Of a stretch of DNA of 56,444 nt, positions 1 through 56,444 are shown in pieces; within the stretch, counting starts at the first letter, position 1; each line of letters begins with the position of its first letter. This DNA is from an uncultured delta proteobacterium (GTDB lineage: Bacteria; Desulfobacterota; Binatia; UBA9968). Below the pieces are notes generated by a model. That model made no database searches. It had not been told where the DNA came from and saw only the letters and a list, made by a program, of their open reading frames with translations. The position numbers were made by a program, and so were the translations under genes. The stretch is from assembly GCA_963840855.1 (NCBI GenBank), contig CAWJBB010000006.1, positions 1 to 56,444 on the forward strand. The letters run 5' to 3'.

Positions 1-60
1 TTCTGAAGCTTGTAAGACACCCCTCGCTTGTCAACTTTTGGTCAGCCTCAGGTTCACAGT

Positions 61-136
61 TCACCGAATAACTTGTCCGCTCTCGCCAGCACATCGGGTG
101 GAATCCCCTAACCATTTTGGATTTAAAATTGTTCGA
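61..136 (-). repeat. Gene-less mini-unit 1 of the SBP array (leader stub fused to last ~14 codons of an SBP gene)
   Basis: Minus strand reads tcgaacaattttaaatccaaaatggttagggg-ATTCCACCCGATGTGCTGGCGAGAGCGGACAAG(-)TTATTCGGTGA = IPPDVLARADK.IR* with one base missing; directly follows the stop of the gene at 137. Confidence 0.8.
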
Positions 137-1142
137 TCATCGGATTACTTTGTCAGCTCTGGCTAATACGTTCGGCGGAATCGTTAGGCCGATCTGCTTC
201 GCTGTTTTCAGATTGATCACAAACTCGAACTTCGTCGGCTGCTCCACAGGTAGGTCGTAGGCTTGGCTCCTTTGAGGACCTCTTGTCTACGTAGGTGGCG
301 AAACGCGCCAGAAACTCTCATCATCATTGGTCGTATAGGACATGAGCCCGCCTGCCTCTACGAAGTCATTGCCTTCGAACATTGAAGGCAGCCGGTCTCC
401 TCTATCGCAAGATCAGCAATCCGTTTTTGATACCGATTGGAGCAGGCTTCCTCCCGATCGCTAATCAGGGGCGCTCGGGGGCCCGGCTGGCCGCTTGTCC
501 AAGCGCACTTTCCAAATCAGGGTTCGGACCGCGCACCTGCGAGGTCTTTGGAAGCGGGAAGTTCAGCGCGCGCGCCGCCGCTTCATAATCTTTAAAACCA
601 ATGGCCGTGAGCCTTCGTCATCCGCAGCCCTTTGCAGACTCCAAACGCGCGATATCTTCGGAGCTAATCCTCCTTGATCAACTCGAGACCGTTCTTGCAC
701 CTCAATATACGGGTGAGCCTGGCGAGCCCCGTAATTTTCCACCCGGTCGCGCCAAACTGTCGGATTATCCCGGTCGCGATCTGATCCAGCGTTTAGGTCA
801 CTAATGACAACGGGAATGGTCTTGGTCATCCTGCTCGGCTGCGAGGACCGCTTGAAAAGGCACGGCGACGAGAACATCCACCTTGAGTTGCACAAGCTCG
901 GCTATAACATCTGGGTACCGGTCCGCCTTTCCCCCAACGTAACGATACTCAACCAGGATATTTTTCTCCTCCGTATAGCCCAGATCCCGCAACCCTTGCC
1001 GGAATGACGCGGTGCGGGGATCGTTGGTGCCGGGACCAACGTATCCAATACGGGGGACTTTCGCTGGCTGCTGCGCCCAAACTGGAAGGCAAAGCGCATA
1101 GAGCAAAGCGCTAAGGGTGAGGACCGTGATTTTTTTCTTCAT
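137..1142 (-). pseudogene. ABC_sub_bind-family substrate-binding protein, multiply frameshifted (real or sequencing error)
   Basis: ORF 801..1193 gives signal peptide + QQPAKVPRIGYVGPG...; core near-identical to 5420..6475; 3' end [14 protein letters not shown]; several indels 270-830. Confidence 0.85.
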
Positions 1143-1189
1143 GTGTTTTTTCTGCCTCCATCCACCCGACACTCGACACTCGCCCCTTC

Positions 1190-2210
1190 TCACTTGATGA
1201 CCCGATCCGTCCGCCTAACACATTCGGCGGAATCGTGAGGCCGACCTGCTTCGCTGCTTTCAAGTTGATCACCAACTCAAACTTCATTGGCTGCTCGACC
1301 GGTAGGTCAGCGGGCTTGGCGCCTTTTAGAATTTTATCGACGTAGACGGCAGCGCGCCGGTACAAGTCTGTGTAACTCGTCCCATAGGACATGAAGCCAC
1401 CGGCTTCAACGGCTTCCTTTGTCCCATAAATTGTCGGCAATCGATTTTTTGACGCAAGTTCGATGATGCGATTTTGGTTAGCTGAGAATAGTGGATTCGA
1501 TGTAACAACGAGCGCGACGGTACGTGCTTTAATTGCGCTTTCGAAGGCGGTCCTGAGCTCAGCGGGGCTCCGTACCTCCATGGAGTGAACCGGGACACCC
1601 AGGGATTGCGCCGCCAGTTGGCTTTCTTTCCAACTGAGGGGGGACCCTGAACCCTGCGGGTTCCAGAGAACCCCCACACGGGAGGGCTTAGAAACAGTTT
1701 CCGTTAGCAGTTCAAGTCTTTTACCATTCACATCCGGCGACAGGGTGGTCACTCCTGTGATGTTCCCACCGGGCCGCGCAAGGCTGTCGACGAGCCCACT
1801 TGTAACCGGATTGCCGACGGTCACCATAACGATTGGTATCGTACTGTTAGCGCTCTTAACAGCCAAAACATCTTGCGTAGAGCCGGCAACAATGACGTCT
1901 GGCTTCAGACGCATTAATTCGGCGGCAAGCTGGTTGAGACGTTCTACCTTTCCTTCCGTTTGCCGATGTTCAATAATAATATTTTTTCCTTCAACGTAGT
2001 TTAGGTCGCGCAGGCCTCGGCGAAACGCTTCAAACCGATCGGATTGGCCGCCAGTTACTAGAAATTCTATTCGCGGGATTTTCCCCGGCTCTGCGCCGAC
2101 ACGGAAAAGCAAAGCGCAAAGAGCAGGGCGCCTGATAGGATTGCGGGTTTGAGATTGCTGAATGCGGATTTTAGATGAACCTCCAAAGAGTCGATCCGAA
2201 CTCGTTCCAT
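1190..2210 (-). pseudogene. ABC_sub_bind-family SBP with frameshifts near both ends
   Basis: ORF 1111..2112 carries SLARPGGNITG, GAKPADLPVEQP; RBS+ATG at 2210 is out of frame; native VIK* stop at 1190 is out of frame. Confidence 0.8.
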
Positions 2211-2268
2211 TGTCTTCCCCTCCAATCCAGAATCGTCTTCCTCACGCCTTTCGCCTCGCGCCTCACGC

Positions 2269-3267
2269 CTATCGAATCACCTTGTCCGCTCTCGCCAGCA
2301 CGTTGGGCGGAATCGTCAGGCCGATCTGCTTCGCCGTTTTCAGATTGATGATGAACTCAAACTTCGTCGGCAGCTCCACAGGCAGATCAGCGGGCTTTGA
2401 GCCTTTGAGGATTTTGTCCACAAAGTACGCGGCGCGCCGATACTGATCAGGATAATCGATGCCGTAGCTCATAAGCCCGCCTTCATCAACAAATTCCCTC
2501 GTTGGGTAGATTGCCGGCAGCCGGTGCTTCGTTGCAAGCTCTACGATAGGTTTTCGCTCAGCGAAAGCCGATGGATTACTTGTGGGGATGATTGCATCTA
2601 CCCGCTTCCGCTTTGCAGTCTCAAAGGCACCCTCCAGACCTTTCGGCTCGCGTTTAGCCGCTAGGTACAGCAGCTTCACTTGCAGAGCTTGAGCTGCGGG
2701 CGCGAGCTCTTTTATCTGTCGCTTCGCTCCCACATTTCCGAACTCCCCAACGGTAAGAACGCCCAACAGCGTTAGCTTCGGGACTACATCTTTTATTACT
2801 TCGACCCTTTTGGTGATTAGTTCAGGGGACAGCGTGCTGATCCCGGTGATATTCCCGCCCGGCTGGGCGAGGCTCTTGATGATCCCCGCGCCTACAGGAT
2901 CGCCACCGCTCGTCATAACGATCGGAATCGTCGATGTTGCTTGCTTTGCCGCGAGACCCCCGCTCGTGCCGCGGGCCACAATGACATCCACCTTGATTTG
3001 AACCAGCTCGGCTGCGAGTTCTTTGAGGCGTTCAAAACCTTTCCCTTCTCCAAACCGGTACTCGAAAGCGATGTTTTTGCCCTCGACCCACCCAGCTTCG
3101 CGCAATCGCTGCCGGAATACCTCCAAGAATGAAGCGGTGGGGGAAAAAGAACTGCCATCCAGGTACCCAATTCGGTAGATTTTTGCTGGCTGTTGCGCTT
3201 CGCTAGAACAGCAAAGCGCAAAGAGCATGGCGCTAAGCGTAAGAGACAAACAAATTTGTTGACTCAT
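2269..3267 (-). CDS. ABC_sub_bind-family substrate-binding protein
   Basis: Signal peptide MSQQICLSLTLSAMLFALC..AQQ; SLAQPGGNITG; GGLMSYG; ends [14 protein letters not shown]; GGAG upstream of ATG 3267. Confidence 0.92.
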   Translation of the reverse strand: MSQQICLSLTLSAMLFALCCSSEAQQPAKIYRIGYLDGSSFSPTASFLEVFRQRLREAGWVEGKNIAFEYRFGEGKGFERLKELAAELVQIKVDVIVARGTSGGLAAKQATSTIPIVMTSGGDPVGAGIIKSLAQPGGNITGISTLSPELITKRVEVIKDVVPKLTLLGVLTVGEFGNVGAKRQIKELAPAAQALQVKLLYLAAKREPKGLEGAFETAKRKRVDAIIPTSNPSAFAERKPIVELATKHRLPAIYPTREFVDEGGLMSYGIDYPDQYRRAAYFVDKILKGSKPADLPVELPTKFEFIINLKTAKQIGLTIPPNVLARADKVIR

Positions 3268-3304
3268 CGTTTCTCTCCTTACCCTTCGCCTCACGGCTCG
3301 CGCC

Positions 3305-4283
3305 TCACCGAATCATTTTAGTCCGCTCGGCATGAGCAATCGGGTGGAATTGTCAGCCCAAGATTTGTTTCGCCGTTTTTAAGTTGAACGTCGAACTCAA
3401 ACTTCGTCGGCTGCTCCACCGGCAGGTCAGCCGGTTTGGCTCCTTTGAGGATTCTGTCCACGAAATGTGCAGCGCGCCGATACAAGGCGGGAAAATCCGT
3501 CCCGTAGGACATAAGACCGCTAGCCTCTACAAACACACTATCGTCGTGGATCGCCGGAATCCGGCTCTTTAACGCCAGCCCAGCGATTCGTTGTAGGTGC
3601 GCATTGATGACGGGAGCCCGTAGCATGATGAGAGCCTCGGCGCGCTGCTTGGTTGCTGCTCGAAATGCGCTCTCCAATTCGTCCGGACCACGCACATCGA
3701 TGGATTGAAGCTGTAAATCGAGCGACCGTGCAGCGGTCTCAATTTCCTTGAAATTGAGCACGAAGCGTGGTTCGACGGAGCTCCAGAGCACGGCCACTCG
3801 TGTAAGCCGGGGAACTACCTCTTTGAGTAGCTCCAGAAGTTTACCCCTTAACTCGGTCGCCAGAGTGGTTACCCCGGTGATATTTCCACCCGGGTGCGCG
3901 AGACCGGCAACTAGCCCAGCTTCAACAGGATCATCACCGACAGCTATGACGATAGGGATCGCATTCGTTGCATCCTTGGCCCGCAACGCCACTGGCGTTC
4001 CCGTCGCCACAATAACATCAACCTTGAGCCGAACCATCTCAGCGGCGAAGCCGGCAAGCTGCTCAATTTTTCCATGCCCCCACCGGTACTCGACAGAAAT
4101 GTTCTTTCCTTCGATATAGCCAAGATCGCGGAGCCCTTGGCGGAACCCTTCGTCGCGCGGCTCCGGGTTGGAACGGGCCGCTAAATAACCAATTCGCGGG
4201 AATTTCGCCGCCTGCTGCGCCTAAACGGGAACGCTGAGCGCCAAGAGCAATACGCTAAGAGCCAAAGCAAAAATTTGTTTCAT
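3305..4283 (-). pseudogene. ABC_sub_bind-family SBP with in-frame TAG at codon 21 and garbled 3' end
   Basis: ATG 4283 MKQIFALALSVLLLALSVPV-TAG(4221-4223)-AQQAAKFPRIG continues in frame into ORF 3318..4037; indels after KFEF. Confidence 0.8.
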
Positions 4284-4322
4284 CATTTCTTCCTCTCGTG
4301 CCTTCCGCCTCGCGCCTCACGC

Positions 4323-5363
4323 CTATCGAATGACTCTATCCGCTATCACCAGCACATTCGGTGGAATCGTAACACCGATCTGCTTCGCGGTCTTTAGATT
4401 GATGATGAACTCGAACTTCGTCGGTTGCTCCACGGGCAGATCGGCGGGCTTGGCTCCCTTGAGTATCTTGTCAACGAAAACAGCAGCGCGCCTGAAACTT
4501 TCAGTATCGCTGGTTGAATAGGACATCAGGCAACCGGCCTCGACGTACTTACTTGCTTCGCACAATGAAGGCAGCCGGTTTTTTATGGCAAAGTCCGCAA
4601 TCTTTTTCGAGTGGGGGTCGAGCACGGGACCCCTAACCGTGATGAGCGCGCTCGTGCGTCCTTGGACCGCGGCTTGAAATGCACCCTCCAAATCAGGGTT
4701 CGGACTTCGTACCGCCAGCGATTGAACCTGTATCTTTAGAATGGGCTTAGCGGCCTCGTATTCCTTAAGGGCAATAACGGACCCTGTTACCTCCGCAGCG
4801 CCCGTCGAATTCCAGAGGATTCCAACACGCGCTATCCTCGGGACCACCTCCTTAAGCAATTCCAGCCGTTTTCCGCTTAACTCTCGGGTGAGTCTGGTCA
4901 GCCCTGTGACGTTTCCGCCCGGCTGAGCCAAGCTAGCGACCAGCCCAGTCGCGACTGGATCTGCAGTAGTGACCATCACAATGGGAATCGTCTTGCTTGC
5001 TTGCTTGGCCGCGCGGATCGCTCGAAGAAGTGAGAGGACAAGGACATCGACCTTCAGTTGCACGAGTTCAGGTACAAGGCCTGGGACTCGGTCCACCTTT
5101 CCTTCATGGTTGCGATACTCAACGAGGAAATTTTTCCCCTCGATGTAACCCAGATCTCGCAGCCCCTGCCGGAATCCCTCGACATTAGAGGGATCGTCTC
5201 CTCCCACAAATCCTATCCGGGGAATCTTCGTAGGCTGCTGCGCCTCGGCCATGCCCACATACCCCGCGAGCAAAATAAGGAATGCGAGAAACCCCACCGA
5301 TTTCAGATTTTGGATTTTAGATTTCCGATTATCGGAATGGGACTTCGAAGGAAATAAATTCAT
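4323..5363 (-). CDS. ABC_sub_bind-family substrate-binding protein
   Basis: Family motifs; GGAG before ATG 5363; N-terminus NRKSKIQNLKS encoded by heptamer repeats. Confidence 0.9.
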   Translation of the reverse strand: MNLFPSKSHSDNRKSKIQNLKSVGFLAFLILLAGYVGMAEAQQPTKIPRIGFVGGDDPSNVEGFRQGLRDLGYIEGKNFLVEYRNHEGKVDRVPGLVPELVQLKVDVLVLSLLRAIRAAKQASKTIPIVMVTTADPVATGLVASLAQPGGNVTGLTRLTRELSGKRLELLKEVVPRIARVGILWNSTGAAEVTGSVIALKEYEAAKPILKIQVQSLAVRSPNPDLEGAFQAAVQGRTSALITVRGPVLDPHSKKIADFAIKNRLPSLCEASKYVEAGCLMSYSTSDTESFRRAAVFVDKILKGAKPADLPVEQPTKFEFIINLKTAKQIGVTIPPNVLVIADRVIR

Positions 5364-5419
5364 GTATTTGTTCTCCGGGTTTTCAATCCAAAATCGGCAA
5401 TCCAAAATCGAAATTTGTT

Positions 5420-6475
5420 TCACCGAATTACTTTGTCCGCCCTTGCCAGCACATTCGGTGGTATCGTCAGGCCGATCTGCTTCGCCGTCTTGAGGTTGAT
5501 GATGAACTCGAACTTCGTCGGTTGCTCCACAGGCAGATCAGCGGGTTTGGCTCCCTTCAGGATCGTGTCCACATATACGGCAGCACGCCTGAAACTCTCA
5601 TCATCATTGGTCGTATAGGACATGAGCCCGCCTGCCTCTACGAAGTCATTGCCTTCGAACATTGAAGGTAGCCGGTTCTCTATCGCAAGATCAGCAATCC
5701 GTTTTTGATACCGATTGAGCAGACTCCCCCTGATCGCAATCAGGGCGCTCGGGGGCCCCTTGGCCGCTTCTCCAAGCGCACTTTCCAAATCAGGGTTCGG
5801 ACCGCGCACCTCAAGGCTTTGAAGCGGGAACTTTAGCGCGCGTGCCGCCGCCTCATAATCTTTAAAACCAATGGCCGAGCCTTCGTCATCTGCAGCCCGC
5901 AGGACTCCAACGCGTGATATCTTCGGAGCGGTCTCCCTGATCAACTCGAGCCGTTTTGCACCCAATATTCGGGTGAGCCTGGCGAGGCCCGTAATATTTC
6001 CACCCGGTCGCGCTAAGCTGTCGACTATCCCGGTCGCTACTGGATCAAGTGTTGTCACTATGACAACGGGAATGGTCTTGGTCATCTGCTTGGCTGCGAG
6101 GATCGCTTGAAAAGGCACGGCGACGAGGACTTCGACTTTGAGTTGCACAAGCTCGGCCACAACATCTGGATACCGGTCCGCCTTTCCCCCAACGTAACGA
6201 TACTCAACCAGGATATTTTTCTCCTCCGTATAGCCGAGATCCCGCAAGCCTTGCCGGAATGACGCAGTGCGGGGATCGTCCGTGCCGGGACCAACGTATC
6301 CTATACGAGGGACTTTCGCTGGCTGCTGCGCCTGAGCCACCGCCCCAGTTACCACGAGCACGAAAGCGATTACCGAAAGCCCCATCCATTTTGGATTTTG
6401 GATTGCCGTCTGCGGGGCCGCTTTTCGATTGTCGAAGCGATACCAATGAAGTGCAGTTCGAGATGTCTGAGCCAT
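5420..6475 (-). CDS. ABC_sub_bind-family substrate-binding protein
   Basis: Family motifs; start uncertain (ATG 6475 or the downstream MGLSV). Confidence 0.9.
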   Translation of the reverse strand: MAQTSRTALHWYRFDNRKAAPQTAIQNPKWMGLSVIAFVLVVTGAVAQAQQPAKVPRIGYVGPGTDDPRTASFRQGLRDLGYTEEKNILVEYRYVGGKADRYPDVVAELVQLKVEVLVAVPFQAILAAKQMTKTIPVVIVTTLDPVATGIVDSLARPGGNITGLARLTRILGAKRLELIRETAPKISRVGVLRAADDEGSAIGFKDYEAAARALKFPLQSLEVRGPNPDLESALGEAAKGPPSALIAIRGSLLNRYQKRIADLAIENRLPSMFEGNDFVEAGGLMSYTTNDDESFRRAAVYVDTILKGAKPADLPVEQPTKFEFIINLKTAKQIGLTIPPNVLARADKVIR

Positions 6476-6505
6476 GTCTTGGGCCCCCAATCTAAAATCC
6501 AAATT

Positions 6506-7495
6506 TCATCTGATGACCCGGTCCGCGCGTGCCAGCATGTTCGGCGGAATTGTCAGACCAATTTGTTTCGCCGCCTTCAAATTGATGAAGAACTCGAACT
6601 TCATCGGCTGCTCGATGGGTAAGTCCGCAGGCTTGGAGCCTTTGAGAATCTTGTCCACGTAGGTGGCGGCGCGCCGGTGGACGTCTGATATGCTTGAGCC
6701 GTAGGACATAAGGCCTCCCGCTTCCGGCCAGTTCTTGTCTGAATAGATCGCTGGAAGTCGGTGCTTTGCCGTTAGATTTATAATTCGTTTAAGGTCACTG
6801 CTCACAGGAGGTTGCTGCGCCACGATTAGAGCGCTCGCCCGTGCTTTGGCTGCTCTGTCGAATGCAGCCTCGATCTCGTTAGCTTGCCTGATCTCAAGCG
6901 GTTGAATCTGCAAACCCAACGCCTTTGATGAGACGTCTAGTTCCCTTAGCACCTCAGATGCGCCCGGACTGGTCGGATTGAAAATGTAGGCCACACGGGA
7001 AAGTTTGGGTTTTGTCTCCTTGAGAAGATCAAGCCTCTTCCCGTACAACTCAGCGCCAGCATTGGTCACTCCGGTCATATTGCCACCCGGCCGTGAGAAA
7101 CTAGCGACAAGCCCAAGCGGCACTGTAGTGGCACCGCCAGTAAAGACTATGGGGATTGTGTTCGTTGCGTTCTTGGCCGCTAAGATCGATGTAGTCCCTC
7201 CCGAGGTGACAATCACATCGACCTTGAGACGAACCAGCTCAGCGGCGAGGTCGGGAAGACGATCGGTTATTCCATTCGCCCATCGGTATTCAATGAGAAT
7301 ATCTTTCCCTTCCGAATAGCCGAGGTCAAGCAGGCCCTGCCGAAATGCCGCGACGCGGTCTGCTGATCGGGATTCGGACTGCGCGCTTAGAAATCCTATG
7401 CGTGGAACCTTCGCTGACGGCTGCTGCGCCTCTACGGAAAAGCAAAGCGCGAAGTGCATAGCGCTAAGTAAAAGACCAAAGATTTTTCTTCTCAT
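6506..7495 (-). CDS. ABC_sub_bind-family substrate-binding protein
   Basis: GAGGAGG RBS, signal peptide, family motifs, ends [12 protein letters not shown]. Confidence 0.93.
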   Translation of the reverse strand: MRRKIFGLLLSAMHFALCFSVEAQQPSAKVPRIGFLSAQSESRSADRVAAFRQGLLDLGYSEGKDILIEYRWANGITDRLPDLAAELVRLKVDVIVTSGGTTSILAAKNATNTIPIVFTGGATTVPLGLVASFSRPGGNMTGVTNAGAELYGKRLDLLKETKPKLSRVAYIFNPTSPGASEVLRELDVSSKALGLQIQPLEIRQANEIEAAFDRAAKARASALIVAQQPPVSSDLKRIINLTAKHRLPAIYSDKNWPEAGGLMSYGSSISDVHRRAATYVDKILKGSKPADLPIEQPMKFEFFINLKAAKQIGLTIPPNMLARADRVIR

Positions 7496-7570
7496 TAGGT
7501 TCCTCCTCTGTATTTGCTGCCCTCAGCTCTTTGCCCTTTGCTCTCTGCGTACTTTCCCCGCCGCTCACTG

Positions 7571-8563
7571 TTATCTTATGACTTTGTCCGCTCTTGCCAG
7601 CACGTTCGGTGGAATCGTCAGGCCGATCTGCTTCGCGGTCTTGAGATTGATCACAAACTCAAACTTTATCGGCTGCTCTACCGGTAGTTCCGCGGGATTC
7701 GTGCCTTTGAGGATTTTATCCACATAGACAGCGGCGCGCCGGTCCAAGTCGCTCAAACTCACGCCGTAACTCATAAGCGCCCCGGCTTCCACAGCAGTTC
7801 TGCTTTCGTGTATCGCCGGGAGTCGGTTCTTTACCGCGAGGTCTACAATCTGTGTTTGTGTTCGCGCTCTGGCGGCGACGCGGGCCGACACGACCCAGAG
7901 GACTGCGTCAGCGCGCGCTTTGGCGGCGGCTTGGAATGCGGGCTCGATATCCGTGGGAGCCAACACGTCGACGTGTTGAAGCTTCACTCCAAGCGCCCCT
8001 GCGGCGAGTTCGATCTCTTTTAGTTCGTGCGCATATTCTTGGCTGGTTGAAGTCCCGATGACGGCCACGCGAGAGAGTCGGGGAACGATCTCCTTCAAAA
8101 GCTCCAGACGTTTTCCGCTTATCTCTGGGGCCAGGGTTGACAATCCAGTTATGTTCCCGCCCGGCCGCGCAAGACTGGCAACGAATCCACTTGCAACAGG
8201 GTCACTATCCTGAGTCATCACAATAGGAATCGTAACAGTTGCTTGCTTGGCGGGCCGGGTAGCCCCCGAACCCCCCGTGACGATTACGTCTACCTTCAGG
8301 GCCACAAGCTCGGCCGCGAGCGCGGGGAGGCGATCGAGTTTTCCCTCTGCACATCGCCACTCAATGACAATGTTTTTCCCCTCCACGTACCCAAGCTCGC
8401 GCAGTCCCTGCCGAAATGCCTCGGTGCGGTCTGAGATAACAGAAGGGGTGGTAGCACTTAAGTAGCCGATCCGCGGAACTTTCTTCGCCTGCTGCGCCTC
8501 TGCGGACAAGCCGAGCGCAAAGAGCACAGCGCCAAGAGCAAGACAAACGATGCCTTTTTTCAT
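7571..8563 (-). CDS. ABC_sub_bind-family substrate-binding protein
   Basis: Signal peptide, SLARPGGNITG, ends [12 protein letters not shown]. Confidence 0.93.
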   Translation of the reverse strand: MKKGIVCLALGAVLFALGLSAEAQQAKKVPRIGYLSATTPSVISDRTEAFRQGLRELGYVEGKNIVIEWRCAEGKLDRLPALAAELVALKVDVIVTGGSGATRPAKQATVTIPIVMTQDSDPVASGFVASLARPGGNITGLSTLAPEISGKRLELLKEIVPRLSRVAVIGTSTSQEYAHELKEIELAAGALGVKLQHVDVLAPTDIEPAFQAAAKARADAVLWVVSARVAARARTQTQIVDLAVKNRLPAIHESRTAVEAGALMSYGVSLSDLDRRAAVYVDKILKGTNPAELPVEQPIKFEFVINLKTAKQIGLTIPPNVLARADKVIR

Positions 8564-8574
8564 CTCTTCCCTCT

Positions 8575-8607
8575 CACGTCTTACCGAATCGCCTTGGCCG
8601 CGCTCGC
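8575..8607 (-). repeat. Degenerate SBP 3'-end site bounding the TA module; 15-bp direct repeat with 9282-9296
   Basis: Minus strand GCGAGCGCGGCCAAGGCGATTCGGTAA (ASAAKAIR*) vs SBP ends GCGAGAGCGGACAAGGTGATTCG.TRA; + strand CACGTCTTACCGAAT (8575-8589) vs CACGCCTTACCGAAT (9282-9296). Confidence 0.75.
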
Positions 8608-8649
8608 ATGCTGCAAGTCACGCAAACCTTGAGCGCTATCTCCAAGTAC

Positions 8650-8658
8650 TGATATACT
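8650..8658 (+). promoter_or_regulatory. Extended -10 promoter (TGnTATACT) for a probably leaderless TA transcript
   Basis: TGATATACT ends 7 nt before ATG 8666; no SD; TTGAGC 18 nt upstream of the -10. Confidence 0.55.
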
Positions 8659-8665
8659 TTCCCAT

Positions 8666-8896
8666 ATGAAAACCATTGCTGTTGACGATGCTACGGTGAA
8701 GCTGCTCGATGAATTGGCCCAGGGTTCGGCGCGGCGAAAAAGCCGGGCCGCATTGCTTCGCACGGCATTGCGCCAATATGCAGCACGGGAACGACGGAGA
8801 GACAGTGATTCAAAAGACGGTGCAGTGTTTCGTAAGAACCGCAAGCGTCTCGCTCGCCAGGCCCGCGCACTCATCTCGGAGCAAGCGCGCTCGTGA
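8666..8896 (+). CDS. Ribbon-helix-helix (CopG-like) antitoxin
   Basis: 76 aa, MKTIAVDD..LLDELA..KSRAALLRTALRQY RHH pattern; overlaps toxin start (GTGA). Confidence 0.8.
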   Translation: MKTIAVDDATVKLLDELAQGSARRKSRAALLRTALRQYAARERRRDSDSKDGAVFRKNRKRLARQARALISEQARS

Positions 8897-9228
8897 GGCG
8901 CGGGGAAATCTACCGTACACGCGAACGAGTTCCGGAGCGCGGCGCCAAACCCGGTTTTTACGTCGTAGTATCGCGGACATTTGTCGCCGAACATGAAGAT
9001 GTGTCGACTGTCGTCTGTGCTCCGGTTTATGGGCAAATCCTCGGACTCACGACCGAAGTCGTATTGGGGCCGGAAGACGGCGTGCCACGCACATGCGCGA
9101 TCCGCTGCGATTTTCTCACCTTGATGTTCAAAAGTAAGCTCACTCACTTTGTTTCCACCTTGTCCGCGTTCAAACTTGCCCAACTCAACCGCGCGCTTGC
9201 TCACGCCCTTGAACTTCCTTCTCGATAA
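8893..9228 (+). CDS. PemK/MazF-family toxin
   Basis: MRRGEIY...GAKPGFYVVVS...VVCAPV...EVVLGPEDG...CAIRCD...LNRALAHAL, typical PemK-like layout. Confidence 0.85.
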   Translation: MRRGEIYRTRERVPERGAKPGFYVVVSRTFVAEHEDVSTVVCAPVYGQILGLTTEVVLGPEDGVPRTCAIRCDFLTLMFKSKLTHFVSTLSAFKLAQLNRALAHALELPSR

Positions 9229-9287
9229 GCAAAAACGTTTGGCTCCTATTGCAAAATCGCATTTTCATCTAACCCCTGAACCACGCC

Positions 9288-10350
9288 TTACCGAATTACT
9301 CGATCTGCTCTAGCCAAAATGTTGGGTGGGATCGTCAGGCCAATCTGCTTCGCGGTCTTGAGATTGATCACCAGCTCAAACTTCATCGGCTGCTCAATTG
9401 GAAGGTCAGCGGGCTTGGCGCCTTTCAAGATTTTGTCCACATACGTTGCGGCACGGCGGTAATTCTCAGCATCGTTGGTTGCATAAGATACGCGGCCCCC
9501 GGCCTCGACGTAGTCACTTCCTTCGGACATTGAAGGCAGTCGGTTCTTTATGGCAAGGCCCGCAATCTGCTTTGGGTACCGGTTGAACACGGAACTCCTG
9601 ACCGTGATTAGCGCGCTCGCGCGCCCTTTCGTTGCAGCTTGGAATGCTCCCTCAAAATTGGGGTCCGGATATTGTACCTCTAACGATTGAAGCTGTACCT
9701 TTAGGGCACGCGCCACCGCTTCATACTCTTTGAAAGCAATCGCTGACGACGAGCTATTCGCATCCCAAAGGACTCCGATGCGCGACATCCGCGGAAGCAC
9801 CTCTTTAAGCAATTCCAGCCGTTTTCCGCTTAACTCTTGGGTGAGTCGAGTGAGCCCCCGGTGATATTTCCGCCCGGGCGCGCCAAGCTATCTACTATTC
9901 CAGTCTCGACCGGATCAACAGTAGCCACCATAACAATGGGGATCGTCTTGGTCGCCTGCTTGGCTGCGCGGATCGCTGGGAAGTTTGTGGCGACGAGTAC
10001 ATCGACCTTGAGTTGTACGAGTTCGCCCACAAGAGTTGGGATACGGTCCATATTACCCTCAGCGTAGCGATGCTCAACCAGTATATTTTTCTCCTCAATG
10101 TAACCGAGATCTCGAAGCCCTTGCCGGAATGCCTCGAAGTTAGCCCCCCCGGATTGGAGGTGTCACCACTTCCCGACACGTAACCGATCCGCGGAACCTT
10201 CTTCGGCTGCTGCGCCTCGGCGGACAGGCAAAGCGCAATGAGTAAAGCGCATAAACCAGAGATCAGAAGTCGGAGATCAGAGATCGGTTTCACCACCGTG
10301 GCAAATAGCGCGCAGAGAAAGCGCTCCGCACACCCAGCGTCTTCGCTCAT
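9288..10350 (-). pseudogene. ABC_sub_bind-family SBP split by two frameshifts
   Basis: ORFs 9895..10350, 9830..10051 and 9288..9812 are consecutive parts of one SBP; one shift is at a C7 run (~10144-10150). Confidence 0.85.
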
Positions 10351-10401
10351 AATATTTTGCCCTCCGATTTGTGACCGTTGACCTCTGACCGCTGATTTCT
10401 G

Positions 10402-11388
10402 TCATTTGATTACTCTGTCTGCTCGCGCCAGCACGTTCGGCGGAATCGTTACGCCGATTTGTGTCGCCGTCTTCAAGTTGATAAACAGCTCAAACCGCAT
10501 TGGTTGTTCCACGGGCAGTTCGGCCGGATTCGCGCCTCTTAGGATCTTGTCTACATATGTGGCGGAGCGCCGCCACAATTCAGCGCTCCATGGTCCATAC
10601 GAGATAAGGCCGCCCGCTTCCACAAATGATCTGTCTTCGTACATCGCCGGCAGGCGATTCTTTGCAGCGAATTCCAGGATCCGTTGCAGGTGGCGCCGAG
10701 TGAACGGGTCCACCATTGTAAGGAGTGCGTCGGGGCGATCCTTGCTCAGAGTCGCGAACACGCTCTCCAGCCCGTCGATATTTGGCACGCCGCGGTCTTG
10801 AACCGTCACGCCCAACGGGCCGGCCGAGGCCATAGTCTCTCTCGCCCGAAGCTTCATGCCGGGATTGCTCGAGTTCCAAATCATGGCTAACCGAGAGACT
10901 TTCGGGAAAGTCTCCTTAAGCAGTTCCATGCGCTTTGGCCACAAATCGGAGGCGAGGCTGGAAAGGCCTGTAGCGTTTCCGCCCGGCCGGGCGAGACTAT
11001 CCACGATCCCGACAGTTACTGGATCACTGCTATTTGGAAAAACAATGGGTATCGTCTTTGTCGCTTGCTTTGCAACGAGGACCGCGGGGGTGGAACTCGT
11101 AAAGATAATGTCCACCTTTAGTCGAATCAGATCAGCTACAAGCGAGGGATATTGATCTTCACGGTTTTCTGCCCACCGGTATTCCAAGCTTATGTTCCGG
11201 CCCTCCACATAGCCGAGTTTGCGAAGACCCTCCAGGAATGCCTCGAGGTTAGCATCTGCCGCGGTACTGGGCGCGCTCGGCAACAAGATACCCACGCGTG
11301 GGATTTTTCCGTGCTGTTGCGCATTAGCCTGGGAGGCAAAAACCATAACAATCACAGCTGTTAGTGAAAGAAGGATTCTTTTGTCCAT
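10402..11388 (-). CDS. ABC_sub_bind-family substrate-binding protein
   Basis: AGGAGG RBS before ATG 11388, signal peptide, family motifs. Confidence 0.93.
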   Translation of the reverse strand: MDKRILLSLTAVIVMVFASQANAQQHGKIPRVGILLPSAPSTAADANLEAFLEGLRKLGYVEGRNISLEYRWAENREDQYPSLVADLIRLKVDIIFTSSTPAVLVAKQATKTIPIVFPNSSDPVTVGIVDSLARPGGNATGLSSLASDLWPKRMELLKETFPKVSRLAMIWNSSNPGMKLRARETMASAGPLGVTVQDRGVPNIDGLESVFATLSKDRPDALLTMVDPFTRRHLQRILEFAAKNRLPAMYEDRSFVEAGGLISYGPWSAELWRRSATYVDKILRGANPAELPVEQPMRFELFINLKTATQIGVTIPPNVLARADRVIK

Positions 11389-11448
11389 AGAACCTCCTAA
11401 CCCAATCAAAAATCGGCAATCGAAAATTCTCTTCAATCGTCTTCCACC

Positions 11449-11556
11449 TCACTTAATCACCTTGTCAGCCCTCGCCAGCACGTTTGGCGGAATCGCCTAA
11501 CGATTTTGGATTTTCGCTGGTTCGACACGGCTCACCACAGGTTTTAGATTATTCGG
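11449..11556 (-). repeat. Gene-less mini-unit 2 of the SBP array
   Basis: ccgaataatctaaaa[REP-like insert]aatccaaaatcgttaggcg then 11493-11449 = [14 protein letters not shown]. Confidence 0.85.
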
Positions 11557-12525
11557 TCATCGGATTACTTTGTCGGCTCTAGCCAAAACATTAGGAGGAA
11601 TTGTCAGGCCGATCTGCTTGGCTGCCCTCAGGTTGATCACCAGCTCGAACTTCGTCGGCTGCTCGACGGGTATATCTGCAGGCTTGGCGCCTTTTAGAAT
11701 CTTGTCCACGTGGGTTGCAGCACGGCGAAATAGGTCAGCAATGCTCACCCCATAAGACATTAACCCACCAGCCTCGGGAAACTCCCCGTATCCATACGCT
11801 ACCGGTAGACGGTGCTTTGCCGCGAGGACCACGATCTCATGCCGATGAGGAATATAGGATGAGTTCGAAGGGATCATAGCCGCATTGGCTCGCTCTCGAA
11901 CCATCGCGGTAAAGGCGCTCTCGAAGTCCTCAGGACCTCGCATCTCCACGAGCTGGACCGTCACTTTCAACGCCGGTCCCACAGACTGTAAAGTTTTGAA
12001 AGCGATCATCTCGGGCACAATGGCAGGATTTGACAGGTAAGCAACACGAGATACCTTGGGAGCGATCTCCTTGAGCAGCTCCAGCCGTTTCGTCTCTACA
12101 TCTGTGGCAAGGAGAGACAAACCGGTAATATTGCCTCCTGGTCGCGCGAGACTGGCAACGAGCCCAGAGCCAACAGGGTCGCCACTTGTGGCCATCACGA
12201 TGGGGATCGTACTTGTCGCTTTCTTGGCAGCCTGGGCTGCAGGAGTGCCCTGAGTTACGATGATGTCCACTTTGAGACTGACTAAGTCTTCTGCGAGTTC
12301 GGAGAGGCGATCCAACTTTCCCTCAGCGGACCGAGGCTCAATGACGATGTTTTTCCCGTCGACGTAACCAAGATTGCGCAGCCCTTCAAAAAACGCGGGG
12401 TCGATAGAGGGCGCTGCAGATAAAAACCCTATCCGTGGGACTTTCTTCAGTTGCTGCGGCTCGGCGGAAAAGCAGAGCGCAAAGAGCATAGCGACTAGAG
12501 TAAAACAAAAGATTTTTTTACTCAT
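11557..12525 (-). CDS. ABC_sub_bind-family substrate-binding protein
   Basis: MSKKIFCFTLVAMLFALC signal peptide, family motifs. Confidence 0.93.
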   Translation of the reverse strand: MSKKIFCFTLVAMLFALCFSAEPQQLKKVPRIGFLSAAPSIDPAFFEGLRNLGYVDGKNIVIEPRSAEGKLDRLSELAEDLVSLKVDIIVTQGTPAAQAAKKATSTIPIVMATSGDPVGSGLVASLARPGGNITGLSLLATDVETKRLELLKEIAPKVSRVAYLSNPAIVPEMIAFKTLQSVGPALKVTVQLVEMRGPEDFESAFTAMVRERANAAMIPSNSSYIPHRHEIVVLAAKHRLPVAYGYGEFPEAGGLMSYGVSIADLFRRAATHVDKILKGAKPADIPVEQPTKFELVINLRAAKQIGLTIPPNVLARADKVIR

Positions 12526-12544
12526 GGTCAATTACCGCCTAGAA

Positions 12545-12635
12545 TTGGAGTATTGGAGTACTGCTGTTAATCGCATTGTTCCAACACTCCATGACTCCAC
12601 TACTCCATCACTCCCTCTTTTCATTTGATCACCGG
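12545..12635 (-). repeat. SBP 3'-end remnant (GTGATCAAATGA, VIK*) followed by a GGAGTNN/NNACTCC heptamer inverted repeat
   Basis: Minus strand ccg-gtg-atc-aaa-tga at 12635-12621, then ggagtgatggagtagtggagtcatggagtg ... tactccaatactccaa. Confidence 0.6.
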
Positions 12636-12659
12636 CAGGTGAGATGATCGCCTATCAGA

Positions 12660-13889
12660 TTAGCGGACAGGCTTGAGGTAGTTTTGCACTGCGTATTCGC
12701 CGATTTTTCGCCCCATCGCTGCGCCGACCTCGCCAGAGGTTCGGTAATGCACACCATCGTACACGCGCGCATCGATTGACTCGTTGACATAGGCCGACAG
12801 CCGGCTGAACTTGCGCGTGACTCCCGGCGCAGTGGGGCTCGTCAGGCTGAAGGTCGGCACCGCATCGCCGAAAAAGGCTTCGAGCACAGCCGCTCCGGCC
12901 GCGCTATTGATGCAATGCGCGCACGGATATTCGGGGTGCATCGGCGTGGCAATGAAAGGCTCCCAAGCCGGATCGCGCTCAGTGGCATCATTGCCATCGA
13001 TATCCGCGTTGCGGATCGCCGTTACCGGCCGCCAGAAATTGTACGTGTATTTAGCCTCGAATACCGAGATGTAGGAATCAGCCATCGCCATGGCATACAG
13101 AGCGAACAAGCGCGCATTGTCGAGGATATCGAAGGTTTTTGTTGCCGCAAGCTGCCGGGCGACTGGATTATGGAGTCCAGGTCCAGTGAACTCCCATAAG
13201 CGGGCAATGTCGGTCTGTTCCGCTGTGCGTCCGGAAGCGGTCTTTGCGCCCATTTTCTTCACCTCATCACAGTCCTTCGCCCACTGCGCGCTTTGCAGAG
13301 AAACTGGAGCCGCGGGACGAAACTGCGAACCCTCTTTGAGGGCGAAAGGCGTTACTTGTCCCCAACCGGAGGCGACGGGTAGAACGGTCGGTACATAGAT
13401 GCCCGTCGCAGTGTATGGGCGGTAAGTGTTGGGTGCGTTGGCGCCATCTTTCGCTCGCAGAGCGAGAATCTCCGCCGCTATCTGTTCGCCAAGCTGGATG
13501 CCTTTCGATTTCGGCTCCCCATCCGGCACCCCTGCCAGCGAGGTTTGATAAAAGGTATCGAAATCTTTTGACTGGTCTGGATATAAACGAACCAGGGCGA
13601 AGTGGGCAGCGGTGGCCGCAGCCGCTTCACGCGATGTGCCTGGAGCAGCGGGTAATTGCACACGATAGGGAGTATAGCGCCGATCGATCGAGTTGACGGC
13701 ATCGAACATAGCCACGTGAACTATCGCTGCGCTCCGGGTATGTACGAACGGCGCCTGGGACACTTTCACACCCGCGCTTACCACCTTATCGTTCCAGTCG
13801 GTCACTACATCGGCACACACTGCCATGACCACACATGCGAAAAGAAGCGTCGTAAGGATCACGAACAGAAACAATCTGTCGATCTTCAT
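12660..13889 (-). CDS. Vanadium-dependent haloperoxidase / PAP2-superfamily protein, secreted
   Basis: GGAGG RBS, signal peptide; motifs KYTYNFWRP (K-x6-RP), HPEYPCAH (PSGH-like), RVYDGVHY. Confidence 0.88.
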   Translation of the reverse strand: MKIDRLFLFVILTTLLFACVVMAVCADVVTDWNDKVVSAGVKVSQAPFVHTRSAAIVHVAMFDAVNSIDRRYTPYRVQLPAAPGTSREAAAATAAHFALVRLYPDQSKDFDTFYQTSLAGVPDGEPKSKGIQLGEQIAAEILALRAKDGANAPNTYRPYTATGIYVPTVLPVASGWGQVTPFALKEGSQFRPAAPVSLQSAQWAKDCDEVKKMGAKTASGRTAEQTDIARLWEFTGPGLHNPVARQLAATKTFDILDNARLFALYAMAMADSYISVFEAKYTYNFWRPVTAIRNADIDGNDATERDPAWEPFIATPMHPEYPCAHCINSAAGAAVLEAFFGDAVPTFSLTSPTAPGVTRKFSRLSAYVNESIDARVYDGVHYRTSGEVGAAMGRKIGEYAVQNYLKPVR

Positions 13890-14023
13890 AAAACACCTCC
13901 CTTTAATTAAATTTCTTACATGATCACCTCTTCGCTCGACTTTGCTCAATACAGGTTGAATCCTTCGGCACAGCTCAGAGCCCGTCCTGAGCTTGACGAA
14001 GGAACAGGTTTTAGATTGCTCGA

Positions 14024-14126
14024 TCATCGGATTACTTTGTCCGCTCTCGCCAGTACGTTCGGCGGAATCGCCTTACGATTTTCGATTTTGGTCTGCGGGG
14101 CCGCTTTTCGATTTTAGATTTCAGGA
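14024..14126 (-). repeat. Gene-less mini-unit 3 of the SBP array
   Basis: tcctgaaatctaaaatcgaaaagcggccccgcagaccaaaatcgaaaatcgtaaggcg then 14068-14024 = [14 protein letters not shown]. Confidence 0.85.
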
Positions 14127-15111
14127 TCATCGGATAACTCGATCTGCTCTGGCGAGCACGTTCGGCGGTATTGTTAATCCGATCTGCTTGGCGGCTTTCA
14201 AATTGATGACGAACTCAAACTTCATTGGCTGCTCCACCGGCAGCTCAGCTGGCTTTGCTCCTTTGAGAATCTTGTCGACGTAGGTTGCCGCGCGCCGATG
14301 AAAGTCCTCCGGTTTAGTCCCGTAGGACATAGGCCGCCAGCCTCCACAAATTCTTTGTTTGGATAAATCGCCGGCAGCCGGTTCTTTGCCGGCAATTCCA
14401 CAATCTGTTTCAAGAAATCCAGTTGCACCGTGCTGGAAATCGTAGTGAAAGCGTTAGCGCACATTTCCGTGAGGCCACGAAATGAGCGCTGAAAATCCGT
14501 TGCGGCGCGTTTCCACTCCAACGGTAGAAGCGCTAGCCCCAACACCTGTGCCGCCCCCTCCATTTCTTTCATTTGTCGCTGCCTCCTGGACCTGTCAAAG
14601 CGCCCAGCACGGCTACGCGGGAAATCTTTGGGAAAGCCTCCTTTAGCACCTCGAGCCTTTTCCCACCGAGCTCCGCTTGCAGGCTCCTCGATCCGGTGAC
14701 ATTGCCGCCGGGACGCGCCAGGCTATCCACCAGACCGGCCTCCACGGGATCGCTCATGTGCGCGACGACGATGGGGATTGTTTTCGTGGCTTTCTGAGCC
14801 GCGAGAGTGGGCGGAGTTGACGCCGTCACAATGATGTCTACTTTGAGCTGGACTAACTCAGCTGCCAGGGGCGGCAGCCTGTCCAGATTCTCAGCCCAGC
14901 GCGGCTCAATGACATAATGTTTCCCTTCGATATAGCCGAGTTCTCGGAGTCCTTGGCGAAACGCATCAAGAAGCATTGCGCCGCCCGATGGAGTAATCTC
15001 AAGCAGGTAGCCGATCCGCGGGACTTTCCCCGCCTGCTGCTGGCCCGGCGCTATTTGGACAGTAGCAAGAAGAATAGTCGCCAGCACCAGACCGAAAAGT
15101 CTTGTACTCAT
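14127..15111 (-). pseudogene. ABC_sub_bind-family SBP, first unit of the array, two frameshifts
   Basis: ORFs 14569..15111, 14222..14572 and 14127..14330 tile one SBP; GGGAG RBS. Confidence 0.85.
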
Positions 15112-15173
15112 GGCTTTACTCCCTGATTTTTTACTGACCGCCGACTTGAGACAACTGTCGAGGAATTCCTACC

Positions 15174-15188
15174 GCAACCTTGGTGCCA
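15174..15188 (-). promoter_or_regulatory. sigma54 (-24/-12) promoter pointing into the SBP array
   Basis: Minus strand TGGCACCAAGGTTGC = TGGCAC-N5-TTGC, about 60 nt upstream of ATG 15111. Confidence 0.8.
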
Positions 15189-15305
15189 GTTTTCGAAGGA
15201 CTTCTTCGCACGAGTGATGTTATTGAATTTCCGAGAAGTTTTTTAGAGCAGGCCATATGACGGGACCCGGTTAATGAGGGAAGGAGTAGTTAACTTGCTA
15301 CACCC

Positions 15306-15323
15306 TGTATCAAAATTGATACA
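15306..15323. promoter_or_regulatory. Palindromic upstream activator (bEBP) site
   Basis: TGTATCAA-AA-TTGATACA perfect 8-bp arms, about 118 bp upstream of the sigma54 -24 box. Confidence 0.7.
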
Positions 15324-15383
15324 CCAGGAGCATTTGCTTCTGCTGTCGCGCCATTCGGGTAGCGGTTCAGCTCGCAAACATTT

Positions 15384-15481
15384 GTAGGGGCGATCCTGAT
15401 CTCCCGTCCCGCCCTTCGACAGGTCTCAGGGCGTGGTGAGCCCGCCGAACCACGGAGGGCAGACACATGGGTCTGCCCTAC
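15384..15481. repeat. Composite REP-like palindromes (GTAGGGGC.../GGGCAGAC..GTCTGCCCTAC, CCCTTCGAC..CTCAGG)
   Basis: GTAG-type REP ends and hairpins; related copies near 17413-17440, 29009-29034, 36984-37050, 49578-49602. Confidence 0.6.
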
Positions 15482-15564
15482 ATTAACGATTCGTTGAAAT
15501 CAAATTGAACCACTGCCCGCCATTCGTCGGCGCGCTGCGCGACTGCGCGGTGAGATCTACGGCG

Positions 15565-16684
15565 TTATTTCTTTTCTTCCCTGGGAAACCCGTAGGCGGC
15601 GCCGATTTTTTGCATATATCCAGGCTGCTTCGCATTATGGTCCCAGTCCATGACGGAAGTTTTTTTGCCGCGCACCAGTTCTTCGGTTTTCGACCCCGGG
15701 GCATAGATTGAAGATTTGAATGGCTCGACCTCCCAAAGTATTTTCTGTCCTTCCTCACCCGCCGCGTATTCAAGAAAAAGCAGCGCAGAGTACGGGCGGC
15801 GCGCGCCTTTGACGATGGCATGGGTCTCGGTCAAGCGCACCGGAACGGGCTCCAGCACCAGTGCTTCCAGGTCCTGCGGAGCCCCGCTTTTTCTGCCGCA
15901 TGACGCCATGATAATAAACGCCGAAGAAGAGCCGGTACTCGCCGACCGCCATAGCGTTCAGATAACGGGTATGGCCGCGCACCCAGACCGGCTGTTGCGC
16001 CGCCAACTTGCGAGCGTAAGCCTCGACCCACTCGAGTCCCATGGCGGGAACCAGGCCCGCTATACTGTTGGGCCTGATGTCCGCCAGAAACTTCCGACCG
16101 CTGTGTTCAGGTCTGAGAAAGTCCTCCCAGCTCTTGGGGATCAACTCCGGCGGCAGGAGCCGTTTGTTGTACGCCACCGCATCGACGGTGGATGATAAAG
16201 CAATCACGTTGCGGCTCTCCGGGTTGATCATCCTGGGCGGAATCTGGAGCACTCCCTGTTCCGCCATCGCGCGCGTGTCGAATTTCTCCAGGTAGGGCAC
16301 GTACTCATGCTGTGCTTCGTTGAGCACATTAGCGATATCCCAGTCCGATACCCTGCCGGACTTGAGCTCCAATAGATATCTTTGAGATTGGTCCGGGTTG
16401 CCGTGCTCCTCAAACTGGGGATTGATGAATGGGTATTTCTTCCTGAAACCTTCGCGCAATGCCTTGATAGCCGGCGTATCGAAGCCAAGGAGTGCACGCA
16501 GCGCCCCTTCCTTTTTCGCCTTATTGATAATTTCATCGCGGCTTGCCTCAAAGATAAAGCCTTTCGACTCACTCTCCTGCTTCGCTTTTTGAATCACCGA
16601 AGCCGCCGACGCGGCCTGACCCGTCGAAACGAAAAGCCACTGCGCCAACGATAGCGATAAGAAGATCAGCCACAGAACGTTCAT
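15565..16684 (-). CDS. Extracellular solute-binding protein (Fe3+/AfuA-like PBP2 fold), one frameshift near 15890
   Basis: ORF 15770..16684 + 15565..15909; PKSWEDFLRPE motif; paralog of 17483..18610; shift at a homopolymer, possibly a read error. Confidence 0.8.
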
Positions 16685-16937
16685 CTTCTTTACCTCCCTT
16701 GTCCGCTGTCAGTTATATCGATTCGGCAGTTTCTCACCACGAAGAACCTAGCGCGGCAATGCCGCAACCACTCCCTGGACTTTTTGGCCGATTAACATAG
16801 TGGCCAACGCGCTGTCAAACCATTCACCCCGCTCTGTTGGTGAGTTGATATGAAGTTTAACCCGATGTTAGAGATTACGGCCAAAGTGCGGATCCTGAGG
16901 ATCACCCGAGGGATAACCAATTTTCCCGATTTGAAAG

Positions 16938-17058
16938 TTAGTGACCTGTAACAGCTACATGGCGTTTGCCACGAACGGCTTGTGCCTTGACCGTTCACCC
17001 TGAGCGTGTTGAAGGGTTCTTCGACCTTAGACGCGAATCAATTGTTACAGCTCACTAG
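16938..17058 (+). mobile_element. MITE-like element copy 1 (TIR TAGTGANCTGTAAC...GTTACAGCTCACTAG)
   Basis: Terminal inverted repeats; homologous to 50077-50229 (direct) and 43506-43625 (inverted). Confidence 0.75.
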
Positions 17059-17073
17059 TACCGGAAGTATGGG

Positions 17074-17229
17074 ATGAAGCTATTCTCTCTCGCTACAAGC
17101 TCGGCGCACGAGAAGTTAACCCGCGGCAAAAAAGTTTCCGTCCTGGCTTGGGAGCACTTCGCCAAGATGGGCAGCTACGAGGAAGAGATCATCAAGGCTT
17201 TTGGATTTTTGAGAGCAGAGAAAAAGTAA
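17074..17229 (+). pseudogene. Inverted C-terminal fragment of a PBP2 SBP paralog
   Basis: Translates LTRGKKVSVLAWEHFAKMGSYEEEIIKAFGFLRAEKK*, matching the C-terminus of 17483..18610 (LTQGKKVTLIAWEHAPKLEELQKKILEAYGF). Confidence 0.75.
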
Positions 17230-17311
17230 ATACCTGTCAGATAGTCTTCGTGACTCGTGCCCATGGCTCGCGTTCGCCGGAGCACGAGAAACGATCACGA
17301 TTTCAATGTTT

Positions 17312-17381
17312 CACCACGAAGGTCACGAAGGATCCGGATATTTTTACTCTTAAACTTCGTGTCCTTCGTGCCTTCGTGGTT
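17312..17381. repeat. CACCACGAAGG...CCTTCGTGGT palindromic repeat
   Basis: Long hairpin of CACGAAGG-type units; copies at 30381-30460, 31580-31656 and a half copy at 24280-24330. Confidence 0.8.
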
Positions 17382-17482
17382 AATCCCCTCTTCTTTGCGC
17401 GATTTAAGTTCGGAGGGCGGACACGCAGGTCCGCCCCTACCCTACAATCTTTTCTTTGTGTTCTTTGTGGCTAAATTATCTC

Positions 17483-18610
17483 TTATTTTTTTGCCGCATC
17501 CGCTTTGGGAAACCCGTAGGCTTCAAGAATCTTTTTTTGCAGTTCTTCAAGCTTGGGCGCGTGTTCCCAGGCAATAAGCGTGACCTTTTTCCCTTGAGTC
17601 AATTGATGGGGTGTCGTTCCCGGAGAGAACACCGAACCTTTGTCGTCCCGATTGATGATCTGTTGAGCCTCCGGACCGGCAATAAACTCCAGCCAAAGAA
17701 GTCCGGCATAGGGTGAAGCCGCTTTGTCAAAAACAGATTCATGATCGGCGATGCGAATTGGCACGGGCTCGACCACTTTATAGGCCAACGCGCCGGAACG
17801 GTCCTTTTGCATGGCTCGCTTGGTGCTGTTCAGATTGGCGCCGAGGAGCATAGCATACTCTCCCACGGCTATCCCCGCGATGGTTCGGGAGTGGCCGCGA
17901 ACCCAGATGGGATTCTGCGTCGCGAGGGCCCGCGCAAACTGGAGCGTCTTTTCCACTCCCCAGGCGGGAACCAGGTTGGCGACCTCTTGAGGCCGAATAT
18001 CCACGACGAACTTTCTGCCTTTAAATTCCGGCTTTAAAAAATCCTCCCAGGCGCTCGGTACCTTGTCTTCCGAGATCAGCTTCTTGTTGTAGGCGACGAC
18101 TTGGGTATTGGTGGTGTAAGAAATGATGTTGCGATTCACCGGATCAATCATCCCCAGCGGAATCTGCAGCACGCCCTGTTGCGCCATACCCAACACGTCG
18201 AATTTCTTTTGGTATGGGAAGTAGTCGTCATAATAATCCGTGGTGAGGTAATTCACATCCCAGCCGCTGGCCGCGCCTGATTTCATCTCCAGAATCATGC
18301 GCTGATAGGTATCCGTGCCGGCAATCTCCTCGGCGCGCAGATCGATAAATGGGTATTTTTTTTTGAAGGCCTCCGAGACCGGTTTGAGGGCCTCGTTCTC
18401 TAAAGATGTAAGGACCCGCAGTCTGCCCTCTTTTTTCGCTTTGGCGATAATTTCATCGCGGCTCGTTTCGAAAATAAAGCCTTTCGCCTCGCTCTCCTGC
18501 TTCGCCTTCTGAAGCGCCGAGCCCGCCGCCGCGCCAAGGACCGCAGCCGGCAATCCGAGAATCAGCAGAAAGCTCGCAAGCAACAAGACTGGCGCTTTTT
18601 GACACTTCAT
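17483..18610 (-). CDS. Extracellular solute-binding protein (PBP2, AfuA-like)
   Basis: Signal peptide, AKKEG, AYNKKLI..VPSAWEDFLKPEFKG, GGAGG RBS. Confidence 0.9.
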   Translation of the reverse strand: MKCQKAPVLLLASFLLILGLPAAVLGAAAGSALQKAKQESEAKGFIFETSRDEIIAKAKKEGRLRVLTSLENEALKPVSEAFKKKYPFIDLRAEEIAGTDTYQRMILEMKSGAASGWDVNYLTTDYYDDYFPYQKKFDVLGMAQQGVLQIPLGMIDPVNRNIISYTTNTQVVAYNKKLISEDKVPSAWEDFLKPEFKGRKFVVDIRPQEVANLVPAWGVEKTLQFARALATQNPIWVRGHSRTIAGIAVGEYAMLLGANLNSTKRAMQKDRSGALAYKVVEPVPIRIADHESVFDKAASPYAGLLWLEFIAGPEAQQIINRDDKGSVFSPGTTPHQLTQGKKVTLIAWEHAPKLEELQKKILEAYGFPKADAAKK

Positions 18611-18718
18611 TTTGCACCTCCAGTTATGAACAGTCGATCAAGGTCAGAGATCAGCATGACCTTTGACATCCGACCTCTGAGCTCTACCCTACTTGATCCA
18701 TTCCGCACTTCCGGTCAC

Positions 18719-19840
18719 TTACACCGACTGCGCCTTGGGAAATCCATACGCTTCGAGAACTTTCTTTTGCAGCTCTTCGAGCTTGGGGGCGTATTCCCAG
18801 GCCACCAGCGCGGTTTTTTTCCCTTGCGTCAGCCGATAGGGCGTCGTGCCCGGGATATAGACCGAGCCTCTGGTATCACGATCGATGATGTGCTGAGCTT
18901 CAGGACTGGTAACAAACTCCAGCCAGAGCAGTCCGGCGAAGGGCGATGCGGCATTTGCGAAAACCGCTTCCTGATCACCCGCGCGGATGGGAATCGGTTC
19001 GACGACTTTGTAGGCCAGCGCGCCCGTGCGGTCTTTCTCCATGGCGTTTTTGGTCGTACTCAAGTTCGCGCCCAGCAACATTGGATACTCGCCGACGGCC
19101 ATCGCCGCGATGCTGCGCGAGTGGCCGCGGATCCAGATCGGGTTCTGCGCCGCCAGAGCCCTGGCGAACTGGAGGGTTTTTTCCAGACCCCAAACCGGCA
19201 CCAGATTGGCAACCTCTTGCGGCCGGATATCCACGAGGAACTTTCTCCCCTTGAGCTCCGGTTTGAGAAAATCCTCCCAGTTGTTGGGTACCTTGTCCTC
19301 CGAAATCAGATTTTTGTTGTAGGCAACCACCTGGGTCATCGTCGTGTAAGAGACAACATTGCGATTGACCGGATCGATCATCCGCACCGGAATGTTCAGA
19401 ACACCCTGTTGCGCCATGCCCAGAATGTCAAACTTCTTTTGGTGTGGGAAGTAGTCGTCATAATAATCCGTGGTCATGTAATTGACGTCCCAGCCGCTTG
19501 CGCTACCCGATTTCATTTCCAGCAGCATGCGCTGGTAGGTGTCGGTTCCGGAAATCTCCTCGACCCGCAGATCGATGAAGGGATACTTCTTCTTGAACGC
19601 CTCCGCCACCGGCTTGTTCAATTCGACTTCCAGTGAAGTCAGAATCCTGGCTTTTCCTTCCTTCCTGGCCTTGGCGACAATTTCATCGTGGCTGGTTTCA
19701 AAAAGAAATCCCTTGGCCTCCGCTTCCTGTTTAAATTTCTGTAGCGCGGGAGCCGCAGCGGCGGCGTTTACCGCAACCGGCAAACCAACGACGAATAAAA
19801 AAATTGCAATTGGCAACACCCGCAGTTGCTGAAGCTTCAT
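18719..19840 (-). CDS. Extracellular solute-binding protein (PBP2), tandem paralog of 17483..18610
   Basis: Long identical stretches such as MKSG.ASGWDVNY.TTDYYDDYFP; GGAGG RBS before ATG 19840. Confidence 0.9.
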   Translation of the reverse strand: MKLQQLRVLPIAIFLFVVGLPVAVNAAAAAPALQKFKQEAEAKGFLFETSHDEIVAKARKEGKARILTSLEVELNKPVAEAFKKKYPFIDLRVEEISGTDTYQRMLLEMKSGSASGWDVNYMTTDYYDDYFPHQKKFDILGMAQQGVLNIPVRMIDPVNRNVVSYTTMTQVVAYNKNLISEDKVPNNWEDFLKPELKGRKFLVDIRPQEVANLVPVWGLEKTLQFARALAAQNPIWIRGHSRSIAAMAVGEYPMLLGANLSTTKNAMEKDRTGALAYKVVEPIPIRAGDQEAVFANAASPFAGLLWLEFVTSPEAQHIIDRDTRGSVYIPGTTPYRLTQGKKTALVAWEYAPKLEELQKKVLEAYGFPKAQSV

Positions 19841-19884
19841 GATCAACCTCCCATCGTAGTCATCGCCGGCTCGCGAACATAGAC

Positions 19885-21249
19885 TCATCGGCTCAAGAGC
19901 GCCGCAAGCGTAGCAACGTCGCCTAGATTTTCCAAATTATGCGCGGTCTGCGCTATTGCCTGCGACCGCTGCTCGCCCAGCACGGGAACGCTGAGGGAGT
20001 GAAACTTCTCCTCCAATTCCTCGGCCGACAGAGGATTGTAAGGCGCGCCCGGCATCCGATCCACCAGAACCTTGAATTGACCGCCGTCGCCCATAGTGAT
20101 CTCGACGATGGCGGAGCGCACTGCGGGAAATATTTTCGTCAGTTCAGGATCAGCCACCAGCTCCACCCGTTTTTTCAATTCGAGCACCTGCGGGTCGTGC
20201 ATGCGCTCAAAGTCATGGGAATTTTGGAAGTCGATCTTGCCGTCGAGCATCGCCACCGCAAGCATGTACTGGCAGTTGACGTCGGGCATATGACGGTCGT
20301 TGATTGTGCGCGCCTGCGTGTCGGGCAGGCGCACGACTATTTTCTGGATCCGGCGGCCGTCCAGCCGGTGTTGTTTAACCAGAGTGAAGTAGCCTTCAAG
20401 CGTCGCCTGGATGGGCTGCCCCGCGGGATATTTTTTGATGCTCGTGTCGAGAATCTCATAACGCGAGCCCAGCTCTTTGACGACCTCCTCCGGATGCGAA
20501 TTCTCGGAGAACGCCTTGAAAAAATTTTCCTCGCCTTCAAAAACCGTCGCGGTGCCCGTAAAACCGGCCTGCGCCATCAGCGCCGCGGTGACCCCATTGC
20601 GCGCCGGCGCCCCGGAAAAACAGAGCGCTTTGTCGATATGCTCGGGATCTTGGCGCCAGGTATTCACTCCGGACGCCTGCGATGCGGCGAGCGCCAACGC
20701 GTGGCGCACTTGTTGCGCGCTCGCGCTCAACAGGCGGCTGGCCGCCGCTGCTGCGCCAAATACGGCGCACAGAGAGCCGGCGTGAAGTCCCCGCTTCCCC
20801 ATCCATCCGCGATCGAAGGCTTTGTTGATCCGGCACATGACGTCGTAGCCTAAGACCACCGCGGCGATTAGATCAGCACCGGAACGATGCTGCGTTTCCG
20901 CCACCGCCAGCGCGCTGGGCAAAATAACCGAACCGGGGTGGGTCACGGTTGGGAAATGCGCGTCATCGGTCTCGTCCGCGTGGGCCGTCATAGCGTTGGC
21001 GAGCGCCGCGAGAATCGGACTGGTACGAAGATCGGTCGCGACAATGGTCGCGTCTTGGGGCCCGCCCTGCGTGCGCACAAAGTCAATGCCTACCTTTCCG
21101 GGTTTGAGCTGCGAACCGGAAACCATCGCTCCGATCGTATCCAGAATATGGATCTTGGCCCGCTCCTTAATCGCCGGCGGTAGTTGACCGGCCTGCTCGC
21201 TGACAATGTAACGACTCAGCGGCTCCGTCACGTTTAGCTTTTCCGCCAT
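19885..21249 (-). CDS. MmgE/PrpD-family protein
   Basis: ILDTIG, AHADETDDAH..THPG, IKKYP, GAPYNPLS..EEKF. Confidence 0.9.
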   Translation of the reverse strand: MAEKLNVTEPLSRYIVSEQAGQLPPAIKERAKIHILDTIGAMVSGSQLKPGKVGIDFVRTQGGPQDATIVATDLRTSPILAALANAMTAHADETDDAHFPTVTHPGSVILPSALAVAETQHRSGADLIAAVVLGYDVMCRINKAFDRGWMGKRGLHAGSLCAVFGAAAAASRLLSASAQQVRHALALAASQASGVNTWRQDPEHIDKALCFSGAPARNGVTAALMAQAGFTGTATVFEGEENFFKAFSENSHPEEVVKELGSRYEILDTSIKKYPAGQPIQATLEGYFTLVKQHRLDGRRIQKIVVRLPDTQARTINDRHMPDVNCQYMLAVAMLDGKIDFQNSHDFERMHDPQVLELKKRVELVADPELTKIFPAVRSAIVEITMGDGGQFKVLVDRMPGAPYNPLSAEELEEKFHSLSVPVLGEQRSQAIAQTAHNLENLGDVATLAALLSR

Positions 21250-21284
21250 AACAATCCTCGTTAAGTTTACAAAACGTTACCGGC

Positions 21285-22622
21285 CTAGAGCCGGAGTAGC
21301 TCCGTCAAAGAGTTCGCGTCAGCTAACTCCTCCAGCTTGTCGACCGTCTCGATGATTCTTCCGATATTCGGCTCCTTCAGCACCCGTGCCGCGTTGTCGC
21401 GAAACTTTCCCACCCATTCCTCGCGCGGCAACGGATAACGCCAGTGGCTGCGTGGCAGCGGCTGCGCGGCGCTCACTTCTTTGCCGTCCCTGAGCTTAAT
21501 GACGACTTGGATATAGACGATGTCCGGATTGCGCGGAATATTTGGATCCACGCGTGCGGTCATCTTCTTGAGCAGCTCCCGCACGTCGCTGGCCAGCGCG
21601 CGCGCGTCGTGGAAACTCTCGATGGTGAGTTTTTGATCCAGGATCGCCATCGCGACATGATACTGGTAGCTAAATTTTCCTTCCAAGCCGGAGCCGATCT
21701 GCGGCCGGTTGAAGTGACCGCGCCGCGGGATGACGATCTCGATTGCGCTCACCTGCTCGGCGCTGATCTTGTGCTTTTTGACCAGTTCCAACGCGGGTTC
21801 GAAGGCGTGATGCAGGTGATAGCCGCTGGGATACATTTTTACGCCGATTCCGGGAGTAGCGAGATGGTATGGGTTGCCGAGGGTTGCCGTCAGACGCCAG
21901 TTGTCCGACATGTCTTTACCGAAAAAGGTTTCGAAAAACGCGCCGTCGAGAACTTCCGGATTGGCGGTAAACCCACGGGCCGCCAGCATCGCCGCCACGA
22001 TTCCGTTGCGCGCGCCGTGGCCGGCGTGAAACGGCTTGGTCATCGTGCCGCTCTGGAGGCTGATGCCGCTCGCCTCCGAAGCGGCAATGCCAAAGGCCAC
22101 TTGCATTTTCGCAGTGTCCAACCCCAACAATTTCGCCGCCGCCGCGGCGGCGCCGAAGGTTCCGAAGACCGGGGTAGGATGCCAACCGGCCCGCTCGTCG
22201 GCGCAGGAATGAAGCTTGCCCATAACTTCATAAGCCGCCACTTGCGCTGCCAACAACTGGCGGCCCGAGGCCCGCACGGTCTCCGCCACCGCCAACGACG
22301 CCGGGAAGGTGACGCCGGTTGGATGCGAGCCGGGCAACCACATGTCGTCGTAATCCGTCGCATGGCAGCATATGCCGTTGACAAACGCCGCCTGGGGCGC
22401 CGAGGTGCGGAGTTTCGTACCCCATGCCACGCACTCCGGCGTCCCGCCCGTCGTCTGGACGAAATCGAGAGCGATCTTGCCGACTTCCTGCGTGCTCCCC
22501 GCGAGTGCGACGCCGATGACATCGAGGATCTGCCGCTTGGCGCGCTCCACCACCTCTTGCGGTATGTTTTCATATTTCAGATCGGTCACAAAACTCGACA
22601 TGATTTCAGTATTTCGCTGCAT
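21285..22622 (-). CDS. MmgE/PrpD-family protein
   Basis: ILDVIG, HATDYDD...HP, GTMTKPFHAGHGARNG, KMYPS. Confidence 0.9.
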   Translation of the reverse strand: MQRNTEIMSSFVTDLKYENIPQEVVERAKRQILDVIGVALAGSTQEVGKIALDFVQTTGGTPECVAWGTKLRTSAPQAAFVNGICCHATDYDDMWLPGSHPTGVTFPASLAVAETVRASGRQLLAAQVAAYEVMGKLHSCADERAGWHPTPVFGTFGAAAAAAKLLGLDTAKMQVAFGIAASEASGISLQSGTMTKPFHAGHGARNGIVAAMLAARGFTANPEVLDGAFFETFFGKDMSDNWRLTATLGNPYHLATPGIGVKMYPSGYHLHHAFEPALELVKKHKISAEQVSAIEIVIPRRGHFNRPQIGSGLEGKFSYQYHVAMAILDQKLTIESFHDARALASDVRELLKKMTARVDPNIPRNPDIVYIQVVIKLRDGKEVSAAQPLPRSHWRYPLPREEWVGKFRDNAARVLKEPNIGRIIETVDKLEELADANSLTELLRL

Positions 22623-22809
22623 TGCTCACCTCAAGCCGAAAGCGGTTCAAAGTTCAAAGATAATAACCATCAAGGCGTCTTGAATCTCACAGACGCTATT
22701 TCGTCAGTCTTTGACTCAACTATCACACTGGCGGATTGAAATGCCAGTGAAGAGCACACTGTCTGTGCGGTTCAAAGATTAACATTCAAGTCTGCCCCGA
22801 GTTTACCGA

Positions 22810-22891
22810 ACGGGTTCAAAGTTAGGGATTGTGTTTACGCGGTTTATGAACGATCGAAATACGTTGAACATTGAACCTTGAACTTTGAACC
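22810..22891. repeat. GTTCAAN/NTTGAAC heptamer inverted repeat
   Basis: ggttcaaagtt ... ttgaacattgaaccttgaactttgaacc; same family at 41396-41486. Confidence 0.55.
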
Positions 22892-22901
22892 TTCCTTGTT
22901 G

Positions 22902-24212
22902 TCATCGCCTCGTTCTTATCGCGCTCTCTTCGACTTCCTCCGCGATTTGCGCTGAGCTCAACGCCGGCTCCGACAGCTCTTCAGGCGGCTTTAGGTCGCG
23001 GAAGGTGAAATAATACAAGATGTCGTGGGTAAACTGGATCGCGCCGCCAAGATAAAAGGGTAAAGAGGTAGAGACAGCCGACATCATGTACGCCGCCACG
23101 CTCGGACTGAAGGAGCCGGAAAACCTTTGAAAAACCGTGGTGAACCCGCGCGCCCGGGCACGCTCCTCGCGCGGCACGACGGCCATCATATAGGATTGCT
23201 TGATCGGATTGTCCATCCGGCTTATGGCCTGTCTCAGCACCTGGATTATGGCAGCCGTGTGGAAGTCCGGGGCGAAAGGCATAAGCATAAGGAGCAGCGG
23301 CGCGGGCAGGTGTGTAATGACTGTCGCGTTGACGTTACCGATGCGATCCGCGAGCTTCGCGCCGAAGATCAATGTCAGGCTGCCGACCACGTTGGAAATG
23401 GCGAAGAGCGGCCCGATGTCGCTCAGCGACGCGCCATAGACCACAAAGAACCAGTACGCTAGCAGCGAGCTATGAAGGGAGGAGCCAAAGCTGTCAAAGG
23501 CTCCCAGCAAAGCCATTTTGGCAACGAACCGCTTGCTCTTCTGCGGTATGATGTTGCCCACGCCGAAGCGTTGCTTCACTCTAGCCGGGCCGATTGTTTT
23601 TGTCCTTGGGGTTTCCCGATAGAACGACAAGACCACGAGGTAAAAAAAACTCGTTACACAGCCGATCAGGAAAAGCAGCCGGTAGGACGAAAGCTCATCA
23701 ACGCCGTAGCCCCGAAAAATGTCCGGTAGCGCGGCTAGAAGCGCGCCCAGCGATCCCGCGAAGTGCAGCACCAGAGCGTTGGCGGCAAAGATGACGTTTC
23801 TCTTCTCGTTAGGCGCCTCGTCGGCAAGCATGGCAACCTGGCCGACCATCACCGGGCCACCTAACCCTCCCGCACCGGACCCGCCGGCTCTCGCCCCGAT
23901 CAGCCCCAGCGCCGACATCGTCGCCACAACGACGGGATCGCTGCTCCATGCCATCACCGCTGAGCCAACGAGCGTGAGCAGGCCCCAGAAGAGCATGAGC
24001 CGCTTGCGTGAATAGTGGTCCATCAGAACGCTGCCGAGTAAGGTCTGGACCACGCCGCTCAAGCTCGAGACGGTAACGACGGTTCCTATGGTGATCGTGC
24101 CGAAGCCGAGCTTGCTCAGGTAGATGGCGAAGATAACATTGTAAAAACCGAAACCCAGGTTGCGCACGGCCCCCGACGCGATGAGTATGGCGATGTTGCG
24201 GGAAATCCCCAT
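22902..24212 (-). CDS. MFS transporter
   Basis: About 12 hydrophobic segments; motif A variants GSVLMDHYSRK and GAKLADRIG. Confidence 0.9.
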   Translation of the reverse strand: MGISRNIAILIASGAVRNLGFGFYNVIFAIYLSKLGFGTITIGTVVTVSSLSGVVQTLLGSVLMDHYSRKRLMLFWGLLTLVGSAVMAWSSDPVVVATMSALGLIGARAGGSGAGGLGGPVMVGQVAMLADEAPNEKRNVIFAANALVLHFAGSLGALLAALPDIFRGYGVDELSSYRLLFLIGCVTSFFYLVVLSFYRETPRTKTIGPARVKQRFGVGNIIPQKSKRFVAKMALLGAFDSFGSSLHSSLLAYWFFVVYGASLSDIGPLFAISNVVGSLTLIFGAKLADRIGNVNATVITHLPAPLLLMLMPFAPDFHTAAIIQVLRQAISRMDNPIKQSYMMAVVPREERARARGFTTVFQRFSGSFSPSVAAYMMSAVSTSLPFYLGGAIQFTHDILYYFTFRDLKPPEELSEPALSSAQIAEEVEESAIRTRR

Positions 24213-24472
24213 GACTTCGAAATAAATTTAACCGCAAAGGGCCCGAGCCGCAACTATATGAGCAGAGGAAAAGAAATTTCACCACGAAGGCACGATAGTT
24301 CTCGAAGTTTAAGAGTATAAATTCCAAAGCCGTTCAAAGGTCGTTCGAAACATGTTCGAAGTGAGTTCGCTCTGATTCTCGATCTTTCGTTTTCTGAATC
24401 AATTCGGCGATCTTGGACGGCTTGAACACCGCGAATCAATCTTCGCATTGAACTGCGGCTTTGCCGCGTTTT

Positions 24473-26623
24473 TTAAACCGGCGCCGCCGCATGGGTGCGC
24501 TCCTGGAGAACCTGTGCCAATGCCGCGCGCAAATGGGCCATCGAGAGCGAAATATCTTTGCGGTAGTTCCCGGCGCGGAGCGCGATGAACTTGGCACGCT
24601 CGCAGATCGCCGAAAGATCGGCGCCGGAAAATCCGTCGGTGGTTTCGGCAATGCACTGGATCTCTCGCTCCAATTCCGCCTTTTCGTCCGCAAGGGCGAG
24701 CTTGGACAAAAGCACTTTCAATATCTCTCGCCGTTCCGCTGGGTCCGGTAGACCCACGTATATCTCCAATCCTAGCCTGCCGGGCCGCAGCAGAGCCGGG
24801 TCCAGGAGATCGCGCCGGTTAGTCGCGGCGACGACGATGACCTGGCTTGTGGGCCGAAGTCCGTCCATTTCGGCGAGCAATTGGTTCACTACCCGCTCGG
24901 TAGTGGCGTTGGCGGCTTCGCCCCGGCGCTTGGCGGCAATCGCGTCGATCTGATCGAAGAGAATCACGGTGGGTTGCACCTGCCGGGCCATTTGAAAAAC
25001 ATTGCGGATGGTCTGTTCGGACTCGCCGAGCCACATGCTGAAAATTTCCGGACCGTTTACCGGGATAAAATTCGCGCCGCATTCATTGGCCAGCGCCTTG
25101 GCGAGCATGGTTTTGCCGGTTCCCGGCGGACCATAGAGTAAAATCCCGGTCGACCGACGCAGTCCGAGCCGCGCAAAAGCGTCCGGATAAAGCAAGGGAG
25201 CTTCCACCGCTTCACGCAGTTGCTCGATGATGTTTTTGAGCCCGCCGACATCCGCCCAACTCACATCCGGCGTCACCCACAAAGTTTCGCGCAGGGCGGA
25301 GGGCGAAGTTTTCTCCAGGGCGCTGACAAAGTCGTCTTTGCTGACGACGATATGGTCTAGGCTGCCTTGGCTTTGCAGAGCGGTGAAGCCTCGGCCGGCG
25401 CTGCGCCTGAGCGCATTCAAGCCCGCCTGGCGCACCAGCTCCATTAAGTCCGCGCCCACATAGCCATGGGTTCGGCGCGCCACTTCCGGCAGAAATGCGA
25501 TGGCGTCTTCGTCCATCGGCACTCTGCGCGTATGAATGTTGAGTATCTCCGAACGGCCTTCCGCGTCGGGCGGCGCAATGAATATCTCGCGATCGAAGCG
25601 CCCCGGCCGGCGCAACGCCGGATCGACGGCGTCCAAGCGATTGGTCGTGCCGATGACGACCACGTCTTCCATGCTGATCAATCCGTCCAGTAACGAGAGC
25701 AACTGCGTGCCCATGCGCACATCCGCCTGCGAGCCGCTCTCGCCGCGCCGCGGCGCGATCGCGTCGAGCTCATCCATCATCACGATGGAGGGACTATGCT
25801 CCATCGCTTCCTCGAAAACACGCCGCAGATTGGCCTCGGTGCCGCCGTGCACGGAACTCACCAACTCGGGGCCATTAACGTAGAGAAAATGCGCGCCGAT
25901 CTCGTTGGCGATGGCCTTTGCCAAGAAAGTCTTGCCGACGCCGGGAGGTCCGTAAAAGAGAATGCCGCGCGGCGCTTCGATGCCCAGGTGTTCATACACT
26001 TGCGGCAATTGAATCGGGCATTCGACCAGCTCGCGGATCTGCTCGATCTCGTTGGCAAGCCCGCCGACGTCGTCAAAGGTCACCATGTTTGCCGCCACGC
26101 CGGCCCTGAGCGCGCTGGTGCGCAGAACAACCCGCGTGTTTTCACCCACCAGCGAGCGGTCCGGCTCAGCGGATATGACGCGGAAGATCACGTTGCGTGG
26201 GTATTCGAAAAGCTTCACCGAAAGCACCATACCGCTGCAAGTCAGCTGCTTCTCCTCAACGAAGCGCGTCTGGAGCTCTCGTTCAAGCGCTGTAAGGTTT
26301 CCGGTCAAGGGCGCCATCGGTTCCAAGACCAGGCGTTTGGCCTCTTCGACATTGACCGGTTTGAGGGAAATCTTTTCGCGCAGATCGGGCTTTAGAAAGC
26401 GAATCTGAAAGCGGTCCAGGCGTACGCAGCCCCGCCCTTCATCCTGAGGGCGCGCCGCCGCCCGCGCCAGCAAGCGCCGCGCGCGCTGGGTCGTGAGTTC
26501 GACCACGCCGCCTTCGTGAATGCCCTCCTGCGCGATGATCCCCGGATCCAGAAAAGCGAGATTGCGGCCACTCTCGGCGCTCGGCAGCCGCTCCACCGGC
26601 AAATTCAACATCCTGGCCGGCAT
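24473..26623 (-). CDS. CDC48/p97/VAT-like double-AAA+ ATPase
   Basis: N-domain, D1 [33 protein letters not shown]; D2 [33 protein letters not shown]. Confidence 0.92.
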
Positions 26624-26625
26624 CC

Positions 26626-27744
26626 TTATTTGTTCCAGCTGGAGGCGTCGCTGATATGCTCGATGCCGCCGAGAAATTCATGGGCGAGCTGCCGCGGCCA
26701 GGTCGAAAGCAGCCGCACCGGCGTGTTGCCGTCGTTGAAGTGCTGGTGCGCGGTCATCGGCGGAATACAGATGATGTCGCCGGCTTCCCAAGGGTATTTA
26801 GTTTGCTCGTGTACGTCGTAGCCTTTGCCTTCCTGGACGAAGATCATTTCTTCGAAGATATGCCGGTGCTTGCCCGTATGGCCGCTGGGCTCGATCTCCA
26901 TCGCCATGAAATCCAGAGCCCGAGCCGCCACTTCGGTCCACAGGCTGATGTAAAATTGCAGGTGGCCCTGGCGCGTTTGCTCGATGGCTGTGTCCTTTCC
27001 TTTGATGACCCGCGGGCCCTTATCTTCCAAAGCATTCTCTTCAACCAGCCGATTGAGAAACCAATCGTATTTGGTTTTTCCTTGAACTCCCTGTTTGACG
27101 GCGCGCCGCGCGGCAAAAACGGCTTCGCGTTTTCCATCCGCGCCCTTGCGCACTTCGAGATCTTCCTCCAAGCCGAGAATGCCGCGCGGCACGCGAAAGC
27201 CGATCAACTGCCCCGCGGAATCTTTGATCGGTTCGGTTCCTTCAGGAATGCTCTGGAAATCAAACTGTTCCTGCCAGAGCAGCCCGAGCACGTGCCACAG
27301 ACGCACCTGGGGCAGCCAGGCGCGAAAGCCGGTTTGAGCGTTAGCGATGAATTCTTGCGTCGTATAAGGCGGGATCACCACCAAATCGTTAGCCGAAAAA
27401 GCGTAGCTTTTGCCGTCCTGCGCGCATTCGCCGCTGCCCGCGAGGATGTAGGCGATCATCGAGGGAACCAAACGTATTTTCTCGCTCCGGCCGCCCGGTT
27501 TCACTTCGAGAAAACCGCATGACAAAGCGCTCAGCGGCGCGACGGTATAGCGCTCGAATACGCGCAGGTCGCCCAGGACATTGCCGCCCTTGGCGAACAT
27601 CGGCGGCTTGACGACCCGGGGCAAAAGCTCCATGCGCTCGCGCTCGAGCTTTTGCTTGATAAAACGGCCCTCGTAGTCGTAATAGAGTTTCGGGTCGACT
27701 TCCTCCTCGCGCAGGCGCTCTCTAACGCGCTCTATTTCCGCCAT
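26626..27744 (-). CDS. Bicupin protein (only C-terminal metal site intact)
   Basis: C-terminal GKHRHIFEE...AHQHFN; N-terminal cupin lacks His ligands; 2 nt upstream of CDC48 start. Confidence 0.85.
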   Translation of the reverse strand: MAEIERVRERLREEEVDPKLYYDYEGRFIKQKLERERMELLPRVVKPPMFAKGGNVLGDLRVFERYTVAPLSALSCGFLEVKPGGRSEKIRLVPSMIAYILAGSGECAQDGKSYAFSANDLVVIPPYTTQEFIANAQTGFRAWLPQVRLWHVLGLLWQEQFDFQSIPEGTEPIKDSAGQLIGFRVPRGILGLEEDLEVRKGADGKREAVFAARRAVKQGVQGKTKYDWFLNRLVEENALEDKGPRVIKGKDTAIEQTRQGHLQFYISLWTEVAARALDFMAMEIEPSGHTGKHRHIFEEMIFVQEGKGYDVHEQTKYPWEAGDIICIPPMTAHQHFNDGNTPVRLLSTWPRQLAHEFLGGIEHISDASSWNK

Positions 27745-27750
27745 GATCTT

Positions 27751-28896
27751 TTACCTTCCTTTCTCGTCAAACTCCGGTGCATTCTCCAATTGCTCGATGC
27801 CGCCCAGGCCAAGATCGCTACACATGCTCGGCACGGAGCTGAGCAGGAGGACCGGATTGGCCGGGTCGGCGTTAAAGTGTTGATGCTCAACCATGGATGG
27901 AATGTTGATCAGATCCCCCTTCTGCCAGTTCCAGCGCTCGCCTTCGTGTATGTCGTAACCTCGCCCATTGATCACGAAAATCTGCTCTTCGGCCAGATGG
28001 CGGTGCCGCCCGGAGCGGCTGCCAGGAGGAATCTCCTGCATGCTGATCCAGACTCTGCGGGCGGACGACTCCATGTGCGGGTGGGTGTACCATTTCAAGC
28101 GGCCCTGCGGCGTCCATTCCCAGGGCTGGTCTTCGTAGCGAATCACATGACTGATGGTTTTACAGAAGGTGACCTCTTCACGGAGCAACTTGAGATAGCG
28201 GTCATAGGTGTTATCGACGCTGTCCGTCCACTCTTTGCTCTCCAGCCGGGCGCGAAACACGCCTTCGACATCGGGAGACGGACCGAGGAAAACATCGAGA
28301 TCTTCTTTGATCCCCAGAACGCCTTTTTTGATGCGGTAGCCGATCAGCTTTTTTTCGTTGTCGTACAGCGGTTCGGTGCCGTCGGGAAAATTGGGTTTTT
28401 CACCGAACTTGATCTGTTCGCGGTGCAAGAGGCCGAGGGCGTGAATCATGCGCGACTGCGGCACATAAATCTGGCAGCCCACATCGCGGTCGCCGCCATG
28501 CTGATGAATCGTGTAGGGCGGCACGATCAGAAGATCGAAGACTTCAAAATGATAGGTCTCTCCGTCGTTCCATTCCCAGCCCTTGCCGGCTGTGCAAAAA
28601 AGCGTGGGCGCGCTGATATGGCGGTGCGCGCCGCGCACCGGCGCGTTGGGCGGAATGTCGGAAAAATGGCAAGTGAGAATGTACATCGGGCTGCGGTTAA
28701 GGATGTCGTAGCAGAGCAGATCGCCGGTCTGGTGCGGGCTGCTGTGACCCATCACCGTGCCTTGCGGCGGGATCGGCTTGAGCACGCGGGGCAGGGTACC
28801 GGCAAAAAATTCCTCGCGCCGCTGGTGCACGAAGCGCTTCAAGCGGTCCGAATAAACGACTTCGTCGCCGCTTTCCCAAGGAGTCAGGTTAGACAT
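27751..28896 (-). CDS. Bicupin protein (gentisate-dioxygenase-like fold)
   Basis: Two sites: GAHRHISAP..IHQH and GRHRHLAEE..EHQH. Confidence 0.85.
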   Translation of the reverse strand: MSNLTPWESGDEVVYSDRLKRFVHQRREEFFAGTLPRVLKPIPPQGTVMGHSSPHQTGDLLCYDILNRSPMYILTCHFSDIPPNAPVRGAHRHISAPTLFCTAGKGWEWNDGETYHFEVFDLLIVPPYTIHQHGGDRDVGCQIYVPQSRMIHALGLLHREQIKFGEKPNFPDGTEPLYDNEKKLIGYRIKKGVLGIKEDLDVFLGPSPDVEGVFRARLESKEWTDSVDNTYDRYLKLLREEVTFCKTISHVIRYEDQPWEWTPQGRLKWYTHPHMESSARRVWISMQEIPPGSRSGRHRHLAEEQIFVINGRGYDIHEGERWNWQKGDLINIPSMVEHQHFNADPANPVLLLSSVPSMCSDLGLGGIEQLENAPEFDEKGR

Positions 28897-29103
28897 CGCA
28901 AGTTCCCTTCGGGCTGATAATTTTAGGGTTCAAAACGTTCAACCGCTCCGCTCCGTTCAAGCCGTTTGAACGGCAAGACATTCTCTCGCCAAGAAAGAAT
29001 CGGGATTCGTAGGGGCGGGTTTGAAACCCGCCCTCTTAGCTGCCCATTCGTGGAAGATCAGCCATTCTTCCGCGGGTTTTCCAGGCATTGGCCGAAAACT
29101 TAG

Positions 29104-29150
29104 ATTCCCGCCCTTCGACTGCACTCAGGACATGCTTCCGCGGGAATGAC
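29104..29150. repeat. ATTCCCGC...GCGGGAATGAC palindromic repeat with nested CCTTCGAC..CTCAGG unit
   Basis: Inverted ends visible directly. Confidence 0.5.
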
Positions 29151-29230
29151 GCCAGTTAAACTATGTGGTGACGGGTCTTTACTGGCAGTTGTATCCCTAA
29201 TCTCACACTTTTTAGTTCTTCGCATTGCTC

Positions 29231-30358
29231 TCATGCTCCGGTGTACTCCGGCGCGTCTTCGAATTGCTCGATGCCGCCGACGCCAAGGTGCTCATAAACG
29301 CTGGGCGCGGCGCTGAAAAGCAACGCCGGACGGTCGCCGAGCGAAAAGTGTTGGTGTGTTGTCATCGGCGGAATGCAAATCAGGTCCCCTTGCTCCCAAT
29401 TCCAGCGCTCGCCGTCGTGGATGTCGTAGCCGCGGCCTTCAAGCACGAGGATCAACTCCTCGGCCACATGACGGTGCTGGCCCGAACGGCTTCCCGCTTC
29501 GATTTCCTGAAAATAGATCCACTTATCTTTTGTCGCGGTCTCGGTGTCCGGATCAACCATCCATTTGATTTTTCCCTGGCGCGTCATCTCCCAGGGCGCC
29601 TTGTTATCGCGTGCGACATGGTCGACCTTGCGGCAAAAATCGGCTTCGTCGTGCATCAGTTTCACATAGCGTTCATAGGTGTTCTCCACCACACCGTCGA
29701 ACGATCCCGCCGTGCGGCGCGCCTGAAAGCTGGCCTCACGGTTGGGCTCTGCGCCGAGAATCACTTCGATGTCCTCGGTGATCCCGAGGACACCCTTCTT
29801 GATACGATAGCCTTTTAGCCCGCCCTGTTCGTCGTAGATGGGCTCGGTGCCGTCGCGGAAGGTCGGCTTTTCATTGAGCTTGTGTTGCTCGCGCCAGGTC
29901 AGGCCGAGAAGATTCCCGACCCGGCCTGTCTCCGGCACATAGATAGTGCAACCCAAGTCTCTGTCGCCCCCATGCTGGTGCATCGTGTATGGCGGTACGA
30001 TCAACAAATCGAAAGTTTCGAAAATATAGTTTTCGCCGTCGTTCCATTCCCAGCCTTTACCGGTTACGCAGAAAAGCGTCGGCGCGCCGATATGGCGATG
30101 CATACCGCGCACCGGCGCTTGCGGCGCCACCCGGGTAAAATGGCTCGTCATGCAATAAAGCGGACCGCGGGTAAGCATATCGTAGCAGACATGGTCGCCG
30201 GTTTGGTGCGGGCTATCCATGCCCATGACGGTGGGTTGCATCGGCAGCTGCTTGAGAACATGGGGAAGAGAACGCGCTTTAGCGTCCTCTTGCTGCTGGT
30301 GGACAAACCGTTTTAGCTGGTCGGGCACTCGCTGAACTTCTCGCCAAGGCTCAAGCAT
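29231..30358 (-). CDS. Bicupin protein, paralog of 27751..28896
   Basis: GMHRHIGAP..MHQH and GQHRHVAEE..THQH; shared SPHQTGD, GKGWEWNDGE. Confidence 0.85.
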   Translation of the reverse strand: MLEPWREVQRVPDQLKRFVHQQQEDAKARSLPHVLKQLPMQPTVMGMDSPHQTGDHVCYDMLTRGPLYCMTSHFTRVAPQAPVRGMHRHIGAPTLFCVTGKGWEWNDGENYIFETFDLLIVPPYTMHQHGGDRDLGCTIYVPETGRVGNLLGLTWREQHKLNEKPTFRDGTEPIYDEQGGLKGYRIKKGVLGITEDIEVILGAEPNREASFQARRTAGSFDGVVENTYERYVKLMHDEADFCRKVDHVARDNKAPWEMTRQGKIKWMVDPDTETATKDKWIYFQEIEAGSRSGQHRHVAEELILVLEGRGYDIHDGERWNWEQGDLICIPPMTTHQHFSLGDRPALLFSAAPSVYEHLGVGGIEQFEDAPEYTGA

Positions 30359-30380
30359 AGACTCCTCCGTCGATGATACT

Positions 30381-30460
30381 CACCACGAAGGCACGCAAGG
30401 ACACGAAGGGTTCAGTTATTTATCGTCTTAAACGTTCGTGAACTTCGTGCCTTCGTGGTG
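30381..30460. repeat. CACCACGAAGG...CCTTCGTGGTG palindromic repeat
   Basis: Hairpin, near-identical to 31580-31656. Confidence 0.8.
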
Positions 30461-30513
30461 AGTCCCCTGTTCGTTTGCGCTCTTTGTGCCTAACCTGGTT
30501 TGAACCGATCGCT

Positions 30514-31527
30514 CTACAGTTCCAGCGTGCTGGGAGCGAACAGTTCTTCAAATTTCAATTTTTTCTTGGTCAATCCCTGCTCGAAAGAATAGTCGATGAT
30601 CGTCTCCAACATTTTCCGGTTCGCCTTGACGCCGTAAGGATACGGATCCGGGCCGAATATCTCCCGCGTCTTGGCATGATACTCATCGCGGAAGATCAGG
30701 CCGCTTGGAATATTTTCTTTCAAGCGCTCCTGGGCCCATTGCTTGGCGGCGGTAAACGCTTTGAACAAATTGAACGCCAGCCAGGGATACTTGCGGTCGA
30801 TGTCGCCGCGAATGACGTAAGCGTGGTTCGCCTGAATATAGCCGTGTTTCTTGAAGAAGCGCGCGCCTTCGCCGATCATGTCGGGGAATAAGGGTACGAC
30901 TTTGCTCCAGTCGCCGCCGCGGGCGCGAATTTGCGTCGAGCGGTCGACGATGTTGCTCTCCCGTGAAAACGCGCGGTGCACCGACGCCACGTCGATCTCG
31001 TTCGCCACCAACATCGACGCGAGACTCTTGTCCTGAGGAATCCGCTGAAAAGAAATGCCCGGCGGCGGCGCAAAGCCCGTCGCGCCCCCATGGCTCAACT
31101 CTTCGCTGCGCTCCATGTACCAGTGCACCTTGTATTGCGAAACTCCAAAGTCATGCTCTAAAACCCCGCGCACCCATAGGGACGCTGTCTGCTGGTACTC
31201 GCCCACCCCGATCCTCTTGCCGACGATGTCCCCCGGTTGCTTGATACCGGAATCCACATGGTACGAGAGCTGGGCGTGCATGAAGCGGCGCGACGGAAAT
31301 ACGGGCAGGGCGATCATGTCCATGCCCTGCGATTTCGCGATGAGATACGAGGAGAGCGACATTTCGGAAATTTCGAATTCCTGGAACTTGAGCTGGCGCC
31401 AAAAAGTCTCCGAAGGATCCGAATAGGTGGTAATGAGCTCGACGCCTTCAATCGGGATCGTGCCGTTGATCATCGGTTCGACCCGCTCGTTGAAAGCCGT
31501 TACAAAACTTAGCTGCAGCTTGGCCAT
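30514..31527 (-). CDS. 4,5-dihydroxyphthalate decarboxylase-like protein (PBP2 fold)
   Basis: EFEISEMSLSSY, PVFPSRRF, IGVGEYQQTASLWVRGVL, DPYPYGVKANR. Confidence 0.8.
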   Translation of the reverse strand: MAKLQLSFVTAFNERVEPMINGTIPIEGVELITTYSDPSETFWRQLKFQEFEISEMSLSSYLIAKSQGMDMIALPVFPSRRFMHAQLSYHVDSGIKQPGDIVGKRIGVGEYQQTASLWVRGVLEHDFGVSQYKVHWYMERSEELSHGGATGFAPPPGISFQRIPQDKSLASMLVANEIDVASVHRAFSRESNIVDRSTQIRARGGDWSKVVPLFPDMIGEGARFFKKHGYIQANHAYVIRGDIDRKYPWLAFNLFKAFTAAKQWAQERLKENIPSGLIFRDEYHAKTREIFGPDPYPYGVKANRKMLETIIDYSFEQGLTKKKLKFEELFAPSTLEL

Positions 31528-31579
31528 GGTTTTTTACCTCGCTTCCCGAATGAATGCATCACTGAACGAGATAACGTTT

Positions 31580-31656
31580 CACCACGAAGGCACGAAGCAC
31601 ACGAAGGGTTCGGATATTATTCTCTTAAACTTCGTGACCTTCGTGCCTTCGTGGTG
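31580..31656. repeat. CACCACGAAGG...CCTTCGTGGTG palindromic repeat
   Basis: Hairpin. Confidence 0.8.
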
Positions 31657-31683
31657 AGTCCCCTCTTCTCTGCGTCCTTTGCC

Positions 31684-32789
31684 TCACTTGGCCTGTTCGG
31701 CGACGAATTTTTCGCACCACATCTCTGTCCCAGATACCCGGCCCCCATAGGCGGAAATAGCGCACCCCTTTTTGCCGAAGACTCCATGCCGGCAATTCAT
31801 CCTTCGGGATATCTTCACGCAAGGAATTGGGTCCCTGGTCATTGGGATCGCCCTTTTGAGCGGCAATTTGTCCTTCGCGGGAGAGAAACCAATTGATCAA
31901 CACCTTGGCCGCATTCGGATGCGGCGCCCGGTTCATCAATGAAATCATCGTTCCACCCGCTTCCATCCCGACGCCGTCTTTGCTCAAGGCATGGGGGTCC
32001 AAAACTTCCACCGGCAGTCCCTGCCGCTTGGCCTCATCTACTTCAGTGGCTTTCGCCGTGATCGCGATCGGAAACTTCCCTGAACCTATCCAATCGGTCT
32101 GCAGTGTCTCGTTGCGCACAAAAGTGAGACCGCCGGTTGCGATCAGCTTGCGGAGATACTCAGGACCCAATTGAGGGTTGTAATAGAGAAAGAGCAGCGG
32201 GCTGCCGCCGCCCGGTTCGGCGGGGTCCTTCGCGGTGATCTTGCCTTTCCACTTGGGATCGAGCAGGTCCCAGAACGAGGTAAGGCTCTTGGGATCCACG
32301 AGTTTGGTATTGTATCCCAACAGCCGGAAGGGAAAAGCGGCATAAACAAAAACGTAGCGGTTCTCAGCGTCGTTATAATGGTGTTTACCCTCGAACCATT
32401 TCGAGGTGTCTTTCACTTCGGGCATGACAAAAGCGCCGGGCAGCGGATCGAGCGCTTGGGCTTTTAGGAGCGTAGTGGTTGTGCCGCCCCCCAAACGGAC
32501 GACATCAGCAAGAAATTTGCCCGCTCTTCTCTCCGCCATGATGCGCTGCAGGATTTGGGCCGCGTTGGTGGCGACCATGAACCAGTTTGATTTTAGGAAA
32601 TCTCTTTTGGAAGGCTTGCCACTCGGCATCCGGCCCGACCTTATAGACCGCCACCTGACCTTCTTGCTCCGCTGCCTTCACGGTGCGTTCCCACTCATCA
32701 CCGCCGAGGCCACTCTCAGCTCCGAGAGCCGGCACATAAAGTAAGCATAACAATAGCGCGATGAGCGCGAAGTTTTTCAGTGGAATCAT
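31684..32789 (-). CDS. Extracellular solute-binding protein (PBP2), two apparent frameshifts
   Basis: ORF 32505..32789 (signal peptide, AAEQEG) + 31625..32629 (WDLLDPKWKGK, APHPNAAKVLINWFLSREGQ) + end EKFVAEQAK*. Confidence 0.8.
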
Positions 32790-32855
32790 AAATTCCTCCT
32801 TCCCGCCGAGAACACCAACGTCACGAACGCGGTACGCGGTCTGTGCCCTTTGTGA

Positions 32856-33521
32856 TCAATTTTTGAACCCCCCGATGACAGCGGTATTACCTTCGCGCCA
32901 GAAGCAATCGACATCTTTAAATCCCGCTCGCTTCAGCAAATGAAACTGCTGCATCAGGTTGGGCGCGGGGCCATCCATTTTCGCCGCGTGACCGCGCGTT
33001 TTGATTTGCAGGTCGCGGTAATAACGCTTTAGATTCGCAGTGGAAAAATTGACCCGCTCGATATTCATAAAAAACCCGCCCGACCGTAGCAACTCGTAGA
33101 TCTGCCGGTAGACCCGCTCGATGGGCTTGAGCTTTCTAAGATTGTGTACTGCCCTAGCGCTGACAATCGCGCCAAGCTCCCGAGGCAGGCCGGATGACCA
33201 ATCCGCCGCGCTGAAGTCCGACTCTAAGAACGAGACCCTGTCGCCAAACGGCGCGAGGCGTTGCCGCGCCTGCCTGAGCATCTCGTCCGATCCGTCCAAA
33301 CATATAACATTGACTTCAGGGAACGCGGCAAGTATTTTCCCGGCCAGAGTGCCAGGGCCGGAGCCCAAGTCCATAACCCGAGACGGTCCTTCCAGAAAGA
33401 TCGAAAGCCACTTGAGCGCCGCGTTGAACTGGGCTTCCCGCTCCAAAGCTCGCTGCTCATCTTTGGACACCCACTCTTGCGCGTATTCCTTCGATTCCCA
33501 TTCATGTTCACTAGGGGTCAT
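32856..33521 (-). CDS. Class I SAM-dependent methyltransferase
   Basis: VMDLGSGPG motif I, LDGSDEML, AVHNL. Confidence 0.9.
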   Translation of the reverse strand: MTPSEHEWESKEYAQEWVSKDEQRALEREAQFNAALKWLSIFLEGPSRVMDLGSGPGTLAGKILAAFPEVNVICLDGSDEMLRQARQRLAPFGDRVSFLESDFSAADWSSGLPRELGAIVSARAVHNLRKLKPIERVYRQIYELLRSGGFFMNIERVNFSTANLKRYYRDLQIKTRGHAAKMDGPAPNLMQQFHLLKRAGFKDVDCFWREGNTAVIGGFKN

Positions 33522-33550
33522 AACCTTTACTCCGGCGACGTCAATGCGAA

Positions 33551-33606
33551 ATGGAGTGCTGGAGTAGTGGCGTATCGGGTTCCAAATGCATTACTCCATC
33601 ACTCCA
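33551..33606. repeat. GGAGTNN/NNACTCC heptamer inverted repeat
   Basis: atggagtgctggagtagtgg ... ttactccatcactcca; same family as 12545-12615. Confidence 0.55.
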
Positions 33607-33623
33607 GTTAGCACAAAACCCTC

Positions 33624-34718
33624 TCACCTTGTAACCTGACAGCGATCGGCGGGCACGTGAACATAAACGCGCTCGCCCGGAAGAAAAACCTGGTGCGGGC
33701 TGAGCAACGCCCGCAAGGTCTTGCCTTTGATCAGGATCTCGCCATCGACGAAGTTTCCCAGGAAGAGGGCGCGCTTGACGGTGCCTTCAAAAACGTTCTC
33801 GGAGACATCGCCGCGCTCGCGGGAGCACACCAAGCCTTCCGGGCGAATCACAACGAACACGGACTCATCCGTTCTCACCTCGGTTTTGCCGAGCTCGACG
33901 ACGATCGCACCCAGTTCGGTATCCACCACGCCCCGGTCTCCCGTGCGCACGACACGTCCTTGCAACGCGTTGACCGTTCCGAGGAACTCGGCGATCAGCT
34001 TGTTTTTGGGACGCACGTACATTTCGTAAGGCGTGCCCATCTCGATCAACTCGCCATTCATGATCACGCCGATAACATCTGAAAGTGCCAGCGCTTCGAC
34101 CTGGTCATGGGTCACAAAAAAAGTCGTGATACCTACGGCGCGCGCCAGTTCCTTGAGCTCGACACGCATCTCCTCGCGCAGTTTCGCGTCCAGGTTGCTC
34201 AACGGCTCATCCAGCAAGAGGAGCTTCGGCTTGCGCACCAGGGCGCGCGCCAGCGCTACACGCTGTTGTTGGCCGCCGCTCAATTGGGTCGCGGGCCGGT
34301 TTATAAGACCGTCCATTTGCACGGTTTTCAAGGCATCTTTCACATTGGTTTCGATTTCAGACTTTGAGCGTCTCTTTCCTCTGGCGCCATATAACAAAGG
34401 AAACGCCACGTTGTGAAAAACATCCATGTGCGGCCAGATGGCGTAGGATTGAAACACCATCCCGATGGGCCGTTCCTCGGGTGGAACCAGGATATGTCTT
34501 TGCGCGGAAAAGACGCATTCGCCATCGATATAAATTTCTCCGTCCTCCGGGTGCTCCAATCCGGCGATGCAGCGCAAAGTCGTGCTCTTGCCCGAGCCGC
34601 TGGGACCGAGAAAAGTGAAAAACTGTCCCTCACCGATGTCGACGCTGACGTTCTTTACCGCGCCAACTTGTCCCTTATCGACAATGAAGGTTTTTCTTAG
34701 ATTGCTGATTTTTAGCAT
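33624..34718 (-). CDS. ABC transporter ATP-binding protein (FbpC/PotA-like, TOBE domain)
   Basis: GPSGSGKS, LSGGQQQR, LLLDEP, VTHDQ. Confidence 0.93.
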   Translation of the reverse strand: MLKISNLRKTFIVDKGQVGAVKNVSVDIGEGQFFTFLGPSGSGKSTTLRCIAGLEHPEDGEIYIDGECVFSAQRHILVPPEERPIGMVFQSYAIWPHMDVFHNVAFPLLYGARGKRRSKSEIETNVKDALKTVQMDGLINRPATQLSGGQQQRVALARALVRKPKLLLLDEPLSNLDAKLREEMRVELKELARAVGITTFFVTHDQVEALALSDVIGVIMNGELIEMGTPYEMYVRPKNKLIAEFLGTVNALQGRVVRTGDRGVVDTELGAIVVELGKTEVRTDESVFVVIRPEGLVCSRERGDVSENVFEGTVKRALFLGNFVDGEILIKGKTLRALLSPHQVFLPGERVYVHVPADRCQVTR

Positions 34719-34993
34719 GTCAGTGATCCTCAATTTCAGCGCCACATGGGCCGTTGTTGGAACAGAGGTCAGAAGGCGGAAAGCGGAAACCTGCCGACTC
34801 CCGATTTCTGACGTCTTCTTCGTTCGATGATTGGCAATACTAGATTCACCCAATTAGTTCAACCTCTATATCGTCGTCGCAGTCACGTCCAGGCACTTAG
34901 AATCGCCCGATCGCCTGGATCAATAATCTAAACCCTTGCCCGGCCAGCCCATGTGGGATAAAACAAATCGCGTCAGTCTCAGCGGGGCCCCGC

Positions 34994-36112
34994 ATGATGA
35001 GTAAATCGTTCGCCATTACGCTCCTGGTTTCGCTCTTTCTGTCAACCATTGCGACGGAACTTCAGGCCGACTGGAAAGGCGACTGGGAAAACGTGCTGGA
35101 GGCGGCCAAGAAAGAGGGACGGCTGAATCTCTACGTCGGCCGCTATGGGCAGGGGCCCCTCTTGGACGAATTCAGGAAGGAACACCCCGAGATAAAGGTA
35201 GTGTCGGTCAACGGCACGGGCGATCAGATTGCGACCCGGATCGTCGCGGAAGTCCGCGCCGGCAGAACGATCGCGGACATCTATAGCGGCGGGCCAAATT
35301 CCAATTTTAATTTTTTGTACCGCGGCAAAATTCTCGACTCCATTAGGTCCGCTTTCATTCTTCCCGAAGTGCTCGATGAATCGAAGTGGTATGAAGGAAA
35401 GCATGTCTTCACGGACCGTGAAGGCCAATTTATTTTCGTCTATGTCGCCCTTCCCGGTTCCCGCGGCCTCGCCTTCAATTCAAATCTTGTTAACCCGAAA
35501 GAATTCAAGTCGTATTGGGATCTGACACAACCGAAGTGGAAAGGAAAGATCGTCTCGCAACGGCCCACGGAGACCGGCCTCAGCGTGCACTTGCAGTTCT
35601 ACTACTATAACGCCGAACTGGGTCCGGAGTTCATCCGGCGTTTGTTTGGCGCCATGGAGCCTAGTTTTGGCGACCGCCGCACGATCACGGATTGGCTGGC
35701 GGTGGGGAAATTCGCCATCTGCCATGGCTGCCGGCAAATTGAGAAGGCGCAGGGCCAAGGGCTGCAGGTGGACGATTTCGACACCGGCAACTGGAAAGAA
35801 GGACAGCCGCTCAGCACCGGAGGCGGCTCCATTAGCCTAATCAAGGGCGGTCCCCATCCCAACGCGGCGCGCGTTTTCATCAATTGGTTTCTCTCACGCA
35901 AGGGACAAACCGCCATGCAAAAATCCAACGATCTGTACGGCGAGCTTCCTCCTAACTCACGGCGCATGGATATTCCCAAGGATATGCTTCCCGCGGAAAA
36001 TCGGCTGGTGGAAGGAAGAAAGTACTTGGATGTGGCTCGCCCGGAGTTCAATGACATGACTCCAGTTCTTAACCTGGCAAAGGAAATCATGAGAGCGCGG
36101 GAGCAAAAGTGA
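34994..36112 (+). CDS. Extracellular solute-binding protein (PBP2)
   Basis: Signal peptide, AAKKEG, YWDLTQPKWKGK, PHPNAARVFINWFLSRKGQ. Confidence 0.9.
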   Translation: MMSKSFAITLLVSLFLSTIATELQADWKGDWENVLEAAKKEGRLNLYVGRYGQGPLLDEFRKEHPEIKVVSVNGTGDQIATRIVAEVRAGRTIADIYSGGPNSNFNFLYRGKILDSIRSAFILPEVLDESKWYEGKHVFTDREGQFIFVYVALPGSRGLAFNSNLVNPKEFKSYWDLTQPKWKGKIVSQRPTETGLSVHLQFYYYNAELGPEFIRRLFGAMEPSFGDRRTITDWLAVGKFAICHGCRQIEKAQGQGLQVDDFDTGNWKEGQPLSTGGGSISLIKGGPHPNAARVFINWFLSRKGQTAMQKSNDLYGELPPNSRRMDIPKDMLPAENRLVEGRKYLDVARPEFNDMTPVLNLAKEIMRAREQK

Positions 36113-36150
36113 GATTACTCATCGCTGCCGCAAAGAGATACTTTGGCTCC

Positions 36151-36897
36151 TTAGCGCGCTTTTCGCGAGGTTTCGCTCGCCAGCTCGCGATCAAGAAAGT
36201 CGACGACGAGCGGCCAGACCCGTTCTGCAAGTTCGGGCTGATAACCGCCTCCTGATTCCGGCGAAGCAAACCCGTGGTTGCCGTCTGGAAAGAGATGCCA
36301 TTCCAAGGGCTGCCCATTGGCCAGGAAGCTTGCCATGATCTTCTGCTGCACCGGCAGGGTGCTAATGTGGTCGCGCCCGCCATAGATAATGGACGAAGGA
36401 CATTTGATGTCACGGGCAGCATCACAGGGGTGACGCGGCCGGAGCTTGCTCGGCGGCTCTTCCTTGATGGAAGCGTAATAAGCCGCAAATGCCTTTACCG
36501 CGGGCGTTGCGGCGACAAAATGCACGCCGATACGGCCTCCCATGCAATATCCAATGACTCCCACACGCGCTGGATCAATATCCGGCCGGGAAGTCAGATA
36601 ACGCCATCCTACGTCGATGGCGCGGACAAATTCTTCGTCCGATCGCACCTCTTGAACTTCCTCTTTCCCCGCGAGAGTTCCTGAAAGGTCTGCGAAGCCT
36701 AACAAATTGTAGAGATCCGGCATGATAGTACAGTAGCCAAGCTTGGCGAACTTGTAGGCCTCGGTTCTCAGGTATCCGGTCGTGCCCGAGGAATGGATGA
36801 TCAATAAGCCCGGGCCGCGCTCCTGCCGTATGGGATGGGCTATGTAGCCGGGCAAGCCATCTTCTTTTTCTTTTAAGCTTCGGGTGATAACTCGCAT
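36151..36897 (-). CDS. Dienelactone hydrolase-family protein
   Basis: GYCMGG nucleophile elbow, GGRD, NHGF; GGAGG RBS before ATG 36897. Confidence 0.88.
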   Translation of the reverse strand: MRVITRSLKEKEDGLPGYIAHPIRQERGPGLLIIHSSGTTGYLRTEAYKFAKLGYCTIMPDLYNLLGFADLSGTLAGKEEVQEVRSDEEFVRAIDVGWRYLTSRPDIDPARVGVIGYCMGGRIGVHFVAATPAVKAFAAYYASIKEEPPSKLRPRHPCDAARDIKCPSSIIYGGRDHISTLPVQQKIMASFLANGQPLEWHLFPDGNHGFASPESGGGYQPELAERVWPLVVDFLDRELASETSRKAR

Positions 36898-37327
36898 GTC
36901 ATTGATCCTCCTGTTCACTATTTGCAGCAGGGTTGGCCTGCGATAAATCGTGGTATGTGGTTCAGTTTGATAATAATACGTTTGTAGGGCGAGCCCAAAC
37001 GACCTGGTCGCACCAGAACGAGGGCACGCACAGAGGCGATGTCTCTCACGTTTTCCGCGTACGTCTGAAATTCTGACAACTTGCCCGGTTTTTGCCTGTG
37101 TGTTCACTTGTTACTTCAGCGCCGCGCTTTCTGTCAACCTAGTCGTCGCCACCGTATTTGCTGACTGCGGTTAGCGCATTGCTTGACCTGACTTTCCTAC
37201 GGCGCGACTCTTCATCTGTTCGCTATGTTGTGATATGCGGTGTAGGTCTGATTCCTCGATAAGTGCGGTAACAAGGGCCGCATTGAGGCAATGCAATATT
37301 CGTTCATAATGAAGCTCGGAGGAAACG

Positions 37328-38455
37328 ATGAAAGCCATGCACTTTAGAGCCGGCCTGGCGGTCTCCGCCATTGCTATTTTACTCCTGAGCGGCAGCGCGT
37401 TTGCCGCGGCGCCAAGCCCCGCCCTCGCAAAGGCTCGGCAAGAAGCGGAGGCAAAGGGCTACATCTTTGAGTCGAGCCATGACGAGGTCGTCGCCAAAGC
37501 CAAGAAGGAAGGAAAACTTCGGGTGCTCAGCACCATGGAGAGCGCCGTCATCAAAGCGATGCGCGATGCTTTCAAGAAGAAGTATTCGTTTATTGACTTG
37601 CAGGTCCAAGAGCTCGGTGGGGTGGAAGAGAATCAACGCTTCCTCTTGGAGTTGAAAGCGGGCACGGTCAAAGCTTGGGACGTCAACCGCGCCTATACCG
37701 AATTTTACGATCAGTATTTTCCTTATCAGAAGAAATTCGACATCCTCGGTATGGCGGAACATAAAGTGCTCGATATTCCACCCAAACTCGTCGACCCGCA
37801 ACTGCGTAACCTGGTGACCATCGGCAGCAACATTACGATCGTCGCTTATAACAAAAAACTCATCAGCGCCGAAAAAGTGCCGGATCGCTGGGAGGATTTT
37901 GCCAAGCCCGAGTTCAAAGGAAAGAAATTTGTCGTTGATATCCGGCCCCTACCCCTTGGCATGCTGGTGCCTGCCTTTGGGTTGGAGAAGGCGGTCGACT
38001 TAGCTAAGAAGTTAAATGCCCAACAGCCGATTTGGGGCCGCGGCCATACCCGGGTGATGGCTTCGCTACAAGCCGGCGAGTACCCGCTTTTCCTCGGCCC
38101 GAACTTCGGCTCGGTCAGACGGACGCAAATGAAAGACCCCACCGGAGTCATCGGCTATAAGATTCCGGAGCCTATTCCGGCTAGGCTGCATGAAGCCAAC
38201 GGCATTCTGGCCAACGCCGCATATCCCTACGCCGGTCTGCTATGGATAGAGTTCCAGGCGTCCCCGGAGGGCCAGAAGATCATGGACGAGCAGTGGCCTT
38301 ACGGCGCATCGCTCTTTGCTCCCGGTTCGGTTCAAGAAGATGTGACGCGGGGCAAAAAACTTTCCATCATCGATTGGAATCACTACACCAAACTGGACGA
38401 TTACCTGAGCAAAATCGTCGAGGCGATGGGCTTTCCGACGGCGACGGTGAAGTAG
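37328..38455 (+). CDS. Extracellular solute-binding protein (PBP2)
   Basis: Paralog of 17483..18610; GGAGG RBS. Confidence 0.9.
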   Translation: MKAMHFRAGLAVSAIAILLLSGSAFAAAPSPALAKARQEAEAKGYIFESSHDEVVAKAKKEGKLRVLSTMESAVIKAMRDAFKKKYSFIDLQVQELGGVEENQRFLLELKAGTVKAWDVNRAYTEFYDQYFPYQKKFDILGMAEHKVLDIPPKLVDPQLRNLVTIGSNITIVAYNKKLISAEKVPDRWEDFAKPEFKGKKFVVDIRPLPLGMLVPAFGLEKAVDLAKKLNAQQPIWGRGHTRVMASLQAGEYPLFLGPNFGSVRRTQMKDPTGVIGYKIPEPIPARLHEANGILANAAYPYAGLLWIEFQASPEGQKIMDEQWPYGASLFAPGSVQEDVTRGKKLSIIDWNHYTKLDDYLSKIVEAMGFPTATVK

Positions 38456-38481
38456 CATATGCGGCCCCGAGGAGACGCGCT

Positions 38482-39213
38482 ATGGCTGAACAGAAGCAAG
38501 TTCACGTCGGATTATTGAGCCCCGAGGGAACCAACTCGAGCCATTTTCGCCATTTCGAAGCCTTGTTACCGCCCGAGATTCAACTCTCGATGGAGGGTCT
38601 GCAGCTGGCCCGGAGTTCGCGCTATGAGCTGCGCGGCAAGTCGGATGTCATCATTTCACGGGCCATGCAATTTGCGCGAAAACTTTCCTTGCAGGGACTG
38701 ATCGTCACCGGCGCGCCGGTCGCCATCCTCAATCCGGGACTGGAGACGCAAGTTTCTCAAGCGGTCGGGATCCCGGTGGTTACCGCGGTTTCTTCGGCCA
38801 TCGCCGCACTCAACGCAATCGGAGCGAAGAACCTGCTGGTGATAACGCCTTTCGATGTTCCAATGAATGAAAGTCTCACGAGCGAGCTACAGCGCGCGGG
38901 CTTGCACGTGCTCTCATGTCCTGCGTTTGCAGACCCTACATTTGGCTCGAGCTCAAAGGTGGGCCCGGAGGAAATCTTTGCCAGCACGACGAAGGCTTTC
39001 GCGACGGCTGGCGCCGTCGACGCGATCTATTTTCAAGGCGCCAGGCTCGATCCGCTGCCGATTATCGACAGACTGGAAGAGCAGCTTGGCGTCCCCATCG
39101 TTGCCAGCAATCCAGCCATGCTGTGGCATATCTTGTCGCGCCTGAATGTGCGATGTTCCATCGGCGGCTATGGCAAACTTCTGAAAAATTGGCCGGCTCT
39201 GGCGAGCCATTAA
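38482..39213 (+). CDS. Asp/Glu racemase / maleate isomerase / arylmalonate decarboxylase-family protein
   Basis: GIPVVTAVSSAIAALNAIGAKNLLVITPF, LEEQLGVPIVASNPAMLW; GAGGAG RBS. Confidence 0.8.
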   Translation: MAEQKQVHVGLLSPEGTNSSHFRHFEALLPPEIQLSMEGLQLARSSRYELRGKSDVIISRAMQFARKLSLQGLIVTGAPVAILNPGLETQVSQAVGIPVVTAVSSAIAALNAIGAKNLLVITPFDVPMNESLTSELQRAGLHVLSCPAFADPTFGSSSKVGPEEIFASTTKAFATAGAVDAIYFQGARLDPLPIIDRLEEQLGVPIVASNPAMLWHILSRLNVRCSIGGYGKLLKNWPALASH

Positions 39214-39228
39214 CACGACTGACTTGCA

Positions 39229-40248
39229 ATGCCCGTCAAAATCAAGCCACCAGCTCTTTGTTTCGCTCTGATAATCTGGTTTGGCATCGGCACCGGCGCG
39301 CTGCGCGGCGCCGAACCGCAGCTCATCGAGCGCGCCAAGAAGGAAGGCACGTTCTTACTTTACACGTCGATGAACACGCCCGACGTCAACCAGCTCTTCG
39401 ACGGTTTTCGCCAGCGCTATCCTTTTGTTGCGCCCAAGTCCTATACCACCAGGAGCGCCGCGTTGCTCGAGAGAGTCATCACCGAGGCTCGCGCCGGCAA
39501 ACATTTCGCCGACGTGATTCAGGGCAATGCCTTCACGCTCTTTCTACTCGGGAAAAGGGGCCATCTGGAGCCCTACGCTTCTCCGGAAGCCAGGTCTTTT
39601 CCCGACTCTTACCGGGATCCGGCGGGAACCTGGATTGCCGCCTATCTGCAATTGAACGTCATCGGTTACAACACCAAACTCATCCCCAGGTCGGACGCGC
39701 CCAAGGGTTATGAAGACTTGCTGGCGCCCAAGTGGAAAGGGAAAATGGGTCTCGATGACAAGCAGTACATCTGGTTCGACGGCCTGCTAAAAGTCATGGG
39801 ACGGGAAAAGGGACTCGCCTACACGAGGAAATTGGCGACCCAGGCGATTCATTTTCGCAGCGGCAACACACTGCTCGCCAATCTGCTCGCGGCCGGGGAG
39901 TTTGGCCTGCTCATCAATGCGCGGCCGGACAGCATCGACGAACTCAAGCAGAAGGGCGCGCCGGTTGAATGGGTTGCGCCCCGGCCCACAACGGCCAACG
40001 TGCTGCCCATCGCCATCGCTAAAAACGCGCAGCATCCGTATGCAGGCAAACTGTTCATGGACTACATGCTGTCCGAAGAGGGGCAAAAGCGCTTGAGCAC
40101 CATGGGTCGAACTGTGGCCCGGCCCGGCATCGCGGCCGCCAACCCCCGCCTGTCACAGGGCTTGGAAATAGCCGTAAATGATCCAGGAATGGCCGAGCGG
40201 TTCGATCAGGTCGTGGATCTTTACAAACAGGTTTTTGGCGTGCCGTAA
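39229..40248 (+). CDS. Extracellular solute-binding protein (Fe3+/AfuA-like)
   Basis: AKKEG..LYTSM, YNTKLI..PKGYEDLLAPKWKG, HPYAGKLFMDYMLSEEGQ. Confidence 0.9.
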   Translation: MPVKIKPPALCFALIIWFGIGTGALRGAEPQLIERAKKEGTFLLYTSMNTPDVNQLFDGFRQRYPFVAPKSYTTRSAALLERVITEARAGKHFADVIQGNAFTLFLLGKRGHLEPYASPEARSFPDSYRDPAGTWIAAYLQLNVIGYNTKLIPRSDAPKGYEDLLAPKWKGKMGLDDKQYIWFDGLLKVMGREKGLAYTRKLATQAIHFRSGNTLLANLLAAGEFGLLINARPDSIDELKQKGAPVEWVAPRPTTANVLPIAIAKNAQHPYAGKLFMDYMLSEEGQKRLSTMGRTVARPGIAAANPRLSQGLEIAVNDPGMAERFDQVVDLYKQVFGVP

Positions 40249-40368
40249 GAAAATCGGGTTCAACGTTCAAGCCGTTAAATACCCTTCATGCTTCGCCTCC
40301 GTGCACGATCAAGTTGTCGCCCGAGGATGTCACGAACAGAATCTTTACCTAACAGCCCAGACCTATAA

Positions 40369-41388
40369 ATGGCGAGAAAAACCATCGCGCTCATTTTCCT
40401 GTTCTGCGTGATCGCGCCCGGGCCCTTGGCGCCGCATGTGTGGGCGCAAGAAAGTAAATTGGAGCGGCTGGTGGTTTCCTACGCCGGGATAACCGGCGGG
40501 CGGGGACCCCTATGGATCGCCAAGGAGCTGAGGCTTTTCGAAAAGCATGGCTTAGATGCAAGGCTGGTTCACATCACCGCGGGGACGACTTCGATCAATG
40601 CCCTGATAGCCGGCGACGTCGACATGGCGATCACAACTTCCTCGGCCACCATCGCGGCCGCCGCCCGGGGCGCTCCGGTGACGATCATTGCGACCAACGG
40701 CTCTCCGGCCTACAAATTGGTTGCCCACCCATCCCTGACCTCTGCCGCGCAATTGAAAGGCAAGGTTGTCGGAAGCAGCCAGCTCGGCTCGGGTGCGGAT
40801 TTTGCCTTGCGCAAGCTTCTGCCCAAACTTGGCCTGACCCCGGGTCAGGACGTCACGATCTTGCCCACCGGCCTGAGCGAATCACACAAGCGGATATTGC
40901 TGATATTTCAGGGGCGGATCGACGCCACCCTTGGCACCTTCGAAAACGTTCTTCAGCTCGAATTGAGCGGGCAAAAGGTGAGCGTCTTGGCCGATCTAAA
41001 GGAGATGGGGGTTCACGTCAGCGGCACCGATATCTCCGCGACGAACCAGTTTTTGAGAAGCTACCCGCATAGAGCAAAGGCGTTCCTTAAAGCCTTTAGC
41101 GAGGCAGTCTGGACCGGAATTTACAACAAGGAGATTGTCGACCACGTCTTCCGCAAGTATCTGAAGATTGAAAACGCGAAGCTCTTGGACGCCATGCATA
41201 GGAGCTATTTCGTGGCGGGAAACATTCCCCACAAGCCTTACCCGCAGCCGGAGGTTATTCAATCTGATTTAGAGTACTTGAGTATTGCCAATCCGGCGTT
41301 GAAGGGCAAAAAACCCGCGGACTTGACCGATACGACACTGTTGCGCGAAATCGAAAGCGAGGGCTTCTTCGCCCGGCTGCAGCGATAG
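40369..41388 (+). CDS. SsuA/NMT1/THI5-like substrate-binding protein
   Basis: LWIAKELRLFEKHGLD, ALIAGDVD, LKGKVVG. Confidence 0.85.
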   Translation: MARKTIALIFLFCVIAPGPLAPHVWAQESKLERLVVSYAGITGGRGPLWIAKELRLFEKHGLDARLVHITAGTTSINALIAGDVDMAITTSSATIAAAARGAPVTIIATNGSPAYKLVAHPSLTSAAQLKGKVVGSSQLGSGADFALRKLLPKLGLTPGQDVTILPTGLSESHKRILLIFQGRIDATLGTFENVLQLELSGQKVSVLADLKEMGVHVSGTDISATNQFLRSYPHRAKAFLKAFSEAVWTGIYNKEIVDHVFRKYLKIENAKLLDAMHRSYFVAGNIPHKPYPQPEVIQSDLEYLSIANPALKGKKPADLTDTTLLREIESEGFFARLQR

Positions 41389-41395
41389 GCTCAAT

Positions 41396-41486
41396 GGTTC
41401 AAGGTTCAACGTTCAATGTCCTCCCATCCCAACCTTGAACCGCGCCGAAGGCGCCACTTTGAACATTGAACCTTAAACTTTGAACC
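41396..41486. repeat. GTTCAAN/NTTGAAC heptamer inverted repeat between convergent genes (possible terminator)
   Basis: ggttcaaggttcaacgttcaatg ... ttgaacattgaaccttaaactttgaacc. Confidence 0.6.
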
Positions 41487-41488
41487 GC

Positions 41489-42262
41489 TTATAGGTGCAG
41501 GCTCTGCCGCTTGAGCAGTTCTTTATGGTAACGCCAGTCGGAATGCTCCCCGGTGGAACTTGGCCCCGTCATTCTATTGCGAAATCCCGATTTCCATCTG
41601 CGCTGATATTCCTCACTGTCCTGGCTGGGGATCGGCTTCGGCTCTCCGATCGCATAGGCAAGGTAGTTCATCCGCGCCAGTTCAAAGACATTTAACGAGA
41701 TCAACGTCGATTCCTCTACGCTTGCTCCAGCGGTCGTCATGCCGTGGCCGCGCAGCAGACAGACCTTCTTGTCGCTCATCGTTTTCATGAAATCTATTCC
41801 GAGCTCCTCATTGACGATGGTGACGCTGCGCGGGTAGACCGGAATTCCTTCCAACAGCAGCCGCAATCCCGGAGGATTATACGCCGCATAGATCGGCAGC
41901 AGTGGCTTTTCGCAAGCTGTGAGCAGCACCACCCAGTCCGGATGAGCATGGATGACGCTCATGATCTCGGGCCGCGCTCTGTATACCGCAAGATGCATCT
42001 CCGTTTCCGCAGGAGCATCCAGTCCTTTCGGCGCTTCCAAGACCTTTCCTTTCAGATCGATCGTAATGATGTCTTTCTCTCGCGCGAATTCCAACGCGGC
42101 TTCCTCCGGACCCTTGGATTTTATCAGGATCCGATCGCTGCCCGGGAGCCGCGCGCTGACATGGCCGAAGGCACCCCGAGTTACTCCCCGGTTTCCCAAA
42201 ATTCTGCACGATAGAGCAATTTTCTTTCTCAAGTCCTTGACGATTTGTCCTTTGGTCATCAC
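41489..42262 (-). CDS. Class II aldolase/adducin-family protein (possible aromatic decarboxylase)
   Basis: GHVSAR, ETEMHLAVYRARP, VIHAHP, LLRGHG. Confidence 0.88.
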   Translation of the reverse strand: MMTKGQIVKDLRKKIALSCRILGNRGVTRGAFGHVSARLPGSDRILIKSKGPEEAALEFAREKDIITIDLKGKVLEAPKGLDAPAETEMHLAVYRARPEIMSVIHAHPDWVVLLTACEKPLLPIYAAYNPPGLRLLLEGIPVYPRSVTIVNEELGIDFMKTMSDKKVCLLRGHGMTTAGASVEESTLISLNVFELARMNYLAYAIGEPKPIPSQDSEEYQRRWKSGFRNRMTGPSSTGEHSDWRYHKELLKRQSLHL

Positions 42263-42323
42263 TCCTCCTTAACTGTCGAGTTTGGCTGGGCGGGCGAGGT
42301 GATCGAGATGTCGCGCCGGCAAT

Positions 42324-43481
42324 TCAGACTGACGCGGGAACCTGGTGTGATAGGGTAATCTCGCGCCGTTCTTTAGAGGATTGCAAAATGGCGAGAACAA
42401 CTTCCAAGGTCGCCTTTCCCCACCTCCCGTCGGTAAAAAAAGAACGATTCTGCGTGACGGCTTCATGGAGCTTCAAGAGTTGCGCGCCGCGATCCAGAAA
42501 GGGCGGACAGGCAAGCTCCGCGCGGCCTTTTTCGGTGTAAATGTAAAGGCCGTCGGGCGACTGGCGCATATCGCCCTTTTCGCAACTGACCAAGGTCAGA
42601 CCATAGAAGGGCTGTTTTCGTTCGCCGCGCCGCTCCCGTCCTTCGGCTCTGAGCGGCCTGGAATACCCAACTGGCGGCTCAACGACCCCCGCCGGCCCAT
42701 CGGCGCCACGATCATCCGTGGAGGACGCATAACCCCCTTCGCCGATATTCCACGTCATTTCAGTCATGTCAAAAAAACCGTAACCATTAAACACGAGCGT
42801 CGCCGGTGTCCCGTCTTCGAACTCCAGTAAAGCGGTAAAGTTTCCCTCCGTGTCGAATTGGGAGTTCCAGCGCCCCGCGATGGCGCGTACTTTTTTTACC
42901 AGGCCGCCGCCGACACTGCGCACGACGTCAACCTGATGAGGCGCTTGCCGGTACACCACGCCGCCGCCTTTAGAGGTATCCACCTCGGCCGGCAGACGAG
43001 CGCTCTTAAGCCAGCCTTTATAATTCCAGGTGTTGATCTGGATCACGCGCCCCAGCTCGCCGTTCGAGATCACCTCCCTCATTTTGACGACGGGCGGGTC
43101 GTCGGCCTTGGAATGCATGAAGAGGTTCACCCCATACTTTTCGGCGGCGCCAATCATCGCGTCACACTCCGCCAGCGACAGGGCCATGGGCTTCTCGCAG
43201 ATCATGTGCTTGCCATGTTGCGCCGCCGCGATAACATGGGCGGCGTGAAATTCATTGGGCGTAGCAATCCACAGCGCGTCTACGTCGCTGCTCTTACACA
43301 TCGCTTCCACGCTCTCGAAAGTCCGAACCTCCGGGTTTTTTTTCCGAACCGACTCCTGCGCTTCTTTTCTGACATCCGCGACCGCCGTCAGCGTTACACC
43401 GGAAATCTTGCCGCAATCGCGGAGCACCGCGTGTCCCGCATTGCCGCAGCCCGCTATGCCCAGCCTGAGAGTCTGTCCCAT
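42324..43481 (-). CDS. Gfo/Idh/MocA oxidoreductase (phthalate dihydrodiol dehydrogenase-like)
   Basis: GIAGCGNAG, ATPNEFH, CEKPMA, GGGVVYRQAPHQVD. Confidence 0.88.
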   Translation of the reverse strand: MGQTLRLGIAGCGNAGHAVLRDCGKISGVTLTAVADVRKEAQESVRKKNPEVRTFESVEAMCKSSDVDALWIATPNEFHAAHVIAAAQHGKHMICEKPMALSLAECDAMIGAAEKYGVNLFMHSKADDPPVVKMREVISNGELGRVIQINTWNYKGWLKSARLPAEVDTSKGGGVVYRQAPHQVDVVRSVGGGLVKKVRAIAGRWNSQFDTEGNFTALLEFEDGTPATLVFNGYGFFDMTEMTWNIGEGGYASSTDDRGADGPAGVVEPPVGYSRPLRAEGRERRGERKQPFYGLTLVSCEKGDMRQSPDGLYIYTEKGRAELACPPFLDRGAQLLKLHEAVTQNRSFFTDGRWGKATLEVVLAILQSSKERREITLSHQVPASV

Positions 43482-43505
43482 GAATCCTCTAACGGGTATT
43501 CTTTG

Positions 43506-43625
43506 CTAGCGAACTGTAACGATTGGTTCGCGTCTAAGTAAGTGAACGGTCAAGGCACAAGCCGTTCGTGGTGAGGCTCTCGAACCATCAACGGCAAACG
43601 CTATGTAGCTGTTACAGTTCACCAG
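43506..43625 (-). mobile_element. MITE-like element copy 2 (inverted)
   Basis: Reverse complement begins CTGGTGAACTGTAACAGCTACATAGCGTTTGCC and ends GTTACAGTTCGCTAG. Confidence 0.75.
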
Positions 43626-43668
43626 TGTAGGTTAATCACTCTTCGGACGGCGAAATACCGTCGATTTC

Positions 43669-44811
43669 TCATCGCGATTTTCCGACTTCCCGCTCGCTGT
43701 CGGTAACCGTATGAAAATGAACGACCTGGTTTTTTTTCGGATCTCTGATCACTCCCAGAGGATCCCTGCCGCGCCTGACTTTATCGACCTCCGCTTTGAA
43801 CAGCTTTCGAAAGGCGATGATACCCTTATCCGCGCTGGCTAAATGTTCCTTGGTTCGGTCAAAAACCGCTCCCGCCGTCTCCCAGACCATATAATCCTGC
43901 ATCCAGACCCGTTCCATCTTATAAGTTCCGTCGTCATTCTTATAATACGAGGCGTATTCCACTGGGGGATCCTCGCGCTGCTCGATAAACGAACCGTCTT
44001 TGGATTCCAAAAAATACACCTCGAAAAAGAGCGTGCGGGTATCGTCCACCGGAACCCGGTACTGAAGATAGTGTTCTCTGCCATGGTGCTGTCTGAGCAT
44101 ATTGGGAAATACCAACGGATGTTGGTTGACCAGCGTGACCGCCCCGTTGCCGTTGCCCGCGTAGCGCTTCTTCATGATCCCATGTTCGAAGACCGCGAAT
44201 TCATACCTCGCGATTTCGATCCTCTCGTCCCCATGAATTGGTTTTCCTTTTCCCGCGCCGTGCAGATAATGGGTGTGTGTCGGGTCCACGGAATTCTCCA
44301 TCGGCTGAAGCCAATTGCACTCCAGGGCGGGAAGCACGACGATCCTGCGCTCGCCGTCATTTCTCGCCAAGACATCGTATCTTGGCAATAGCGGCGCCGG
44401 TTTGGGGCCCAGATACGCGTAGAGGAGACCCGCCAATTTTTCCACCGGATAAGCCGGCTGCCGCACGCGGTTTTTATAGGTGCTCTCTGGTGGCTCCGCG
44501 GGCTGCTCGACACACCTTCCCTGCCGGTCAAAGAGCCAGCCGTGATACGAGCACCTGAGGTTCGCTCCCTCGATCCTGCCGTAGGCCAGAGAGGCGCCCC
44601 TGTGGGGGCAGCGCTCCGCCACCAAACCATAATGGCCGTCTTCACCTCGGTAAAGCACCAGGTCTTCGCCAAGGATGCGGATACGCTTGATGGGATTTTC
44701 CTTGAGCTCCGCGGCAACACAGACAGGTTGCCAATAGCGGCGCAACAGCTCGCCGGCCGGAGTTCCCGGACCGACATGGGTCAATCTCTCGTTCTCTTTC
44801 CGGCTCAACAT
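43669..44811 (-). CDS. Rieske non-heme iron oxygenase alpha subunit (phthalate 4,5-dioxygenase-like)
   Basis: N-terminus LTHVGPGTPAGELLRRYW; CPHR...CSYH; ENSVDPTHTHYLH; QD; EHLASADKGI. Confidence 0.9.
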   Translation of the reverse strand: MLSRKENERLTHVGPGTPAGELLRRYWQPVCVAAELKENPIKRIRILGEDLVLYRGEDGHYGLVAERCPHRGASLAYGRIEGANLRCSYHGWLFDRQGRCVEQPAEPPESTYKNRVRQPAYPVEKLAGLLYAYLGPKPAPLLPRYDVLARNDGERRIVVLPALECNWLQPMENSVDPTHTHYLHGAGKGKPIHGDERIEIARYEFAVFEHGIMKKRYAGNGNGAVTLVNQHPLVFPNMLRQHHGREHYLQYRVPVDDTRTLFFEVYFLESKDGSFIEQREDPPVEYASYYKNDDGTYKMERVWMQDYMVWETAGAVFDRTKEHLASADKGIIAFRKLFKAEVDKVRRGRDPLGVIRDPKKNQVVHFHTVTDSEREVGKSR

Positions 44812-44863
44812 CGTAAACCCCTCCGGCGCGAATTCCTTGGCAGTTTGCCGAAAAAATCTCTTT

Positions 44864-44995
44864 GCAGGCTGCTCAAAAAGATCTCAGATGCGAGGCGCGC
44901 GAGAAATCGACGAGCGGAGGCGTACGTCATCAGCAGTACGTTGGAGCGAGGCGATTGAGCGCAACGAAGCATATGGGTCTTTTTCAGCAGCGTGC
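44864..44995. mobile_element. MITE-like element with GCAGGCTGCTCAAAAAG / CTTTTTCAGCAGCGTGC termini
   Basis: Imperfect 17-bp terminal inverted repeats, non-coding; ends resemble IS5/IS1182-type TIRs (inference). Confidence 0.6.
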
Positions 44996-46134
44996 TAGCG
45001 TTTCACTATTCCCTTATACAATTTCAGCACTTCGTCCGCATCCATGCGATCCGGCGTAAACATGGGAACATACTCGGTGCCTTTTTTGCGCCTATAGGGC
45101 GCGGGAATAGGGTCTTTAGGGATATCCTCGCGCATCGACTCGGCTTGGTCCAACGGAGTATTCATAATTTCTTGAAAAATCGTCTGCCCCTCTCGGGAGA
45201 GAAACCAGTTAACAAAAACCTTAGCCGCATTGGGATGGGGCGCTTGCTTCATCAGAGCCAGGGTTCCGTTGGGTCCACTATAAAGCGTAACCGGCTCTTT
45301 CAAATTTTCGGTAGGAAGCTCATCCAACGGCAGTCCCTGTTTTTTCGCCTCCGGAATACCCGTCACGAAAAAACCCAGGGCAAATTTCCCCGTCGCCAGC
45401 CAATCCGTAGCTTGGCGGTCGTCCCGGCTAAAGGTGATGTCCATCTCGGTTAGAAAACGGCGCACGAATTCAGCTCCGAGCTGGGGATTATAGTAGAGCT
45501 GGCGCCAACCGCCGCTCGATTCGTTGGGATCGATGGCGACAATCTTGCCTTTCCACTTGGCTCTTAGAATATCCCAGTACGAGCTGAACTCGGCCGGCTT
45601 GGCCAGATGGGTGTTGTAGAAGACGCGCGATCCAGCCGGCTCGCCCCTATAGACGTGAATAAATTTAGCTTCGTCGTCCTGAAAATGGTGTCTTCCTTGC
45701 CACCATTTGGATTCATCGGCGACCTCGGGCAAAAGAAGCGCTGGTTTGAGCGGCTCCAGAGCATTTTGCCTGTACAGGACCTTATACGGCGAAGTCACGC
45801 CGCAGAGGCAAACATCGGCGAGGTATTTTCCAGCCCGCATTTCGCTGATAATACGCAGGATGAAATTCGAGCCGCGACTCCCCACCGCGTTGACCGGAAT
45901 ATCCGGATACCTTTTGTTGAAGGCCAGAATGGCTTTTTCGAGGTTGCCTCCCTGCCAGAAGTAGACAACCACCTTGCCTTCCTTTTTAGCCGCCTCCCTG
46001 CTCTCGTCCCACTCCTCCTGCCACTTGGGCCGGGCCTCCCCGGCTTGAGCCGAAGTCGCTGCGAAAAAGTGCGGCAAGAGCATGAACGCGATCGCAAATA
46101 ACCGAAGTGCATCAATCACGACTCGCTGCTCCAT
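44995..46134 (-). CDS. Extracellular solute-binding protein (PBP2)
   Basis: AAKKEG, YWDILRAKWKGK, APHPNAAKVFVNWFLSREGQ. Confidence 0.9.
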   Translation of the reverse strand: MEQRVVIDALRLFAIAFMLLPHFFAATSAQAGEARPKWQEEWDESREAAKKEGKVVVYFWQGGNLEKAILAFNKRYPDIPVNAVGSRGSNFILRIISEMRAGKYLADVCLCGVTSPYKVLYRQNALEPLKPALLLPEVADESKWWQGRHHFQDDEAKFIHVYRGEPAGSRVFYNTHLAKPAEFSSYWDILRAKWKGKIVAIDPNESSGGWRQLYYNPQLGAEFVRRFLTEMDITFSRDDRQATDWLATGKFALGFFVTGIPEAKKQGLPLDELPTENLKEPVTLYSGPNGTLALMKQAPHPNAAKVFVNWFLSREGQTIFQEIMNTPLDQAESMREDIPKDPIPAPYRRKKGTEYVPMFTPDRMDADEVLKLYKGIVKR

Positions 46135-46250
46135 AAGCAATCCCCTTCCGCGCATACTCTGCGGAATAGCAGGGCGCTATGATACAAGAATGTTGCGAAG
46201 GGATTTTTCTCTAGACCGGATTCATGCAAATTGCCACGATAAAATCGTTA

Positions 46251-46631
46251 TCAGCCTTCGCCAGCTTCGGGTTTCGCCCCGACTGGAATAATCTCCAGGG
46301 GAATCCCGGCCGGGTCCCGGATTTTGAGCACCTTGCCGGGCTCACTGATGACTTTGCATCCGAATTTCCCGGCCTCCGCCGTGCTTTGGTCGACACTATC
46401 GACCTCGATGCCGAAATGATCGATGCAAGGCTTCTCGGCTGCTTTACCCGCCGATGGGTTCGCGGCGCGGGATTGATTAATGGCAATGTGCACGTTGCCG
46501 TCGCTTAGGTAACGCACGGTGCTGCGCACACCCGGAACTTTGATCTGCGTGAAACCGAAAACCTGGGCAAAAAAATCACTGGCCTTATCGATATCGTCAA
46601 CCTTCATGGCGAGATGAGCAATGCGCGGCAT
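46251..46631 (-). CDS. VOC/glyoxalase-family protein
   Basis: RIAHLAMKV, IDHFGIEVD, DPAGIPLEI. Confidence 0.88.
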   Translation of the reverse strand: MPRIAHLAMKVDDIDKASDFFAQVFGFTQIKVPGVRSTVRYLSDGNVHIAINQSRAANPSAGKAAEKPCIDHFGIEVDSVDQSTAEAGKFGCKVISEPGKVLKIRDPAGIPLEIIPVGAKPEAGEG

Positions 46632-46684
46632 ATTTTCCTCCTTGAGGTAATCCTCAATATTTAGACGGTTCGCAGTGTGCTTTT

Positions 46685-47872
46685 CTACAAACCGAGACTG
46701 TAGAGCTTATTGACGTTGTCGCGGCAAAGCTTGCGCTTGACCGCCGCGCCGGCCCCGGCAAACGTACGCTCTGCGATTTGCTGAGAACGCGGCCAAGTGC
46801 ATGCCGCGTGCGGGTAGTCGTTTGCCCACATGAAGTTGTTTTCACCGTAAATCGGCGTTGTCAAAACAGCCGCGCGGTCGTCCATAAAAGTAAACCAGAG
46901 ATTGCGTTTGAAGTACTCGCTCGGCGGCAACTCGAGTCTCATCTCCTCGCCAATAGTCGTGCCATGGGCTGTCTTCTTCGGACCGTATTGATAATCGACC
47001 TGCTGCACGATGATGCCGACCCAGCCGGCTTCAAATTCCGTACATACCACCTTGAGTTTAGGATGGCGGTCGAATAGGCCGGAGAAAATCATGTGGCCGA
47101 TGACGGTCTTGATCACGGTCTGGCGCGAGTGTTGAAAAAAACCGGGCCATTCATCCGCGCTGTTGAGCTTTTCAAACCAGCGCCTCGATGCGCCCCCCTG
47201 AAGCTGCCCGGAGTGGATGACGAGCAACATGTCCAAGTCTTCCGCAGCCGACCACAGCGGTTCGTAGAAGGGATTATAATATGCGCCATCCTTGATACCG
47301 GGCGGAATCTGTACTCCTTTGAATCCTAATGCGGCATATTCCCTCATATCCTCGACGGCCCTATCCATGTCCAAAATGGAAAGTAGCGGAATGCCTATCA
47401 AGCGCTTGGGATTGTAGCTGCAAAAATCTTTCAACCAGAAATTGTACGAGCGAAAGCAGGCGCGCTGAAACGGAGCATCGTTGAGCACATAAAAGATCCG
47501 CGCCCAGCTCGAAAAAAGCACCTCCGCCTCGACGTCGTCCCGATCCTGCTCTTTCAGGCGCGCGGCAGGTTGCCAGGAACCCGGATGATCCTCGTAGCGA
47601 AAGGTATCGCGAAATCGGCTGATGGTGTCGTCGTTGACCTGATCCACGGTCATGCCAGTCACGCCTTCTGGCTTGTCGACCAGAAATCCGACGGAGGGGT
47701 TGTAGCAAGGCGAGGGTTTAAGACCCTCTGTTACCAGCCAAAGCCCCTTCTTGTCCGGCAGATCGTTTACGACCCTCGGAGCGCGGTCACCATATTCCTT
47801 TTGCACCCTTTCCCAAGCCTCGGGCGGGTCGTTGAGGTGACCGTCAGATGAAATGAATTTGAAATCCGCCAT
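46685..47872 (-). CDS. Amidohydrolase_2-family protein
   Basis: ISSDGH, LVIH, FDRHPKLKVVCTE, MWANDYPH; GAGGAG RBS. Confidence 0.9.
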   Translation of the reverse strand: MADFKFISSDGHLNDPPEAWERVQKEYGDRAPRVVNDLPDKKGLWLVTEGLKPSPCYNPSVGFLVDKPEGVTGMTVDQVNDDTISRFRDTFRYEDHPGSWQPAARLKEQDRDDVEAEVLFSSWARIFYVLNDAPFQRACFRSYNFWLKDFCSYNPKRLIGIPLLSILDMDRAVEDMREYAALGFKGVQIPPGIKDGAYYNPFYEPLWSAAEDLDMLLVIHSGQLQGGASRRWFEKLNSADEWPGFFQHSRQTVIKTVIGHMIFSGLFDRHPKLKVVCTEFEAGWVGIIVQQVDYQYGPKKTAHGTTIGEEMRLELPPSEYFKRNLWFTFMDDRAAVLTTPIYGENNFMWANDYPHAACTWPRSQQIAERTFAGAGAAVKRKLCRDNVNKLYSLGL

Positions 47873-47900
47873 AGCGATGTTACTCCTCGTCAATAGAACT

Positions 47901-48302
47901 TCAGTCGATTGTTTTTGCGCCGCCTTTAGGTTGATACCTTCCCTCCGGGACAATTTCCATGATCGGTCCCCCCGGTATGCGAAATTTCACCGGCGCGGTG
48001 TTCGGGTCGCTCAGAATCTCACAGCCAAACTCCCTCACCTTGGCCACGTACTTGGGCAAATCGTCCACTTCGATGGCGAAGTGGTGAATGCATGGCTTCT
48101 GGCCAGCTGCTTGGGCCATATCGGAGTCCTCGTCGTCGTATTTGAGAAATGTCAAGTCGATGGCGCCGTCATCGACGCGGCGCCGAGATCGGTCTGGCGA
48201 TCTCGATTTTCCCTTCGAAATGAAACCAAAGGTCTTTTCGTAGAATTCGGCTGAGTCGTCGACTTTATCTACTTTAACAGCGATGTGACTGATGCGTGGC
48301 AT
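47901..48302 (-). CDS. VOC/glyoxalase-family protein
   Basis: RISHIAVKV, IHHFAIEVD; paralog of 46251..46631. Confidence 0.88.
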   Translation of the reverse strand: MPRISHIAVKVDKVDDSAEFYEKTFGFISKGKSRSPDRSRRRVDDGAIDLTFLKYDDEDSDMAQAAGQKPCIHHFAIEVDDLPKYVAKVREFGCEILSDPNTAPVKFRIPGGPIMEIVPEGRYQPKGGAKTID

Positions 48303-48315
48303 AGTTTCCTTCTCC

Positions 48316-49443
48316 TTATTTTCCCTTTTCAGCCATCGGAAAACCGTAGGCTTCCACTATTTTCTTTACCCATTGATCAAGGTTTTTCTGTGAGTCCCAG
48401 TTCAGATCGGAAAGCGGCTTACCGCGGATCATCGTGTGCAGCATCGACCCGGCAATGAACACCGAGCCATCCGCGGGACCATATTTATCGAGGATCTCTT
48501 GCCCCTCCGGCGCGACCTGAAACTCTATCCACAGCAGAGCCGCATGAGGACGAGTCGTCGTTCCAAAGACACCATCGGCGCTACCGAACCTGACCGGCAC
48601 AGGCTCCAACATTTGTAATTCCAGGCTCTTGGAAAGGTCCTTGGCTTTCGCTTCCAGGACACTCGAGAGATTCAAACCCATGAATACTGAATACTCTCCC
48701 AGCGCCATGGATGCCAGCGACCGACTGCCACGCACCCAAATCGGTTTCTGCTCGGCGATTTTTTTTGCAAAATCGAGGGTTTTTTCCAAACCCCATGCAG
48801 GTACCAGATTGGCTACCGAAAGCGGCCGCACGTCGACGAGGAATTTTCGGTCCTTGAATTCCGGCTTGAGGAAACCTTCCCAGGTCGTGGGCACTTTGTC
48901 GGGCGAGATCAGTTTTTTGTTATACGCCGCGACAGCGACCTGTGAGCCCTTGGAGACGATGTTCCGGTTGTTGGAGTCGACAATCGGCGCAGGGATGTTG
49001 AGCACGCCCTGCTCCGCCATGCCGAGGATATCGAATTTTTTCAAGTAGGGCGGGTATTCTGTATAAACTTGATTGGATATATGTACCGTATCCCAGCGTT
49101 TTGCGCGTCCGGCTTTCATCTCCAGGATGAAACGCGCATACTCCTCGGTGCCACCGATGCTTTCGGCGGATACGTCCTGTATGAACGGATATTTTTTCCT
49201 GAAGGCACTTATCATCGCCTTCTTGCCATCCGTCTCAAGGAACGTCAAAACCTCCAGCTTGCGTTCCTGTTTTGCCTTGGCGATGATCTCGTCTTTGTTC
49301 GTGATAAAGAGGTAACCCTTGGACTCGGCTTCCTGCTTCGCCTTAGACAAGCCTGGCGATACCGAGGCGGCGAACAAGCTCGAAACTGCTAACCAGCATG
49401 ACAGGCCGATGAGACAGCTTGCCAGATAAAAAATCTTCTTCAC
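48316..49443 (-). CDS. Extracellular solute-binding protein (PBP2)
   Basis: Paralog of 17483..18610; GTG start with GGAGG RBS. Confidence 0.9.
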   Translation of the reverse strand: MKKIFYLASCLIGLSCWLAVSSLFAASVSPGLSKAKQEAESKGYLFITNKDEIIAKAKQERKLEVLTFLETDGKKAMISAFRKKYPFIQDVSAESIGGTEEYARFILEMKAGRAKRWDTVHISNQVYTEYPPYLKKFDILGMAEQGVLNIPAPIVDSNNRNIVSKGSQVAVAAYNKKLISPDKVPTTWEGFLKPEFKDRKFLVDVRPLSVANLVPAWGLEKTLDFAKKIAEQKPIWVRGSRSLASMALGEYSVFMGLNLSSVLEAKAKDLSKSLELQMLEPVPVRFGSADGVFGTTTRPHAALLWIEFQVAPEGQEILDKYGPADGSVFIAGSMLHTMIRGKPLSDLNWDSQKNLDQWVKKIVEAYGFPMAEKGK

Positions 49444-49665
49444 CTTACCCTCCTGGACCTGCTGAGGCGCTCTTGTGCAGGCGCGTAAACATTGCCGACC
49501 TCGTGGTTGCCAATAACACAGCTGAAAAGAGAAGAAAAGTCACGGCGCATTCGGTAGTGGTTCAGTCTCAGAGATTTGTCGGGGCAGGTCCCCCGTGCCT
49601 GCATAAACGCGGCAGATTGCAATAGCCGGGCTTAGCCGACGAACCGACCTAAGATGATAGGGGAG

Positions 49666-49914
49666 CTAAATTAAATTGGCTGAGGTTTTCCAGCGTACCT
49701 TTTCTTTAAGCCGGCTCAAAAGAATCCGGGCCCAACCGAACTCCGTGGCAAGAATCGCGAGGCCGGCGGGTATTACGATGATCGCCGGCCCTGGCAGAAA
49801 AATCATTGCGGCCCCTATCAGGAGCACGCTCACTCCGATGACCAGGATAACCACCTTGCGAACGATCTTGTAGGGTTTATTTTTGAGATTTAGGTCCGCC
49901 ACCTTGAGCTCCAT
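49666..49914 (-). CDS. Small membrane protein, PGPGW-domain-like
   Basis: IFLPGPAIIVIPAGLAILATEFGWAR. Confidence 0.8.
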   Translation of the reverse strand: MELKVADLNLKNKPYKIVRKVVILVIGVSVLLIGAAMIFLPGPAIIVIPAGLAILATEFGWARILLSRLKEKVRWKTSANLI

Positions 49915-49915
49915 C

Positions 49916-50047
49916 TTAAAGATTAATTCGCGTCAGTGCGATGGTAGCAGTCCATGACCGGCGTTGCCAGCCTGCCGCGTCTTTGCGGAACCAATCTTTC
50001 GGGCCAAGTTCACTGAACCAAAAATCAATCGCTTCGGTCGAGTCCAT
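49916..50047 (-). pseudogene. Truncated DUF924-like N-terminal fragment
   Basis: AIDFWFSELGPKDWFRKD resembles the DUF924 N-terminus; similarity stops after about 25 aa. Confidence 0.55.
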
Positions 50048-50076
50048 AGTGTATGAGACTACCAGGCCGAGATCGA

Positions 50077-50229
50077 CTAGTGACCTGTAACAGCTACATA
50101 GCGTTTGCCGTTCATGGTTCGGGAGCCTCACCACGAACGGAACTTCGTGCAACTATACCAATTCACCCTGCGCTTGTCGAAGGGTTCTAGTCGAACCTAG
50201 ACTCCGAATCAATTTTTACAGCTCACTAG
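50077..50229 (+). mobile_element. MITE-like element copy 3
   Basis: CTAGTGACCTGTAACAGCTACA ... TTACAGCTCACTAG. Confidence 0.78.
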
Positions 50230-50313
50230 TTCAACTTTATTCGGGGATGTTACGTTGATATGCTAGCTTTTCGAATCATAGTCTAAACGCGCGCACCGCG
50301 AGGAGGCAATCTG

Positions 50314-52071
50314 TTGATGGAAACCCGCCTGCTCGAAGCAGAGCAGTTACTGAACTTGCTGGATACTGCCGTCGCGCAAGCGAAGGAGGCGGTGCTGATC
50401 ACCTCGGCGCGGCTTGAACCACCGGGACCCGAGATTCTTTTTGTCAATCCCGCCTTCAGCGCAATGACCGGATACAGCCGCGAAGAGGTCTTGCAAAAAA
50501 CACCGCGCATCCTTCAGGGCCCCAAGTCGGACCGCGTCATGCTGCAAGAGCTACGCGACACCCTGAGCCGAGGCGAGCCTTTTTCGGGCGAGACCGTCAA
50601 CTATCACAAAGACGGCAGTGAGTATTACGTCGAATGGGACATCACGCCGATTCGCGCGGGTAGCGGTCAAATCACTCATTTTCTTTCTATCCAGAGAAAC
50701 GTCACAGCGCGCAAGCTCGCCGAAAACCAGCTGAAAGAAATGTTTCGGCAGGTCGAAAAAAGCCGTAATGATCTTGGTTCGATCCTCGATGAACTGCGCA
50801 TCGGCACGGTCATGACCGACGAAAACGGCCGCGTGGTATTTCTTAACGCAGCGGCGCAGCAACTGTTCGCGTGGCCGGACATCGACCAGCTGGACGTAGC
50901 TTGGAAAGACCTCTTCGATTTGAATCCTGAAGACACGGATAAACTGCAAACGCTGATGCAAAAATCGGCCGAGGCGCGGGCCAGGATTCCATTGCACCTG
51001 GACCGAAGCGAGGGCCGCCGCGTTTGGCTCGAAGTTGACGTAAAGGACGATCCTCGCGACGCCCGTGGAAAAATATTCTTTCTTTATGATGTCACTGAAG
51101 TTCACGACCTGCGCCGTCTTCTCGACGAGCGGGCGCAGTTTCACGATCTTTTGGGCAAAAGCAAGGCCATGCAGCTGGTCTATCAGCAGATCCGCGACGT
51201 GGCGAGGGTCGATTCAACGGTCCTGATCGAAGGCGAAACGGGAACCGGTAAGGAGCTTGTCGCCCGCGCAATCCATTCTTCCAGCCATCGCAAAGATAAC
51301 CCTTTTGTCGCCGTGAACTGCGCCGGTCTGACGGAATCGCTCCTGAGCAGCCAGCTATTTGGGCACAAACGCGGGGCTTTCACGGGAGCTATCGAAGATC
51401 ACCAGGGATTGTTGGAGGCCGCCAACGGCGGCACGCTGTTGTTGGATGAGATCGGCGACATACCGATGGCCGTGCAGAACCAGCTGTTGCGTGTGCTTCA
51501 GGAGCGGGAAATCGTCCGGCTGGGAGAATCCCGGCCGCGGAAAATCGACGTTCGGGTGCTGGCGGCAACCCATAAAAGACTGAGCGACGAGGCGGCAAAG
51601 GGACGCTTCCGTTCGGATTTGTTTTACCGCATTCGGGTGGCGCGGATCAGTTTGCCGCCGCTGCGCGACCGGCGTGAAGATATCCCGTTGCTGACCGCTT
51701 CGTTTCTCGCGCAGTTTTCTGCGGCCAGCGGAAAACGCGTGACTGAAGTCAGTCGTGATGCCTTGCGCTTGCTTGCGGACCACCCCTGGCCTGGAAATGT
51801 GCGCGAGCTCAGAAGCGCCATTGAGTTTGCCATGATTCACTGCCGGGGCGCGGTGATCCAGCCCGATGATTTACCGCCCGAAATCCTTCGGCCAGGGGAT
51901 TTCGTGAGCGTAATTCCAGGCGATCCATTGATCGATGAGAAGGCGCGGTTTCTCGAAGCGCTGGATCGTTCCCATGGCAACCGCGCCCTGGCGGCGCGTC
52001 TCCTCGGCATCAGTCGCGCTACGCTTTATCGCCGACTGGCCGACCTCAAAATCAATCCCGCTGAAGAATAG
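50314..52071 (+). CDS. sigma54-dependent enhancer-binding protein with two PAS domains and Fis-type HTH
   Basis: PAS (VNPAFSAMTGYS..TPRILQG..NYHKDG), GETGTGKE, GAFTGA, LLDEIG, WPGNVREL, AARLLGISRATLYRRL. Confidence 0.95.
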   Translation: MMETRLLEAEQLLNLLDTAVAQAKEAVLITSARLEPPGPEILFVNPAFSAMTGYSREEVLQKTPRILQGPKSDRVMLQELRDTLSRGEPFSGETVNYHKDGSEYYVEWDITPIRAGSGQITHFLSIQRNVTARKLAENQLKEMFRQVEKSRNDLGSILDELRIGTVMTDENGRVVFLNAAAQQLFAWPDIDQLDVAWKDLFDLNPEDTDKLQTLMQKSAEARARIPLHLDRSEGRRVWLEVDVKDDPRDARGKIFFLYDVTEVHDLRRLLDERAQFHDLLGKSKAMQLVYQQIRDVARVDSTVLIEGETGTGKELVARAIHSSSHRKDNPFVAVNCAGLTESLLSSQLFGHKRGAFTGAIEDHQGLLEAANGGTLLLDEIGDIPMAVQNQLLRVLQEREIVRLGESRPRKIDVRVLAATHKRLSDEAAKGRFRSDLFYRIRVARISLPPLRDRREDIPLLTASFLAQFSAASGKRVTEVSRDALRLLADHPWPGNVRELRSAIEFAMIHCRGAVIQPDDLPPEILRPGDFVSVIPGDPLIDEKARFLEALDRSHGNRALAARLLGISRATLYRRLADLKINPAEE

Positions 52072-52075
52072 TCTT

Positions 52076-52106
52076 ACTGTCTCAGCTGATACAACCGTGA
52101 GACAGT
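52076..52106. promoter_or_regulatory. bEBP upstream activator sites
   Basis: ACTGTCTCA-N13-TGAGACAGT inverted repeat containing TGTCTCAGCTGATACA (TGT-N10-ACA). Confidence 0.65.
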
Positions 52107-52213
52107 ACTGAGGCGGTTGGCTGTCTCATCGTCTGCCCGAGATTTCTTTGCCCACGGATCCATCACGCCGAATACGCTAGTGAAAACTACCATGAAGCCA
52201 TTCGCGCGCCGCT

Positions 52214-52229
52214 TGGCACCGCGGTTGCT
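52214..52229 (+). promoter_or_regulatory. sigma54 promoter of the fasciclin gene
   Basis: TGGCACCGCGGTTGCT = TGGCAC-N5-TTGCW. Confidence 0.82.
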
Positions 52230-52276
52230 GATGCATGTTTCCCGAAGATTCAAAAAAATTAAAGGAGGAGAAAAAA

Positions 52277-52771
52277 ATGAAAATCTTCAAAACTGCATTG
52301 GGCGTATTGGCCATAACGTTGGGGCTCGGCTTGCCGGGTTCCGTGAAAGCGCAATCGATGCCTGACAAAGACATCGTGGAGATCGCCGCTTCAGCGGGGT
52401 CCTTCAACACCTTAGTCACCGCAGTAAAAGCGGCAGGATTGGTGGATACGCTGAAAGGAAACGGGCCGTTCACGGTTTTCGCCCCAACCGATGAGGCATT
52501 TGCCAAACTTCCGGGGGGTACGGTGGAAACCCTGCTCAAGCCCGAAAACAAGGATAAACTCACAGCGGTGCTGACTTATCACGTAGTCCCGGGGCGGGTC
52601 ACCGCGGGTGAAGTGGTGAACTTGAGTTCCGCAAAGACGGTCAACGGGCGCGCCCTGCGCATTAATACTAAGGACGGCAAAGTGATGGTGGACAACGCTC
52701 GTGTGACGGCAACAGATATCATGGCGAGCAACGGAGTCATCCACGTGATCGACTCGGTCGTACTGCCCTGA
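52277..52771 (+). CDS. Fasciclin (FAS1) domain protein, secreted
   Basis: [33 protein letters not shown]; AGGAGG RBS. Confidence 0.95.
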
Positions 52772-52790
52772 CAACAGAAACACTAGCGGC

Positions 52791-52823
52791 AACCGCGGCT
52801 GGAATTTACTTCCAGCCGCGGTT
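52791..52823 (+). terminator. Stem-loop terminator candidate
   Basis: Perfect 14-bp stem AACCGCGGCTGGAA / TTCCAGCCGCGGTT 20 nt after the fasciclin stop; short U tract. Confidence 0.65.
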
Positions 52824-52850
52824 TATCGCAGCGAGCCGAGGCATTCTTTC

Positions 52851-53048
52851 ATGCGTACTTTGGAATTGCATAGCAAACGCTTTGTCTGTGAGGTGTGTGG
52901 TGAGAGGGCCGCTCATCCCACAACGATCGGAGTTGAGTTGGACAGAGACATCACGACGGCGATTCAACTCTGTCGTGATTGCGGTCCCATCGACCCCGAC
53001 TTAATGCAACTCTGCCGCGATATCACCATCGGCTGCACTAAAAACTAA
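52851..53048 (+). CDS. Hypothetical small Zn-ribbon-like protein
   Basis: 65 aa with CEVC...CRDC; GAGG upstream. Confidence 0.4.
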   Translation: MRTLELHSKRFVCEVCGERAAHPTTIGVELDRDITTAIQLCRDCGPIDPDLMQLCRDITIGCTKN

Positions 53049-53284
53049 GGCTGTCTGCGGGCCGTTCAAAGTTCAATGGTCTGAGTCAAATATGGATTCA
53101 ACGTTTCAAGGATCGAGAGAGATTCGGATTAGAGAAGATGGTTTCAATTTTCGGATGCAGGGCTACTGTGGTGGGATTAAAATTCGTTTACAAAGTTAGC
53201 ATTCCGAGTCCGACGGGTTGGTAAGTAGATTTGCTTCCGAGATCGAGCCAATGAAATCCGCGCACAAAACCCGAGTCGACGGAA

Positions 53285-53999
53285 TCAACGATTGAGGTCC
53301 AATCGAAACTTCGACGCTGCTTTAAATTTTTCCGAATCTGAAATCTCCCCGGGTTTTCCACCAAGAATTCCAGGTTCATCTAGCGTCCAAGGGCGGTCAT
53401 CGATTTGTGGGTCAGTAGCCAATCCCGCGGAAAATGGTTGTTCGGAATCCCCCATTTCGGCTTCCGAATCCTCGCGCAATGCGGCGAGTATATTTTTTCT
53501 CAGCTCGATTGCCAAATAATCGCGCGCAGCATGGATTTGAACGAATGGCAGAGAGATCGACCTGCAGATGTCTGTCGAGAAAGTGTCCCGTTCTTGGCGC
53601 TGGCGCGATTCATCCGTTTCATCATTCAGCTCGATAACGCAGCGAATCAAGAGGTTCTTTTTGTCGCATAGGACAAAGTCAAAATATTTCGCCCTGATTT
53701 GATTGAACGCATATAGCCAAGCGCTTTGATTTGCCGTGGACCTCACGCTTACGATGTCCGCGACTCGAACTTTGCCAAAAACTCGATAATCCTCACCGAC
53801 GGCTTGCTCGAGCGCGCCAAGGAGTGAGCGCTCGGCCGGCGAGAACAGCGTGCGGTTTCTGGTGTACGGTAATTCCTCGAGTCGCACAACCGTCGTCCGC
53901 CTCATCATTTTTACCGCGATAATAAAAAAAGGAATAAGCCAACGCCACCAGCAAATACGGCAAAACCGTTTGTATTCCTGAAAGCAACGGCAACATCAT
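53285..53999 (-). CDS. DUF2726-domain membrane-anchored protein, apparent frameshift near 53910
   Basis: LFSPAERS..YRVFGKVRVADIV..FDFVLCD..IELND; N-terminal TM segment in ORF 53793..54002; shift at a homopolymer run. Confidence 0.75.
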
Positions 54000-54010
54000 C
54001 ATTGACCGGT

Positions 54011-54026
54011 TGCAATTGCTATACCA
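54011..54026 (-). promoter_or_regulatory. Putative sigma54 promoter for the DUF2726 gene
   Basis: Minus strand TGGTATAGCAATTGCA (GG-N10-GC); TGT-N10-ACA boxes at 54140-54155 and 54183-54198. Confidence 0.55.
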
Positions 54027-54334
54027 TGCAGGTTATTTATCTTCAGCGGTGCGGGCTGCCAATGAAGCGCTAAATTTCCGCATGATTTCTCAGTTTGCCG
54101 TTAAATTAACCTAAACACTTCCTACCCGTGCTCGAACATTGTCACTATTTTGACAGGTGGCGACGAAATTTTTGCGAGACTCTGTCGGGTTTTTGACAGC
54201 CTTGTTTGCCGAGTCGCCTTTTAGATTAACGGTCTTGGTGACGCCGAGTTGAAAGTGGTATGTTCGGAGCGCGCGTTTTTGCTCCACGTTGGGCAAACTC
54301 AGCATCGTCAAACACAGCGTTCAAAAAACCCGTC

Positions 54335-55966
54335 ATGGAAATTTTCAGCTCCCAATTCTTCGTGCTGACCCTGGCGCTGGTGGGCGTCGTTATCATCATC
54401 GCCGCGCTGCTTTCCGGACTCATCGACCGGAGCGACTTGCCCCAGGTCGGAGTCTTCTTAGCGCTCGGCGCGATGCTCGGCCCGGCGGGTCTGGCATTGC
54501 TCGATGTTACTCTGGAGTCACCGACCCTTCGCGTCGTGGCTACTTTGAGTCTGGTTCTGGTGCTGTTCACGGACGCCGTCAGTCTCAGCATTGCGGAAAT
54601 GCGCCGCCACGGCGCGCTGGCTTTCCGAGTTCTGGGACCCGGAACGCTTCTCTCGGCGGGACTGATCGCTCTCGCGGGATGGCTGCTTCTTGGACTCCCT
54701 GTTGCGGCCGCGGCTATTCTCGGCGCGGCGCTCGCCTCAACGGATCCGGTGATGCTGCGCGGTTTGCTTAGGCGCCCGGGTCTTCCCGAGCCCGTGCGTC
54801 TGGCGCTGCGACTGGAAAGCGGCCTCAACGACGCCGTCCTATTGCCCGTCGTCCTGGTGGCGATGTCGTTTCTGGGCCAGAGCGGGCTCCCGAGTCAAAC
54901 CGATTGGGCGCGCATCGGTCTCGATCTTTTTCTTTTAGGACCGGGCGCGGGCATCGCCGTGGGGCTGCTCGCCATTGCCGCGCTGGAAATGATCAGGCGC
55001 AAGACCGGCGTGCGCCGGGACTACGAATCGATCTATTCTTTGGGTGTGGCCTTCGCGGCTTATGCCGCGGCCGAGGCGGTTCATGGGAGCGGATTTCTCG
55101 CCGCCTTTGCCGCCGGTTTGACCATCGCGGCGCTGGACGTCGAGCTTTGCGATTGTTTTCTCGAATACGGCCAGACCACCGCTGAGATGACGCTCCTGTT
55201 TACTTTCGTGCTCTTCGGCAGTTCGCTGATCTGGAGCGGATTCACCGTGCTGAGCTGGCCGATCTTTTTCTTCGCCGTAGCCGTCGTGGCGATCCGACCC
55301 ATCGCCTTTTTCGTCTCCCTGGCCGGGACCCGGCTGGATTGGCGCAGTCGCCTCTTGATCGCCTGGTTTGGACCTCGCGGTTTGAGCTCGCTCCTCTTGA
55401 TCCTGCTCCCGGTCTTCGCCGCCGTTCCCGGCACTCAGCTTTTGTTTTCTATCTGTTGCTTTATCGTCTTACTTTCCGTTGTGCTCCACGGTGGCTCGTT
55501 AATGTTCATCAGACGCGACAAATCCACTGTAGCATCGCCGGCGACGGCTGAGAGCAGCGCCGCTGGCAGCGTCCCAACAGAGTTGTCGGCAACTTCAAAC
55601 TCCCGCGAAAGTGAAAATAAACCGGGAGAGCTCATCACCATCGCCGAGATGCGGCAATTGCAGCGATCGGGCGCACCAAACCTGGTTCTCGACGTGCGAG
55701 CGGAACATAGTTTTGCGGACAGCGGTCTTCGAGCTGAGGGAGCGCTCAGGATTCCTCCTGATCGTGCCGTTGCGCGTCTCACCGAACTTGACGTCCCGCA
55801 CCAGACTTGGCTCTTCGCATTTTGCGCTTGACCGGACGAAGCGACCAGCGCCCGTGTGGCGCGGGAATTACAAAAGGCGGGTTGGACTAAAGCGCGAGCG
55901 CTGGTGGGTGGCTGGCAAGCCTGGCGGGCAGCCGGATTACCGGTTGAATCGCAACCGCTCCTCTGA
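54335..55966 (+). CDS. CPA1 (NhaP-like) cation/H+ antiporter fused to a selenocysteine-containing rhodanese domain
   Basis: ASTDPV, ESGLND, WFGPRG; rhodanese LDVR...FCA-TGA(55829-55831)-PDEATSARVARELQKAG..LVGGWQAWRAAGLPVE continues 44 codons to TGA 55964-55966. Confidence 0.85.
55845..55864 (+). promoter_or_regulatory. Putative bacterial SECIS hairpin
   Basis: CC(A)GCGCC-CGTGT-GGCGC-GG; apical loop with G at position 2 begins about 21 nt after the UGA. Confidence 0.6.
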
Positions 55967-56012
55967 CTAAGGAAATTTCAAACGTTTCAGTTGTTCCATT
56001 CGATCAATTCGT

Positions 56013-56444
56013 TCAGCGCTGAGCCACGGCGCCCAGAGTCTCGGCCGTACGTATGAGGCGGATGAACTCGGCGCGGTATCCTTCAGGGTCAGGGCCGCGC
56101 GCGGCGTTGGCAAGTTCGGCAATACGCGCGTAGGCGTAGCCGTCGAGGGCGTTCTCGCCGCGCAGGCGCTGGCCGAAGGCGGCGACGGCGATCGCGAAGC
56201 GTTGCTCGGCTGGCGCGGCGTCAAACTTGGCGAACGCGTCCGCAGCCGCGCACCGGCTGCTCGATGAGCCGGCTCGTTGTTTCGCCCGGCAATTTGTAGC
56301 GTAGTTTGACGAACGCCATCTCATCGCGGCCGATTGTCGACGGTGTAGATCGATCACGCTCAGTCTGGTAGCGGAGCGGATCGATCTGACGCTGCTTCGC
56401 GCCGGCGGGCGTAATCTCATAAATCGCCGTCACAGTGTGGCCGG
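56013..56444 (-). CDS. 3' end of a YfbK-like VWA-domain protein (DUF3520-like C-terminus), partial, frameshift near 56250
   Basis: HTVTAIYEITP..DPLRYQ..FVKLRYKLPG; FAIAVAAFGQRLRG..DPEGYRAEFIRLI. Confidence 0.8.

What the first reader, a model, noticed from the sequence alone, without database searches (positions are those of the whole stretch)
54335..55966. Probable selenoprotein: cation/H+ antiporter fused to a C-x-U rhodanese domain
Seen: the ORF stops at TGA exactly in the rhodanese active-site loop (FCA*PDEATSAR). Read-through gives 44 more residues completing the domain with its LxGGxxAWxxAGLPVE signature, and a SECIS-like hairpin follows the UGA. Known: rhodanese-like selenoproteins exist, and Cys homologs have C-x-C-P-x-E-x-S. 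I do not know of a described Sec-rhodanese fused to a CPA1 transporter. The membrane part also has an unusual ELCDCFLE motif. Inference: redox- or sulfur/selenium-gated ion transport, or transport coupled to S/Se or metalloid chemistry.
Basis: partly seen in the sequence, partly recalled or inferred. Interest (0 to 1): 0.8.

Follow-up and report, generated by a model that had tools for sequence, protein, structure and literature searches.

The report
Selenocysteine rhodanese fused to ion antiporter
This gene encodes a membrane ion/proton exchanger whose apparent stop codon most likely codes for selenocysteine in an attached rhodanese domain, a fusion common in soil bacteria that public annotation records as a truncated antiporter.

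Summary
ORF 54335-55831 ends at a TGA inside the rhodanese active-site loop, and read-through adds 44 residues up to 55963. The TGA is not an error or a true stop. Of the 80 best orthologous loci from many phyla, 72 have TGA at this codon and 8 have TGT/TGC, and the downstream frame stays under protein-level selection. A 5-bp/5-nt hairpin lies 20-34 nt after the UGA. It is fully paired in 71 of 71 distinct Sec forms, 3 of its 5 pairs show compensatory changes, and synonymous sites there are frozen. It meets all four published bSECIS criteria and is degraded in 7 of 8 Cys forms. SelA was found in 12 of 12 genomes tested with the TGA form and in 2 of 8 with the Cys form. The window's genome has selA, selD (itself with TGA) and selB. 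It lacks a detectable tRNA-Sec, and its selB carries a 1-base indel that near-identical contigs from three other runs do not have. The rhodanese part belongs to the known C-x-U Sec-rhodanese kind (NF041203-like). The fusion to a CPA1 antiporter, with a co-conserved cytoplasmic C-D-C motif, was not found in print. A regulatory role for the domain is inferred only.

The parts
54335..55966 (+). Whole selenoprotein gene: 543 codons plus the terminal TGA stop (55964-55966), with an in-frame Sec-UGA at codon 499
   Evidence: The start at 54335 agrees with the N-termini of the closest orthologues. An upstream in-frame ATG at 54260 is not supported by them.
54335..55519 (+). CPA1 (NhaP-type) antiporter domain, residues 1-395, 13 predicted helices/half-helices
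   Evidence: PF00999 at 141.2 bits. The AlphaFold2 model's membrane part matches PaNhaP 4cz8 (TM-score by target 0.71) and MjNhaP1 4czb (0.75). The motifs S-T-D137-P, N165-D166 and G-P-R348-G are conserved.
55148..55156 (+). C272-D273-C274 motif at the cytoplasmic start of the tenth helix
   Evidence: The motif is invariant in the 26-row alignment and at least 98% conserved in 79 orthologue rows. C-x-C is present in 43 of 47 representatives that carry the rhodanese part and in 6 of 25 that end after the membrane domain. The cytoplasmic side is inferred from helix alternation and Arg/Lys-rich loops (plus the sequence).
55520..55624 (+). Flexible linker, residues 396-430
   Evidence: pLDDT is below 50 for residues 395-430. 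Length and sequence vary among orthologues.
55625..55963 (+). Rhodanese-like domain, residues 431-543, spanning the UGA
   Evidence: PF00581 at 26.2 bits and NF041203 at 76.8 bits, E 1e-21. pLDDT is 79-91. The best solved relative by sequence is 6mxv_A at 2.4e-10.
55823..55825 (+). Cys497, the invariant Cys of the C-x-U motif
   Evidence: The codon is TGC or TGT in 71 of 71 distinct Sec forms, and the residue is invariant.
55829..55831 (+). UGA read as selenocysteine (U499), at the catalytic-Cys position of the rhodanese loop
   Evidence: 72 TGA, 5 TGT and 3 TGC in 80 orthologous loci. The codon aligns with the Cys of the C-G-G-G-F-R-S loop of 6mxv_A.
55845..55865 (+). Bacterial SECIS hairpin. 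The core has a 5-bp stem and 5-nt loop at 55848-55862. Two more pairs follow across a 1x1 mismatch.
   Evidence: The five core pairs are kept in 71 of 71 sequences and 3 of 5 pairs show compensatory double changes. C17-G37 is kept in 59 of 63 distinct rows. Third-codon-position entropy is 0-0.69 bits here against about 1.5-1.9 at other conserved codons. MFE is -7.6 kcal/mol for 15 nt and -10.8 for 21 nt.

Best explanation
The gene encodes one 543-residue selenoprotein. Its N-terminal part is a 13-helix CPA1 (NhaP-type) monovalent cation/proton antiporter. A disordered linker of about 35 residues joins it to a C-terminal cytoplasmic rhodanese-like domain. In that domain the catalytic-Cys position is selenocysteine, and an invariant Cys sits two residues before it (C-A-U). 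The ribosome reads UGA 55829-31 as Sec because a small hairpin inside the coding sequence, 20-34 nt downstream, acts as a bacterial SECIS for SelB and Sec-tRNA(Sec). Comparative evidence supports these steps; nothing was tested experimentally. Inferred: the antiporter is catalytically competent, because its T-D, N-D and Arg signature residues are kept. Also inferred: the tethered Sec-rhodanese is a cytoplasmic sensor or regulatory module. Its selenolate/thiol pair would change state (selenenylsulfide, persulfide/perselenide or an adduct) and so modulate exchange, possibly by exchange with the conserved cytoplasm-facing C272-D-C274 motif. My odds are about 0.93 that it is a real Sec-decoded fusion protein and about 0.4 that the domain is regulatory rather than catalytic.
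For: (1) Sec/Cys alternation: of the 80 best orthologous loci kept from 443 relatives, 72 have TGA, 5 TGT and 3 TGC at this codon. All continue in frame through about 40 conserved residues. (2) Translation past the UGA: downstream residues such as T504, G516, G526, W527, W530 and P536 are invariant while their synonymous sites vary freely, with third-position entropy of 1.5-1.9 bits. (3) SECIS: the five core pairs are kept in 71 of 71 distinct Sec forms with 0 broken, 3 of 5 pairs show compensatory double changes, and there are 11 wobble changes. Every slid-register control falls to 27-43% paired. Synonymous sites of codons +6 to +10 are nearly frozen. The loop C-G-N-G-Y, the 5-bp stem, the 21-nt spacing and the MFE of -7.6/-10.8 meet the four bSECIS criteria quoted in the 2026 review. 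In the 8 Cys forms only 23 of 40 cells pair, and 7 of 8 have a broken pair. (4) Trait association: SelA is present in 12 of 12 genomes tested with the TGA form and in 2 of 8 with the Cys form. (5) The window's own genome has selA (530 bits), selB in two pieces totalling 400 bits, and selD with its own in-frame TGA, all clustered on contig C1. It also has two further TGA-containing rhodanese genes. Contigs of three other runs, differing from the stretch by 1-4 letters over the 181-384 nt laid, lack the extra selB base. The two same-family genomes that carry the TGA orthologue have tRNA-Sec at 78.5 and 75.3 bits. (6) U499 aligns with the catalytic Cys of a solved rhodanese. The domain matches NF041203 'rhodanese-related (seleno)protein' at E 1e-21. 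True NF041203 members carry a homologous hairpin at the same offset. (7) For the regulatory reading: the closest folds are CPA1 exchangers, several of them gated by C-terminal cytoplasmic domains (SLC9C1, SOS1, NHE1/3), and KefC is among the matches. C-x-C at 272-274 goes with the fusion, 43 of 47 against 6 of 25. There is no conserved neighbouring gene; the best neighbour family occurs in 12 of 81 loci.
Against: No tRNA-Sec was found in the window's assembly. The best Rfam RF01852 hit scores 43 bits against a cut-off of 47 and is a tRNA-Ser. ARAGORN found 39 tRNAs and none is SeC. A blastn search with the relatives' tRNA-Sec gave only matches of 19 nt or less. The assembly is 94% complete with 8% contamination. 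selB is frameshifted in the assembly. On the single sequence the hairpin is not exceptional against shuffles: z is -1.19 for 101 nt, -0.05 for 48 nt, -1.58 for 21 nt and -2.05 for 15 nt. The structural evidence is therefore comparative only. The domain scores below the NF041203 curated cut-off (76.8 against 115). There are no RNA, proteomic or 75Se data. The association of C-D-C with the fusion is confounded by relatedness, and some unfused CPA1 proteins also have C-x-C. The active-site loop U-P-[D/N]-E-A-T-S is acidic, unlike the basic loops of thiosulfate sulfurtransferases (the loop comparison is recalled). So classical rhodanese chemistry is doubtful and the chemistry that would be sensed is unknown.
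Confidence: 0.82

Rival explanations
1. The rhodanese domain is a catalytic enzyme held at the membrane rather than a regulator of the antiporter. It could be a sulfur/selenium transferase or a reductase for a chalcogen or metalloid species, and the antiporter would serve mainly as an anchor or supply local H+/cation flux.
For: U sits exactly at the catalytic position. The same C-x-U module with the same hairpin is fused to unrelated partners: DedA/VTT in the window's own genome, S1C proteases and periplasmic multihaem cytochromes. It also exists as a stand-alone protein of about 140 residues in 48 of 301 genomes of the phylum. That distribution suits a self-contained catalytic unit. There is a weak resemblance to the ChrE chromate-resistance rhodanese (15.9 bits, E 0.0097 here; 38.7 bits for the DedA fusion).
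Against: The fusion is kept across at least 8 phyla (by the record titles) with all antiporter catalytic motifs intact, and a C-D-C motif on the transporter's cytoplasmic face goes with it. That pattern suggests functional coupling. The acidic loop argues against thiosulfate-type substrates (recalled comparison). No partner enzyme is conserved next to the gene.
Confidence: 0.3
2. The C-x-U pair, with the invariant Glu three residues after U and perhaps the C-D-C motif, binds a soft metal ion. The module would then be a metal sensor or site that controls, or is served by, cation/proton exchange.
For: The motifs C-x-U and C-D-C and the acidic loop are all invariant. [quoted passage not shown]
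Against: No metal-resistance gene is conserved beside the gene. There is no match to a metal-binding family. The idea is untested here.
Confidence: 0.12
3. In this particular genome the gene is not decoded as a selenoprotein, because the Sec trait has just been lost (selB frameshifted, selC gone). Only a 498-residue antiporter with a broken rhodanese stub would then be made.
For: selB lies in two frames in the assembly. No tRNA-Sec was found by three methods.
Against: Contigs from three other studies' runs, differing from the stretch by 1-4 letters over the 181-384 nt laid, lack exactly the extra base at the selB break; the fourth run had no cover there. A second gene at the window's end is also split by a frame change, which suggests indel errors in this assembly. 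Only 39 tRNAs were assembled, so tRNA genes are under-recovered. Four genes in the genome keep intact frames across a TGA, and the antiporter and DedA genes keep the intact hairpin.
Confidence: 0.06
4. The TGA is an ordinary stop, or a sequencing error, and the downstream similarity is a decaying remnant.
For: Gene callers end the protein there. The 102 database hits that carry PF00999 (P0002-P0103) cover at most 68% of the 145-residue query stretch, and most are 493-498 residues long.
Against: The TGA is present in 72 of 80 loci spanning many phyla. The downstream frame has invariant residues with freely varying synonymous sites. There are no further stops before the shared C-terminus. The hairpin covaries, and the TGA form goes with SelA.
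Confidence: 0.02

Closest known systems
Rhodanese-like selenoprotein 'form 3' (C-x-U motif; NCBIfam NF041203 rhodanese_LYCAU), predicted by Zhang and Gladyshev 2005 according to the table in PMC13188914
   Same: Same domain and same C-A-U active-site motif, followed by P-N/D-E-A-T-S-A-R-V-A. A homologous 5-bp/5-nt SECIS hairpin sits at the same offset, +20 to +34: GUGCC/GGCAC in NF041203 members and GCGCC/GGCGC here.
   Different: NF041203 members are mostly stand-alone proteins of about 130-170 residues. Here the domain is the C-terminus of a 543-residue membrane transporter, and it scores 76.8 bits, below the curated 115-bit cut-off. No member above the cut-off was found in the window's genome or in 101 genomes of its class.
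Archaeal CPA1 Na+/H+ antiporters PaNhaP (4cz8) and MjNhaP1 (4czb)
   Same: They are the best structural matches of the membrane domain, with TM-score by target 0.69-0.75. The helix count is the same, as are the T-D, N-D and Arg motifs (the roles of these motifs are recalled).
   Different: Sequence identity is only 18-22%. They have no C-terminal rhodanese, no Sec and no C-D-C motif. Ion specificity here is unknown; the best NCBIfam matches are K+/H+ antiporter models, all far below their cut-offs.
CPA exchangers gated by C-terminal cytoplasmic domains: KefC with glutathione (8by2), SLC9C1 and SOS1 with cyclic-nucleotide-type domains, NHE1/3 with CHP1
   Same: The layout is the same: exchanger domain, then a cytoplasmic C-terminal module. 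All appear among the fold matches. KefC is the functional analogy for control of K+/H+ exchange by thiols and electrophiles (recalled).
   Different: The regulatory domain is different and none of them uses Sec. Regulation here is inferred, not shown.
Other fusions of Sec-rhodanese to membrane or redox proteins: TsoB rhodanese/DsbD fusion-like selenoprotein (NF045694, listed in PMC13188914); the DedA-rhodanese and rhodanese-multihaem cytochrome fusions seen here
   Same: A Sec-bearing rhodanese module is joined to a membrane or electron-transfer partner. The DedA fusion in the window's own genome has the same post-UGA hairpin.
   Different: The partner is different. TsoB has a U-x-x-x-x-U motif and did not appear among the matches of this protein.

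Membership tests
Bacterial selenoprotein gene (Sec-UGA plus bSECIS) | The in-frame UGA aligns with Cys in homologues, and the frame is conserved downstream | tested here: met
   72 TGA and 8 TGY in 80 loci. Downstream residues are invariant while synonymous sites vary.
Bacterial selenoprotein gene (Sec-UGA plus bSECIS) | The bSECIS model as quoted in PMC13188914 Fig. 2 legend: 3-9 nt loop, 4-16 bp stem, G in the first two loop positions, 16-37 nt between UGA and loop, MFE <= -7.5 kcal/mol | tested here: met
   5-nt loop C-G-U-G-U, 5-bp stem, 21 nt spacing, MFE -7.6 (core) and -10.8 (21 nt). Conserved and covarying in 71 sequences.
Bacterial selenoprotein gene (Sec-UGA plus bSECIS) | selA and selD in the same genome | tested here: met
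   SelA at 530.1 bits. SelD at 382.6 bits with 1 in-frame TGA. Both lie on contig C1.
Bacterial selenoprotein gene (Sec-UGA plus bSECIS) | Intact selB in the same genome | tested here: inconclusive
   The two adjacent pieces score 207.6 + 193 bits in different frames. Near-identical contigs of 3 runs lack the extra base; 4 runs were laid and the fourth had no cover at that place.
Bacterial selenoprotein gene (Sec-UGA plus bSECIS) | tRNA-Sec (selC) in the same genome | tested here: not met
   Not found in the 94%-complete assembly. Present in both same-family genomes that carry the TGA orthologue.
Bacterial selenoprotein gene (Sec-UGA plus bSECIS) | Selenium shown in the protein | not testable with these tools
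   Needs 75Se labelling or mass spectrometry.
NCBIfam NF041203 rhodanese_LYCAU (equivalog) | HMM score at or above the curated cut-off of 115 bits | tested here: not met
   76.8 bits for the protein and 73.3 bits in the six-frame genome search.
NCBIfam NF041203 rhodanese_LYCAU (equivalog) | C-A-U motif at the active site with an embedded SECIS | tested here: met
   F-C-A-U here. True members have [L/F]-Y-C-[A/S/T]-U, plus Y-U-A-U in 5 cytochrome fusions. The hairpin sits at the same offset.
Pfam PF00581 Rhodanese | Gathering score reached, with the catalytic-loop Cys position occupied | tested here: met
   26.2 bits against a cut-off of 22.2. U499 aligns with the Cys of C-G-G-G-F-R-S in 6mxv_A.
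CPA1 / Pfam PF00999 Na_H_Exchanger | Gathering score reached, with a NhaP-type fold | tested here: met
   141.2 bits against a cut-off of 26.2. Foldseek best hits are PaNhaP and MjNhaP1.
CPA1 / Pfam PF00999 Na_H_Exchanger | Ion-binding signature: T-D in the unwound helix, N-D (electroneutral CPA1 type) and the conserved Arg (roles recalled) | tested here: met
   S-T-D137-P, L-N165-D166 and G-P-R348-G are conserved in orthologues and in unfused relatives.
NCBIfam K+/H+ (NF003716) and Na+/H+ (TIGR00831 a_cpa1) antiporter equivalogs | Score at or above the curated cut-off | tested here: not met
   154.2 against 355, and 57.5 against 279.6. Ion specificity is therefore not assigned.

The most novel reading that the evidence does not exclude
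A selenocysteine-based switch gates a secondary ion transporter. The tethered C-x-U rhodanese would sense oxidants, reactive sulfur or selenium species, or electrophiles. It would pass that state by selenol/thiol exchange to the cytoplasm-facing C272-D-C274 motif of the CPA1 domain, turning K+(Na+)/H+ exchange on or off. That would be a Sec-dependent counterpart of KefC/glutathione control. It would be widespread in Acidobacteriota, Chloroflexota, Binatia and other soil phyla and invisible in current annotation.
Probability: 0.25. Interest if true: 0.75.

Novelty: new variant of a known kind. Interest (0 to 1): 0.55.

Why it matters
This would add a CPA-family ion/proton antiporter to the short list of transporter-linked selenoproteins. 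The 2026 review names MerT, an E1-E2 ATPase, YeeE/YedE, the Sao proteins and SO_0444, and no antiporter.

The family is unusual in being mostly Sec. 72 of the 80 species-level genomes sampled carry TGA, and the Cys forms fall in three clusters nested among Sec forms.

It occurs in abundant soil lineages and in at least two cultured strains (L079, L082), so it can be tested.

In practice, the database proteins found by the search, including the NCBI and JGI entries, end at the UGA. None of the 102 PF00999-bearing hits reads past it, and most are 493-498 residues long. Domain content, selenoproteome counts and selenium dependence of these bacteria are therefore under-called.

The C-x-U rhodanese with its embedded SECIS also behaves as a portable module. 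It is fused to DedA, to proteases, to multihaem cytochromes and to this antiporter. That pattern is a useful handle on what the so far uncharacterised 'form 3' rhodanese selenoproteins do.

Tried and rejected
Single-sequence folding was not informative in this GC-rich DNA (z -1.19 to -2.05, and -0.05 for the 48-nt stretch). I relied on the alignment instead.

An extended SECIS stem (columns 9-13 with 40-44) is only 70.8% paired, and three of its five pairs are unpaired in 22-45 of the 63 distinct rows. I do not count it as part of the element.

Lowering the ARAGORN threshold to 80% gave 6388 'tRNAs', which is noise. An Rfam scan of 19 kb around the sel operon gave only two chance miRNA-like hits.

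The search for conserved neighbours gave nothing general. The best family is a Peptidase_S58 gene in 12 of 81 loci, which is lineage synteny.

The full-length AlphaFold2 model (mean pLDDT 75.4) has a linker with pLDDT below 50. It therefore says nothing about where the rhodanese docks, and I had no access to coordinates.

Supplementary files of papers are closed. The supplementary tables of the primary selenoproteome surveys may list fused forms of 'rhodanese form 3' that I could not see. My statement that the fusion is not in print rests on three things. First, word searches, where I saw listings only. Second, passages of PMC13188914 and PMC9312934, where 'antiporter' and 'exchanger' occur 0 times. 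Third, NCBIfam release 20.0 having no full-length model for this protein.

Rows dropped before counts. L022 was stored in the opposite orientation. L024-L029 are unfused CPA1 proteins. L021 and L023 are the window itself and a relative already counted as L049. All were left out of the 80-locus codon count. L046 and L073 are cut by contig ends and were left out of the hairpin, entropy and tree sets.
Full report
**What is in the sequence**

On the + strand an ORF starts at ATG 54335 and meets TGA at 55829-55831, in the context F-A-F-C-A-*-P-D-E-A-T-S-A-R. Reading that TGA through gives 44 more residues up to a second TGA at 55964-55966, for 543 residues in all. Pfam finds Na_H_Exchanger at residues 22-391 (141.2 bits). 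It also finds a rhodanese domain at residues 437-532 (26.2 bits, cut-off 22.2) that spans the TGA. NCBIfam's best domain-specific match is NF041203, 'rhodanese_LYCAU, rhodanese-related (seleno)protein', at E 1e-21 and 76.8 bits, below its 115-bit cut-off.

**Is the TGA real and conserved?**

A protein-database search with residues 400-544 returned 110 hits. The 102 that carry PF00999 cover at most 68% of the query stretch, and most are 493-498 residues long. Gene callers everywhere stop at this same codon.

A scan of one genome per species found 443 stretches that encode a relative. The best 80 were kept, and all span the antiporter and the rhodanese part. By their record titles they come from:
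- Binatia
- Acidobacteriota (Pyrinomonadaceae, Bryobacteraceae, and the isolate KBS 96)
- Chloroflexota (including Thermosporothrix hazakensis ATCC BAA-1881)
- Armatimonadota, Gemmatimonadota, Gemmataceae, Nitrospirota and others

At the codon aligned with U499, 72 of the 80 have TGA, 5 have TGT and 3 have TGC. Downstream of it the protein is strongly conserved: T504, G516, G526, W527, W530 and P536 are invariant. The third codon positions of those conserved residues vary freely, at 1.5-1.9 bits. That is the signature of a translated frame under purifying selection, not of a remnant after a stop.

On a tree of 79 orthologues the eight Cys forms fall into three clusters nested among Sec forms, which requires at least three changes. 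The direction of change is not proven, because the tree is unrooted.

**The SECIS element**

All Sec forms share a hairpin at +20 to +34 from the U of UGA. It has a 5-bp stem and a 5-nt loop reading C-G-N-G-Y, and it is built from the codons for S-A-R-V-A.

In 71 distinct sequences RNAalifold predicts exactly this helix. All 355 cells are paired. Three of the five pairs show a compensatory double change in at least one sequence, and there are 11 single wobble changes. With the 3' partners slid by 1-3 columns, pairing falls to 27-43%.

Synonymous sites of codons +6 to +10 are almost frozen, with third-position entropies of 0.19, 0, 0.69, 0 and 0.11 bits, although the same amino acids elsewhere use all their codons.

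The element meets the four criteria of the published bacterial SECIS model as quoted in the 2026 review: loop 3-9 nt, stem 4-16 bp, G in the first two loop positions, 16-37 nt spacing and MFE <= -7.5. Here the values are 5 nt, 5 bp, G at loop position 2, 21 nt, and -7.6 or -10.8 kcal/mol.

In the eight Cys forms only 23 of 40 cells pair, and seven of the eight have at least one broken pair.

One caveat applies. On the single window sequence the fold is not unusual against shuffles, so the case for the hairpin rests on comparison.

**The Sec machinery**

The window's genome (7.1 Mb, 93 contigs, 94% complete, 8% contaminated) has selA, selB and selD side by side on contig C1. SelD itself contains an in-frame TGA.

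Two weaknesses remain.
- selB lies in two frames, with the break just upstream of its Y-F-R-L-P-V-D-R motif. I laid contigs of four soil-metagenome runs from four studies on this stretch. Three have a contig with 1-4 other letters over the 181-384 nt laid that lacks exactly one base at the break; the fourth has no cover there. A gene at the window's end (YfbK_C, 56013-56442) is likewise split between two frames. An indel error in the assembly, or a strain variant, is therefore the likelier reading.
- No tRNA-Sec was found. Only 39 tRNAs were assembled. The two same-family genomes that carry the TGA orthologue each have a clear tRNA-Sec, at 78.5 and 75.3 bits.

Across genomes, SelA is present in 12 of 12 tested carriers of the TGA form and in 2 of 8 carriers of the Cys form. 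Some of these are incomplete MAGs, and related genomes are not independent samples.

The genome also holds other TGA-containing rhodanese genes, including a DedA/VTT-rhodanese fusion with the same C-x-U-P-N-E-A-T-S-A-R-V-A stretch and the same hairpin.

**Anatomy of the protein**

The AlphaFold2 model (26-row alignment, mean pLDDT 75.4) has 13 membrane helices or half-helices, then a disordered linker at residues 395-430, then a confident alpha/beta domain with pLDDT 79-91. Its best structural matches are the CPA1 antiporters PaNhaP and MjNhaP1 (TM-score by target 0.69-0.75). These are followed by SLC9C1, SOS1, NHE1/3 and KefC.

The signature residues S-T-D137-P, N165-D166 and G-P-R348-G are conserved here and in unfused relatives. 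The antiporter therefore looks functional and of the electroneutral N-D type (the roles of these motifs are recalled). Ion specificity is open, because K+/H+ and Na+/H+ equivalog models all score far below their cut-offs.

C272, D273, C274 and F275 are at least 98% conserved in 79 orthologue rows.

By helix alternation, and because the loops after helices 3, 5, 7, 11 and 13 are rich in Arg/Lys, the junction before C272 faces the cytoplasm. That is the same side as the C-terminal domain. This placement is an inference.

Among database representatives, C-x-C at this place occurs in 43 of 47 that carry the rhodanese part and in 6 of 25 that end after the membrane domain. Relatedness confounds this comparison.

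In the rhodanese domain U499 aligns with the catalytic Cys of the C-G-G-G-F-R-S loop of the solved protein 6mxv_A, and C497 is an extra residue just before it. The loop U-P-[D/N]-E-A-T-S is acidic, with the Glu invariant in the 71 Sec forms.

**Relation to what is known**

The C-x-U rhodanese selenoprotein is already catalogued. [quoted passage not shown] I read passages and the table text of both.

Members above the cut-off occur in 48 of 301 genomes sampled from the window's phylum. They are mostly proteins of about 140 residues with one TGA. They carry a homologous hairpin at the same offset whose stem differs by a compensated pair. The fused domain is thus a diverged relative of that family, and domain and SECIS travel together as a module.

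The same module is fused to DedA, to S1C proteases and, with two Sec residues in 5 of 6 loci looked at, to periplasmic multihaem cytochromes.

I found no mention of a fusion to a cation/proton antiporter. 'Antiporter' and 'exchanger' occur 0 times in both reviews. Three word searches gave nothing relevant. NCBIfam release 20.0 has no full-length model for it.

**How it most likely works**

Comparison supports that the UGA is decoded as Sec through the embedded SECIS, yielding a full-length antiporter-rhodanese protein.

It is inferred that the rhodanese is a cytoplasmic module tethered by a flexible linker, whose Sec/Cys pair changes chemical state. I favour a regulatory role, at about 0.4, for four reasons.
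- CPA exchangers are commonly gated by C-terminal cytoplasmic domains.
- The fusion keeps a fully equipped transporter across many phyla.
- A cytoplasm-facing C-D-C motif goes with the fusion.
- No partner gene is conserved nearby.

A tethered catalytic role (about 0.3) is favoured by the module's occurrence alone and with unrelated partners. A metal-sensing role (about 0.12) is also possible. None of these was tested.

**Verdict**

This is most likely a genuine but experimentally unconfirmed selenoprotein. It is a new architectural variant, a CPA1 antiporter fusion, of a known Sec-rhodanese kind. It is widespread in soil bacteria and recorded as a truncated antiporter in every database entry the search returned. 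The caveats specific to this genome are the selB indel and the unassembled selC, and both are most simply explained by assembly quality.

Noticed in passing
G000 contig C52:10802-11929 (+), locus L110:727-1854; TGA at C52:11777: A second membrane-protein fusion of the same module in the window's own genome. It is a DedA/VTT domain (PF09335, 61.2 bits) plus a rhodanese with C-S-U-P-N-E-A-T-S-A-R-V-A and the same GCGCC/GGCGC hairpin after the UGA.
   Followed up: partly
G000 contig C55:1596-2084 (+), TGA at 1941: A small rhodanese ORF (163-codon open frame) with a hydrophobic N-terminal stretch that I read by eye as a possible signal peptide. The TGA sits two residues earlier than in the C-x-U type (Y-U-A-C-P). 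A different hairpin follows it.
   Followed up: partly
G000 contig C1:37592-41868 (-), loci L009-L014; break at L014:2872: This is the selD-selB-selA cluster. selD has an in-frame TGA (G-U-A-A-K). selB is split by a 1-base insertion that contigs of three other runs (X1, X3, X6) do not have.
   Followed up: yes
window 56013-56442 (-): The gene downstream on the opposite strand (PF12034 YfbK_C, a vWA-type protein) is split between two overlapping frames. Both frames hit the same Pfam model at profile positions 52-115 and 91-184. This is another probable indel in the assembly.
   Followed up: partly
loci L137-L142 (genomes G284, G214, G458, G251, G316, G423 of the same phylum): These ORFs begin with a hydrophobic stretch read by eye as a signal peptide, followed by an NF041203 rhodanese (155.6 bits in L139) fused to a multihaem cytochrome with eight CxxCH motifs (PF13447). 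In 5 of the 6 loci the motif is Y-U-A-U, with two selenocysteines two residues apart.
   Followed up: partly
window 53285-53908 (-): The upstream neighbour is a DUF2726 protein (123 bits). It has no conserved link to the antiporter gene in other genomes.
   Followed up: no
loci L031, L047, L042, L094 (record titles): Several close orthologues sit in MAGs titled Udaeobacter, Verrucomicrobiia, Eisenbacteria or Gracilibacteria, yet they group tightly with Binatia or Chloroflexota sequences on the tree. This suggests mis-binned contigs or recent transfer.
   Followed up: no
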